A stretch of 64,000 nucleotides of DNA from Octopus sinensis (taxonomy: Eukaryota): assembly GCF_006345805.1 (NCBI RefSeq), contig NC_043010.1, forward strand, positions 13,578,001 to 13,642,000. The letters are read 5' to 3'. Below the pieces are notes generated by a model that was given only the letters and a program-made list of their open reading frames with translations, had not been told where the DNA came from and searched no databases. Made by a program: the position numbers and the translations under genes. Position 1 is the stretch's first letter. Every line of letters begins with the position of its first letter. Of this stretch, positions 1-64,000 are shown one piece after another.

Positions 1-1339
1 GCTCGCACCAATTCCAGACTCACTCTTACCACTTTGAGTAAGAACTATCAAATTCGCTGTCAAACAGGCAAATTGTGATTAAGTCGACCGAAATATAAAT
101 AGTATTCATTTTTAAAAATTTAATCTAAGAAAATCTATTTGCTTTAAATATTTTTCTTTTTTTTTTTTATATTTTTAGAAAAAGAAAATATTTCCCCAGA
201 AAAAATGTTAAAATTGTTTAAATTTAAAGTGAAGAATTAATATTTAAAAAGTTTCTCTTTACAATCACAAAAATGTGCTGGAATTAAATTGAAATTTTTT
301 TAAATATTTAGCTTGACATCTTTTGATCTTTGATGCTTACTTTCCTTTTGCACAAAAGTAATACCTGTCTTGTATTAAAAGTTTTCTTTCTAAACCGGGA
401 AATAAGAAATCAGCGATTGTCATGGTTATGAAAAAAAATGAAATAAAAAGTTTAAAATTTCTTTATTTTGTTTTTAATTTGCTTTCTGGTTATCCTTGAT
501 TACAACTCTAACGAAGTAAACTTACTAACTACTTAAATAATATCAAATTTATTTGTAAATATTGTGACATTCGGATTTTACCTATTTCTTTCATAACACC
601 CTTCTTTTAAATTAATTAAAATAATAAGCAGCACACACCTTCTATTTACCTGTATTCGTTAATTTGATCTTTTTCTAAATCACTTTTCATTATTTTGCTT
701 ATAGATTATATTAACAAATCCAATATGCCTCTACGGGCCATATTCAAAAGCTGTCGTATTTTTGTGAGAAACCTGTGTAAGGTTTAATAATTTTATACTT
801 CTCGATAAAATCTAGTTTAAAACTGTTGCGTATTATAACATGTTTTGGTTTACTGTCATATTACATAATAATACCAGTGTGGGATCCAAACCTCATTTGT
901 CACATTACCTTCCACTGGTTGTTACATCAAAGCAGTACCTTGGTAGATATTTTGCGAAGTGACCATACACTTCTCTTCAATTACCCTCAGAAGTTAAAGA
1001 TTCTTTACTAGTAATAACTATTATCATTTTTTTTTGTGTAATACTACTTTTCATTAGGTATATCTATATTAGTCACCAACCACTTACGATCGGTTTAAAA
1101 TGATGCAGTGTTCAATTGACACCAAATATTAGTGTAACAACTTTCCCTACAAGTGATTAAAACCTGAAACGAAAACATTGAAGCAAGGCAGATAATTCCA
1201 ATATCAGCCAAGCGGAATGTTTTAGTAGTTAAAGATGAGGATATCAGAGTGGATCTTGTCTTTAAAGGTTATTAATCTCATTGTGAGATCGTACCGTATG
1301 TGTATATATATATTTTTTTAACGTAGAACGCTCCACGGA

Positions 1340-1680
1340 TATTTCCCTTCGGCCATATTGTTGAGGTTCTTAACCAGTATCGTTGTATGGGAGGTCACAG
1401 CTTCGGAACTACGGGCAGGTGATTAGAATGTCGCAGGAAACAGTCAGTCGCAATCGGGATTCTTCGAACCGAACCAGCCGGCTGGAGAGACCTACTGGTA
1501 GACCGACCAAGAATGAGATGGTTGGATAATATCCAAAGCTTTCAGTTGGTCGCGCTTGGAACTCCGGACGGAAAGAGGAATGACGGTTGCTTCTGATTAA
1601 GACCGTATGGAGGAGGTGATTGGAGTTCTCTATTCCACAAGCCTCCCAAGGATATCGGGCGTTGAAGATGTGTGTGTGTG
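1340..1680 (+). mobile_element. Degraded RTE-like LINE 3' end (ORF2 C-terminus)
   Basis: Frameshifted translation RSQLRNYGQVIRM...ILRTEPAGWR/RPTGRP/RMRWLDNIQ matches the RxxLRWxGHVxRM...RPxGRPRxRWxD motif; ends in (TG)n. Confidence 0.75.
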
Positions 1681-2267
1681 TACTAATCATTTGTGCCAAC
1701 TGAGCACAAGATATTTCGCTGAGGTCTAATAAGATCGAAACATATCTGTTACTTTTTACCATTCAGCTTTAAAGACAAGATCCATTCTCATCTAATTTGT
1801 CATTGTTTTGGTTGATATTATTAAAGTTATCTCCCTTATATATGTGTGTGTGTGTGTGTAATATTTTAAACACTCTTAAGGTCAGTTTTTCCCTACCAAT
1901 TTCAGGGATAGTTTCAGTTCACCGGAATTTTCCAGTTCACTGTTACATAAGTGGGACCCTACCGTATCTCTAAAGTTACATTGCCCATAGAGCCAGGGTA
2001 AAGTCAGCTGGTACACTAAGCATAGCACAGCTCGACAAGGTGCTCCTTCGACCATTCCTTTGACAAGACAGTGACATAGGAGCTGAATATGTAACTCACT
2101 TTTCTTTCAAACCAAATCCTACAATTACATTATAATTAACCTGTTTTATTAATTATTTGTAAAATTTTATTTATAATTTGCAAAAATATATAAATAAAAG
2201 TATATGCATGTAGTGAACGTAGGTAGCTTACTTAGTCGGAATAAGCTCCGCATCTTCATCGTTCTAG

Positions 2268-2670
2268 GGTGGAGGTGATGTCTGTGGGAGAATACAATGT
2301 CGATTTGGCAAGCACCCCGATTCTGGTGGCCCTAATGGAATAGATCTAATTATAAAACGTGCATTAGCCGAAGTAAAGTTCCTCTCAATTTTCGAACCAA
2401 TAAATAGGGGCCTCATATGGGAACCCACTGTTACATATTCTTTCGCTCCATCATGCACCTTAAATGCTGCGTTAGAGCTGAGATTGAACGGAACAAGACC
2501 CCGAAATACTGTAATTTGTAGGTGAATTTTATTTCTCGACCTTTGGCGTTCGAAATTTTGTCTTTGTTAACGTCTCAGCTTACCAAACAACCGTGTGATC
2601 CTCGTAGGGGCGCATAGCTGTTTCAGGTGGATCGTGGAGATATTCTGAAGTTTAAGGGTTGCCTTATAAT
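2268..2670 (+). mobile_element. Degraded RLE-type (CRE-like) non-LTR retrotransposon C-terminal fragment
   Basis: Two frames give DLIIKRALAEVKFLSIFEP..RGLIWEPTVTYSFAPS and ERNKTPKYCNL*VNFISRPLAFEIL..DPRRGA*LFQ..RGDILKFKGCL, resembling the NDIIxRAL..EP..LxWDxT..AExxKxxKY..PLAFETLG..DPRE..LFQR..RGN motif series. Confidence 0.65.
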
Positions 2671-2745
2671 TTTTTTCAAGAGAAATACTAGTATATCTAT
2701 CCTCGTTTATCACGAGAAAAGGATTCGCTCTGAAAACACAGTAAG

Positions 2746-3130
2746 TTAATCATCTTCACGTACTTTGTTAACGGAACGAATAGTAGATTTGTTAACCACC
2801 AAATCGTGGCCCACGGCAGCGAAGCTTCCACCGTCACAGATTTTCTTGGTCACCTCTACATTTTCCTGTAGAGAATATACTCGCCTGCATTGTTTGTTAA
2901 CATCAGGCACCTTCGTATTCATTCTGTTCACCGATCCTATGTTGATGGGTACGAGTATATAAATCTGTATTTAAAAAAAAAAAGCACAGAAAAAAAAATG
3001 ACTTCACAGCACAGTCGTGTAAACACAAAGGATAATCAGTGCATTTTAGTTAGCTGAGCATTGTGAGCGGTCGCTTGGGCGCCGTTTTGCGGTACAAGCG
3101 GAAAATTCGTTTGATCGCCGACCTGTGTTA
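2746..3130 (-). mobile_element. Tigger/pogo-like transposon 5' fragment (CENP-B/psq HTH)
   Basis: ORF 2746-2931 RRVYSLQENVEVTKKICDGGSFAAVGHDLVVNKSTIRSVNK resembles the pogo N-terminal HTH; possible CAGG-starting TIR near 3125. Confidence 0.55.
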
Positions 3131-3398
3131 TCATTATCAATGTGTGACAAGCGTAACATGGTTCTCAATTGAGCGTATAATGAAACTTAATGCATTCCCT
3201 ATTTTAGTGTGTCAATCAGAAAATGTGTTTGCATTTGACACATGTTTATTGTTATTTATTTAACACCAAATAGCAGTAAGCGCTTTAAGCAAATTATTTA
3301 TAACTAAGACGACAAAAAGCAATTCAAACTTTCAACATTTTTTTTTCATTCGGAATTTTTTAATCCCGCTAAAATCTAATTTGCACCTTGATAAATCT

Positions 3399-3788
3399 GG
3401 CACTGGAAAAAAATGTGGTAGGTGTGTTGCTTCCCAACCACATGGTTCCAGGTTCAGTCCCACTGCGAGGCATCTTGGGCAAGTGTCTTCTGCTATAACC
3501 CCGGGCCAACCAAAGCCTTGTGAGTGGATTTGGTAGGCGGAAACTGAAAGAAGCTTGTCGTGTGTGTGTGTGTTTATATTTGTCTCTACCCCGATGATCA
3601 TCGCTTGACAATGGGTGTTGATTTGTTTACGTCCCAGTTACTTAGCAGTTCGGCAAAAGAGAAACCGACAATAAGTACCAGGATTTTTTGTTAAATGAGT
3701 ACTGGTGTCGATTCGTTCAACTAAAACTCTTCAAAGCGATCGCAGCAGCATGTGTCGAATTACTGAAACAAGTAAACGGTAAAAGATA
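3399..3788 (+). mobile_element. SINE family A (tRNA-derived, ~400 bp), diverged
   Basis: Shares CCACATGGTTCCxGGTTCAGTCCCACTGC head and TGACTGAAACAAGTAAA tail with ~20 other copies in the window. Confidence 0.85.
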
Positions 3789-4019
3789 CCCGCCCTCTTT
3801 CTGCTGATACCCGCATTGCTGCTGTTAAATGGTTCATCTGGCTCTGATTACCTGAATCAAAAGTTTCCAACTAGAGTTGGAAAAATGTCAGACTGTATTA
3901 AAAAAAGATTTTTTTTTAAATAGCAAGCTGAGGAGAGAGTGAGAAAATGCACCCAGGGTATAGTAGAGTTTGTTTTGAGACTAATATATTCTCTGTTGAA
4001 CTAAAGTAAGAATATCTTA

Positions 4020-5100
4020 CTACTTGTACTAGCGGTGGTAGTCATCCGGGGTGAGTTGAGCCGGCTCCCACCGACGTGTTCACCCCGTCCCTCACGAATG
4101 CTCATCACATCCGACAGACAAATGCTTCACTGGGAGAGCAAGCGCGTCGGACAGCGCGAACGTCGTGGCCGTCATCATCATCATTGTTCGACCGTGGTCG
4201 AGACAATGGAATTTACCATGCTACGCCAGACTTCACGGTCCATCATGGCATTACGGAGGTCCTGTTGCTGGATGCCTATATCCCTGGAGATTACATCAGG
4301 GTAGGAGAGTGTGCAGCCTCTGGTGTCGCGACCGTGGTCGAGACAATGGAATTTACCATGCTACGCCAGACTTCATGGTCCATCATGGCATTACGGAGGT
4401 CCTGTTGCTGGATGCCTGTATCCCTGGAGATTACATCAGGGTAGGAGAGTGTGCACCCTCTGGTATCGCAAGTAGATGGCTTCCAGAGGAGAAGAGTAGA
4501 AATTACCTCTTTTTCAGCTCTACAACAATGTCCAGCAAACTGGACTCTCCTACCTTTCACAAGAGATGACACAGGTGGTAGTTTCCCATATATTTGCATT
4601 TTGGTTGGATGGCGCTTCCACGAGAGATTTTGAGCTCTCATAAGGAGGCGAGTATAGGTTCCATCCAACCGTCTCTCAAGCTTCTTTGATAACGTCCAGG
4701 TTTCTGAGCCATATAGTAGAATTGGTTCGACTATGGCTTTGAAGATTTTAAGTTTGAAATCTCCACTTAGATTTGATGACCAGATCTTATGCATGTGGCC
4801 GTAGTTGTCATTCGCTGTTGAGGTGTAGAGTTCATGTTCGGAATTTCAGCGGGAATACACGTTCACATGTTGTCCCTGGTCACATGTATACACACTTTGA
4901 GATTGTGTGATCCGTAGCAGCTCATCATGCTGTCGATTTTTGACCGTCGCAGAGGATTCGCTGACCAAGTCACTGCCAGTTATCGGAGCAGATGCAGCCT
5001 GGATTTGCAGCGAGTTCTAGAGACATGCTTTAACAAAAGCTAAGGAGTGCCTCACTCCCAGTTGTCTCCCAACCCGCCTGACACCAACCCGGAATTTCTG
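4020..5100 (-). mobile_element. Older RTE LINE 3' fragment, split by a nested LINE
   Basis: Joined halves read ..TPQQRM/NYGHDVRA..AFVRDGVNTSVGAGSTHPG*LPPLVQV; same 3' end type as the element at 45791. Confidence 0.7.
4173..4794 (-). mobile_element. 5'-truncated RTE/RTEX-like LINE with 8-bp TSD and internal 140-bp duplication
   Basis: ORF 4291-4794 KIFKAIVEPILLYGSETWTL..RRVQFAGHCCR; (ATG)n tail; TSD GTGGCCGT at 4165-4172 and 4795-4802. Confidence 0.9.
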
Positions 5101-5289
5101 AGGGCCTGTGATATTGCTAGATAGTCGTAGAACCTACATTAGGCTCATCCGTCCAAGAATATCGTGTAACTTGAGCATTGAGCATTAAGGGTGAAGGGGT
5201 CACAAAAGCACCTTTTTCAAATCAGTAAACGTTGGAATCTTAGTAATTAACATTTCGATAATTATGTACATTTTCCAATTTGATCGGCT

Positions 5290-5825
5290 TTCCCTCGAAA
5301 GGAGCTTTTACGTGGCCGCTTGATCTGTTAGAAACAGCAGCCAAGCATCCCTCTGATTGTATATTACTGTCTTAAATAGCGGATCTTGTAGTCCTAGAAA
5401 GACAGTGGTCTACGGCTGGGTTAACTCTTGGTCGTAGGTGTCCGCTCAATCAGAGATGACTACTCCTGCACCATCAAATGGGGTGGCCACTACACCAAAC
5501 ATAGGCAGCCCGTCTTTTGTTTTTGTTTTTGTTTTTTGTGAAGCGGGCCGCATGAGATACGGTTCATCACCAGGAGGGCCGCACTGCTAACAAATTCTAT
5601 GGAAACTTTACGTTTACGTGTTCCATTCGGAGATTCTCGCAGTTTGTCCATGGCTGCTCTGCACAATCACTCGATTGCTAGAAATAGCATCCAAATTTCG
5701 CTCAAACGATATTGTACCGCTTTGGAACATTACACTGGATAATCGACGGGATGGTCATAGCCTGGACAACTTTTGATGACAGGGCTACTGATTCAGAGTT
5801 GACCTGGGAATAAACAACAATTTTA
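5290..5825 (+). repeat. Two diverged copies of an unclassified interspersed repeat (also ~16300-16360, 28130-28420, 63380-63440)
   Basis: Recurring GCTAGAAATAGCAGCCAAA and GACGGGATGGTCA..GTTGACCTGGG..AAACAACAA motifs. Confidence 0.5.
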
Positions 5826-6220
5826 CTGTGTCACTGAAGGAAAATGACCCCAAGGTAACAGTCTGCATGCTGATTACAAATGTAGCAGGGTCTCACAAGC
5901 CTCGATCAGTTGAGATTATCCGATGAAATTTAATAGATAAAATTTATCCAAAAATGTTTAAAATTTTAAAACAATAATCAGGGGAGATAACTCCCAATAT
6001 TATCAGTTGGTAAAAATTTTAGGTAATATACAGTCGACCAGTGCGCTATGGATTTTTTTTTTCTTTTTTTTGTTTTTGCTTTTAATATATAATTGAAGGC
6101 TATACCGATGTTTGGAGGTGTTGAAAAATGTTTTATACTTAATTTTGTGATACGAAAAATATTTAATTTTTCTAAATTTTTAACTTCAAAGCATTTTCAA
6201 ACTTCCAACGGAAACTACAG

Positions 6221-6273
<53 letters not shown>

Positions 6274-6279
6274 TATATA

Positions 6280-6577
6280 CTAGCAGTATCGCCCGGCGTT
6301 GCTCGGGTTTGTAAGGGAAATAACTATATAAGCATTTTTAGAGAGTTATAGCCAAAAAATAGCAAAAAAAATGCATTAAAAATGGAAAAAAAAATTATGG
6401 TAAATTTTTTCTAAATCGTAGACTCATCGTAGACGTGCGCTAATACCCAGAAGGGCTCGATATGAATCACGACTATAAGATACCCGGTTTTGGTTAAACT
6501 GCACAGCAAAATGTGGGAGTAGTTAGGAATCTAAATCGTAGGAGACAGACACACAACTTCTCTTTTATATATAAATA
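6280..6577 (-). mobile_element. Non-autonomous Helitron in a (TA)n tract
   Basis: 3' CTAG at 6280-6283 with CCCGAGCAACGCCGGG subterminal hairpin; same family as 12473, 13061, 37537; 5' TC appears mutated. Confidence 0.8.
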
Positions 6578-6598
6578 TATATATATATATTATATATA

Positions 6599-6638
<40 letters not shown>

Positions 6639-6648
6639 AAAAATATAT

Positions 6649-6963
6649 ATATAAATACAAAATGGGATAAGAACGCAAAACACTCAAATAGATGACACAA
6701 AAAACGGACGGGTCATTCGAAGCCTCCAATCTTCAGTCAAGAACCGGATCATCCTCGCAATTTCGGCTGATTAATCTTGAGATCGCTCCGATCCGGCCAA
6801 CCCCAAGGAAAAACTGAGCTACGGGCATTAGATTTCTTGGAAAAAGGATCGAATGTATACGAAACAAGGACAGAAAAACGGACGTAGAGGCTTCGAATGA
6901 CCCCTCCGTTTTTTGTGTCATCTATTTGTGTGTTTTGCGTCCTTGTCCCATGTTGTATTTATA
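6649..6963. mobile_element. Foldback element with ~77-bp imperfect inverted arms (MITE or Penelope-like remnant)
   Basis: 6649-6726 is the reverse complement of 6887-6963; related single-orientation copy at ~21975-22140. Confidence 0.7.
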
Positions 6964-7008
6964 CATATTTTTTATACATATATTATTGCGGCGTAACGTA
7001 CATTTTGT

Positions 7009-7057
<49 letters not shown>

Positions 7058-7088
7058 ATCAAAATAAAAACATGATGCCAAGGATTCA

Positions 7089-7166
7089 GCGGTACATATG
7101 TTTCGGGCCTTTATTAGACAGATTTATAACAATGCATAATGTATGTCTGTGGCCTTCTTCAGCCGC
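7089..7166 (-). ncRNA. Candidate type I hammerhead ribozyme, canonical core
   Basis: GCGG CUGAAGA A GGCC..(long stem II)..GGCC C GAAA CAUAUG UA CCGC; stem I 4 bp, palindromic stem III, GUA triplet. Confidence 0.6.
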
Positions 7167-7245
7167 GCACAACAGCTTTCACAAGGACACCTACACCACC
7201 AAACGGTATACACAGGTGCTTATAATTATCAAGTACTCACCCCGA

Positions 7246-7301
<56 letters not shown>

Positions 7302-7520
7302 ATTGTTAAATTAGCGTACCACGGAAAGCAGAAAAGAAAAATGTTTAAGAACCACTGATATAAAATGGGGATTGGAATGAATGTGATCATTAGAGTCAAC
7401 TAGTGGAAGTGATGGACATGTTTCAATCGTGTTAGACCTCGTCAGCGAAGTACGTTTTATTCAGTCGGCAATACTTAGAGTGGTCTATATTATATTTATG
7501 TGTGTGCGTGTGTGTGTAAA

Positions 7521-7719
7521 TGTGACTAAATATGACTAGGGTGTTAGAACACTCACATTGCTAGAAATAAGAGCTAAAAAGCTCTAATGCATATAATTGT
7601 ACACAGTCCCTGTCAGCACATATGTATACAGTTATGTGCTTTAACTACAGCATCAGAGCATTTTAGCTCTTATTTCTAGCATTGTAGGTGTCCTAACACC
7701 CTGGTCTTATTTAGTGACA
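7521..7719. mobile_element. MITE/foldback with ~70-bp inverted arms
   Basis: 7521-7590 pairs with 7650-7719 (TGTGACTAAATATGACTAGGGTGTTAG..GCTAGAAATAAGAGCTAAAA). Confidence 0.75.
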
Positions 7720-7743
7720 AACAATTATAGTTTTCCATTTTGG

Positions 7744-8176
7744 GGATCTTTTCGGTTTGAACGGCAGTTTTTCTAGCGGTGTCATATGAAATTGTCACCC
7801 ATAATTATGACCCTAGTATCGATCTATTGCATATCAATCTGTTTTAGGGTTAGGGTTAGTTAAGGTTAGGGTTAGGGATGGGGGGAAGGGTATCTTTTTT
7901 TCTTCACAAATGTAAATAAACCCAATCTGTTTCTTAAACGAGGGACATATTCATTATGCACAGAATGTTATTTACCTAAATGGACGTCACTGATTGGTTG
8001 AAATTGCAGAAATTGAAGAAAAAGAACAACAAATATCTTACAAACTATAGAATTTTCTCAATGAAGCCAAGAGAAAAAGATGTTTTATAAACACATTCTA
8101 CCAGTATACAAAGTTTAAAAGTGTTTAGTTACGTGGAAATTATTTTTAAAAACTGCCGTTCAAACCGAAAAGATCC
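7744..8176 (+). mobile_element. Non-autonomous DNA transposon, GGATCTTTTCGGTTTGAACGGCAG TIRs, internal TTAGGG repeats
   Basis: TIRs at both ends; 8-bp TSD CATTTTGG. Confidence 0.95.
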
Positions 8177-8280
8177 CATTTTGGTAACACATTGCATACG
8201 GCTGTCTGCATTAATATATATATATATTGTAGAGTCAAGGTTGAGCATTCATTTTCACAGGTATGTGCAGGTTTTATCGT

Positions 8281-8679
8281 TTATCTTTTACTTGTTCCAG
8301 TCATTGGACTGCGGCCATGCTTGGGCACCACCTTGAAGGGTTTTAGTCGAACAAATTAACACCAGTACTTAAGAGTTTTTTTGTTTTGTTGCTTTCTTTT
8401 TAATGCTGGTACTTATTCTATCGCTCTCTCTCTCTCTCTCTTGCCGACCCGCTACCTTACGAGAACGTAAACAAACCAACGCCAGTTATCAAGTGATAAT
8501 AGGAGGGGGTCTTACATACGCACACACACGCGTCGGGTTTCCACGCAGTTTCCGTCTACCAAATCCACTCACAAGGCATTGATCGACCAGGGCTACAATA
8601 GACGACACTTGCCCAAGGTGCCGCACAATAGGACTGAACCCAAAACCTTGTGGTTGTAAAGTTCACTTCTTAAACATAC
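8281..8679 (-). mobile_element. SINE family A, diverged, head interrupted by MITE
   Basis: Family A body and tail motifs on the minus strand. Confidence 0.8.
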
Positions 8680-9317
8680 GGATCTTTTCCTTTTGAACGG
8701 CAGACAATTTCTAGTTAACTAAAAACTTTAAAACTTCGTATACTGGTAGAATGTGTCAAAATAAAACATTTTTTTCTCTTGGCTTTCTTGAGAAAATTGT
8801 AATTTGTTTGTTTAACGTAGTTTAATTTTTCGAATTTTAACCAATCCTATGCTCTCTTTTGAACTGAAATCATTTGCTGCGTCTAAAACTGAGACAACAT
8901 CCTGTAACTAACTTTAAACCTCCCCCCTAACCCTAACCCTAAATTTTTTTTCCTTAATTGTTAAATTAATTTAATTGTTATGCGTGTAAAAAAACTAAAG
9001 CAATGGAATTAAATTAATTTAACAATTAAGAAAAAAAAATTAGGGTTAGGGTTAGGGGGAGGTTTAGGGTTAGTTACAGGATGTTGTCTCAGTTTTAGAC
9101 GCAGCAAATGATTTTAGTTGAATGGAGGTAATCGATTGGTTAAAATTGCCGAAATGCTCGGATTTTCAGACGAAATATCTTACAAACTATTGAATTTTCT
9201 CAATAAAACCAAGAGAAAATGATGTTTTATAAACACATTCTACCAGTATACGAAGTTTAAAAGTGTTTAGTTAACTAGAAATTGTGTTGACATCTGCCGT
9301 TCAAAAGGAAAAGATCC
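8680..9317. mobile_element. Foldback relative of the GGATCTTTT family with ~300-bp TIRs
   Basis: Same termini; TSD AAACATAC; arms mirror each other, each with TTAGGG/CCCTAA runs. Confidence 0.9.
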
Positions 9318-9667
9318 AAACATACTTCTTAACCATACCAATGTTACATGTGAGTCACTAATGTAAGTTGGAAAGAATGTCTCCTATATGTAACATATTC
9401 GAATTGTAACATAATGTGTGTTGTTAGCATTTTTTAAAGACAGTTCATTGAAAGAATCTATTTTCAACAGTTTCTTAAAGAGGCGTGAATAAAGAATATT
9501 CAGAAGGCAAGTTTATAAAACAAAAACATTGAAATTTATTCAGTAGTGTAATGGGTGTTAGCAAGTGGTAACAAGGATTAATTTGGGAACCAAATATATG
9601 TGTACGCAAGACAGGAAAAATCACATGATTTACTATATACACTGTGGTTTATATTAAGCAGAGTGAA

Positions 9668-10298
9668 GGCGGCGAACTGGCAGAAACGTTAGCACGCCAG
9701 GCGAAATGCGTAGCCGTATTTCGTCTGCCGCTACGTTCTGAGTTCAAATTCCGCCGAGGTCGACTTTGCCTTTCATCCTTTCGGCGTCGATAAATTAAGT
9801 AACAGTTACGCACTGGGGTCGATGTAATCGACTTAATTCGTTTATCTGTCCTTGTTTGTCTCCTCTGTGTTTAACCCCTTGTGGGTTGTAAAGAAATACG
9901 TATTTCGTCTGCTGTTATGTCCTGAGTTCAAATTCCGCCGAGGTCGACTTTGCCTTTCATCCTTTTGGGGTCGATAAATTAAGTACCAGTTATGCACTGG
10001 GGTCGATGTAATCGACTTAATCCGTTTGTCCGTTTCGTTTGTCCCTTCTGTGTGTAGCCCCTTGTGGGTAGTAAAGAAATAAGAAACGTTAGCACGCTGG
10101 GCGAAATGCGTAGCCGTGTTTCGTGTGCCGCTACGTTCTGAGTTCTAATTCCGCCGAGGTCGACTTTGCCTTTCATCCTTTCGGCGTCGATAAATTAAGT
10201 ACCAGTTACGCACTGGGGTCGATGTAATCGACTTAATTCGTTTGTCTGTCCTTGTTTGTCCCCTCTGTGTGTAGCCCCTTGTGGGTAATAAAGAAACA
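9668..10298 (+). mobile_element. SINE family B trimer
   Basis: Three GCCTTTCATCCTTTCGGxGTCGATAAATTAAGTAC bodies with AAAGAAAT tails; outer 18-bp TSD TATATTAAGCAGAGTGAA (9650-9667, 10299-10316). Confidence 0.95.
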
Positions 10299-10677
10299 TA
10301 TATTAAGCAGAGTGAAAGCTGATATTAATCAAATGAGTTGCGTATAGTTGATGGTGGACACAGAAAATGTGACATGTCGAAGAAAGCGATGTTGCCTCTA
10401 TGCCGTCAAATCCGTAACTGGTTTGAAACTGCCGCTTCGCTGTTGTAGTGAGTTTCTTCCATCTAGGGCAGATCACTACCGTTTTATTCATACGCCTCCA
10501 GCTCTGATTGGCTGGAATCTTCCACGGCACAACTGAACTATGCCACAGCAACAAAATAGATTTTTCCTGTCTCGCTACACTACCCCACTGCAGACTTTAA
10601 GTCGATACAAACAAGAAAAAGGAAGGATTAAAAAAATGTAAAGCAAAGGAAGTAAAAATAACAATACAAAATATTCC

Positions 10678-11087
10678 GGATCTTTTCGGTTTGAACGGCA
10701 GTTTTTTCTAGCGGTGTCATATGAAATTGTCACCCATAATTATGACCCTAGAATCGATCTATTGCATTTCAATCTCTTTTAAGGTTAGGGGTGGGGGAAG
10801 GGTATCTTTTTTTTGTTCACAAATGTAAATAAACCCAATCTGTTTCTTAAACGAGGGGCATATTCACACGGCACAGAATGCTTTTTACCTCAATAGACGT
10901 CATTGATTGGTTGAAATTGCAGAAATTGAAGAAAAAAACAACAAATATCTTACAAACTATAGAATTTTCTCAATAAAGCCAAGAGAAAAAGATGTTTTAT
11001 AAACACATTCTACCAGTATACGATGTTTAAAATTTTTTAGTTACCTAGAAATTATGTTAAAAACTGTCGTTCAAACCGAAAAGATCC
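10678..11087 (+). mobile_element. GGATCTTTT-TIR MITE
   Basis: TIRs; TSD AATATTCC. Confidence 0.95.
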
Positions 11088-11662
11088 AATATTCCAAACA
11101 ATGGCAAAAGAAAAATACATTGCATACATGAGAAGTCAACAAATGTTCAGACACTGGAAAAAGAAAACAACATGAATGCATTAAGAAGAAAAAAAACAAG
11201 CATGCAAATAGACAGTTAAAGACACTCAGCGCCAGTTCATTTACAAATAGTTTCACAGAGCCTCTCAGGCCAATGGACACGACGACCGCTGAGAGTTGTC
11301 GTAAGGTATCTTGGTGAAGATGGGGGGAGATGTTTGTATCGACTTATCGTCTGAAACGGGGGGAGTGTAACGAGTCAGGAAAGTCCTATTACGTCGCCGT
11401 GGCATGGTTCAGTTGTGCTGTGGAAGATTCCGGCCAATCAGAGCTGGAGGCGTATGAATAAAACGGCAGTGATCTACCTTAGCAGCTGAACTCACTACAG
11501 CAGAGAAGCGGCAGATTCAAACCAGCTACGGATTTGACGGCATAGTAGCAACATCGCTTTCTTCGACATGTTACATTTTCTGTGTCCGCCACCAACTACA
11601 CGCAACTCATTTGGTTAATATCAGCTTCCACTCTGCTTAATATAAACCTACGCCATATGCCC

Positions 11663-11917
11663 GCGGGCATATGGTGTAATGGTTAAGAGCGCGGGCTTAC
11701 TAACCCCAAGATTCCGTGTTCGATTCCTGGCAGGGACCTTAATAATAATATTAATAATAACAACAACATCAAAAAATACCTTAGGAATGAGAACCCAGGT
11801 TCAAAATTTCCCCAAGACACCTGATGAAGGCTGGAGGGTATACCAACCGAAACGTTGTGTTAACAACAAACAAGATGAAGACAAATATCTGTCAAATATA
11901 AATAATGTAAATAATGA
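11663..11917 (+). mobile_element. tRNA-headed SINE-like element with a minimal hammerhead in its 3' half
   Basis: A-box TGGTGTAATGG 11672-11682, B-box GTTCGATTCC 11718-11727, (TAA/CAA)n linker, hammerhead fold 11816-11861. Confidence 0.65.
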
Positions 11918-11923
11918 ACTAGT

Positions 11924-12241
11924 GAGGGCGCGTGGCTTAGTGGTTAGGGCATTCGGCTCATGATCGTAAGGTTGTGAGTTCGATTCCCGGCGACGCGTTG
12001 TGTCCTTGAGCAAGACACTTTATTTCACGTTGCTCCAGTCCACTCAGCTGGCAAAAATGAGTTGTACTTGTATTTCAAAGGGTCAGCCTTGTCACTCTCT
12101 GTGTCACGCTGATTATCCCCGAGAGCTACGTTAAGGGTACACGTGTCTGTGGAATGCTCAGCCATTTGCACGTTAATTTCACGAGCAAGCTGTTCCGTTG
12201 ATCGTATCAGCTGGGACCCTCGTCGTCGTAACCGGCGGAGT
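11924..12241 (+). mobile_element. SINE family D (tRNA head + CORE-like domain)
   Basis: TGGCTTAGTGG / GTTCGATTCC boxes, then GTGTCCTTGAGCAAGACACTT CORE-like motif; tail shared with 22898. Confidence 0.85.
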
Positions 12242-12472
12242 AAAAGAAAAAAGAAATAATGAACTTACTCAATACTTTTTAATACAGTTAAATCTACGAT
12301 AACTTAGTAATAGAGTAGGTGAGGTCACTCTCTGAACAAAAAGCAACGAAGGACATGAGTGGATGGATGGAGCCAGAATCGAGTGGTTCGTGTAGTGTTG
12401 TGACCGAGCACATGATTTGGCGCGAAATATTTCAAATTTTGCTCAGTAGATATTTTGTGTTATGTGTGATAA

Positions 12473-12868
12473 TCTATATATATAAAAGTGAAGTTGTGTG
12501 AGTGTCTGTCTCCTACGATTTAGATTCCTAACTACTCCACGATTTTGCGGTGCAGTTTAACCAAAAGCGGGTATCTTATAGTCGTGATTCATATCGAGCC
12601 CGTCTGGGTATTAGCGCGCATCTACGATGAGTCTACGATTTAAAAAGTAATTTACCGTCATTTTTTTCCATTTTAATGCATATTTTTTAAATATAAGGGA
12701 AGTAACTCTCTAAAAATGTCTACGATGAGTCAACGACTTAAAAAAAATTACCATCATATTTTTTCCATTTTTAATGCATTTTTTGGATATTTTTTGGCTA
12801 TAACTCTCTAAAAATGCTTTATAGTTATTTCCCTTACAAACCCGAGCAACGCCGGGCGATACTGCTAG
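12473..12868 (+). mobile_element. Non-autonomous Helitron
   Basis: A|TC...hairpin CCCGAGCAACGCCGGG...CTAG|T. Confidence 0.9.
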
Positions 12869-13060
12869 TGTGTGATAATATACTGTAAATTTCTTGTTCG
12901 CAAGTTAACTATAATTTGGAGTGGTTGCAGAAGGATATTAGAAAATATAAATGGAGAAGGACAACTGGTTGAACGGGTACACGTTGTAGGGCTCTCCTGG
13001 GGCGTTGGATATTCTGGTACCGGCTTGATAATACCATAAACAGTAGTTAATCTACCGTTA

Positions 13061-13427
13061 TCTATATATATACAAAATTGAAGTTGGGTGAGGCTCTGTC
13101 TCCTCCGATTTAGATTTCTAACTACTCCCACATTTTGCGGTGCAGTTTAACCAAAACCGGGTATCTTATAGTCGTGATTCATATCGAGCCTTTCTGGGTA
13201 TTAGCGTGCGTCTACGATGAGTCTACGATTTTTAAAAAAAAGTTACCATCATTTTTTCCATTTTAATGCATTTTTTTGCTATTATTTAAGGGAAGTAACT
13301 CTCTAAAAATGTATTATTAAATCGCAGAACGTAAAAAGCTGATATGGCTATTATACTTTACATCTCTAAAAATGCTTATATAGTTATTTCCCTTACAAAC
13401 CCGAGCAACGCCGGGCGATACTGCTAG
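13061..13427 (+). mobile_element. Non-autonomous Helitron
   Basis: A|TC...CTAG|T, same hairpin. Confidence 0.9.
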
Positions 13428-13437
13428 TCTTATATAT

Positions 13438-13508
13438 AATTATAATTTAGGGTATCTAAGAGATACCACCACGGTGGTGGTATCTCTTAGATACCCAAAA
13501 TTATAATT
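13438..13508. repeat. 71-bp near-perfect palindrome
   Basis: 35-bp arms, 1 mismatch, 1-nt centre (..GAGATACCACCAC G GTGGTGGTATCTC..). Confidence 0.95.
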
Positions 13509-13612
13509 TTAAATAATTATCACCTTTGAAAGGTTTTTATTCCCATGCTGGCCACCTGATAAGATCGGTATTTAAATATCGATCTTATCCTTATTTATAT
13601 AAATTTATATAT

Positions 13613-14022
13613 TCTCTTTTTCTCTCTTTTACTTGTTTCAGTCATTTGACTGCGGCCATGCTGGAGCACCGCCTTTAGTCGAGCAAATCGACCCCGGGAC
13701 TTATTCTTTGTAAGCCCAATACTTATTCTATCGGTCTCTTTTGCCGAACCGCTAGGTGACGGGGACGTAAACACACCAGCAGCGGTTGTCAAGCTATGCT
13801 AGGGGGACAAACACAGACACACAAACACACACACACACATATATATATATACATATATACGACAGGCTTCTTTCAGTTACCGTCTACCAAATCCACTCAC
13901 AAGGCATTGGTCGGCCCGGGGCTATAGCAGAGGACACTTGCCCAAGATTCCACGCAGTGGGACTGAACCCGGAACCATGTGGTTGGTTAGCAAGCTACTT
14001 ACCACACAACCACTCCTGCGCC
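13613..14022 (-). mobile_element. SINE family A
   Basis: Near-consensus full-length copy. Confidence 0.95.
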
Positions 14023-14319
14023 TATATATTTAGTATTTCATTTTATATACAATATAATATAATTATTAACGGCAGAAGGCGTATTAATGCTAAACAGTAA
14101 TATTCATCCCCACTTAAAAGTGGATGATCTGTTAAAATACTGCGGTTGTTACCATGAGAGAAACTCTCGTCGGTGCGTAAGTGCACTCGAGTTTATATCG
14201 CTAGCGGTGGGAGGGATAAATCATCTGCCATCGCCGAGACCACGAGATCCCGTGGTTTTGGCCTCCCAGTATAAAAAAATAACTGAAAAGGAAATGTTAT
14301 GATAGTTTTCCTAACAAAA

Positions 14320-14524
14320 AGGCGCAGGAGTGACTGTGTGGTAAGTAGCTTGCTTACGAACCACATGGCTTGGCTCCGGGTTCAGTCCCACTGCGTGGCA
14401 CTTTGGGCAAGTGTTTTCTATTATAGCCCCGGGCTGACCATTGTCTTGTGAGTGAATTCGGTGGATGGAAGCCCGTCGTATATATGTATTTTTGTGTTTG
14501 TATCTCCACCACACAGCCTGGCGA

Positions 14525-14555
<31 letters not shown>

Positions 14556-14705
14556 GCACTTTGACGTCCCCGCAATTTTATCGATTTGGCAAAAGAGAGA
14601 TCGATAGAATAAGCGATAGACTTTAAAAAGTTAGTATCGGGTCGATTTGTTCGTCTTAACCATTCAAGGTGGTGGCTCTGCATGGCCGCAATCCAATGAC
14701 TGAAT
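14320..14705 (+). mobile_element. SINE family A, diverged, internal poly-T
   Basis: GGCGCAGGAGTGACTGTGTGG head. Confidence 0.85.
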
Positions 14706-14995
14706 CGGGTGGTTGAATTTTCCACAAACATGGAATAACATAATCCTCGGGAAGAACTGATTTACCTTTGCATTGCAGGTATAATCCATCCGACGGACTT
14801 GATCCAAGTTTCCGTCCACCAAAGCTTCTTTCACAAGGTTTGGGTCGACCTGAGACAGTAGTAAATGACACATGCTCAAGATGTCACTCAGGAGTATCGA
14901 AACCAGTACTTTCTGATTATGAAGCAACTTTCTTAATCATTCGACCATTTTATGTCTGGTTGTTGGCCATACTAGTAAGTCAACCGCCAAAATGA

Positions 14996-15077
14996 AGTTT
15001 CGTGGCCGAGTGGTTAAGGCGATGGACTAGAAATCCAGTGGGGTCTCCCCGCATAGGTTCGAATCCTATCGGCGACG
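14996..15077 (+). tRNA. tRNA-Ser(AGA) gene or recent pseudogene
   Basis: 82 nt, near-identical to eukaryotic tRNA-Ser(AGA); anticodon 15029-15031, long variable arm, T-stem ATAGG/CCTAT intact, TTTT downstream; acceptor stem 5' strand mispaired, one anticodon-stem mismatch. Confidence 0.75.
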
Positions 15078-15096
15078 GTTAGGTATTTTGCTTTTT

Positions 15097-15140
15097 TGTT
15101 GTGGTGCACCTGAGCACTGTATACAATAATTTCATTCAGC
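15097..15140 (+). mobile_element. Very short CR1-like 3' terminal fragment
   Basis: TTGTGGTGCACCTGAGCACTGTATACAATAATTTCATT equals the 3' end of the CR1 at 47476-48385. Confidence 0.7.
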
Positions 15141-15707
15141 TGAATCCATAGTGAAGATTGCCCCGCCGCCGACCTCCTTTAACCAGGAGGGCAAGGCAAT
15201 TTTTCTTTGTCTAGTGGCTGTAGAGAAAGAGGTGGTATGGTGGACCCGTTTGAAAGGACTAAAGTCAGACACTTTCCTCTTTGGCCAAGGCCTCATCGAC
15301 TTTTTCAAGCTTCACTTGAAAAGGAAGATGAGAGTAGAGAGGGAAGTGACGTCTGGTAGCAAATTCATTGAAAGGTGGGTGAATGTCAGAAGAATGGCCT
15401 GTATGAACGGACCAATTCTGAGGATACACCTGTAAAAAAAAGGTAATATAAAAGCAGAAAGGGGCTCTCTACCCCCCCACCTTTTGACCAGGCTCCCGTG
15501 GCTTTTATGGGTTTTTCCACGAGTAACCTTTCGAAGCGCCCCCCCCCCTATTGGGAGTTTTACTTTGTTATATATTTTCGTTGTTATCTTGCATTTTTAC
15601 ACGGACTTTACAAACGGACAAAACCCTTTTTGTAACTTTGGTCCTGTATTTTGTCCCTACATGTTTTATTTGATTTTTGTTAGCCCTTGTGGCCAATAAA
15701 CGAATTA

Positions 15708-15741
<34 letters not shown>
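15141..15741 (+). mobile_element. Tx1/L1-clade LINE 3' end
   Basis: ORF 15151-15435 AVEKEVVWWTRLKG..FFKLHLKRKMRVERE..KFIERWV resembles a Tx1-type ORF2 C-terminus; 3' UTR with AATAAA and (TTA)n tail. Confidence 0.7.
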
Positions 15742-15742
<1 letters not shown>

Positions 15743-15878
15743 ACAAAAAAGGCGGGATTGGGATGGGTTTCGAAAGTGCTAGTGATTGTCTTCTATGTCA
15801 GTAAAAATTTAGTAAAGTCCGTATCCGCTTTCCTCCACAGCATACGAACTTAACCTAAATTTACGAATATCTCTAGTA

Positions 15879-16098
15879 CAGTGGTTTTTCAACCAGGGTT
15901 CCACGGAACCTTAGGGTTCCGCCAGTACAGTCCAGGGGTTCCGCAAGAAGTTACAAAACTGCTAAAATCGGCAGTAATTTTTAATTCTCCTGTGCAGATA
16001 TGTGTGCATAAGACTATTAAATTATTGCACAGGGGTTCCCCGAGCTAGTGGAATGTTTCCTTGGGGTTCCGCTCCAGCAAAAAGTTTGAAAAGCACTG
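15879..16098. mobile_element. hAT (Charlie-like) MITE
   Basis: TIR CAGTGGTTTTTCAA/TTGAAAAGCACTG; 8-bp TSD CTCTAGTA. Confidence 0.95.
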
Positions 16099-16421
16099 CT
16101 CTAGTAAATAAGGTCGAATTACAAATATGTAGCACTTACTAAATGTCGTTTAATGGGAAACTGTTTTATTTCCTATTGTTGTGCTCATTCACTCTACTGA
16201 GATTAATTATGCTTCTGATCTACTTAAGAGATACTTTTGATAAGGAAAGACTGAACAGTTGTCTATCTTAATCCACTAGAGTGATGAAGTCGTTATTGTT
16301 GTTGTTGTTGTTTAGCTCGAAGTCAGCTCTGATTGAAAAGTCATTAATCATTAAATCATCTTTGTTTTATTTTTCCTCCACACATGGCACGCGCAGGAAT
16401 GGCCGTGTGGTTAAAAAGTTC

Positions 16422-16846
16422 GGATCTTTTCGGTTTGAACGGCAGTTTTTAACATAATTTCTAGGTAACTAAAAAATTTTAAACTTCGTATACTGGTAGA
16501 ATGTGTTTATAAAACATCTTTTTCTCTTGGCTTTATTGACAAAATTCTATAGTTTGTAAGATATTTGTTATTGTTTTTTTCTTCAATTTCTGCAATTTCA
16601 ACCAATCACTGACGTCCATTGGGGTAAAAAAACAAAAACATTCTGTGCCGTATGAATATATCCCTCGTTTAAGAAACAGATTGGGTTTATTTACATTTGT
16701 GAAGAAAAAAAGATACCCTTCCCCCCACTCCTAACCCTAACCCTAAAACAGATTGAAATGCAATAGATCGATACTAGGGTCATAATTATGGGTGACAATT
16801 TCATATGACACCGCTAGAAAAACTGCCGTCCAAACCGAAAAGATCC
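16422..16846 (-). mobile_element. GGATCTTTT-TIR MITE inserted in an old SINE head
   Basis: TIRs; TSD AAAAGTTC. Confidence 0.95.
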
Positions 16847-17018
16847 AAAAGTTCCCTTCATAATCAAGTGGTTTCAGGTTTGGTTCTATTACACAGGGCA
16901 TTGTGTTAAATCGACGAGCAAACACATATCATAAAGGTTCATATTGTATATGCATGTCAATTTCGGGGGCCTGAAATTGTTTTTTTTTTTATTTTTATTT
17001 TTATTTTTAAATAATAAT

Positions 17019-17230
17019 AGGTGCAGACATGGCTACGTGATTAAGAAGCTCGATCTGTAACCACTTGGTTCCGTGTTCAGGCTCACTGCGCGGTACCTTG
17101 TGCAAATGTCTTTGTACTATCGCCCCGGACCGACAAATGCATTGATGAGTGAATTTGATGGACGGAAACTGTGCGGAAGCCCACCGTATATACAGATCCT
17201 TATTTCGTATATTTCTCCACACCATAACAC
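17019..17230 (+). mobile_element. Old SINE family A 5' half
   Basis: Diverged head and GTGAATTTGATGGACGGAAACTG motif. Confidence 0.7.
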
Positions 17231-17472
17231 ACCACACAAATTCATTGCACATAGGCGCAGGCGTGGGTGTGTGAGGGCGCGGGCGTGGATGTGTGGAGGC
17301 GCAAGCGTGGATGTGTGGAGGCGCAAGCGTGGATGTGTGGAGGCGCGGGCTGTGGTAAGTCGCTTGCTTACCGACCACATGGTTCCAGGTTCAGTCCCAC
17401 TGCGTGGCACCTTGGGCGGTTGTCTTCTACTACAGCCTCGGGCTGACCAAGGAAACTGAAAGCAGCCTGTCT

Positions 17473-17503
<31 letters not shown>

Positions 17504-17507
<4 letters not shown>

Positions 17508-17735
17508 CTTTACTACCCACAAGGGGCTAAACACAGAGGGGACAAACAAGGACAGACAAAGGGATTAAGTCGATTACATCGACCCCAGTGCGTAACTGGT
17601 ACTTAATTTATCGACCCCGAAAGGATGAAAGGCAAAGTCGACCTCGGCGGAATTTGAACTCGGAACGTAATGACAGATAAAATACGGCTACGAATTTCGC
17701 CCGGCATGCTAACGTTTCTACCAGCTCGCCGCCTT
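17504..17735 (-). mobile_element. SINE family B nested in the (TA)n centre of SINE A
   Basis: Full-length family B copy flanked by (TA)n. Confidence 0.95.
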
Positions 17736-17737
<2 letters not shown>

Positions 17738-17820
<83 letters not shown>

Positions 17821-18178
17821 TATATATATTATATATATGTGTGTGTGATATATATATATATATGTGTGTGTGTGATATATATATATATATATGTGTGTGT
17901 GTGATATATATATATATATATGTGTGTGTGTGATATATATTATATATGTGTGTGTGTGATATATATATATATATGTGTGTGGTGATATATATATATATGT
18001 GTGTGTGTGTGATATTATATATATATATATATGTGTGTGTGTGATATATATATATATATATGTGTGTGTGTGATATATATATATATGTGTGTGTGTGTGA
18101 TATATATATATATGTGTGTGTGTGATATATATATATGTGTGTGTGTGTGATATATATATGTGTGTGTGTGTGTGTGTA
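17738..18178. repeat. (TA)n plus higher-order (TA)m(TG)nA compound microsatellite
   Basis: About 14 units of ~22-26 bp. Confidence 0.95.
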
Positions 18179-19123
18179 TGTCCCCCCACTATCACTTGAC
18201 AACCGATGCTAGTGTGTTTACGTCCCCGTAACTTAGCGGTTCGGCATAAGAGACCGATAGAATAAGTACTAGGCTTACAAAGAATAAGTCCTGGAGTCGA
18301 TATGTTCGACTAAAAAGACGGTGCTCCAGCATGGCCGCAGTCAAATGACTGAAACAAATAAAAGGATAGCCCTCTTTAACCACACACATATCCTACACAC
18401 CCGCACACACGAATATCAGTATCACGACTCCCATACTACCTCTTTCATTTCCCCCTCCTTTTGTCGCTCTCTCTTCATTATTCTCTCTTCCTTCTCTCTT
18501 TTCCACTTTCTCTAACTCCCCCTTTTTCATTTGCCCTTCCTCCTCATTCTATCCCTCTTACTGCATTTGACCCAACTGTACCTCTACTTCACTTCTCTAA
18601 TTCTACCCGAGATATGCCATGTGAACCGGCGTCTTATTTGGTATCGTACATTTTTTTCTGTACCTTCTGCCTCTTAATTCCATTCTTTATCTTTCTCTTA
18701 TTTTTTGATAAAGGGTATCACTCCGAAACGTCAGGTTCATTTCTGTTTTCTTTTTGATATATTAAGCTTTATTGTACATTTCTTAGTTTGTTGTTTATTT
18801 TGCTTTATATTTCTACACTTTTCAGGCACGTGCTTTTGCTTATCTGACTCTGCATGGCGTTTGTTTTTCATTTGTTTCTTCTTTACCTCTAATTTTGATT
18901 TATGAATGTATTTGAACCCCCACCGCTTGAACCGTGTTACCACTGTAATAAAGCAGTTCGGCAAAAACGACTAATAAAATAAGTACTATGGTCTATTTAT
19001 TTGACCAAACCCTCCAAGGCAGTGCCACAGTTATAACTAAGACAAATACAAGAATAACAGTAACTATATCAGGTACTACATTATCTAACGTATCTTTTAT
19101 TAAGGCAGTATATCGTATTAGGG

Positions 19124-19505
19124 TGGAGGCGCAATAGCCCAGTGGTTAGAGGCTCCGGCAGGGGGTGGTGGTGAACCCTGCTGTACTCTTTCACCACAAC
19201 TTTCTCTCACTCTTTCTTCCTCTTTCTGTTGTACCTGTATTTCAAAGGGCCAGCCTTGTCACACTCAGTATCACGCTGAATCTCCTCGAGAACTACGTTA
19301 AGGATACACGTGTCTGTGGAGTGCTCAGCCACTTACACGTTAATAAATGAGCTGCGACGTCAATGGTGCCAAGCTGGTGGCGTGGAGAGGGGAGGCTATT
19401 ATCTGTGGGGCGACTGCTGGTCTTCCATAAACAACCTTGCCCAGACTTGTACCTCGGAGGGTAACTTTCTAGGTGCAATTCCATGGTCATTCATGACCAA
19501 AAGAG
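19124..19505 (+). mobile_element. SINE family D, internally deleted, with 54737-type tail
   Basis: GGAGGCGCAATAGCCCAGTGGTTAG head; tail GGCGACTGCTGGTCTTCCATAAACAACCTTGCCC. Confidence 0.75.
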
Positions 19506-19979
19506 GTCACAATCACAGTATTAGGAAGATTTAGCTACGACCGTGTTATTACTGCTGTGCTGGCTTGTGTGTAGTGGAATTGTTGCATAGCTTCTAGTCG
19601 TGCAGATCCATCTTCTCAGTTATACCATGACTTAATCTAGTTGAGGACCATATTGCACACTGCACACATGTAGTAATGAATCGCGTGAGAATCACTGAGA
19701 CATATGATCTAGGCATATTGCATTCACTCTTCAGGGCAATATATTTCCATATGCTGTAACTTCTGGGGGCATAAAGTAGATTCGGTGAGAGTGTTCGGAA
19801 CCAGTGAATGTTGCGGTTGTTTTTGATTTGTGTGTTTTGCTATGTGGGCTGAGAGGAAGAAATAGTGGGTTTTAGGATTTTGCAGCTGTGCACTGTGTGT
19901 GTGTGTGTGTTCTTGTTTTCTTATCGTGACGTATCTAGCTGCTATTATAACTATCACAAGAGAACAGAGCCAGTTGTCT

Positions 19980-20330
19980 TCGTATACTGCTAGAATGTGT
20001 TTATAAAACATCTTTTTCTCTTGGCTTTATTAAGAAAATTCTATTGTTTGTAAGATATTTGTTGTTTTTTTTCTTCAATTTCTGCAATTTCAACCAATCA
20101 ATGACGTCTATTGAGGTGAAAACATTCTGTGCCTTATGAAAATGTCCCTCGTATAAGAAACAGATTGGGTTTATTTACATTTGTGAAGGAAAAAAAATAC
20201 CCTTCCCCCACCCCTAACCCTAACCCTAAAACAGATTGAAATGCAATAGATCGATACTAGGGTCATAATTATGGATGACAATTTCATATGACACCGCTAG
20301 AAAAAACTGCCGGCCAAACCGAAAAGATCC
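19980..20330 (-). mobile_element. GGATCTTTT-TIR MITE, one end missing
   Basis: Single TIR at 20330; CCCTAA repeats. Confidence 0.9.
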
Positions 20331-20496
20331 CTGCTCTGTAGTAAACTTGAAAATTAATAAATATGAGATAATTACCACTGATCATTCAAGCCGTTTAATG
20401 TGTTCAGTTCCTCTCAAAATTCTCCTTCTCGTTCACAATCTTGAGTTTCTTCAAAAACAAGGTTGCACGGACTTTTAATTATTTATAGCAGATTAT

Positions 20497-20906
20497 AATA
20501 AGGCGGCGAGATGGCAGAAACGTTAGCACGCTGGGCGAAATGCTTATTCGTATTACGTCTGCCTTTACGTTCTGAGTTCAAATTCCGCCGAGGTCGACTT
20601 TGCCTTTCATCCTTTCGAGGTCGATAAATAAAGTACCAGTTACGCACCGGGGTCGATGTAATCGGCTTAATACCTATGTCTGTCCTTGTTTGTACCCTCT
20701 ATGTTTAGCTCCTTGTGGGCAATAAAGAAATAGGTATTTCGCTGCCGCTACGTTCTGAGTTCAAATTCCGCTGATTCCGACTTTGCCTTTCATCCTTTTG
20801 AGGTCGATAAATAAAGTACCAGTTACGCACTGGGGGGCGATGTAATCGACTTAATCCCTTTGTTTGTTCCCTCTATGTTTAGCCCCTTGTGGGCAATAAA
20901 GGAATA
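20497..20906 (+). mobile_element. SINE family B dimer
   Basis: Outer 17-bp TSD TATTTATAGCAGATTAT (20480-20496, 20907-20923); internal junction at 20733. Confidence 0.95.
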
Positions 20907-21082
20907 TATTTATAGCAGATTATTTGTCTAAACATTTATGGTGTCACGAGGGAGATGAGGTTTGTGCTAAGGCGAGAACGGCATTCTTTTTTTTAATTTT
21001 CTTTTTTTAATCCTTTTTAGAACCTGGTTCAGCACTATGGGTTTATATCAACTTAGATTTTCATCCTTTCAAGGTCGATAAA

Positions 21083-21320
21083 TATATGTTTCTTTATTAC
21101 CCACAAGGGGCTAAACACAGAGGGGACAAACAATAACAGACAAACGGATTAAGTCAATTATATCGACCCCAGTGCGAAACTGGTACTTATTTAATCGACT
21201 CCGAAAAGATGAAAGGCAAAGTCGACCTCGGCGGAATTTGAACTCAGAACGTAACGGCAGACGAAATACGGCAACGCATTTCGCCCGGCGTGCTAACGAT
21301 TCTGCCAGCTCGCCGCCTTT
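21083..21320 (-). mobile_element. SINE family B inserted into a family-B-like remnant
   Basis: TSD AGGTCGATAAA (21072-21082, 21321-21331). Confidence 0.9.
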
Positions 21321-22704
21321 AGGTCGATAAAGATAGTAACAGTCAAGTACTAGGATCGTGTTTTCCTTATTTATTTCTGTCTTTCTCTCTAAATAAAATT
21401 GGAGAGACATAGACTTGGCCAGGCGTAAAATCTCCGAGACATGCTGTATATCACAACGGCGCTCATTCACTTCTATCGAAGAAGGAACAAATGTATTTAC
21501 AAGCATTCTAGAAAAAGAGTTGGAAAAACCATCCAGTCTTGATGCAGAATTAACCTTTCCGTAGTTTATTGATTTTTATTATACTTTATTTATAAAAGGT
21601 ATTTTCAGACCTTGTTACGATAAAACACTCGCGGGCACATTTAGCATTTTGCTATTCACTAGCTTACAAACATTATTACACTTCTCTTTACAAATCTTGT
21701 GAAAGCCTGAACAAATGAACTATTTCGGTATATCTGAAGCTCTATTTTCGATTCCAACATTGCTAACTATCGAGTATAACTAAGGTTGTGTTTCAGTTTT
21801 TCAATTATGATTTCTTTGAGCTTTATGATGCAGTTATACCGGTAACACTAAGGAGTTCGTTTCGTAACCACTTGGTTTTGGATAAGACCCGACTTACGCG
21901 GCGCCTTGGTCAAGTATCATCCATGTTTTTAACCGTTACTGTCTCCAAAAAAGATTTTTCATTTCATGTTCGTCTCTGTTGCGTTGCATTCTTTCCTTCT
22001 GTGGCTGGCTGATTCAGAGCGGATCTCAGAATTAAACAGCCGAAATCTGCGATGAGGGATCAGTTTCTGACTGAAGAATGAAGGCTTTGAATGACTCGTT
22101 TGTCTTTTTGTTCGTCCCTTCGTGTATTTCATGTTATTTATTTATGTAAAGGTTTATTATCTTTTAACTAGTCTTGGGCCACAAAAGTGATTAAAATTTA
22201 GGAGACAGTGCGTAAGTCCGTTGATGGACTGTTTCCGTTTTGGGAGTGATAGACTTAAGCCGTCATCCTGCTTTACCCCGCCATCTGGCCCATGGGTACT
22301 GTTATGTGTAGTTTGTGTTCTAATGGGATAGACAATCAAATGAAAGCCATTGTTATTGTTTACGTGTTTATTTAGTATTCGTGTTACACGGACTCGACAT
22401 TCAGCGTAGTGATACATAATATACTTTACACACAGTTTGTATTGTTCACTAACAAAATAGTGCCAAAAGTGGGGATGTATTCTGCATACATAAACACATA
22501 GATATGAATGTGTAACAGGTACCTTTAGAGTTACTTCTGTTGCAAACATTCGGGCAAGATATCCAGTCTGAAGACAGCTCCTTCCTTTCTTTCATTTGTT
22601 TTGGAGAACATGGAAAATGGTCATGGTATTTTCTCTTCTGACTAAACCCATTAATGGTTTCTGATGCAGAACAGCAATTTTGAGAAGCTAGTCAATACCA
22701 CTGA

Positions 22705-22870
22705 GCTCAGTATTTTGTTGGTGCTTTATTTTGTCGATTCCGAAAGAATAAAAGGTAAAGTTGACCTCGGCGGGATTTGAACCCAGAATGTAAAGAGCCA
22801 GGATTAGTAACCCTTCCCAAAACTAGGCAATTTTTCAAACGCTGTAACGATTCTGACAGCTCAACGCCTT
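22705..22870 (-). mobile_element. Old SINE family B fragment
   Basis: Diverged AAAGGTAAAGTTGACCTCGGCGGGATTTGAAC. Confidence 0.7.
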
Positions 22871-22897
22871 CGATTAACCCATTAATAAAAATCTGTA

Positions 22898-23280
22898 GGA
22901 GGCGCAATGGCCCAGTGGTTAGGGCAGCGGACTCGCGGTCGTAGGATCGCCGTTTCGATTCCCAGACCGGGCGTTGTGAGTGTTTATTGAGCGAAAACAC
23001 CTAAAAAGCTCCACGAGGCTCTGGTAGGGGATGGTGGTGATCCCTGCTGTACTCTTTCACCACAACTTTCTCTCACTCTTACTTCCTGTTTCTGTTGTAC
23101 CTGTATTTCAAAGGGCCGGCCTTGTCACTCTCTGTGTCACACTGAATATCCCCGAGAACTATGTTAAGGGTACACGTGTCTGTGGAGTGCTCAGCCACTT
23201 ACACGTTAATTTCACGAGCAGGCTGTTCCGTTGATCGGATCAACCGGAACCCTCGTCGTCGTAACCGACGGAGTGCTTCC
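22898..23280 (+). mobile_element. SINE family D
   Basis: tRNA head TGGCCCAGTGG..TTCGATTCCC; tail as 11924. Confidence 0.9.
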
Positions 23281-23690
23281 ATTTTCCATTCCAATAAAAA
23301 TCTATATCAAGTGTTTGTTGGCTTTTTTTTTTTTACCTTAGTTCCCGTTCTCAGCAGGATTTTTTTTTCTTTTTCTTTCTCAGGAGGGTATTATACTTCA
23401 AGAACAACTTGGCTTGTGGCCAATTCGCTACTCCCCTGTATACAACTCTCTCTTCCATTTTCTTAGGTAATTTGAGATTAGGGAAGAGGGAATCTTGTTA
23501 AAGTTTCTGTAGGGAACTTGATAGGGAACGATCTTATTAAGAATTACGAAAACAAAATGAAAACCTTCTTACGTATGACGAGTGGAATTCGAAAGTAACA
23601 AAAAATAGCTTCAGGGCTAAGATGTTAGTCTCACTTTTTGACACAACATCGGTCTCTTAAGCACAAACATAAATTCACTATCACACACAC

Positions 23691-23742
<52 letters not shown>

Positions 23743-23758
23743 TACACATACACACGTA

Positions 23759-23966
23759 CAGGAGTGGGCAAAGGTAGATATAAAGTTGCTTAATATGAGT
23801 AGAATGTTCTTTTCATTTCTCTATTTCTTTTTTTTACCTAAGCGATACATAAGGTGACTAAGGAATTTGTGGGAGATGCTTGGTTCATTGGAACCCTTTA
23901 TTTCGATTTCTGGAGACTTTGAGCGAATGCTTGAGCCACAAGCAGCCGTATACCTACTTTTGCCCA

Positions 23967-23969
<3 letters not shown>
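23759..23969. mobile_element. Tc1/mariner-like MITE
   Basis: Imperfect TIR CAGGAGTGGGCAAAGGTAGATATA / TATACCTACTTTTGCCCAATCA, TA flanks. Confidence 0.55.
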
Positions 23970-24030
<61 letters not shown>

Positions 24031-24185
24031 TGTATGTATGTATGTGTATATATATATGTCTGTATGTATGTGTATATATATGTCTGTATGTATGTGTATA
24101 TATATGTCTGTATGTATATATATATATATGTCTGTATGTATATATATATATGTATGTATGTATATATGTATGTATGTATATATAT

Positions 24186-24388
24186 ATAGTTAATCCAAAC
24201 AAGAAAACAAAAAAACAACAACGCAAGGACGTGGAACAAATAAAGTATTATTGGACGCTCAGGAAAGAAGGGAAGAAGGAGGGTTTGACGTTTCGAGCGG
24301 AGCTCTTCGTCGGAAACATAGGAGAAGGAAAGATCCCGAGAAGGGAAGACAGAGAAAAAAAATCGCTAGTGATACAGACGAAGTCACA
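24186..24388 (-). mobile_element. Penelope-like remnant with variant minimal hammerhead (24283-24317)
   Basis: GUUU CCGACGA A GAGC UCC GCUC GAAA CGUC AAAC; second copy 61005-61160; sits in (TA)n. Confidence 0.6.
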
Positions 24389-25331
24389 TATATATATATA
24401 TATGTGTGTATATATATATATGTACGTATATATATGCATATATATATGTATGTATGCATGTATGGTATTTACTCGTGTACAAGTCGCACTTGATTTTAAG
24501 TATAAAAAATAACAGGGATGCGACCTCTGCACGAGTGTGAGGGGGGTTGTATTTCAAGAATTAATTTAGATGGAACTATTTCCTTCAAGTTCCATTCACA
24601 CGACTTCAGTCAAATCGAGTATATCGTAGAAGACACTTACCCAAGGCGTCACGCTGAAGGGTCGAACTTTGTGTCACGTGATCCGGGTTAAAGTTAGGTT
24701 CGGCTTGGCGCTTGTAAACCTCTACTTTCGGTTTCGAATATATTTTGCTAGTACTTTACCTTGACTCATCCAGTTTTGATTCACTATTCTGGAATTTCAC
24801 TTCACTTCTGTCATTAATGCCCATAGGAAAACTAAACTCAACGAAATACTTACTCTCTTTCCTTCTCTCTCGCTCTCTCTCGCTTCTTTTCTTTTTCTTT
24901 TTTCTTTTTATCCGCCAGTAAGATTAATGAAGTTAAATAAACATTGGTGAATGCATCTTAATTCCAAAAAATAAAAGCATCTCATTCTGTTTACCTCACT
25001 TTTCATAAAGCATATTTATACAATCAACCCGTCGAAATTTACGAGTAAAAAATGTTTATTCTGAAAATACAAAATGGGTGTTTTATTTTCTAGAATGTGC
25101 AAATTCTTGGCACACTGACATGGTTGTCATTTGGTTGTCTTCTTCATATTCTAAGCAAATACAGTATCTATAGCTGCAATTCAAAGAAGATTTAGATGGG
25201 AATTAACAAACACTACAGCTAACTGTAAGCTAGGTGGGAAAAGAATCGGCTGCCCCAGGCGACGCTTTTATTGGCAGGAGTAGTCGTTTTGAATCTGCTG
25301 TATAACCCTGAATTGGCTGTGAGGGGTCGGC

Positions 25332-25747
25332 AGGCGGCGAGCTGGCAGAAACGTTAGCACGCCGGGCGAAATGCTTTGCGGTATTTCGTCTGCCGTTACG
25401 TTCTGAGTTCAAATTCCGCCGAGGTCTACTTTGCCTTTCATCCTTTCGGGGTCGATTAAATAAGTACCAGTTACGTACTGGAGTCGATGTAATCGACTTA
25501 ATCCGTCTGTCTGTCCTTGTTTGTCCCCTCCGTGTTTAGCCCCTTGTGGGTAGTAAAGAAATAGGTATTTCGTCTGCCGTTACGTTGTGAGTTCAAATTC
25601 CGCCGAGGTCGACTTTGCCTTTCATCCTTTCGGGGTCGATAAATTAAGTACCAGTTACGCACTGGGGTCGATGTAATCGACTTAATACCTATGTCTGTCC
25701 TTGTTTGTCCCCTCTGTGTTTAGCCCCTTGTGGGTAGTAAAGAAATA
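25332..25747 (+). mobile_element. SINE family B dimer
   Basis: Junction AAAGAAATA|GGTATTTCGTCTGCCG at 25564. Confidence 0.95.
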
Positions 25748-25794
25748 GGTTTGGGACATGCACTCTAGCTACGTAACTGATTGTTAAAAATTGT

Positions 25795-25980
25795 GAAGGT
25801 GCGTGGCTTAGTTAGGGTTTTGAGCTAACGATCGTTTGGTTGGCATTAGTTCGGTTCTCGAACCGTGCGATACGCTGTGTCTTCATTTCCCGTTGCTCCA
25901 CTACACTCAACTGAAAATGCATACCCGTGACACCTGGAGTTGACCCTGCGACGGACTGGCGTCCTGTTCAGAGTGAAGGC
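25795..25980 (+). mobile_element. Old family D-type SINE
   Basis: Degraded tRNA head, CORE-like middle, CCCTGCGACGGACTGGCGTCCTGTTCAG tail. Confidence 0.6.
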
Positions 25981-25985
25981 AATTC

Positions 25986-26360
25986 TTTTAGAATTACTCT
26001 CTCTTTTACTTGTTTCAGTCATTTGACTGTGACCATGCTGGAGCACCGCCTTTAGTCGAGCAAATCTACCCCAGGACTTATTCTTTGTAAGCCTAGTACT
26101 TATTAAAGTAAGATAGACTTTTAGAATTACTCTCTCTTTTACTCTTTTACTTGTGGCCATGCTGGAGCACCGCCTTTAGTCGAGCAAATCTACCCCCAGG
26201 ACTTATTCTTTGTAAGCCTAGTACTTATTCTATCGGTCTCTTTTGCCGGACCGCTATGTTACGGGGACGTAAACACACCAGCATCGGTTGTCAAGCGATG
26301 TTGGGGGGGGGGACAAACACAGAGGCTATAGTAGAAGACACTTGCCCAAGGTGCCACGCA
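25986..26360 (-). mobile_element. SINE family A with tandemly duplicated 3' part
   Basis: 25986-26102 repeated at 26118-26230. Confidence 0.85.
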
Positions 26361-26557
26361 AAATCCATCGCTCATTGACTAAGGCAACTGCAGCTCCACA
26401 CTGTACGTATTTTACAAAAGTTATAAACATTTTTTTACTCTACATTCATAATCCCATCACTAGGTACAATTTCCAGTCACCATGAGCGAAAGTTGCCCTA
26501 TTCTTAGCATTGTCTCTTCTGTCACCTTCAAACAGTGCGCCCCGCAGCTAAATACCT

Positions 26558-26797
26558 ATTTCTTTACTACCCACAAGGGGCTAAACACAGAGAGGACAAA
26601 CAAGGACAGACAGACGGATTAAGTCGATTACATCGACCCCAGTGCGTAACTGGTACTTAATTTTTATCGACCCCGAAATGATGAAAGGCAAAGTCGACCT
26701 CGGTGGAATTTGAACTCAGAACGTAGCGGCAGACGAAATACCGCTAAGCATTTCGCCCGGCGCGCTAACGATTCTGCCAGCTCGCCGCCTTCATTTA
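26558..26797 (-). mobile_element. SINE family B
   Basis: 19-bp TSD GCCCC(G/A)CAGCTAAATACCT (26539-26557, 26798-26816). Confidence 0.95.
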
Positions 26798-27172
26798 GCC
26801 CCACAGCTAAATACCTTCGACGAACTCTCTCCCTTTTTTTCCCCACTTTCTCTCTCTCTCTGTCTCTCTCTCACACACACACACAAACAAACACACACTG
26901 ACATCCAAGACCAGTCCTTTCTCAAACTCTTTAAATCATCACACCTTTTCTTTTTCTAGCATCTTTCCATCATGCTACGATTCAACGAACCCATCCACCC
27001 AATTCTGTTTTTCTTTATCTACATACACGTAATATCAGGTCAGAATCATTTAATTCTGAGTATTAGTTTCAGGGGAGTGACTACATACCACAGTATTACT
27101 CTACTATAAGCAAATACTCATAATTATGTAATGTGTGTGTGTGTATGTATATATACATCCATGATAGATCGT

Positions 27173-27345
27173 TAGCCACTACACACATTTTTTTCTCTCC
27201 TTGTTTTTTCTGTGTCCCTTTCTGTAGAAGAGCGTAGGCTCGAAACGTAAAAGACTTTTTCTATTCCTGAGCGTTATATTAATCTGTTTGTTTTGTACAC
27301 CACCTGTCTTCGTCTTTTGTTTTTTCGTAAACTCTCCCTATATAT
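27173..27345 (+). mobile_element. Penelope-like remnant with variant minimal hammerhead (27218-27253)
   Basis: CUUU CUGUAGA A GAGC GUAG GCUC GAAA CGUA AAAG; identical motif at 53551-53586. Confidence 0.6.
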
Positions 27346-27565
27346 ATATGAGGTATACTTGCCATCTCAATATGGCTAACCACTAAGGGTGGGTGTTACT
27401 GTAACCCCAGGAGAACATCGTCTCCAGCTGGCTTTAGGCACACTTTCTGTGCCCTTATGGTATTTGCAAAGGAAGGTCATCCCTCCCTCGTCAACCTAAG
27501 CAGCTTGTTCTCTTGATCCGATCAACTGGGACTCTCAGCGTCATAATAGATGGAGTGTCATTTAC

Positions 27566-27660
27566 GGTGTCGAAATTTTCGTCGTTCGAAACTGCGACTT
27601 GGAGCACAAATTTTGTCAGTGACCAAGGCCACAGTTTCGAGCAACGAAAATTTTGACACC
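27566..27660. repeat. Inverted repeat, ~37-bp arms, 20-nt loop
   Basis: GGTGTCGAAATTTTCGTCGTTCGAAACTGCGACTTGG vs CCAAGGCCACAGTTTCGAGCAACGAAAATTTTGACACC. Confidence 0.85.
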
Positions 27661-28482
27661 ATATTACATGCAGTAAATGTTTAGGTGAAGTTAACAGTCT
27701 TTGTGTGTTTCTGAATGGCTAACTCGTGCCGTCGACGCTGAAATCGTTTTAGTTTCAACTCACGATCACAGATGAAAACACTTTCCATGCCATGCAAGAA
27801 CATCTCTGTAAATTGTATTGAAAGAAAGAGAAGTGAGGGGAAAATGGTTTATATGATTTTGAAAAATGTAGCGGTGATGAAAGTGGGGGGGAGATGTGTG
27901 ATCCCTCGTTTCTTTGTAATGCTTTCATTGCGTTTGTATCATGGCTTCAAGCGTGAATCCCGAGTAACATTGCACGTTACCGTTCAGGTAGATATCGCTT
28001 TCCGACTTTCAGTCCCTCTCCCCCTCCTCATTTGCCTTAGTTCATTGCTCTCTCTCTCTCTCTCCCCCTCCCTCTCTCTTATACACACACACGCATTCTC
28101 AATCACATTGGTACGAACGCAGATTATAGTAGTTTGTTAGCTTGCCTCCAAGACAGTCGTGATTTAAAAGACCAACGATCAAAGTCATTACAGCCGTGAC
28201 CATCCTGTCTTTTACCGAAGAGGGATATGTAGGACTGCATTATCTAACGAGTCTTTCCTTTGGAGTGAAAGCGACAGAAAGAGAGAGAGATTTCTTGTAG
28301 ATCGAGCTATCATGTAGAAGCTCCCTCCCTCGTCGTTTTTTTCTTTTTCTTTTTTTTTTTCTATGAACATATATTGTCCAATGTCTTCCTGCTATTTCTA
28401 ACAGGTTGAGACACGGTGGAGAAACTCCCATAGAGGAAGAACATGTGTATACGTATGTATGTATATATAAATATATATATAT

Positions 28483-28794
28483 ATCACCGTGATCACCGTG
28501 ACCGACCAGGCTATCAGATGTTGCTACACATCGCTCGTTACAATGCACTTCGCATTGTTTTAGCCTTCAAATGACGCCACCCCGCTGGCTAAGCGAGCAA
28601 GGTCAACAGAAGAAAGAGTGAGAGAAAGTTGTGGCGAAAGAGCACCGCAGGGATCGCCACCATCCCCTGCCGGAGCCTCGTGGGGCTTTAGGAGATTTTG
28701 CTCAATAAACACTCACAACGCCCGGTCTGGGAGTCGAAACCGCGATCCTACGACCGCGAGTCCGCTGCCCTAACCACTGGGCCATTGCGCCTCT
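28483..28794 (-). mobile_element. SINE family D with a distinct tail
   Basis: Head as 22898; tail ends in (CACGGTGAT)2. Confidence 0.85.
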
Positions 28795-29223
28795 TCATAT
28801 GTGTGTGTGTGTGTGTGTGTATTTACAAAATCTGTTAATCTAAATTTCCCAAACGAATTAGCCTGTTTCTAAACCAGAAAACAGGATTGCCATTTTTTTC
28901 TCTCCCCTTTTCAAATGTGTCCTGGTCAAATGCAGTTAATTTTAATGTGGCCTTCCAACAAGTAATTTCCCACCTCTGCTTTCGTGAGTACATTGTAACC
29001 AAGAAAGATAACTTCAATAAAATCGGGGTTGTCTCCCTTCGCGTGACGTGACCAAGACACCAACAATGAGTAGAATTAGTATATTAATTCTCTAAAACAA
29101 TGGTCGCCAAATATATTTTGTTACAAAAGCTTCATCTGATTTTCCAAAACTCGTGGAATGCATACCAATCTTTTGTGGCCAATTTTCATTCACTGTAGTT
29201 TTGATAAGACCTTAAATGAAGAA

Positions 29224-29465
29224 CATTCTATTATGTCTGGGGAGAGTCATTTTCTTTTTGTGCCTTATAATTTAACACACTCACCGATAAAATTTCCACA
29301 TTTTTCTTATTTTTATTGTCCTAAAATTTTCATTGCAACCTTTTCAAGATGCAACGAAAACTTTAGGACAATAGAAATAAGAAAAATGTGGAAATTTTAC
29401 CGGTGAGTGTGTTAAATTATAAGGCACAAAAAGAAAATGACTCTCCCCAGACACAATAGAAAATG
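29224..29465. mobile_element. Foldback element, ~110-bp arms, ~12-nt loop
   Basis: 29226-29337 pairs with 29350-29461 with few mismatches. Confidence 0.9.
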
Positions 29466-29552
29466 CTTCAACACACGAACTCATATAAAGAATCTTGCAA
29501 ACGAAATTAAATAAAACGTAAATTGCTTTAGAGAGAGAATTTATATTTATAT

Positions 29553-29955
29553 CGTTTATCTTTTACCGGTTTCAATCATTAGACTGTGGCCATGCTGGGG
29601 CACCTTCTTGAAGAATTTTAGTTGAATGAACCAATCCCAGTACTTCTTCTCTTAAGCCTGGTACTTATTCTGTAGGTCTGTGTTTGCTAAACTGCTAAGT
29701 TACAGGGTTGTAAACACACCAACACCAGTTGGCAAACAGTGGTCGGGGACAAACACAGACGCATAAAGATATAGATACATGTGTGTGTGTGTGTGTGTCA
29801 CAGGCTTCTTTCAGTTTCCATCTGCTAAATCCACTCACAAGGCTTTGGTCGGTCCAAGGCAAGAGCAGAAGACATTTGCCGAAGGTGCCACGCAGTGGGA
29901 CTGAACCCGGAACCATGTGGTTGGGAAGCAAACTTCTTACCAAACAGCAATGCCT
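29553..29955 (-). mobile_element. SINE family A, diverged
   Basis: Family A motifs. Confidence 0.85.
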
Positions 29956-29982
29956 AAAAAGAAAACTTTCATAAACCTTCCA

Positions 29983-30412
29983 GGATCTTTTCAGTTTGAA
30001 TGGCAGTGTTTTCTAGCGGTGTCATATGAAATTGTCACCCATAATTATGACCCTAGTATCGATCTATTGCATTTCAATCTGTTTTAGGGTTAAGGTTAGT
30101 TAGGGTTAGGGGTGGGGGGGATGGTATCTTTTTTTCTTCACAAATGTAAATAAACCCAATCTGTTTCTTAAACGAGGGACATATTCATACGGCACAGAAT
30201 GTTTTCACCTCAATAGACGTCATTGATTGGTTGAAATTGCAGAAATTGAAGGAAAAAAACAACAACAAATATCTTACAAACTATAGAATCTTCTCAATAA
30301 AGCCAAGAGAAAAAGATGTTTTCTAAACACATTCTACCAGTATACGAAGTTTAAAAGTGTTTAGTTACATGGAAATTATTTTTAAAAACTGCTGTTCAAA
30401 CCGAAAAGATCC
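29983..30412 (+). mobile_element. GGATCTTTT-TIR MITE
   Basis: TIRs; TSD ACCTTCCA. Confidence 0.95.
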
Positions 30413-30694
30413 ACCTTCCAAAATGATGGGTGCCATATTTTTTATAAAATAAATTTTTATTGAATTATTTTATTAAAAGACACCAGATCTCACAGAACTC
30501 TAGAATTTTTTTCCAGAACCCTAGTTTGAAAACACTGATCTAGTACAGAAAGTAGGCATGGATTATATTTAGTATATTTGCATTTTCTCTGTAAAAATTT
30601 TTGAGGTTTTTTTTTGTCCCAAATTTAGTATATTTGCATTTTCACCATCAGAAGCAGTTGTAGGCTCTTGTAACTCATCGGCTGGATTTCAGTT

Positions 30695-31110
30695 TACTCT
30701 CTTTACTCTTTTACTCTTTTACTTGTTTCAGTCATGTGACTGTGGCCATGCTGGAGCACCGCCTTTAGTCGAACAAATCGACCCAGGACTTATTCTTTGT
30801 AAGCCTAGTACTTAATCTATCGGTCTCTTTTTGCCAAACCGCTAAGTTACGGGGACGTAAACTCACCACCATCGGTTGTCAAGCGATGTTGGGGGGGACA
30901 AACAGATACACACACACATGCATATATATATATATATATAATATATACATATATACGACGGGCTTCTTTCAGTTTCCGTCTACCAAATCCACTGACAAGG
31001 CTTTAGTAGGCCGAGGCTATAGTAGAAGACACTTGCCCAAGGTGCCACACAGTGGGACTGAACCTGGAACCATGTGGTTGGTAAGCAAGCTACTTACCAC
31101 ACAGCCATTC
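30695..31110 (-). mobile_element. SINE family A
   Basis: Full-length, (TACTCTTT)n tail. Confidence 0.95.
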
Positions 31111-31329
31111 CTGCTTGTTTCAAAAGTATTTGCTTCAAGTTTATCTTCTCTAAAAACTTCTTCTTTCAGATTTTTGTTTGAAAAGTATTTTCATTCCTCA
31201 ACACCAAATTCCTAAACTAGTGAATTGGTTGATTGCTGTTTTCATTGAGGCTTTTTGTGCTCATCCTTTCCAGATCAATATTTTTTTTAACATTCAGATT
31301 ACTCTGTCAAATGTAATATTTATTTATTC

Positions 31330-31536
31330 ACGTAAAAAGCACCATCCTAATCGTGGCCGATAACAGCGCCGCCTTGACTGGCTTCCGTGCCGGTGGCACG
31401 TAAAATGCACCAATCAATCATGGCCATTGCCAACCTCGCCTGGCCCCTGTGCAGGTGGCACGTAAAAAGCACCCACTACACTCACGGAGTGGTTGGCGTT
31501 AGGAAGGGCATCCAGCTGTAGAAACACTGCCAGATC
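31330..31536 (+). mobile_element. Fragment of RTE LINE 3' UTR (family of 52615)
   Basis: GCACGTAAAAAGCACC..GGAGTGGTTGGCGTTAGGAAGGGCATCCAGC. Confidence 0.75.
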
Positions 31537-31759
31537 CTTCATTGTTCAATTTGCAATACAATGCCAAATGCACTTAACATACTTTTACTATAGCCAGGAC
31601 CAATTTTAAGCCAATTAGACAGATTTGTTCAAATTGGGCCCCACACCAAGAGAGGGCCCCATATACAAGCTCAAGCAGAGGATGTTCTGATTAATTTTTA
31701 GTATATCATTGTGGCTAATGGTGGAGTCTCAAGCCCTCAATACTTTTTAGCTGGGACTA

Positions 31760-32182
31760 CTCTTTTTACTCTTTTACTCTTTTACTTGTTTCAGTCATTT
31801 GACTGCGGCCATGCTGGAGCACCACCTTTAGTTGAGCAAATCGACCCCGGGACTTATACTTTGTAAGCCCAGTACTTATTCTATCGGTCTCTTTTGCCGA
31901 ACCGCTAAGTGACAGGGATGTAAACATACCAGCATCGGTTGTCAAGCAATGCTGGGGGGACAAACACAGACACACAAACATATACACACACACTTATATA
32001 TATATATATACATATATACGACAGGCTTCTTTCAGTTTCCGTCTACCAAATCCACTCACAAGGCATTGGTCGGCCTGTGGCTATAGTAGAAGCCACTTGC
32101 CCAACGTGCCACGCAGTGGGACTGAACCCGGAACCATGTGGTTGGTTAGCAAGCTACTTACCACACAGCCACTCCTGCGCCT
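31760..32182 (-). mobile_element. SINE family A
   Basis: Full-length. Confidence 0.95.
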
Positions 32183-34005
32183 AGCATAGTATAGTATAAA
32201 ACATCAATCTTCAGCTTTTGTAAAGTAGAGGGTTCCACTGACAATTCTCTAATTGGGCTCTGCACTTCCTAGCACTGACTATTGCATTTATACATCAATG
32301 ACAAAATTGATATGACTTCATGTTCCTACTATTAATCTGAAGGTCAAGGTTACTCATATATGGCACTGCAGTCATGAGTAAAAATGTTAATATATTCCAA
32401 ACCAAAGTTGTTTTAAGTAGCATTTGCCTTGTTATTATCAGTCTCATGTTTTTACAATGAAGTAAAAAATCAAAAATTCATATTTTCATTTTATATTTTT
32501 GAAAAATGATGTTTGTTTAAAATTATTTCAATTAATTTAATGTTATATTTACATTTAAATATTTTTTCTTTATGCTGCAGGTTTACCAAAATTTCCCAGA
32601 ACACCTGAAATTACTCTTTTATAGAATACTGAATACCTATATTTGTTCACGTTGATTGAGAAATTACTATTTTCACCAAGGAAAATGTCTTACAATAAAG
32701 GAGAGTTTATTCTTTGAAATATAAAATTAAATTCTTATCTGTGATTCAAAACATGAAAAACTTCCCTTAATTTTGTATATTTATGAAATATATATATTTC
32801 TTCAAAGAACTGATGTTAAATCTTAATGATAATTTTGATGCACAAGAAATCAGATTTTTGTCTCTTTAGCTAACATCAATCACTTTCAGAATACAACACG
32901 GAATGAATAAGTTCTGTTTAAGATATATTCTTTTTCATAAACCTAACAAAATCTTTGTTAATTTCTCTTTGCCTTCTATTATTTTCCACATGAAAAAAAA
33001 GCAAACTATGACTTTGCTATATGACTTCAACTATAACGAGATTGCTGCTCTTTCATAATATTTCTAAATTTATGATACCCATTCTGTTGTTAAAAATAGA
33101 CAAATTATATGGCTTCCACTCAACAGACAAAAGAAATTTTCAACCACCATGATGTACTCATTAACATGCATTGTTTAGGCAGAGAAGCTCTAAACAACTG
33201 CATTTCTATATCAAAGCAAATAGGGTTCGGTATTATTGACCGGTTAGAGTTCCGTAACTTTTTTCATTCAAACTTTAGCATTGATTACAAACAATGTTTA
33301 AATAGTGGTCAAATTTTATCTTTTAATACAAAATATTTGAATGGGTTCAGAAAATACAACTTCCCACTGTTATTGATTGAATCTTTAACAAATATAGAGA
33401 AAAAACATAGGATATGCCTAGAATCATAAAAAAAAATGTTTTAATCATATTTGTAAGAAATAAATAAAATAACTTTGAGTGCCATGAGGAGAGATGAGTT
33501 GTAATTGCATTCATACTATTTAGTAGCTAAGATATATATAACATAAATACTAATGCTAAATGGTATGGTCTTGTTTTAGATTGGTGTTGATTGTTATTGG
33601 TTTTGTGAGCTAATTTAAAAATATATAACATTAAAATAATGATAATCTTCAAAAGCAAAATGTTTTTATATTCCCTGTTGTATTTAGAATTTTATTGTAG
33701 ATTATAAAACACATAAAATTGGTTATATAGATTAGCAAGCTAACGGTACTTTAACTAGTGTCCACCAACATCATCTTTCAAAATATCAAAAAATACAAAA
33801 TTATAAAAAAAAAAACATACAATACAGGATTGAAAAACAAAGAAGCAAGCAGTAAATCTATCTCGTTGTGTTTTACTGCAAAGAGAAATATTTCCTGGAA
33901 CGGAAGCTTGAAGGTGGAATTAATTTCAAAAGATTTGATTCTGTTATTTTCACAAGATATGATTCCAATGCGTAAATCTTCTATAATATGTGTCCCAAAC
34001 ATTAA

Positions 34006-34226
34006 CCCATTCATTACTGTATTTATTTTGAGATGCTCTGTGTTTCTTCCAATTATTTTAAATATAACAAAGAATTTAATAAAATAACATTGTTATCATT
34101 AAGCTAGTGTTAGGAACATAAATTGTGACTTAGATTTGGTTGAAGATTTGAATTCAAAACTTATGAAAACAAGACATTTATACTAAAGAGCTAAAGCCGG
34201 TTTCAGCCGGGTTGGTAATGAAAGGG
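34006..34226. mobile_element. piggyBac-like MITE
   Basis: TTAA|CCC...GGG|TTAA; family of six copies in the window. Confidence 0.85.
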
Positions 34227-34998
34227 TTAAGCTAAAAACTTGTTGATTACATGAGAGATTGTGTTCTCCTTAAGTGATAAACTAAACACATTTCATGATT
34301 ATAGACATGTTACAAAACTACAGATACCAAGTCCCTATGTATAAAAGCTGTAATCTGACATATCACATCAATACCACAAATAGATCATAATTAGTGCTTT
34401 ATAAATCATTAATTACTTTGTTTTTGTTTGTTTATTTGTTGGGGTTTTTTTTTCTTTTTTTTTTCACTTTGTAAGAGTTTCATTCAAAATAATTTACCTG
34501 AGAAATTTACCTGTCTTCTTCTATGCTACTCACCCGCCGCCACCACTTGAAGTATATTTTAGTATATTTAAGTATATTTTCTCTAATGTAAAAAGCAAAC
34601 TATTTGATTTACTCTTTATATGTTAACGAGTTATTTTTTAAACCATTTTTTTAATTTGAAATAAATATCTTCTAAAAGATATAAACTCTGATATTTATAA
34701 TTTTATTTTATTTTTATTATCAATCAATTAATTAAAATAGCATAAACCTAAGTAAATATTTTACACACAAACATTATTCATTCATATATTTCAACCTAAC
34801 TCAATACTTTTATTTATTTACGTATTTATTCATAAAACTTGATATACAAACAATATTTGATTTGCGCAAGTTAACTATTTGTTCAATTAATTACTTTTTT
34901 AATGAAAAGTTGAAATATTCTGTCAGTGATTCATTAAGAAAAATGTTGCCACTTTAAACATAGCAACTTGTGAGATAAATAAATTATTTATATAAATC

Positions 34999-36342
34999 AT
35001 GTATTCTGTCCAATCAATGTACGGCAGCATGGGAAGTCAGTTCAATTTTGATTTCTGTCCTCCCACGATGGGCTCACCAAATAACCACCAGATTGGAAAA
35101 TACTCACTCACCCCTAATAATCATAACTTTTGCAACAAACGGACTTACAAAGGGGATAAACCCTACCGATGTGATATTTGTCGGAAAGGCTTCTGTCGAC
35201 GCAGCAACCTCAGTAACCATGAACGGTCTTCAGCATATGAAAAACACTTCTATTGTATGTATTGTAGGAAGGCCTTCTCTCAGCGTGCTCATCTGAAAAC
35301 CCACGAAATCACCCATACGGGGCTTAAACCTTATTCGTGTGAATTCTGCTCAAAAACATTTGCCCAACGTGCCAACTTTGATAACCACCGACGCACACAT
35401 ACAGGTGAACGGCCCTACCACTGCAGCTGGTGCTCAAAAGCTTTTGCTCAGTTGACAAACCTAAACAATCATGTACGGATTCATACTGGAGAACGGCCTT
35501 TTGTGTGTTCAATGTGTTCCAAGGCATTTAGCCAAGTTACAAACTTACGTAATCACGAACGTATCCACACAGGTGAAAAACCCTTCGTGTGCATATTTTG
35601 TGCAAAAGCATTCAGTCAAGTAACACACCTTCGAAATCATGAACGTGTTCACACTGGTGAAAAACCCTACACATGTTCCACTTGTTCTAAAGCTTTCAGT
35701 CAACGTGCTAATCTGGATAATCACAAACGTATTCATACCGGTGAAAAACCATTTGTCTGTTCAGTGTGTAAGAAATCCTTCTCACAAGTTACAAATTTAC
35801 GGAACCATGAACGCATCCATGCAGCATCAGGCAATGCCCCTTTGAACAAAAACAGCACCACCGCTAACAAAACCAACAATTACTACCCTGATGCAGATGG
35901 CAACAATAATAGTTACCGGAAACATTATAACAACCAACAATCTCAGCACCATCCCATAAAACACCATCCACAAATCCAGAATCCAAATTCATCGCCAGAT
36001 GTCCAGGCTAGCACGTCCCCTACTGATCTCAATGTTCGAAATATGCCCCAACAACAGCAACTCCCACCACCACCACCACTACCATCACTACCCCCTTCTT
36101 CTGCTACTGCCATTCGTCCCCAGCCAATAACCATCCCAAATTGGATGACTCCGCCCTCCTATGTACAACAAATCACTCCATCTTGGGAAAATAGTTACAA
36201 CTGGTCATCTCGAAATTTCCCAATTGCTTCATCCCGGTGGAATTCCAGTAGCTCACAAAACATTCCTAGTCTGCTGCCCTGTGGCATTGGCCAAACCAAC
36301 CATAGTATTGATTTAGATCCAAAACTGTATCAAAGAACCTAA
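34999..36342 (+). CDS. C2H2 zinc-finger protein, 447 aa: 7 canonical + 1 degenerate finger, Q/P/S/N-rich C-terminus, no KRAB/SCAN/BTB seen
   Basis: Uninterrupted ORF with tandem CxxC-x12-HxxxH and TGE(K/R)P linkers; upstream in-frame stops support this ATG; ATTAAA at 36404. Confidence 0.95.
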   Translation: MYSVQSMYGSMGSQFNFDFCPPTMGSPNNHQIGKYSLTPNNHNFCNKRTYKGDKPYRCDICRKGFCRRSNLSNHERSSAYEKHFYCMYCRKAFSQRAHLKTHEITHTGLKPYSCEFCSKTFAQRANFDNHRRTHTGERPYHCSWCSKAFAQLTNLNNHVRIHTGERPFVCSMCSKAFSQVTNLRNHERIHTGEKPFVCIFCAKAFSQVTHLRNHERVHTGEKPYTCSTCSKAFSQRANLDNHKRIHTGEKPFVCSVCKKSFSQVTNLRNHERIHAASGNAPLNKNSTTANKTNNYYPDADGNNNSYRKHYNNQQSQHHPIKHHPQIQNPNSSPDVQASTSPTDLNVRNMPQQQQLPPPPPLPSLPPSSATAIRPQPITIPNWMTPPSYVQQITPSWENSYNWSSRNFPIASSRWNSSSSQNIPSLLPCGIGQTNHSIDLDPKLYQRT

Positions 36343-36776
36343 GAAGTATAACCACTTTTGTGATTTGTAATGCTGGAATATTTATGTATTTAGATAGAAT
36401 TTTATTAAAATATGTATATTTTTACATGTTCTATTGAAACAGAGGCTTTTATACCAAATCTAATACAGATTCATCTATATATACACATAGATATATGCAT
36501 GGTTTCAGAACTTCAAAATAATCCTGTGTCATAAATCTGAGTTATATGTGTGATTGTATGTGTTTTATATGGATACATAATTATTTCAGTTAATATATGT
36601 TTGGCTGAACAACTGGAAAATCTGTTAACAAACAATCCAATATTCAAATTAGTTATCCCCAACGGTTTGTCTGTTAAGTAAAACAGAAGATCTTAACATA
36701 AGGGCTGTGTTAGTGTCCCTGTCAAGAGGAACAGGTTCAGATAAGCTTTTGAATGAAAAGAAAAAAAAGAAATTGT

Positions 36777-36945
36777 TAGGAGTAGGAGTGGCTGTGTGGT
36801 AAGTAGCTTGCTTACCAACCACATGGTTCCCGGTTCAGTCACACTGCGTGGCACGTTGGGCAAGTGTCTTCTACTATAGCCTCGGGCCGATCAAAGCCTT
36901 GTGAGTGGATTTGGTAGACGGAAACTGAAAGAAACCCATCATATA

Positions 36946-36996
<51 letters not shown>

Positions 36997-37215
36997 ATAT
37001 GCTTGTGTGTCTGTGTTTGTCCCCCCAACATCGCTTGACAACCGATGCTGGTGTGTTTACATCCCCGTCACTTAGCGGTTCGGCAAAAGAGACCAATAGA
37101 ATAAGTAACTAGGCTTACAAAGAATTAGTCCTGGGGGCGATCTGCTTGACTAAAGGCGGTGCTCCAGCATGGCCACAGTCAAATGACTGAAACAAGTAAA
37201 AGAGTAAAAGAGTAA
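36777..37215 (+). mobile_element. SINE family A
   Basis: Full-length. Confidence 0.95.
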
Positions 37216-37329
37216 AGACAAAGCTTTCTTAGATGATAACTACATTCCAACAAACACGTGCAAAAAAAAAATTAATAAATTATCGTTTAAAATATAATTG
37301 ACAATACTCAACAAGTAATTCTTTCTTAT

Positions 37330-37530
37330 CTTGACACAAGGCCAGCAATTCTGAGGAGAGCGGGGAAGTTAATTACATTGATTCCCTCCCCGCCCCAGTG
37401 CTCAACTGATACTTATTTTATTGATCCCTAAAAGATGAAAGGCAAAGTCCATCTTAGTGGCCTTGAAACATGGAACGCTGGTTAGCATTTTGCATTGCAC
37501 TGTACTGATTCCACCAGCATCCTGCCTTAC
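37330..37530 (-). mobile_element. Old SINE family B
   Basis: Diverged AAAAGATGAAAGGCAAAGTC body. Confidence 0.7.
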
Positions 37531-37536
37531 TCTTAA

Positions 37537-37919
37537 TCTTTATATATAAAAGAGAAGTCGTGTGTCTGTCTCCTACGATTTAGATTCCTAACTACTCCCA
37601 CATTTTGCGGTGCAGTTTATCTTATAGTCGTGATTCATATCGAGCCCTTCTGGGTATTAGCGCATGTCTACGATGAGTCTACGATTTAAAAAAAAATTTA
37701 CCATCATTTTTTTCCATTTTAATGCATTTTTTCGCTATTATATAAGGGAAGTAACTCTCTAAAAATGTCTACGATAAGTCAACGATTTTTAAAAAAAATT
37801 TACCATCATTTTTTCCATTTTTAATGCATTTTTTTGCTATTTTTTGGCTATAACTCTCTAAAAATGCTTATATAGTTATTTCCCTCACAAACCCGAGCAA
37901 CGCCAGGTGATACTGCTAG
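37537..37919 (+). mobile_element. Non-autonomous Helitron
   Basis: A|TC...CTAG|T with subterminal hairpin. Confidence 0.9.
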
Positions 37920-38084
37920 TAAACAATGAAGCAAAATAAGATCATAGACCTAATACCAAATTTTTTAATCTTAATACAATTAAATCCATGAATTAATGCA
38001 ATGTAAAAACTTCCAAGAGAGGAATCGATTTTATGCCAAATGTTAGCCAATCAGATAAAAAGAAATTGTTGTGTTTCAGGATTA

Positions 38085-38505
38085 CTCTCTTTACTCTTTT
38101 ACTTGTTTCAGTCATTTGACTGTGGGCCATGCTGGAGCACCGCCTTTAATCGAGCAAATCGACCACAGGACTTATTCTTTGAAAGCCTAGTACTTATTCT
38201 ATCGATCTCTTTTGCCGAACCACTAAGTGACGGGGACGTAAACACACCAGCATCGGTTGTCAAGCGATGTTGGTTGTGGGGGGGACAAATACAGACACAC
38301 AAACATATACACACACACATACATATATATGTATACCTATATACAACAGGCTTCTTTCAGTTTCCGTCTACAAAATCCACTCACAAGGCTTTGGTCGGCC
38401 CGAGGCTATAATAGAAGACACTTGCCCAAGGTGCCACGCGGTGGGACTGAACCTGGAACCATGTGGTTAGTAAGCAAGCTACTTACCACACAGCCACTCC
38501 TATGC
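38085..38505 (-). mobile_element. SINE family A
   Basis: Full-length. Confidence 0.95.
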
Positions 38506-38747
38506 CTGGTCATTTTTTTTTTCCTTTTGCCAAATAAATAAATGCACTATATATTCATTCTTCACAACAGATTTATTTTATTATTGTTCTTATTTTATGT
38601 CCTCTATATATATATAAATCTGAAGTGAAGCATGAATAAATGGCAGTGCCCCAGCATGGCCACAGCTTGTGAGCTGAAACTAGATAAAAATAAAAAATAT
38701 AAAATAAAATGCACTGTGTGTGTGTCTTTTTTTTGTTTTTTTTTGGC

Positions 38748-39815
38748 AAAAATTAGAAATATTAAATTTCTAAATATCTCAGAGAAACATGAGCGGTGGT
38801 GGAACGATAGAGCGGTTGTATACAGTCAACTTAATGTGACAGTCCCATAAAGGGAATCACACCACCACTATTTAGCCCTAGGAAGCATCGACGCTTCCTG
38901 TCGGCTTTGACACATTTCCTATGTCCTTATATTTACGAAAATATATATATTTAAAGGCGGCGAGCTAGCAGAATCGTTAGCACGCCGGGCGAAATGCGTA
39001 GCCGTATTTCGTCTGCCGTTACGTTCTGAGTTCAAATTCCGCCGAGGTCGACTTTGCCTTTCATCCTTTCTGGGTCGATAAATAAAGTACCAGTTTCGCA
39101 CTGGGGTCTATGTAATCGACTTAATCCCTTTGTCTGTCCTTGTTTGTCCCGTCTATGTTTAGCCCCTTGCGGGTAGTAAAGAAATATATATATATTTTCA
39201 GGAAAATATATATATTTGCGAAGCCTAGACAGGTATCTTCAGCTAGCAGGCCATGCTACACCAGACTGATGATGAGCAAGACTCTGAAACATGCATGTCT
39301 CTGGATGCTGGCCTAGCTTTTGGGGGTGCTTGTCTCCCCTTAGCAAATATAAGGACAGAGGAAATGTCTCAAAGCCAACAGGAAGCGTCGATGCGTCCTA
39401 GGGCTAAATAGCGGTGGTGTGATTCCCTTTACGGGACTGTCACATTAAGTTGACTGTATACAACCGCTCTATCGCCCCACCACCGCTCATATCTCTTTGA
39501 GATATTTAGAAATTTAATATTTCTAATTTTGGTGATCAGTGAATAGATTTCACCGAAAATATATATATTTGCGGAGGCTTGGCAAACACCTCAACTAGCA
39601 GGACTTGCTACCCTAGACTGATGACGAGCAAGACTCAAAAACATGCATGTCTCTAGATGCAGGCCTAGCTTTTGGGGGTGCTTGTCTCCCCTTAGCAAAT
39701 ATAAGGACACAGGAAATGTGTCAAAGCCAACAGGAAGCGTCGATGCTTCCTAGGGCTAAATAGCAGTGGTGTGATTCCCTTTACGGGACTGTCACATTAA
39801 GTTGACAGTATACAA
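38748..39815 (+). mobile_element. Retrozyme/Penelope-like array: inverted partial unit + two ~352-nt tandem units, each with a hammerhead fold
   Basis: Hammerhead folds at 39261-39304 and 39613-39656; inverted copy 38748-38934. Confidence 0.7.
38953..39201 (+). mobile_element. SINE family B nested in the array
   Basis: 16-bp TSD GAAAATATATATATTT (38937-38952, 39202-39217). Confidence 0.95.
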
Positions 39816-40292
39816 TGAAAAAATTGCTATCTTGAAATATAAGAATATCTTTTTCAACACACGATTTCATATCAGGAATCTGGCAAAACAAGATGAAAAC
39901 AATCCTTCTATAAGCAAAACTATTACTTATCAATATGTAATTTTTGTTGTTGTTGATGTTGTTGTTATTCCTGGAATTAAAATCAATATTGGGTTAATCT
40001 ATATGTGTAGACATAGCCTGTATGAAATTTGGGATTGGGATGCAGAAAGTGTGTCGGAGGCCTATTGTGTGTGTGTGTGTGTGTGTGTGTGTGAGAGAAA
40101 GAGACAGAGACAGAGAGGAGAGAGAGAGAGGGAGAGAAAGAGAGTATCAGGCAGTGAGAATGAGTACACAACTCTGCACTTGGGTGGGTGTATAATCTTT
40201 GTGGATTAACAGTGCTACCAATGGCAAAAATTCCAATATTCTTTAAGAGTTCCACATAAGAATGATGGCAATTACATCTATTTTAAATGGAA

Positions 40293-40327
<35 letters not shown>

Positions 40328-40752
40328 ATCGCTTTATGCCAATGATATAAAACTTATCCATTTGATAAATAAATCCTGATAAAATAAGTACCTGACCAAA
40401 ATGAGTCCATGGATTGACAATATGATTGGTTAAAGCACTTGAAAGGGGTACCCCCAGCAAAGCAGCAATCCAGTGATTGGAACCAGTAAAAGGGTCATAC
40501 GTTATCCATTATGAAAGTTCATTTGCTTTTAGTATTGTAATATTTGATCTGAAGATACATACACGAGTAGTAATTTTATTTTCTTAATATAGAAATTGTG
40601 ATACCCTCTCCTATTATATAGTATCCATGCTACCTATTGTACTATGTGACTGATTCAACATTGCATTGGTCAACAGATTTTCCAGTAATACTATTTCATC
40701 AAACATATGTTTACAACTATTTTCATAAGTTTGTATGTTCATGAAATATATA

Positions 40753-41038
40753 TATATTATATTAAATTAGAGATAAAACCACTATTAGGCAAATCAAACA
40801 GTGAAAAACATAAGCCAATACATAAAATTAATTAAAAAATAAAAAACTATTTAAATAATTTAAACTTATAAATTTTATATATATATACAAATATATATAT
40901 ATGTATGTATGTATATTTTTATATTTATATATTTTATTTATTAATTAATTTTTTTTTTAAATATCAAAAGTATTAAAAGTTTAATAAAAGATAAAGATTT
41001 GCCTAATAGTGGTTTTATCTCTAATTTAATATAATATA
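40753..41038. repeat. 43-bp perfect inverted arms around an AT-rich spacer
   Basis: TATATTATATTAAATTAGAGATAAAACCACTATTAGGCAAATC and its reverse complement. Confidence 0.85.
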
Positions 41039-41154
41039 ATATAATATAATATATTTATACTATAAAATTGGATTTAATCCTAAATCTAATTTTTCCCTGT
41101 AAGTTTGGATTTATTCCCTAATATTATTATTATATATATATATATATATATATA

Positions 41155-41281
41155 CAGAGTGTCCTCAAAGTCTGGGCACATGGGGATTAACGCATACTTT
41201 AAGAAATTATTATTTCTTATATCTAATTCCTTATGTTATGATTTTATTTACTCCATGTACCCAGACTTTGTGGACACCCTG
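41155..41281. mobile_element. Tc1/mariner MITE
   Basis: TA|CAGAGTGTCCTCAAAGTCTGGG..CCCAGACTTTGTGGACACCCTG|TA. Confidence 0.9.
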
Positions 41282-41300
41282 TATAATATTATATTCTTTC

Positions 41301-41606
41301 TTTACGCCCTTTTCAAGCCTAGCCAGGCTCATGGGCCCGGTTTCTGTGGCGCATGTGTTCTCCCCAGCTGGACGGGACACCAGTCCATCACAGCATTACT
41401 CAAGAAACAGGAAGAGAGAGTGAGAGAAATTTGTCGTGAAAGAGTACAACAGGAGTTGCCACCACCACCATCCCCCTGCCGGAGCCTCGTGGAACTTTTA
41501 GGTATTTTTAGCTCAATAAACACATGCAACACCTGGTCTGGGAATCGAAACCACGATCCTCCAACCGTGAGTCCACTGCCCTAACCACTGGGCCAGTGCA
41601 CCTCCA
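41301..41606 (-). mobile_element. SINE family D
   Basis: tRNA head; tail ending GGCTTGAAAAGGGCGTAAA. Confidence 0.85.
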
Positions 41607-42320
41607 CGATATTATATTATAACATATTATATATTGTATTTCATGAACATATCTAATAACTGATATATATATATATATGAATTAAAAATGAACTAGAAAT
41701 GATTTAGAATGGCTAGTGGAATGTAGTTGAACTACAAAAATGAATTAAGGTATTGATACCAATTACTGCCAAGTAATTGGTCTATTCTGTCTGGAAGTAG
41801 AGAGTTTTCAATAAATCATTATTTTGTATGTTATTTATAATATCTTTATTCATCTTTGTTGTTCAAATACATTCCACTTGTTACTCTGAGTTATTTCTTT
41901 AAATTTTAGGGGTTTTTTTGTAACGTGTATGCAGATTATTAGGCCATAAATGTGTTCTACCTTTTTTCTTTTTTAATATGTTTAAGTGTCTTGTCTGCTG
42001 AAGATAAAGCAGGACAGTTACTGTGCTGATGACACCTATTGAGGTAGAAACACATACCCACAGTTGTGGACATGTTACTACCTCAGTAGTTGTGAACAGT
42101 TGTTCTCTTGTCTTCAAGACAATCTGATTGGCCTTTCCTTCAATGCCTGTCGATTTTTAGAGAATTCTTGATTCTTGTAATTATCTCCCTTCTTCGTTTG
42201 GAATTGATAACAATTACCACCAAAGGATTTGTTTACCCACTCCAGAAGCAGAGATCATTTTAAGTAATTGAAAATTTATTCTATATTTCTACTATATCCT
42301 TATTCATCTTTGTTTTATGA

Positions 42321-42351
<31 letters not shown>

Positions 42352-42750
42352 AAATCTTGTGTTTATATGTATAAATACTTGTACATATATTTATGCATAA
42401 TTTTGTGTTTATATACGTGTGTGTATACATGCCTATTTATACATCTACATGCTTGTATATATATATATATATACATACATATATATGCAATTGTGTGTGT
42501 GTGTGTGTGTGTAGATTGCTTGAGGTGGTGTACAGATTTTATATATTTAGATTAAGGAGGTAGTCAGAATTTCGGATAATTATTTATTTAGCACTTTCAT
42601 CTCGTTTCAGAGAATCAACAGAAATGATTTCTGATAGATTCTCCAAAATGAAATGAAATAGCTAAATAAATAATTATCCAAAATTCTAACTGCCTCCTTT
42701 TCCTTATTATATATATATATATATATACATACACACATATACACACATAC

Positions 42751-42795
<45 letters not shown>

Positions 42796-43334
42796 ACATA
42801 TATATATACATCAAAACATGAGATTATGTTTTTATATATATACAAGACAACTGCAATGTCAATGTAACTTAATTTCTGTGAAACCAGAAAACAGAAATCT
42901 AAAAATATTTAAAGAGGAAGAAAGAATGAATAATGGAAAGCCTTTTCTCTCTTTTCTTTTCGTTTCTTTCCTCAAACTTTCTTCAATAACATCTGGTGTT
43001 CTTTACATGTGTTCTGTTTGCCTTATTTAAACTGTATGTATTCCTTCCAATTCTTGTACATAGAGAAAATCTGTTTCTCTATTCTATTCGCCAACTTCTC
43101 TTCCATACACACTGATGTAATTCTAAACATCATGTTACCAATTTGAAATAGAACTAAATAATCTTCAAACATTTATTTGCTACTAAAAGATAAGTTATGT
43201 TCCATTTTTTCTCCAAAAATTTTTTTTTAAAGTTACACATAATGGTGGCATAAACTTCCTTATTTTTATGCTTCGTTGAGGTTATTTTTCTTAATATTTT
43301 GTTTTAAGTTCTATTCTACAGATTTTAGTTGTGT

Positions 43335-43629
43335 TCCTTCTCGATCCATGTCTGGCTCATAAGGGCCGGTTTCCCAGTTTCCTTGGCGTATAAGTTCCCC
43401 ACCTGGACGGGACGCCAGTCCGTCGCAGGTGAGCTGCAAGATGCAGGAGGAAAGAGTGAGAGAAAGTTGTGGTGAAAGAGTCAGCAGAAGTTCACCGTTA
43501 TCTTCTGCTGGAGCCGCGTGGAGCTTAGGTGTTTCGCTCATAAACACTCACATTACCTGGTCTAAGATTCGAACCCACGATCCCTCGATCGCGAGTTCGC
43601 TGCTCTAACCACTAGGCCATGTGCCTCCA
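43335..43629 (-). mobile_element. SINE family D
   Basis: tRNA head; CCTGCGACGGACTGGCGTCCCGTCCAGG tail. Confidence 0.85.
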
Positions 43630-43984
43630 CATGTTATCTCATATATTCCAATGGCAAGCTGACAGTCTTCAGCAAATAATATTGATATTAATTTTTGTTT
43701 GACATATGTGTGATAAACAATACCAGAATTCCAAGGAGTTCTATAGAATTTTCTCTATGGATGTCTGATTAAAATCTTAGTTGGTTTAAGTAACCTAATC
43801 TTAACTTATACAGTTTTTCTATTGTGAACTGTATTCTTCCTGCTATTTTTGGAAAGAAAGTAAATTCTTCTTTATGACTTGAAAATCATTTAAATTCAGA
43901 TGCTAAGATAATAAAAGAAAGTTTTACTAAGTAAAATCATATTTCACTTTAATCCCTTTGCTATACCTCTCTCATTTTTCTTTT

Positions 43985-44415
43985 TTTCTCTCTTTTACTT
44001 GTTTTAGTGATTTGACTGCAGCCATGCTGGAGCACCGCCTTTAGTCAAGCAAATCGAACCCGGGACTTATTCTTTGTAAGCCTAGTACTTAGTCTATCGG
44101 TCTCTTTTGCCGAACCACTAAGTTACGGGGACGTAAACACACCAGCATCGGTTGTCAAGTGATGTTGGGGGGACAAACAGACACACATACACACACACAA
44201 ACACATACACACACACATACACATATATATATATATATATATACATATATACGACGGGCTTCTTTCAGTTTCCGGTCTACCAAATCCACTCACAAGGATT
44301 CGGTCGGCTCGAGGCTATAGTAGAAGACACTTGCCCAAGGTGCCACGCAGTGGGACTGAACCCGGAACCATGTGGTTGGTAAGCAAGCTACTTACCACAC
44401 AGCCATTCCTGCGCC
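43985..44415 (-). mobile_element. SINE family A
   Basis: Full-length. Confidence 0.95.
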
Positions 44416-44713
44416 TGTACATATCAAAGTATTCTTTCACTCTGTTATAGCATTTGCTTGAGCAGTCATAGAAGTCAAGCATGGATCCATGGTCCATCCC
44501 TGATTATGATATTCTTAAGTTCAAATACATTAGTTCTAGATTCTTCTTTGACGATTTGGTGCAATGCTTCTTATTTTTCAAGAGTTGGTATCATAGACAT
44601 CTAGCAACCATAAACAGTGTTGTCACGTTCAAACAAATTCTCATACAGAACAGATTAACCGATAATCTATGATTTTCTTCTATTTATTTATTGTAATATT
44701 TATTTTGTCCGTT

Positions 44714-44920
44714 AAGGCAGCAAGCTGGCAGAGTCATTAGCATGCTTAGCAGCATTTTGTCCATCTTTACATTCTGAGTTCAAATTCCACTGAGGTCAAC
44801 TTTTGTTTTTTCACTCTTTCAATAAAATAATCACCTGTTGAACACTGGGAGTTGAATGCAATTGACTTACCCCTACACCGGAATTGCTAGCCTTGTGCCA
44901 AAATTTGAAACCAATATTTG
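44714..44920 (+). mobile_element. Old SINE family B
   Basis: TAAGGCAGCAAGCTGGCAGA head, CTTGTGCCAAAATTTGAAA tail. Confidence 0.7.
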
Positions 44921-45084
44921 TATTGTTTGCGTGGTAAGCAAACAAAAGATCAAACTGTAAATATATATATATTTACATTTTGCTTTATGAACGGAGAATA
45001 TTCTGTACACATACATAAAGTGAAAATTTAACTGAACCACAGCAAATCCCTGAGGAAGTCTTTATTTCTGACCCTCTGTCTTCA

Positions 45085-45490
45085 ACTCTTTACTCTTACT
45101 CTTTTACTTGTTTCAGTCATTTGACTGTGGCCATGCTGGAGCACTGCCTTTAGTCGAGCAAATCGACCCCAGGACTTATTCTTTGTAAGCCTAGTACTTA
45201 TCCTATCGGTCTCTTTTGCCGAACCGCTAAGTGACGGGGATGTAAACACACCACCATCGGTCATCAAGCGGTGTTGGGGGGACAAACACAAACACACATA
45301 CATATATATATATATATACATATATACGACGGGCTTCCTTCAGTTTCCGTCTACCAAATCCACTCACAAGGCTTTGGTTGGTCCGTGGCTATAGCAGAAG
45401 ACACTTGCCCAAGATGCCACGCAGTGGGACTGAACCCGGAACCATGTGGTTGGGAAGCAAGCTACTTACCACACAGCCACTCCTATGCCT
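45085..45490 (-). mobile_element. SINE family A
   Basis: Full-length. Confidence 0.95.
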
Positions 45491-45790
45491 ATCACAACTC
45501 TTCATTGTGATTTTTTTTGTTTTTTTTGTGAGATTTTTTTTTAATAGTCAAAGGAGGATAATCAATAGCAATAGCCATGTTGTAGAGCCTTCAAGAATAG
45601 CAGAAAGAAATGGGTCATCCTGAAGCTAGACATCTGTCAGAGTGCTTATAACAGAGTGAATCCTATTAAAGGTAGCCAAGGGCCTAGTGAGGTGTTCAAC
45701 CACACGAGTATACTGAGTTCTGGTCAACGACACAACCACACTGCATTCTTGGCCTCATCAGTGATAGCTGGCTATTTATGAAGTTATGTA

Positions 45791-46293
45791 CTTGTACTTG
45801 TACTTGTGGCGACATTCACCCTGGGCGGGTTGAGTCAGCTTCTTCTACCACCCTCGAGGCATCTTTGAACCATGGCAGCCCACGCACGACGGCTCTGCGC
45901 CAGTTCACTGGAGATAGCAAGCCAGTCACAGTTCCATCGGCGCAGACCGACCATTGTATTCGCCATTGAGAATTCATGGAAGAAGTTTCGTGGGAATATG
46001 ATTTTCACAAGCAGTCCCCAACAATCCCGAATGTAGAGACATCCTGTTTGCCGCAGATTGTTCGCAGATGCAGGGACAAAACGACCGAGGAGCCGCCGGT
46101 TGCCGAAACAGACACTCAGAGGATTTTTCACCAGAGCCCCGTTTACCGGGTTGTGGCCCTAATACCACTCGGTGTCAGACCAATCCGCCTTGGGTGGCCC
46201 TACCAGGAACCGAAGTTCCTGACGGCATAGCTCTGACACTACCCGTTGCCAGCGTCCCCACCACGGTGAGGAGGGAATGGACTTTGGGGACGC
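45791..46293 (-). mobile_element. Short internally deleted RTE derivative (503 bp) with 13-bp TSD
   Basis: TSD ATGAAGTTATGTA (45778-45790, 46294-46306); 3' part VGLRRWNCDWLAISSELAQSRRAWAAMV.. plus (CAAGTA)n tail; no RT/EN. Confidence 0.85.
46178..46293 (-). ncRNA. Candidate HDV-like self-cleaving ribozyme
   Basis: P1 GCGUCCCC/GGGGACGC, P3-L3 (U)CC-UCACCGU-GG(U), P1.1 CA/UG, GCAA, P4 with CAGGAAC-UUCG-GUUCCUG, imperfect P2. Confidence 0.65.
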
Positions 46294-46777
46294 ATGAAGT
46301 TATGTAAAACTACTTGACAAATTTTTGCTTCTTAACTCTAGAATAAGAAGTGGATTGATCATGTTACACGTTGCTCTTGCAATACTGAATCTATCAGTGA
46401 AAGTGTAATGTATTTTATCTCTGCTGTTTGTAATTCTGTAGTACAATTGTGATCATGGTTTCTGCGTCCACATGTATCTGAAATAATATGAATAATATAT
46501 ATACGCAAACATGATTTAATATTTTAGTACACATAAATCAATACTGTAAGAGCTCTATATTTCACTTAAGACTTTCATAAATATATATATATATATATAT
46601 ATAGTACAAAGTAAGATAGGGGTTATGAATATAACCCACTATGGGATATCAATTATCCAATATACAGTTGGTAAAGTACCCAAATTCTTAGTACATAAAT
46701 GCTTTTAATTGCAATACAATTAATTCAAATACTGTATTAAATGGGTGAAGGTAAAAAAATATTTTTACTGTAAGTTC

Positions 46778-46855
46778 ATAATACAAATAAGAAAATGGAG
46801 AAACAAATTCATCTCGTTCATCGAATTTGTTTCTCCATTTTCTTATTTGTATTAT
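46778..46855. repeat. Perfect 33-bp inverted arms, 12-nt spacer
   Basis: ATAATACAAATAAGAAAATGGAGAAACAAATTC / GAATTTGTTTCTCCATTTTCTTATTTGTATTAT. Confidence 0.95.
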
Positions 46856-47475
46856 ATATATATATATATATATATATATTAATCCGAGTGTACAGTATTA
46901 TATAGCCATTACAGCAGATTTCACCAATTGGTTTCGCACTAGGGGTTCAATTGAGTGTTAGGTAACAGTCCAATTATGTAACCCTGCACTCATCAGAGGT
47001 AGCCATTAAGGATTGAAATATGGCAATTTCACTTAGGCGTAGGAATACTATTAACAAGTTGTGAAAACCCGGTGTACTTGTTTTAGAGTAAAGCATCAAA
47101 AGAGTACAGACCATAATGTCAATCAATGAATGACAATAGAAAAGAGATTATATAGTGATTTTCATTAGCTTACAGTTGTCTCTGTTATAAGAAGCAGTGC
47201 ACTAAGAGCTGATTGCTTGTGCATTATCCTATGGCTTCCTCGGTCCATTAAAATAAAGTGCATGTTTATTTTTGAAATGAAAAAACAGTCAACTGTGTGT
47301 GGGGAAGGAAGTATGCATCTATGTATACACATAATTATTGTGTGGTGTAATTAGGATTAAATGGCATTACTTAAAGGTTTATTCATTAAACTCTGCAAAT
47401 ACCTGTTATAATTATGTATCCAGTATTCATGTTTTTGTATGACATAACATAAACAAACAAAATATATATGTATAA

Positions 47476-48385
47476 AATAATAGTAATAATAATAATGAAA
47501 TTATTGTAAACAGTGCTCAGGTGCACCACAACTTGTCAAACAGTGCGTATAAAGTATATGCAGTAATGTACAAATGTCTGGAAAGCGAACAGTGTATGAG
47601 TCAGATACATGCTTGTGTGTGTATGGAGGGGAGAAAATCAGGTGTAGTGTTGGCGAATCTCAGGAAGCATGGAAGTTTTGAAGGATGCAGTGCTCCGACA
47701 CTAACAACTGATGCCGGCAGTTTGTTCCATGCTTCAGCGTGTGTATGGAGGGGAGAACATCAGGTGTAGTGTTGGCGAATCTCAGGAAGCATGGAAGTTT
47801 TGAAGGATGTAGTGCTCCGACAACTAACAACTGATGCCGGCAGATTGTTCCATGCTTCAGCGTGTGTATGGAGGGGAGAAAATCAGGTGTAGTGTTGGCG
47901 AATCTCAGGAAGCATGGAAGTTTTGAAGGATGTAGTGCTCCGACAACTAACAACTGATGCCGGCAGTTTGTTCCATGCTTCAGCGTGTGTATGGAGGGGA
48001 GAAAATCAGGTGTAGTGTTGGCGAATCTCAGGAAGCATGGAAGTTTTGAAGGATGCAGTGCTCCGACACTAACAACTGATGCCGGCAGTTTGTTCCATGC
48101 TTCAGCGTGTGTATGGAGGGGAGAAAATCAGGTGTAGTGTTGGCGAATCTCAGAAAGCATGGAAGTTTTGAAGGATGCAGTGCTCCGACAACTAACAACT
48201 GATGCCGGCAGTTTGTTCCATGCTTCAACAACTCTAAGTGCAAACAAATGTTTCTGAAAGTCATGGGAGCTGTGCTGTTTTCTGACTTTGTAAACCTGTC
48301 CACAGGTGTTAGACAGGTGGAGTTTGAAAAGGTGCTCAGAGTTATTGTTTGTAAGATGGTTAATAATTTTATGGGTGTATATGCA
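47476..48385 (-). mobile_element. CR1-clade LINE 3' end containing 5 tandem ~123-bp copies
   Basis: KIINHLTNNNSEHLFKLHLSNTCGQVYKVRK..FALRVVEAWNKLPASVVSCRSTASFKTSML; (ATT)n tail; repeat 47617-48228. Confidence 0.9.
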
Positions 48386-49606
48386 TGTTTGTGTTTAGGT
48401 GTGAGTGTTTATGCATTTGCTTTGTGTATGTTTATATATACATCTTATATTGCTAATACACCAGTGCAGCTTGTAAATGAAGGCATTCAGTTTATCTAAG
48501 TATATTTATATGTTTAAAACATATCATAGGACAGGCAGCATAGCTGATTATCTTTTAATTATTATCTAACTGAACAAATTAATATCTTGATTTACAGGAC
48601 CAATTTTTACAGCTCGTCTTATATTATTGCAAAACTTAAATGAATGTAATTCATTTTGGATTTTTGCAGCATAATAATAGCATTCAAAAGATTTATCCTT
48701 TTTTTTTTTTTAATCATTGAATTTACCATTTCTGCTGCCTGTCTGACAATATGTAGTCTTGCTGTTGAGAACTTGTGGTATATCCTCTGAGTTTCATTCC
48801 ACTGAAAGCCTGTACATTTTTAAAAAAATTTTTTACAGTTTCTTTAATTGTATAACCTCAATATATTTATCATTTTGTCTACATGATTTGGTAATTTACA
48901 ATGTCAAAATAAAGTTATCTTTGTCTGTACGTTTGATTTAAAGGACATTTGGCCACTTCTTCTAGCAGGTCAAATAACCATGTCAGCTTCCCTATACTAT
49001 ACTCTTAGTTATGTTTTTAGTTCAGGGGTGCCACTGAATTTTGGAAATAATACAAGTCTACTGCAAGTGAAAAAAGGTTGTGTCTTGCTTTACTCTATTC
49101 CCACACAAATGTAGACACATGTGCATACATAAGGGTGTGTGTGCATGTGTGTGTGTACATGTGTGTGCGTGTGTGTGTCTATTGGGCATGTCTACATGAA
49201 TGTATATCTCTGTGTGCATATATAAATTATAATAATATCACTTTGAAGAGAACATCCGAACCACTGGTATTACATTTTAATAAAGCATTCTGTATCGAAA
49301 CAAACAATATTTCTTGAACACCATTCTGAAAAATATTCTATTTAATCAAATGAAACTTCAGTTTTTTGGGGTTTTTTTAAATCTTCTTTTTTTTTTATAA
49401 TTTAAGAATGTCTAAAATCTCTGCATTAAACTAATATAAATGTTTCATACTGTCTTAGGTAATATTACTCTACTTACAAAAATTTTAAAGTGTTACTTTC
49501 AGTTTAAAAATACCATCTTAATTAAATAACTCTTAGTAAGTATCTAAGTGTATAGATATATGTTACTTAAGATATTGATGTTTCATCATCATCATCATCA
49601 TCATCA

Positions 49607-49650
<44 letters not shown>

Positions 49651-49852
49651 TAAGGCAGTGAGCTGGGTGAAATTCTTAGTGATATTTCGTCCGTCTTTAT
49701 ATTCTGAGTTCAAATTCCACCAGGGCTGACTTTGCTTTTCATCCTTTCAGGATCAATAAAATAAGTACCAGTCGAGAACTGGGGTCAATGTAATTGACTA
49801 GTCCCCTCCCCCGAAATTTCAGGCCTTGTGCCTATAGTAGAAAGGATTATTA

Positions 49853-49886
<34 letters not shown>

Positions 49887-50630
49887 CGGGCCTTGTGCCT
49901 AGAGTAGAAAAGATTATTATTATTATTATCAGTTTAAGGCAACGAGCTGGCAGAATTCTTGGTACACCAGGCGAAATACTTAGCAGTATTTCATCTACCA
50001 CTATGTTCTGAGTTCAAATTCCACTGGGATCGACTTTGCCTTTCATCCTTTCAGGGTTGATAAATTAAGTACCAGTGAAACACTGGGGTCAACGTCATCG
50101 ACTAGTCCCTGCCCCACAAATTTCAGGCCTCGTTCTTTTAATAGAAAGGATTGTTGTTGTTGCTATCATTATTATTATTATTATCATTATTATTATTATC
50201 ATCATCATCATCATCATCATCAGTTTCAGGTGACGAGCTAGCAGAATTGTTGGCATACCAGGCAAAATGCTTAGCGGTATTTCACCTGTCGTTACATTCC
50301 GAGTTCAAGTTCCGCCGAGGTCGACTTTGCCTTTCATCCTTTCGGGGTCGATAAATTAAGTACCAGTTACACACTGGGGTCGATGTAATCGACTTAATAC
50401 CTATGTCTGTCCTTGTTTGTCCCCTCTGTGTTTAGCCCCTTGTGGGTAATAAAGAAATAGGTATTTCACCTGTCTTCACATTCTGAATTCGAATTGCGCC
50501 AAGGCTGACTTTGCCTTTCATCCTCTCGGGGGTCGATAAAATAAGTACCAGTTGAATACTGGGGTCGATGAAATCGACTATCCCCCTCCCCTAAATTTCA
50601 GGCCTTGTGCCTATAATAGAAAGGATTATA
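49651..50630 (+). mobile_element. Cluster of three old family B SINEs; the third holds a nested young copy (50291-50459)
   Basis: Old tails CTTGTGCCTATAGTAGAAAGGATTATT; nested TSD GGTATTTCACCTGTC (50276-50290, 50460-50474). Confidence 0.85.
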
Positions 50631-51326
50631 TTCATCATCAGTCGTCATATATTAAGCTTTCAGTAATAATAATTTGCAGGTCATATCTAGTCATAGAGCA
50701 TAAAATATATGCAAAGATATTTTTATGTCAGTTTTTTTTTTTACTAAACCTATGTAAAAGTGTACAAGTCTAACTTGGACTCTAGTGTTTTACTTTTCTG
50801 TTTTTACAAGACATTGTTTTCTCTCTCATTGGTTATGTAAAAATATTTCAGCATCTAAAATATACACTGCTGATTAATCTTTGGCAATAATTTATTGAAA
50901 CTTCTATATAATTTTTTGTGTATCTGCTGACAAAGTGGTTGTGTAATTGCAAGTATTTTTTTAATTAACAAGAAATATTATCAAAATAATTAATACCTTT
51001 GTTTTACAGGGGACAATTTGAAAAATAGCAAGTTTACTGCCAACATTTTAAATGTCAGCTTGTTAGTAATAATGCTAAAATAAACAATTGTCCATTCTTA
51101 ATTGCATTTGTCTATTTTTGCTTAATTGTTTTAACTCTCCTACAAGCACTGTATCCAACAAGTCAGTATGAGAAGAAAAGATATTACAACCTAAATTACA
51201 CAACAGAAATAGACAACCTGGTTAACATACAAGAAACTAGGGATAACCTCCAACACAGTGCGCCAACGGCTAACACAAGTAAAACATAACTTTGAGTCAA
51301 ATTAAAGAAGAAAAATACAAAGAAAT

Positions 51327-51745
51327 TGCAGGAGTGGCTGTGTGGTAAGTAGCTTGTTTACCAACCACATGGTTCCGGGTCCAGTCCCACTCCGTGGCAT
51401 CTTGGGCAAGTGTCTTCTGCTATAGCCTCGGGCCGACCAATGCCTTGTGAGTGGATTTGGTAGACGGAAACTGAAAGAAGCCTGTTGTATGTATGTATAT
51501 ATATATATATATATGTAAGTGTGTGTGTTTGTGTGTCTGTGTTCGTCCCCCTAGCATTGCTTGACAACCGATGCTGGTGTGTTTATGTCCCCGTTACCTA
51601 GCGGTTCGGCAAAAAGAGACCGATAGAATAAGTACTGGGCTTACAAAAAGAATAAGTCCTGGGGTCGAGTTGCTCGACTAAAGGTGGTGCTCCAGCATGG
51701 CCACAGTCAAATGACTGAAACAAGTAAAAGAGTAAAAGAGTAAGA
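51327..51745 (+). mobile_element. SINE family A
   Basis: Full-length. Confidence 0.95.
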
Positions 51746-51838
51746 GTAACCTGATTAACATACAAGAAACTAGAGATAACCTCAAACACAGTATGCCAAC
51801 AGCTAACACAAGTAAAATATATCTTTGAGTCAAATTAA

Positions 51839-52302
51839 CCCTTTCATTACCATATTTCTGTTGAGATGCTCTGTGTTTCTTTCAATTATTTTAAATATAA
51901 CAAAGAGTTTAATAAAATAACTTAGTTACCATTAAGCTGGTGTTAAGAACATAAATTGTGACCAAGGTTTGGTGGAAGATTTTAATTCAAAACTTATGAA
52001 AACAAGACATTTGTACTCAGAGCCAGAGGTGGTTTCAACCAGGTTGGTATCAAAAGGGTTAAAAAATATTATGGTGACTTTAACCTATTTGTTACCTTAT
52101 TTCTGTTGAGATGTTCTGTTTCTTTCAATTATTTTAAATATAACAAAGAGTTTAGTAAAATAACTTAGTTATCATTAAGCTAGTGTTGGGAACATAAATT
52201 GTGACTAAGGTTTGGTGGAAGATTTTTATTCAAAACTTATGAAAACAAGACATTTGTACTACAGAGCCAGAGCCAGTTTCAGCCGGGTTGGTAATGAAAG
52301 GA
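51839..52302. mobile_element. Two adjacent piggyBac-like MITEs (51839-52058, 52084-52302)
   Basis: Each TTAA-flanked with CC(C).../...GG(G)-type ends. Confidence 0.85.
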
Positions 52303-52614
52303 TTAAAGAAGAAAACTACAAAGAAATTAAACTGTAGAACAACAGAAAACTGGCAAATATTTGTAGCAGTTAAACACTAAGTAAAGTAATTAGTTATATC
52401 AAGGGCAACATCAGTCACACTATACTTTATGTGGCAATATTAACATCAAATAACATTTTGACAGCAAGCATGTACCCTTATCAGATATCAGAACACTTGA
52501 CAACCAATGTTGGTATGTTTACGTCCCTGTAACTTAGTGGTTCAGTAAAAGAGACTACAGTCAAATGACTGAAACAAGTAAAAGAATATATATATACACA
52601 CATATATATATATA

Positions 52615-53310
52615 TCATCATCATCATTGTTTAACGTCCGTTTTCCATACTGGCATGGGTTGGACTGTTTGACTGAGGTCTGGAGAGCCAGTGGCTGCAC
52701 CAGGCTCCAATCTGATCTGGCAATGTTTCTACAGCTGGATGCCCTTACTAACATCAACCACCCCAAGAGTGTAGTGAGTGCTTTTTATGTGCCACCAGCA
52801 CAGGGGCCAGTCAGGTGGGCATGGTGTCGATCACATTTGGATAGTGCTTTTTATGCGCCACCAGCATGGGGGCCAGTCAGGGGGCACTGGCCACAGCTAT
52901 AATATTGGCTTTACTCAACTCAACAGGTTTTCTCAAGTACATCATACCACCCGACACATCAGGGGTACTCTTAACTGGGCCGGACATGCATGGCTGCGAA
53001 CTCACTTAAGTTGCCAGGTCTTCTCAATCACAGCATATCTCCAAAGGTCTTGGTCTCTTGTCATTGCCTCTGTGAGGCCGGGTGTTCGAAGATCATACTT
53101 CACCACCTCATCCCATGTCTTCCTGGGTTTACCTATTCCACAGGTTCCTTTCACAGTTAGGGAGAGGCACTTCCTCACACAGCTGTCTTCATCCATAATT
53201 AACACATGACCATACCAGTGCAGCATCTCTCTTGCACACCACATTTGATGCTTCTTATGCTCAACTTTTCTCTCAAGGCACTTACACTCTGTTGTGTATA
53301 CACAATGACA
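52615..53310 (-). mobile_element. 5'-truncated RTE LINE with long 3' UTR
   Basis: LHWYGHVLIMDEDSCVRKCLSLTVKGTCGIGKPRKTWDEVVKYDL; (ATG)n tail; 3' UTR equals the fragments at 31330 and 62401. Confidence 0.9.
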
Positions 53311-53336
53311 TTACACACACACACACACACACACAT

Positions 53337-53685
53337 ATAAATTCTCTCTGTTTATTTCCCCATATTATTTTCATTTGAAGAGTGTAAGCTTAAAATGTAA
53401 AAGACTTTCTCACTTTCCCAAGTGTCAAACTAATACACCTGCTTGTGATTCATACACCTGTCTTCATCTTCTGCTTTCTGTAAATATCAACTATATATAT
53501 CCTTAGCCACTACACACATTTTGTTTCTCTCCTTGTTTTTTTCTGTGTCCCTTTCTGTAGAAGAGCGTAGGCTCGAAACGTAAAAGACTTTTTCTATTCC
53601 TGAGCCTTATACTAATACATGTTTGTTTTGTACACCACCTGTCTTCGTCTTTTGTTTTTTTCGTAAACTCTCCCTTTATATATCA
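53337..53685 (+). mobile_element. Tandem Penelope-like units; variant hammerhead at 53551-53586
   Basis: Second unit matches 27173-27345; first unit is a decayed relative. Confidence 0.6.
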
Positions 53686-53834
53686 CACTCACGTGGTCGC
53701 ACCAGTTGATCCTCTCATTTCTTATCACACATGAACTTCTCCACTGGATTTTCTATCTACCCTTTACGGATTCTCTTCTGGACATTTCTTGTGGACTCTA
53801 CTCTTGATGAAAAATCCCTATATATATATATATA

Positions 53835-53990
53835 TATATGGCAGGCTTTTTCCAGTTTCTGTCTACCAAATCCACTCATGATTTTCGTTGGTGCATGGCT
53901 ATATTATGAGACACTTTTTCAAGGTGCTGCATCATGGGATGGAACCTGAGGCTTCATGATTAGAAAGCAAGCTTTTTTAACTACACAGGC
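53835..53990 (-). mobile_element. Old SINE family A 5' half
   Basis: CAGTTTCTGTCTACCAAATCCACTCA motif. Confidence 0.7.
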
Positions 53991-54344
53991 ATGCTTGTGT
54001 CTATCCTCACCATTTTCCAGATACAGCTACGTAGCTATTTCAATCTTACATCAATGACCAAAAAACAAGACTAAAGATAGCACCTGTCAAACACACTGCC
54101 TCATTTTTTACCAGCAACATCAGAGAATGTCAATTAAAACAAAACCATCACATTTAACAACACAAACACACACACAAATCATAAATACTTGGTGTTACAT
54201 ACAACTTTTCTATAAAGCACATAGAAAACATAATAAAAAAAGTGTAGCAAGACTCAGCATTCAAAACCCTTGAACAAGTAACAAAAAAGGACCACAACAT
54301 ATCAAGTTTCCTTATTTGGCTGTGACTACATGAGGTGATCTTAA

Positions 54345-54566
54345 CCCTTTTGTGGCCGTATTTATTTTGAGATGCTCTGTGTTTCCTTCAATTAATTTTA
54401 AATATAACAAAGAAGTTAGTAAAATAACTTAGTTATCATTAAGCTGGTGTTAGGAACATAAATTGTGACTAAGGTTTCGTGGAAGATTTTAATTCAGAAC
54501 ATATGGAAACAATACATTTGTACTACAGTGCCAGAGGCAGTTTTAGCCGGGTTGGTATCAAAAGAG
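54345..54566. mobile_element. piggyBac-like MITE
   Basis: TTAA flanks. Confidence 0.85.
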
Positions 54567-54736
54567 TTAAGTCATATTTTAGCTAATTGTGGTCCTGGTG
54601 CATTTGTGTGATGTTAAGATTAGAGAAAACTTTCATGTAGTTTCATGCCAAATCATGGTTATCAACTGAGATGTGCAAGAAATACAATACAGAAGAGCTA
54701 GACACAGAGAGGGCTCATAGAGGTTATTTTGATTTT

Positions 54737-55077
54737 TTGTGACCCCCTTCGGTCAGACACTGACCATGGATTTGCACCTAGAGAGTTACCCTCTGAGGCA
54801 CAAGTCTGGGCAAGGTTGTTTTATGGAAGACCAGCAGTCGCCCATGCATACTGGCCTCCCTTCTCCACGCCACCAGTGTTATCCAAGGGAAAGGCAAAGG
54901 GGCCGATACAGCTTGGCACCCGTGACGTCGCAACTCATTTCTACAGCTGAGTGAACTGGAGCAATGTGAAATAAAGCGTCTTGTTCAAGAACACAACATG
55001 CAGCCCGGTCTGGGATTCGAGCTCACAACCTCACGATCGTAAGCTCGATGCTCTAACCACTGAGCCATGCGCCTTCA
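54737..55077 (-). mobile_element. SINE family D (CORE-like) with 19124-type tail
   Basis: TGGCTCAGTGG / TCGAATCCC boxes; CORE-like GTGTTCTTGAACAAGACGCTTTATTTCAC. Confidence 0.85.
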
Positions 55078-55473
55078 GTTTAGATATCAATAGACACAAT
55101 AACATCAATACCATTTATAACAGGTATGGGCAACTGACAACATTCTAAGGTCTTTACAACTTTTATTTTGATTAGCCAGTAGTTATGCCATCCAACCTCA
55201 TGTGAAAAGATCATCTCCTGCCGAGCATACATTTCTCCTCTCACCATGCGTACATTTTCATACACTAAATACTGGTACTTAGAACAACAGTTTTTTTGTA
55301 AAGTAACAATTTTAACATCAGTCTGTAAATAAACGTGTTAATAAAACCTAAATATAGTAGCTGGTTTTTATTTGGAAGTTGCAGCTCAAAGATAACCTCT
55401 TCTACAAAAGTAAAAATGTAAATAATATTTAGAGTGCTCACCAATGTCACACAAGACCAACAGAAGGAAACAA

Positions 55474-55880
55474 GGATCTTTTCGGTTTGAACGGCAGTTT
55501 TTTCTAGCGGTGTCATATGAAATTATCACCCATAATTATGAGCCTAGTATCGATCTATTGCATTTCAATCTGTTTTAGGGTTAGGGTTAGGGGTGGGGGA
55601 AAGGGTATCTTGTTTTCTTCACAAATGTAAAATAAACACAATCTGTTTCTTAAACGAAGGACATATTCATACGGCACAGAATGTTTTTTTTTTACCTCAA
55701 TAGACGTCAGTGATTGGTTGAAATTGCAGAAATTGAAGAAAAAAAACAACAAATATCTTACAAACAATAGAATTTTCTCAATAAAGCCAAGAGAAAAAAA
55801 TGTTTTATAAACACATTCTACCAGTACAAAAATTACATGGAAATTATTTTAAAAAACTGCCTTTCAAACCAAAAAGATCT
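55474..55880 (+). mobile_element. GGATCTTTT-TIR MITE
   Basis: TIRs; TSD GGAAACAA. Confidence 0.95.
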
Positions 55881-56222
55881 GGAAACAATAACAATGGTAT
55901 ACAAGTAACACTTTAAATCCATCATGAATTACGACAGCCCTATCTGAGCTGCCAATCTTTCCATGATAAGCTGCAAAAAATAAACACACAAAAGAATGAA
56001 CATTATAACACGCTGCACACAGATCCCATCAAAAAGCCATTAACTGCAATTGGATAAACTAAACTTCTCCACAGTTTTGTATTTATAACTAAATGAACTC
56101 CTTGCAGTTTATATTTACAGCTAAAGGAATATAACTATTGAAAGCCGAATGTCATTAACAGGATCTTACTAACCCTAACCCTAACCCTTACAAGATATTT
56201 TTTGACTCCTTTTAGTCATTAA

Positions 56223-56685
56223 CCCTTTTGTTACCAACCCAGCTGAAACCACCTCTGGCTCTGTGGTACAAATGTCTTGTTTTCATAAGTTTTGAATTAA
56301 TATCTTCTACCAAGCCTTAGTCACAATTTATGTTCCTAACACTAGCTGAATGATAACTAAGTTATTTTACTAAATTCTTTATCATATTTAAAATTAATTG
56401 AAACAAACACAGATCGCCTCAACAGAAATAAGGTAACAAAAGGGTTAAAATATATAATAGAGAAATAATTCTTAACCCTTTTGTTACCAACCCGGCTGAA
56501 ACCGGTTCCGGCTCTGCCTTGTTTTCATAAGGTTTTAATTAAAATCTTCCACCAAACCTTAGTCACAATTTATGTTTCTAACACTAGTTTAATGATAACT
56601 ATGTTATTTTACTAATTTGTTTGTTATATTTAGAGTAATTGAAAGAAACACAGAACATCTCAAAATAAATATGGTAATGAAAGGG
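56223..56685. mobile_element. Two adjacent piggyBac-like MITEs (56223-56444, 56476-56685)
   Basis: TTAA|CCC..GGG|TTAA each. Confidence 0.9.
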
Positions 56686-56745
56686 TTAAGCCGCAGCCAC
56701 TCTGTAGAATTGTCTTCAAAGGTTTTAGTCAGCTATATAAGCATC

Positions 56746-56973
56746 TGTGAGCTGGCAGAAACGTTAGCACGCAGGGCGAAATGCGTAGCCGTATTTCGTC
56801 TGTCGTTACGTTCTGGGTTCAAATTCCGCCGAGGTCGACTTTGCCTTTCATCCTTTCGGGGTCGATAAATTAAGTACCAGTTACACATTGGGGTCAATGT
56901 AATCGACTTAATCCGTTTGTCTGTCCTTGTTTGTCCCCTCTGTGTTTAGCTCCTTGTGGGTACTAAAGAAATT
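56746..56973 (+). mobile_element. SINE family B
   Basis: 12-bp TSD TATATAAGCATC (56734-56745, 56974-56985). Confidence 0.95.
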
Positions 56974-57171
56974 TATATAAGCATCAGTGCTTATTTTGAT
57001 CTTCTATATTTTACATTTTACTTGTTTCAATCATTTGACTGTGGCCATGCTGGGGCATAATCTCAAAGATTCAGAAAAAAAAATCAACCCCAATACTCTA
57101 TTTAAAAAATTTTTTTAAAGTCTAGTATTTATTGTATTAACCACTTTTGCTGAACTGAACAACTACACGGA

Positions 57172-57293
57172 CATCATCATCATCATTGTTCAACTGTGGT
57201 CGAGACAATGGAATTTACTATGCTACGCCAGACTTCACAGTCCATCATAGCATTACAGACGTCCTGTTGCTGGATGCCTGTATCCCTGGAAAT
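57172..57293 (-). mobile_element. ~120-bp 3' end of the 4173-family LINE nested in an old SINE A (57015-57365)
   Basis: High identity to 4173-4300; TSD TACACGGA (57164-57171, 57294-57301). Confidence 0.85.
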
Positions 57294-57764
57294 TACACGG
57301 ATATAAGCAAACCAACACAGGTTGTCAAGTGGTAGTGGAGGACACATACATTCACACACACACAACCAGTTACAACCAGTTACTTAGAAGCTGAGGCTCC
57401 AATCGAAAAAGGTTGACAAACACTGTTATAGATTATGCCTAATCGAAAACAATTACAGCCACATCATCCAAACAGACCGGGTGAAACCGGGCTTAGCTGC
57501 AAGTAAAACTATAAAATTAACAAGTTGTTTAGTTTGTTGTACCGTGTTTTAGCCCTGCTTTGAGGATGGAGAGGTTACTCTAGTACTTAATCATAGATCA
57601 AAGTCCTCCCTTCATCTCAGGCCCATCTTGATAGCAGATCTGCATTTGCATTTGATGTACTTCATAGATGAGTTGCTTTGACACAATGCCAATTTTAAAT
57701 CTTCACATTTAGGCATCCACCAACAAAAAGATATCTTCAGTCAACATATAATGCGTACATCCTA

Positions 57765-58195
57765 CCCAAGCCATATAGACTCATAGGGCCAGTTTCCTCG
57801 TTTCTGTGGAGCATATATTTACCCTTGGATAGGACACCACTCCATCACAGGATTACTCACTTTTGCCAGCTGAGAAGACTGGAGAAGCATTAAATGAAGT
57901 GTTTTGCTCAAGAACACAACCAGGGGCATATATTCTGGGTGTACTAGGTGTGTGCTGCACACCCATCAAAAATAGCAAATTCATTATAAATATTAATCTT
58001 ATTCATTAATTTAATCACAAATCTTAATGAAAAACTTTTGTTATACCCCTGCTTGAAATTTGGTGGCACTGGGTGTAGCAGCACACCCAATACAACAACC
58101 GCCACATGCCACTGAACACAACATATCACCCAGTCTAGGAATTGAAACGACAATTTTATGATCATGAGCTCAACACTAAGCCACGTGCCTCCACT
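57765..58195 (-). mobile_element. Old SINE family D split by a MITE-like insert (~57921-58051)
   Basis: CORE-like and tail motifs on both sides of the insert. Confidence 0.6.
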
Positions 58196-58271
58196 GTATA
58201 ATGCATGTGTGTGCATATTTCTTTATTTATTACAAAGACATCTCTTTTAGAGGATGGTCTTGACAGTTAGT

Positions 58272-58428
58272 ATAGGAGTGGCTGTGTGGTAAGTAGCTTG
58301 CTTATGAACCACATGGTTCAGGGTTCAGTCCCACTGCGTGGCACCTTGGGCAAGTGTCTTCTACTATAGCCTCGGGCTGACCAAAGCCTTGTGAGTGGAT
58401 TTGGTAGACAGAAACTGAAAGAAGCCTG

Positions 58429-58467
<39 letters not shown>

Positions 58468-61154
58468 TGTATGTGTGTATGTATATGTTTGTCCCCCTGA
58501 CATCACTTGACAACCGATGCTGGTGTGTTTATGTCCCCGTAACTTAGCGGTTTGGCAAAAGACACCGATAGGATACGTACTGGGCTTACAAAGAATAAGT
58601 CCTGGGGGTGATTTGCTCGACTAAAGGCAGTGCTCCAGCATGGCCACAGTCAAATGACTGAAAGAAGTACAAGAGTAAAAGAGTAACGGTTGAAATAAAG
58701 CATATCTGCAGAATTTGAACTCACAAATTAGAGAGAAAAAACTGAACAACATAATATATTTCGTATGCATTCTACTCCCTCAGCTTTCTCTACTACCTTA
58801 CAATTAGAATGTGCAAAAATGAACAGGAGTGGCTGTGTGGTAAGTAGCTTGTTTACCAACCACATGGTTCCGGGTTCAGTCCCACTGCATGGCACCTTGG
58901 GCAAGTGTCTTCTGCTATAGCATCGGGCCGACCAATGCCTTGTGAGTGGATTTGGTAGATGGAAACTGAAAGAAGCCTGTTGTATATATGTACATATATA
59001 TATGTGTGTGTGTGTCTGTGTGTCTGTGTTTGTCCCCCTAGCATTGCTTGACAACCGATGCTGGTGTGTTTATATCCCCGTTACTTAGCGGTTCGGCAAA
59101 AGAGACCGATAGAATAAGTACTGGGCTTACAAAAGAATAAGTCCCGGGGTCGAGTTGCTCGATTAAAGACGGTGTTCCAGCATGGCCGCAGTCAAATGAC
59201 TGAAACAAGTAAAAGAGTAAAAGAGAGCAAAGAGAGAAAATAAACAGAAAGAGAAATGTCATCATAGAGCCAGTGAAAACAGAACAAGCATGCCTTGGTT
59301 AAAACCAAAAATACATTAAGAAAATTCCTGCATCTCTGCTGTATTTCTCATGTTGAGTATAACCTTCTAATTTGATGTAATTTAATTAAGATAATTTCTT
59401 TTTATCACTTTTCATCATCTTCAATAGTTTACTGTCGTTTTTTTTTTGTTGTTTTTTGCATCCAGTGAGCAGCTGTTTTACTTACTAAGAATTCCATTTG
59501 CTGCGGTGAAATACTGACATGGATATTTTACACCAATTCCCTAAGACTCTCAGAGACAATATTTGTTTTATAATTTCTTTCATCATAAATTAGACAACCG
59601 ATTTATTTTAGAACTAGTTAACTCCAGGGAATATATATTTTAACGCCCTTATACTTTTAATATTCATTTCTGCCATTGGCACAAAGCCAGCTATTTTCAG
59701 GGAAGGGTATAATCAATTAAATCAGCCCCTGTAACCCTGTACACTAACTGGTATTTATTCATTTAATATTGGCAGAGCATCGTGCAAAATGACTTGCAGT
59801 ATTAAATTACATTTACTCTTTACTCTTTTACTTGTTTCAGTCATTTGACTGCGGCCATGCTGGAGCAACGCCTTTAGTCGAGCAAATCAACCCCGGGACT
59901 TATTCTTTGTAAGCCCAGTACTTATTCTAGTGGTCTCTTTTGCCGAACCGCTAAGTGACAGGGACATAAACACACCAGCATCGGTTGTCAAGCAATGCTA
60001 GGGGGACAAACACAGACACACAAACACACACACACATATATATATACATATATATGACGGGTTTCTTTCAGTTTCTTTCTCCCAAATCCACTTACAAGGC
60101 TTTGATTGGCCTGGGGCTATAGTAGAAGACACTTGCTCAAGATGCCACGCAGTGGGACTGAACCCGGAACCATGTGGTTGGTAAACAAGCTACTTACCAC
60201 ACAGCCTACATTTTCAGTTCAAATCTTACTCAAACCAACCTTGCTTTTCAGAATTCCAAAGTTAATTAGTAGACATGTAGCTGTGTCGTAAGAAGCTTGC
60301 CTCCAAACCACATGGTTCCAGGTTCACTCCCACTGCATGAGAGCTTGGGCAAGTGCCTATTACTATAGCCCCAGGCCAATCAAAGCTTGTAAGTGGATTT
60401 GGGAGAAAGAAACTGAAAGAAGCCTGTCTTATATATATATATATGTATGCATGTGTGTGTGCATGTGTGTGTGTGTGTGTGGTGTATTTACATCTTGTAA
60501 CTTAGCAGTTCGGCAAAAGTACCTGATAGAATAAGTACCAGGCTTGAAGTCTAAGTGCTGGGGTCGATTCATTCAACTAAAAGTTGGTGACGTCCCAGCA
60601 TGGCCACAGTCTAATGACTGGAACAAATAAAATATAAAATAAACAGAATGTAATGAGCAAAACCCAAACCCAAACCCCTAATTAGAGGTTATATGAACAT
60701 ATGTTAATAATTATAATCATTATCAGTTTTAGCTCCCTTTTCCATGCTTGCTTGAATCAGACAGAATTTATTAAGGCAGGTTAGCTACAGTTGAATATCC
60801 TTACCATTGCTAATGCTCACCTGTTTCCAAGCAAAGTAATATTTTCTTATGGCCACGCATGTTTTCTTTTATGGAAAACAGATAATGAACAACATTGCTT
60901 GTATGACAGTGAAGCTTGTTTACAACCATCAGGCAATGTCAAGACATGAGTGCATGCACACACGCACAGACATGCACACACACACACACACATACACACA
61001 CGTGGCGATTTTTTTTCCTCTGTCTTCCCTTCTCTGGATCATTCCTTCTCCTATGTTTCCGACGAAGAGCTCCTTCTTTCCTGAGCGTCCAATAATACTA
61101 TATTTGTTCCACGTCCTCGCGTTGCTGTGTTTTTTTGTGCTTTCTTGTTTGGAT

Positions 61155-61186
<32 letters not shown>

Positions 61187-62180
61187 CTGCTTGAGTTGTC
61201 TAAAAGTGGTTGCCATTTCCCCTTCCATGTTGGCTATCTCTGACAAGCGTATATTACATAACTGGTTTGTTGCCTAACACTCCATTATATAATTTCACAT
61301 GAAACCAATTGGTAAGACCAGCCGTGATGGATAATTAACACTATAAAATTCAGACTATATATATATATACTCTTTTACTTGTTTCAGTCATTTGACTGCG
61401 GCCATGCTGGAGCACCGCCTTTAGTCGATCAAATCGACCCCAGGACTTATTCTTTGTAAGTCTAGTACTTATTCTATCGGTCTCTTTTGCCGAACCACTA
61501 AGTGACGGGGACGTAAACACACCAGCATCGGTTGTCAAGCAATGCTAGGGGGACAAACACAGACACACAAACACACATACACATATATATATACATATAT
61601 ACGACAGGCTTCTTTCAGTTTCCGTCTATCAAATCCACTCACAAGGCTTTGGTTGGCCCGAGGCTTTAGCACGAGACACTTGCCCAAGATGCCACGCAGT
61701 GGGACTGAACCCGGAACCATGTGGTTGGTAAGCAAGCTACTTACCACACAGCCACTATATATCTCTTTTTTTTTTTCCTCTTTTCTTTCTTGTTTCAGTC
61801 ATTTTGACTGCGGCCATGCTGGAGCACCGCCTTTAGTCGAGCAAATCGACCCCAGGACTTATTCTTTGTAAGCCCAGTACTTATTCTATCGGTGTCTTTT
61901 TGCCGAACCGCTAAGTAACGGGGACATAAACACACCAGCATCGGTTGTCAAGCAATGCTAGGGAGACAAACACAGACACACAAACATACACACATACATA
62001 TATATACATATATACGACGGGCTTCTTTCAGTTTCCGTCTACCAAATCCACTCACAAGGCATTGGTCGGCCAGACGCTATAGTAGAAGACACTTGCCCAA
62101 GGTGCCACGCAGTGGGACTGAACCCGGAATCATGTGGTTGGTAAACAAGCTACTTACCACACAGCCACTCCTGCGCCTAT
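58272..62180. mobile_element. Cluster of SINE family A copies: 58272-58685(+), 58822-59225(+), 59812-60208(-), 60283-60640(+, old), 61368-61757(-), 61780-62180(-)
   Basis: Family A head and tail motifs in each copy. Confidence 0.9.
61005..61160 (+). mobile_element. Second copy of the 24186 Penelope-like remnant, hammerhead 3' half deleted
   Basis: GTTTCCGACGAAGAGCTCC joined directly to TTCTTTCCTGAGCGTCC. Confidence 0.75.
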
Positions 62181-62356
62181 ATATATATATATATAGTTTA
62201 CTCTTCTCTTACAGTAAGATCAACAAATAAAGTACTCCACCCAGTGAGAGAGAAATATTATCTAATGTACACAGTATATAGTTATAAGCTACTAATTGTT
62301 TCATACATTGGAGATATTGTCTAGGCAGGTTTTAATAACATGCCTAGTGTCTCCAA

Positions 62357-62400
<44 letters not shown>

Positions 62401-62401
<1 letters not shown>

Positions 62402-62595
62402 GTGCGGGTGGCACGTAAAAAGCACCCACTACACTCACGGAGTGGTTGGCGTTAGGAAGGGCATCCAGCCGTAGAAACACTGCCAGATTTGACTGGGCCT
62501 GATGAAGCCTTCTGGCTTCACAGACCCCAGTAGAACCGTCCAACCCATGCTAGCATGGAAAACGGACGCTAAATGATGATGATGATGATGATGAT
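62401..62595 (+). mobile_element. RTE LINE 3' UTR fragment
   Basis: CCCATGCTAGCATGGAAAACGGACGCTAAA(TGA)n. Confidence 0.85.
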
Positions 62596-62602
62596 ATATA
62601 TA

Positions 62603-62765
62603 TGACAGGCTTGTTTCAGTTTCCATCTGCCAAATCAACATGCAAGGTTTTGGTCAACCCAGCACTATTATAGAAGTGCACTTGCCCAAGGTATTTTGAG
62701 TGGGATAGAACCCCAAACTATATGGTTGGTAAACAAGCTTCTCAACTGCACAACCACGCCTATGC
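62603..62765 (-). mobile_element. Old SINE family A 5' half
   Basis: Diverged family A head. Confidence 0.7.
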
Positions 62766-64000
62766 TAATCAATCAATACAAATATAATGGTATTTAACAT
62801 TGGTACATTAGGTTACAAATACTAACAATAGAAAATCATATAAAGGTACTGTAACGCATTCGTCTGTTAATCTACCAATCCACTGTTCTTGTGCAAGAAG
62901 GGTAAATATACACAATATTTCTATGAAATATGACAAGGAAAACACTTCATTTTTTTTTTTAATCAAGGAAGCAAAAAAAAAAATCCAAAGTCACTATAAG
63001 TGATATAAATAACTGTAGAGCAACTATTATCGATCAGGACTAACTTGGGACTAATAAATTATAAAATAGCGGTATAAAAATGTCTTTTACAGACTAATCA
63101 CTGTTAACAATAATGATGTTATTGACCTCCTTCGGCAGATTGGGTAGTGAATAGCTCAAAGTTTTGCTTATGTTGAACGTCTACAGTAGTATCCCGCGTA
63201 ACTTTGACAAGACAAGTCTTCGAATCACAGATATAGATCGTCGAATGAGTTTCTGACGGAGTTTTCGTCTCCCTGCTTTTGCTCACAAACGTTGGGTCGA
63301 ACCTAAAGCTATAGTAGAGGACATTAACCCAAGCCAAAGTGTTATACAGTGTGACACCTCCTGTTTGATGAGTGAGGGAGCATCTACATGGTTACTTAGC
63401 CTGCTAGAAATAACAATCAAATACTCCTCGATAATACCCTGTGCGTCATTAACGAAATAAAAAACGGAAAACATAATCTTGGATGATCTTTATGGGGGAG
63501 AAAAAAAAAAGAGAAAAAGACCGAATGGGTACGGCTGGAGCGCGTTCGATCGCAGATAGATACGCTCTACCAAAGCTGGCTTAGCGGCTAAATATCTACC
63601 GTAGTAACTATCCCGATGATGTCACTATATTCTTTAAAAAATTCAAATATTGAAATTCTAGTGCAGCCACCCATTGTCAGGATCTTCCATCCCACATTCA
63701 TTGCTTTTACTTCAATAAATAATTTGTTCGTTATACTTTTTCGATTATCTGTTTTGTTGTCTTTTTTTTTTCTTTTTAATGGTTTAAATACTACAGTATT
63801 AGCATAGTTTTCTGTGAAGGGAGCAATAAAAAAAAAAGGAGAAAGTACAATTGACATATTGACATTTAAATTGTATAGTAGTAACAGAAACAGAGTTTGC
63901 CGGAATGAATGAAAAATGACCATATGGTCTTAATGTATTTCGCTTCACGATAAAAAATAAACATAATATATGATGTATGTCATGATACTTTGCATAATTT

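What the first reader, a model, noticed from the sequence alone, without database searches (positions are those of the whole stretch)
45791..46293. Ribozyme-capped mini-retroelement: 503-bp RTE derivative whose 5' end is exactly the predicted HDV-like cleavage site
Seen: a 13-bp TSD (ATGAAGTTATGTA) brackets the element. On the minus strand it begins at G46293, the first base of a perfect 8-bp helix GCGUCCCC/GGGGACGC. The 3' strand of that helix follows (U)CC-UCACCGU-GG(U) and is followed by UG (can pair with L3 CA as P1.1) and GCAAC. Further on are a perfect CAGGAAC-UUCG-GUUCCUG hairpin and a C-rich ACCCAAGGCGGAUUGGUC segment that partly pairs back (P2, 7/9 bp). The 3' part is an RTE ORF2 end with a (CAAGTA)n tail; there is no RT/endonuclease and no Pol III box. 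Known: HDV-like ribozymes define the 5' ends of R2, RTE and ingi/L1Tc elements (L1Tc P3-L3 is, from memory, ACC-UCAACGU-GGU), and R2 spawns short internally deleted elements (SIDEs). Inference: a promoterless non-autonomous RTE-SIDE released from host transcripts by self-cleavage and mobilised in trans. I do not know of this being described in cephalopods. P2/P3 carry mismatches and the catalytic-C register is ambiguous, so this copy may be inactive.
Basis: partly seen in the sequence, partly recalled or inferred. Interest (0 to 1): 0.85.

Follow-up and report, generated by a model that had tools for sequence, protein, structure and literature searches.

The report
Short octopus retroelement with ribozyme-like cap
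A 503-bp dead copy of a short, non-coding jumping element in the octopus genome carries the tail of an RTE retrotransposon and, at its first base, a conserved RNA module that looks like a hepatitis-delta-type self-cutting ribozyme; this design is known from other animals and parasites but has not been reported in cephalopods.

Summary
Window 45791-46293 (minus strand, Octopus sinensis) is a 503-bp insertion between two exact 13-bp target-site duplications. It begins with a perfect 8-bp helix and ends in a (CAAGTA)n tail.

- **RTE origin:** only the last ~160 nt are demonstrably RTE ORF2-derived. There is no RT or endonuclease, no tRNA and no Pol III boxes.
- **Second copy:** a 578-bp TSD-flanked mini-element from another genome (L008) shares the first ~120 nt at 75-78% identity. 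It starts within 1-2 nt of the same position. Its deletion junction is different.
- **Ribozyme support:** the best Rfam match is a sub-threshold HDV-like model (16.2 vs 44 bits). Its model position 1 falls exactly on G46293. P1 shows two compensatory changes. L3, P1.1 and GCAAC match HDV-type cores.
- **Ribozyme doubts:** P3 is imperfect. L008 lacks that segment, and a conserved 8-bp helix (nt 55-62/115-122) cuts across it.
- **Copy number:** family size and the autonomous partner could not be tested, because no cephalopod genome was searchable.

Verdict: interpretation partly supported. This is a new member of a known kind (ribozyme-capped SIDE/NARTc-like elements). Interest is moderate.

The parts
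46294..46306 (.). Target-site duplication, copy at the element's 5' end (ATGAAGTTATGTA on + strand)
   Evidence: Exact 13-mer found only twice in the window.
45778..45790 (.). Target-site duplication, copy at the element's 3' end. Its two element-proximal bases (+ strand TA at 45789-45790) could belong to the CAAGTA tail, so the TSD is 11-13 bp.
45791..46293 (-). Whole 503-bp non-autonomous retroposon copy. It is 55% G+C in a 38% G+C window.
46171..46293 (-). Conserved 5'-terminal module (element nt 1-123), the candidate HDV-like ribozyme
   Evidence: 78% identity to L008 over nt 6-86 and 75% over 103 aligned positions up to nt 123. Rfam RF02682 sub-threshold hit at 46232-46293.
46286..46293 (-). 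P1 5' strand GCGUCCCC (nt 1-8). The predicted cleavage site is 5' of G46293.
   Evidence: Perfect 8 bp with nt 35-42. Two compensatory changes in L008.
46252..46259 (-). P1 3' strand GGGGACGC (nt 35-42)
46260..46272 (-). P3/L3: U22xU34, C23-G33, C24-G32, with the 7-nt loop UCACCGU
   Evidence: It aligns to the CCUCUaCGUGG core of RF02682. P3 is broken in L008.
46245..46251 (-). UG (P1.1 partner of L3 C26-A27) followed by GCAAC (J1.1/4)
   Evidence: Identical in L008. It matches GGCAAC of the RF02682 consensus.
46232..46239 (-). 5' strand GUGUCAGA (nt 55-62) of the conserved long-range helix, the candidate true P4
   Evidence: Perfect 8 bp with nt 115-122, and part of the MFE fold. L008 keeps 8 of 8 pairs with U-A changed to C-G and G-C changed to G.U.
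46172..46179 (-). 3' strand UCUGACAC (nt 115-122) of the conserved long-range helix
46204..46221 (-). Hairpin CAGGAAC-UUCG-GUUCCUG (nt 73-90). Its 3' half is absent in L008.
46178..46191 (-). This assignment is doubtful.
   Evidence: 7 of 9 pairs in this copy. In L008 nt 83-108 are missing and only 4 of 9 pairs remain.
46165..46170 (-). Alternative P2 3' strand GAGUGG (nt 124-129), pairing with CCAUUC (nt 14-19), directly after C123
   Evidence: It is the only uninterrupted P2 of 6 bp or more found by the descriptor scan. In-register support in L008 is 3 of 6 pairs.
45955..46164 (-). Middle region (nt 130-339) of unknown origin, possibly the rest of an RTE 5' UTR
   Evidence: No ORF2 homology with profile HMMs in any frame. 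No significant alignment to L008. No other copy in the window.
45795..45954 (-). RTE ORF2 C-terminal remnant (about 53 codons, one frameshift, one stop)
45791..45806 (-). (CAAGTA)n microsatellite tail
   Evidence: The same QVQV-coding tail ends related RTE ORF2s such as P0131, P0133 and P0142.

Best explanation
This is an inactive, TSD-flanked copy of a short non-autonomous retroposon built from two functional ends of an RTE-type LINE.

- **3' end:** the last ~160 nt plus the (CAAGTA)n tail are what the RTE reverse transcriptase recognises for target-primed reverse transcription.
- **5' end:** the first ~120 nt are the lineage's conserved 5'-terminal module. In active source copies, this module most likely folds into an HDV-like self-cleaving ribozyme.

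**Proposed mechanism.** The element has no promoter. It is transcribed as part of a longer host or read-through transcript. The ribozyme cuts immediately 5' of the first P1 nucleotide (G46293). The released RNA is copied into a new site by an RTE enzyme supplied in trans, which creates the 11-13 bp duplication.

**Shown here**
- The element's boundaries and TSD.
- RTE tail homology.
- Lack of coding capacity.
- Conservation of the 5' module and of its terminus in a second genome.
- HDV-like core signature: P1, L3, P1.1 and GCAAC.

**Inferred**
- Self-cleavage.
- Co-transcription with host sequence.
- Trans-mobilisation as a short RNA.

**Fold of the 3' half.** It is unresolved. I favour P4 = nt 55-62/115-122, with the catalytic C and P2 just downstream (C123; nt 124-129).

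**Activity of this copy.** It may well be inactive, because P3 has a U.U mismatch next to only two C-G pairs.
For: **Boundaries.** Exact 13-bp TSD abutting both ends.

**RTE tail.** Only nt 340-499 match RTE ORF2 C-termini: profile E = 3e-14 plus 2e-4 across a frameshift; 69-72% DNA identity to six RTE 3' ends. Related ORF2s also read into a QVQV/(CAAGTA)n tail.

**Second copy.** Locus L008 (ENA ERZ21867824) lies between its own 13-bp TSDs at 10120-10132 and 10711-10723.
- It is a 578-bp element whose nt 100-578 are 87-91% identical to RTE 3' ends of that genome.
- Its first ~97 nt align to this element's nt 1-123 at 75-78% identity.
- It starts 1-2 nt from the homologous position.
- That genome lacks the abundant SINE of the window, so it is a different taxon.

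**Rfam.** In a scan of 4227 families, the top structural hit at the 5' end is the HDV-like ribozyme RF02682, model positions 1-74, beginning exactly at G46293. E = 2.2 over 701 nt and 0.45 over 141 nt. Sequence agrees with the model in L3/P3 (CCUCaCCGUGG) and GGCAAC.

**Base-pair evidence.**
- P1.1: the L3 bases CA pair with UG here, where the RF02682 consensus has CU pairing with AG. Both bases are identical in L008.
- P1 keeps pairing in L008 with G-C changed to C-G and C-G changed to U-A.
- The helix nt 55-62/115-122 keeps 8 of 8 pairs with one compensatory change.

**Shuffle control.** A relaxed HDV descriptor starts exactly at nt 1 in only 32 (5' half) or 23 (full) of 20000 dinucleotide shuffles of nt 1-260.

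**Sampling argument.** Of 7 RTE 3' ends sampled without regard to their 5' side, one is a mini-element with the module and none is full length. This argues that short forms are at least as common as full-length ones.

**Literature.** HDV-like ribozymes at RTE and Baggins 5' ends and in non-autonomous derivatives are established (PMC6765202, PMC4035085, PMC3774820). Variable 5' junctions are described where cleavage is at the element's own 5' end (PMC3774820).
Against: - The Rfam score is 16.2 bits against a gathering score of 44. No HDV family passes its threshold. L008 gives no HDV hit at all.
- P3 has a U.U mismatch here and is broken in L008, where 1 of 4 positions pairs.
- No threading gives a canonical J4/2. 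My alternative leaves a 10-nt J1.1/4 and a 1-nt J4/2.
- The structural descriptor alone is unspecific: about 45 loci for the 5' half and about 22 for the full descriptor per 128 kb of the window.
- Covariation rests on two sequences and a hand-made alignment.
- In L008, P1 begins 1-2 nt inside the element.
- No further copy of the 5' module was found in about 237 kb of cephalopod-like DNA held.
- No full-length RTE with this 5' end was seen, so 'family' and 'trans-mobilised' are unproven.
Confidence: 0.5

Rival explanations
1. The element is the same kind of retroposon, but the conserved 5' module is not a ribozyme. It is a structured RTE 5'-UTR element: a terminal stem plus the long-range helix nt 55-62/115-122. 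It would serve another purpose, such as an internal promoter or defined transcription start, a binding site for the element's protein, or translation control. On this view the resemblance to HDV cores is a coincidence of a G+C-rich hairpin.
For: - The Rfam hit is far below threshold, and L008 gives none.
- P3 is poor in both copies.
- HDV-like descriptors at this stringency are common in the window.
- A defined 5' end can also come from a transcription start. Pr77 of L1Tc acts both as promoter and as ribozyme (PMC4035085).
Against: - The first nucleotide of the element is exactly the first nucleotide of P1 and of the HDV model. This happens in about 0.1-0.2% of shuffles.
- L3, P1.1 and GCAAC match HDV-type cores at the sequence level and are conserved in L008.
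- RTE elements are described as promoterless and ribozyme-processed in other animals (PMC6765202).
- No promoter evidence was obtained here.
Confidence: 0.27
2. This is not a propagating short element. A full-length RTE inserted here, and most of it was later lost by an internal DNA deletion at this locus. Alternatively, the reverse transcriptase skipped from the 3' region to the 5' end of a full-length RNA during this one insertion. The 503-bp structure would then be a one-off.
For: - The element is single copy in the window, and no other copy was found in any DNA held.
- The two known mini-elements have different internal junctions, as expected for independent accidents.
- In L008 the retained ORF2 part is still an open frame and is 87-91% identical to ordinary copies, consistent with a recent deletion.
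Against: - Such accidents should be rarer than full-length copies. Yet 1 of 7 unbiased RTE 3' ends is a mini-element and none is full length.
- A random 64-kb window also contains one mini-element.
- Both arguments rest on very small numbers. The octopus genome itself could not be searched.
Confidence: 0.25
3. It is an ordinary 5'-truncated RTE copy, or a twin-priming copy with an inverted 5' part. The whole 503 bp would be ORF2-derived, the 5' end arbitrary, and the ribozyme look accidental.
For: - 5' truncation is the commonest fate of LINE copies. All other RTE copies examined are 5'-truncated at 480-990 bp.
- 5'-inverted RTE segments exist in L007 and L017.
- A weak antisense blastx similarity of nt 20-163 to another RTE family was seen (E = 0.04).
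Against: - Profile HMMs of both RTE families match only nt 340-499. They find nothing in any of the six frames upstream, all E > 1.
- DNA similarity to RTE copies stops at nt ~342.
- The first ~120 nt are shared with L008, where they are joined to a different ORF2 position and are absent from ordinary copies.
Confidence: 0.03

Closest known systems
[quoted passage not shown] 2011, as reviewed in PMC6765202; R2 survey in PMC3774820)
   Same: - Promoterless LINE lineage.
- The ribozyme-type fold begins at the element's first nucleotide.
- P1 is followed by P3/L3, P1.1 and a GCAAC-like junction.
- P4 is variable, and P2 mismatches are tolerated.
- The 5' junction can vary by a few nucleotides when cleavage is at the element's own end.
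   Different: - No Rfam HDV family reaches threshold.
- P3 is imperfect.
- J4/2 and the catalytic C cannot be placed canonically.
- Activity is untested.
- No cephalopod or mollusc RTE example was found in the searchable literature.
R2 SIDEs (short internally deleted elements; Eickbush & Eickbush 2012, cited in PMC6765202)
   Same: - A 5' ribozyme end joined to a 3' end of the parent LINE.
- No ORF.
- Presumed mobilisation by the parent's protein.
   Different: - R2 and its SIDEs are site-specific in 28S rDNA and are cleaved from the rRNA co-transcript.
- This element has an APE-type, dispersed, TSD-making insertion and an RTE tail.
- A multi-copy family is not shown here.
NARTc/RIME and SIDER elements of trypanosomatids, with the Pr77 hallmark (PMC4035085)
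   Same: - Short non-autonomous derivatives share the first ~77 nt (an HDV-like ribozyme) and the 3' end of an autonomous LINE.
- They are dispersed in the genome.
- Many copies carry decayed, inactive ribozymes.
- Downstream sequence can switch the fold. This parallels the competing helix nt 55-62/115-122 seen here.
   Different: - They belong to the ingi/L1Tc clade, not to RTE, and occur in protists.
- Pr77 is also a proven promoter.
- Cleavage has been shown in vitro for those elements and not for this one.
LINE-tailed SINEs mobilised through a shared 3' end (for example the eel UnaSINE1/UnaL2 system; Kajikawa & Okada 2002, cited in PMC8501958) and the hammerhead-bearing schistosome SINE-like repeats (Ferbeyre et al. 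1998, cited in PMC6765202)
   Same: - Head, body and LINE-derived tail architecture.
- Dependence on the partner LINE's recognition of the 3' end.
- The schistosome repeats also carry a ribozyme.
   Different: - Classical SINEs have a Pol III head (tRNA, 5S or 7SL). None is present here.
- The schistosome ribozyme is a hammerhead.

Membership tests
Rfam HDV-like ribozyme families (RF02682 HDV-F-prausnitzii; also RF00094, RF00622, RF01787, RF01788) | Covariance-model score at or above the family's gathering threshold | tested here: not met
   The best hit is RF02682 at 16.2 bits against a threshold of 44. The gathering-threshold scan of the window found only a tRNA. No other HDV family appears at E <= 10. 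L008 gives no HDV hit.
HDV-like self-cleaving ribozyme (structural class) | P1 of about 6-7 bp whose first nucleotide is the cleavage site, with its 3' strand immediately downstream of P3/L3 (PMC4908430, PMC3774820) | tested here: met
   GCGUCCCC/GGGGACGC pairs at nt 1-8/35-42, directly after UCC-UCACCGU-GGU, and nt 1 is the TSD-defined element start. Two compensatory changes occur in L008, where the helix starts 1-2 nt inside the element.
HDV-like self-cleaving ribozyme (structural class) | A 3-bp P3 closing a ~7-8 nt L3, and a 1-2 bp P1.1 between L3 and the nucleotides after P1 | tested here: inconclusive
   L3 (UCACCGU) and P1.1 (C26-G44, A27-U43) fit and are conserved. P3 has only 2 Watson-Crick pairs plus a U.U mismatch here and is broken in L008.
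HDV-like self-cleaving ribozyme (structural class) | P4, then J4/2 with the catalytic C, then a P2 3' strand pairing with the segment just 5' of P3 (nested double pseudoknot) | tested here: inconclusive
   Two threadings are possible.
- **Model A (reader):** P4 at nt 50-53/99-102, C107, P2 at nt 12-20/108-116 with 7 of 9 pairs. L008 lacks nt 83-108.
- **Model B:** P4 at nt 55-62/115-122 (covarying), C123, P2 at nt 14-19/124-129 with 6 bp, but an atypical 10-nt J1.1/4 and a 1-nt J4/2.

HDV-like self-cleaving ribozyme (structural class) | Mg2+-dependent site-specific self-scission abolished by mutating the catalytic C | not testable with these tools
   This needs in vitro transcription and cleavage assays.
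RTE-clade non-LTR retrotransposon derivative | 3' end homologous to an RTE ORF2 C-terminus that runs into a short-unit microsatellite tail | tested here: met
   - Nt 340-499 match the ORF2 C-terminal profile.
- DNA identity to RTE-like 3' ends is 69-72%.
- The (CAAGTA)n tail is shared with related ORF2 ends.
- Octopus RTE-2_OV likewise has a microsatellite starting at the ORF end (PMC9115989).

Clade placement of the partner by RT phylogeny was not done, and Pfam gave no domain for these C-terminal fragments.
SIDE / NARTc-type non-autonomous element | 5' end and 3' end of an autonomous LINE joined, with the coding region missing | tested here: inconclusive
   The 3' end criterion is met. In L008 the 5' module is joined to RTE ORF2 sequence, which links the module to that RTE lineage. 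No full-length RTE carrying the module was recovered.
SIDE / NARTc-type non-autonomous element | Multiple dispersed copies sharing the same internal junction, as evidence of propagation as a short element | not testable with these tools
   No cephalopod genome collection was searchable by DNA. The element is single copy in the window. Pattern scans of JGI metagenomes, IMG/VR and GTDB genomes gave only chance bacterial hits or none.
Pol III SINE | tRNA-, 5S- or 7SL-derived head with A and B boxes | tested here: not met
   No tRNA was found. There is no tRNA, 5S or 7SL Rfam hit at E <= 10. The best box matches have 2-3 mismatches, at non-homologous and wrongly spaced positions in the two copies.

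The most novel reading that the evidence does not exclude
A cephalopod RTE lineage and its short parasites use a conserved but atypically organised HDV-like ribozyme. P4 would be formed by the covarying long-range helix nt 55-62/115-122, with an extended J1.1/4 and a minimal J4/2. This ribozyme may toggle with an alternative fold.

Such a ribozyme would explain how promoterless RTE RNAs with exact 5' ends are carved out of host transcripts. That would tie the reported neuron-specific RTE expression in octopus to host-gene transcription. It would also add a new structural variant to the HDV-like class.
Probability: 0.25. Interest if true: 0.6.

Novelty: new member of a known kind. Interest (0 to 1): 0.45.

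Why it matters
Octopus genomes are rich in LINEs and SINEs. RTE elements are reported to be transcribed, and possibly mobile, in the octopus brain (PMC9115989, PMC13282606). How their RNAs obtain defined 5' ends has not been addressed in that literature.

A ribozyme cap would have three consequences:
- RTE expression would be driven by the host transcripts the copies sit in.
- It would give a simple sequence signature for finding retrotransposition-competent copies and their non-autonomous parasites.
- It would extend the RTE/HDV-ribozyme association to molluscs.

If the 3' half really uses the conserved long-range helix, the element also offers a natural variant for studying how peripheral domains and alternative folds tune HDV-like ribozymes. 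The principle itself, ribozyme-capped LINEs and their internally deleted derivatives, is already established in insects and trypanosomatids. This is therefore an extension of that principle.

Tried and rejected
1. **Other copies in the window.** blastn with word size 7 found only the element itself plus a 46-nt tail similarity to another RTE fragment at 4021-4066.
2. **Word-indexed protein search with the 107-aa frame.** No hits. The exact-protein look-up of the 98-aa ORF is not on record.
3. **First RTE family tried (window 4291-4794).** It gave 368 relatives and three loci, but neither protein nor DNA is related to the mini-element beyond the tail.
4. **Pattern scans for the conserved core.**
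   - JGI metagenomes gave 8 G+C-rich bacterial chance hits.
   - IMG/VR gave none.
   - GTDB genomes gave none.
5. **Covariance model from the two 5' modules.** It was searched over about 237 kb held and returned only self hits.
6. **Simple 5'-truncated RTE copy.** Rejected by profile HMMs.
7. **Inverted (twin-priming) ORF2 origin of the 5' part.** This was suggested by a weak antisense blastx hit and rejected by profile HMMs of both RTE families in six frames.
8. **Collinearity of the middle region with L008's ORF2 part.** The Smith-Waterman score is no better than shuffles; 123 of 300 shuffles scored as high.
9. **Pol III SINE head.** No tRNA and no boxes.
10. **Generic HDV structural descriptor as a specificity test.** It is too permissive on its own, with about 45 loci for the 5' half and about 22 for the full descriptor per 128 kb. 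It was used only for the positional-coincidence control.
11. **Ruminski et al. 2011 (PMC3308841).** The paper is not held, so RTE ribozyme sequences could not be compared directly.
Full report
**Source and observation**

An exact-protein look-up of the zinc-finger ORF at 34999-36342 places the window in assembly GCA_006345805.1, record CM016872.1. From memory, this accession is Octopus sinensis, the species named in PMC13282606.

- The 13-mer ATGAAGTTATGTA occurs exactly twice, at 45778-45790 and 46294-46306.
- Between the two copies, read on the minus strand, lies a 503-bp segment of 55% G+C in a 38% G+C window.
- It starts with GCGUCCCC (nt 1-8), which pairs perfectly with GGGGACGC (nt 35-42).
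- That helix encloses UCC-UCACCGU-GGU and is followed by UG and GCAAC.
- Further on come a cUUCGg-capped 7-bp hairpin (nt 73-90) and GGAUUGGUC, which can pair 7 of 9 with nt 12-20.
- The element ends in CAAGTACAAGTACAAG.
- Because the TSD begins with TA on the minus strand, it is 11-13 bp long.

**What the 3' part is**

The 107-aa frame had no word-indexed relatives. An exhaustive HMMER search found a family of ORF2 C-termini matching residues 65-100 at 54-69% identity.

- A profile of that family matches the element only at nt 340-429 (E = 3e-14). After one frameshift it also matches nt 428-499 (E = 2e-4).
- DNA identity to six RTE-like 3' ends from ENA assembly ERZ21867824 is 69-72% over the same 160 nt and stops at nt ~342.
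- These ORF2s read straight into a QVQV-coding (CAAGTA)n tail. This matches the description of octopus RTE-2_OV, whose microsatellite begins at the ORF end (PMC9115989).

The RTE ORF2 end is therefore real, but it covers 160 nt only. Nt ~125-340 have no detectable ORF2 homology in any of six frames and no other copy in the window. They may be the remainder of an RTE 5' UTR. No RT, endonuclease, tRNA or ordered Pol III boxes are present.

**The key comparative result**

One protein from the second search, P0136, reads 'GRWQRVVPELCRRELRLIWHP' directly before ORF2 sequence. The octopus element encodes 'GRWQRVVSELCRQELRFLVGP' in frame 1 of its 5' end.

- Its locus L008 holds a 578-bp element (10133-10710) between exact 13-bp duplications, AACGGTACATATT.
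- Nt 100-578 of that element are 87-91% identical to ordinary RTE 3' ends of that genome.
- Its first ~97 nt are absent from those copies. They align to nt 1-123 of the octopus element at 75-78% identity.
- That genome lacks the SINE that litters the window, so it is a different taxon.

Two independent insertions in two genomes thus carry the same 5' module, and it starts within 1-2 nt of the same position. The module is joined to the RTE 3' region at different internal points. This rules out random 5' truncation and shows that the module is the defined 5' terminus of this RTE lineage or of its derivatives.

**Is the module an HDV-like ribozyme?**

*Evidence for:*
- Among 4227 Rfam families, the best structural match at the 5' end is the HDV-like ribozyme RF02682. 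Model position 1 falls on G46293. The match agrees in P1, in CCUCaCCGUGG (P3/L3) and in GGCAAC.
- E is 2.2 for 701 nt against all families. By my arithmetic that is about 5e-4 expected hits for this one family, before requiring the exact start position.
- P1.1 is formed by CA/UG here, where the model consensus has CU/AG.
- In L008, P1 keeps pairing with G-C changed to C-G and C-G changed to U-A. UG-GCAAC and L3 (UCAACGU) are conserved.
- A permissive structural descriptor starts exactly at nt 1 in only 0.1-0.2% of dinucleotide shuffles.

*Evidence against:*
- The score is 16.2 bits against a gathering score of 44, and L008 gives no HDV hit.
- P3 is C-G, C-G plus a U.U mismatch here and is broken in L008.
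- The same descriptor hits about 45 loci (5' half) or about 22 loci (full descriptor) in the window, so structure alone is weak evidence.

**The 3' half**

That assignment is a P4 outer stem at nt 50-53/99-102, J4/2 AAGGC with C107, and P2 at nt 108-116.

- L008 lacks nt 83-108, and only 4 of 9 of those P2 pairs remain in it.
- A perfect 8-bp helix instead joins nt 55-62 (GUGUCAGA) to nt 115-122 (UCUGACAC). It is part of the MFE fold.
- L008 keeps this helix 8 of 8, as GUGCCAGA/UUUGGCAC, with one compensatory change and one G.U pair.
- The 26-nt indel between the two copies lies inside this helix, as expected for a variable P4.
- If this helix is P4, the catalytic C and P2 would follow it: C123, then GAGUGG pairing with CCAUUC at nt 14-19. 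That is the only uninterrupted 6-bp P2 the descriptor found.

That model has an unusually long J1.1/4 (10 nt) and a 1-nt J4/2. Alternatively, the helix is a competing fold, as described for sequences downstream of the L1Tc ribozyme (PMC4035085). With two decayed copies this cannot be settled.

**Family or one-off?**

No cephalopod genome could be searched by DNA. Scans of JGI metagenomes, IMG/VR and GTDB with the conserved core gave only chance hits or none. A covariance model of the module found nothing more in about 237 kb held.

Of seven RTE 3' ends sampled without regard to their 5' side, one is a mini-element with the module and none is full length. This makes in-situ deletion of rare full-length copies the less likely origin. 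The numbers are tiny, and the two junctions differ. Recurrent formation, for example by template skipping during reverse transcription, remains possible.

**Mechanism proposed**

- Transcription within a host or read-through transcript (inferred).
- Self-cleavage 5' of G1 by the HDV-like module in active source copies (inferred from signature and position).
- Recognition of the 160-nt tail and microsatellite by an RTE reverse transcriptase supplied in trans (inferred from the shared 3' end).
- Target-primed reverse transcription producing the 11-13 bp TSD (shown).

The 1-2 nt offset at the L008 5' junction fits the variable junctions reported when cleavage is at the element's own end (PMC3774820).

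**Comparison with known systems, and verdict**

[quoted passage not shown] So are their short derivatives: R2 SIDEs, NARTc/RIME and SIDERs (PMC6765202, PMC4035085, PMC3774820). Full-text searches found no paper combining 'HDV-like', 'ribozyme' and 'octopus'. The only two papers combining 'HDV-like ribozyme' with 'mollus' are an R2 distribution survey and a ribozyme review.

The finding is therefore a plausible new member of a known kind. Interest is 0.45.

Noticed in passing
window 4020-4850 (minus strand): A 5'-truncated copy of a different RTE-like family, with a 167-aa ORF at 4291-4794 and 368 relatives, some carrying RVT_1. It contains an internal tandem duplication of ~130-150 bp (about 4172-4326 repeating about 4329-4480). 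It ends in a GTACAAGTAGTAAG tail that resembles the mini-element's last 46 nt (74% identity).
   Followed up: partly
window 30700-31115, 31765-32186, 38082-38528, 43990-44416, 58266-58686 and many more: An abundant ~440-bp interspersed repeat with 86-90% identity between copies. It gave 56 blast pieces in 64 kb, counting the query's own 5.3-kb self-match. Its translated form recurs in many listed ORFs ('...RHLPKVPRSGTEPGTMWLVSKLLTTQP'). It is probably the major octopus SINE. It is absent from the ERZ21867824/ERZ25072740/ERZ26222911 loci.
   Followed up: partly
window 15001-15071 (+): The only Rfam hit above threshold in the window is a tRNA-like sequence (40.3 bits, model positions 6-65). It may be a SINE head rather than a tRNA gene.
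   Followed up: no
window 34999-36342 (+): An intact single-exon 447-aa C2H2 zinc-finger ORF with about 8 fingers and a Q/P/N-rich tail. It was used to identify the source assembly.
   Followed up: partly
window 47660-48303 (minus strand): Tandemly repeated ORF segments ('HPSKLPCFLRFANTTPDFLPSIHTLKHGTNCRHQLLV' several times) indicate a minisatellite of ~110-120 bp units about 1.4 kb from the mini-element.
   Followed up: no
L017 9396-9991 versus L007 9344-9904; L007 9281-9700 (minus strand, RVT_1): In two loci the 5'-truncated RTE 3' end is preceded by an RTE segment in inverted orientation (83% identity between loci). This is the pattern expected from twin priming.
   Followed up: no
L006 9806-10000: The RTE copy abuts an RT motif 0-2 segment ('NYQPIALT...GFRNKRSLIDHL') that looks like a CR1/jockey-type LINE. 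This suggests either a nested insertion or an internally deleted RT.
   Followed up: no
L005, L006, L007, L017, L018, L019: For these ERZ21867824 loci the tool reports that the called gene does not translate to the query, and the given gene coordinates contain a stop. This suggests a small coordinate offset in the stored gene calls for that assembly. The DNA itself aligned as expected.
   Followed up: no
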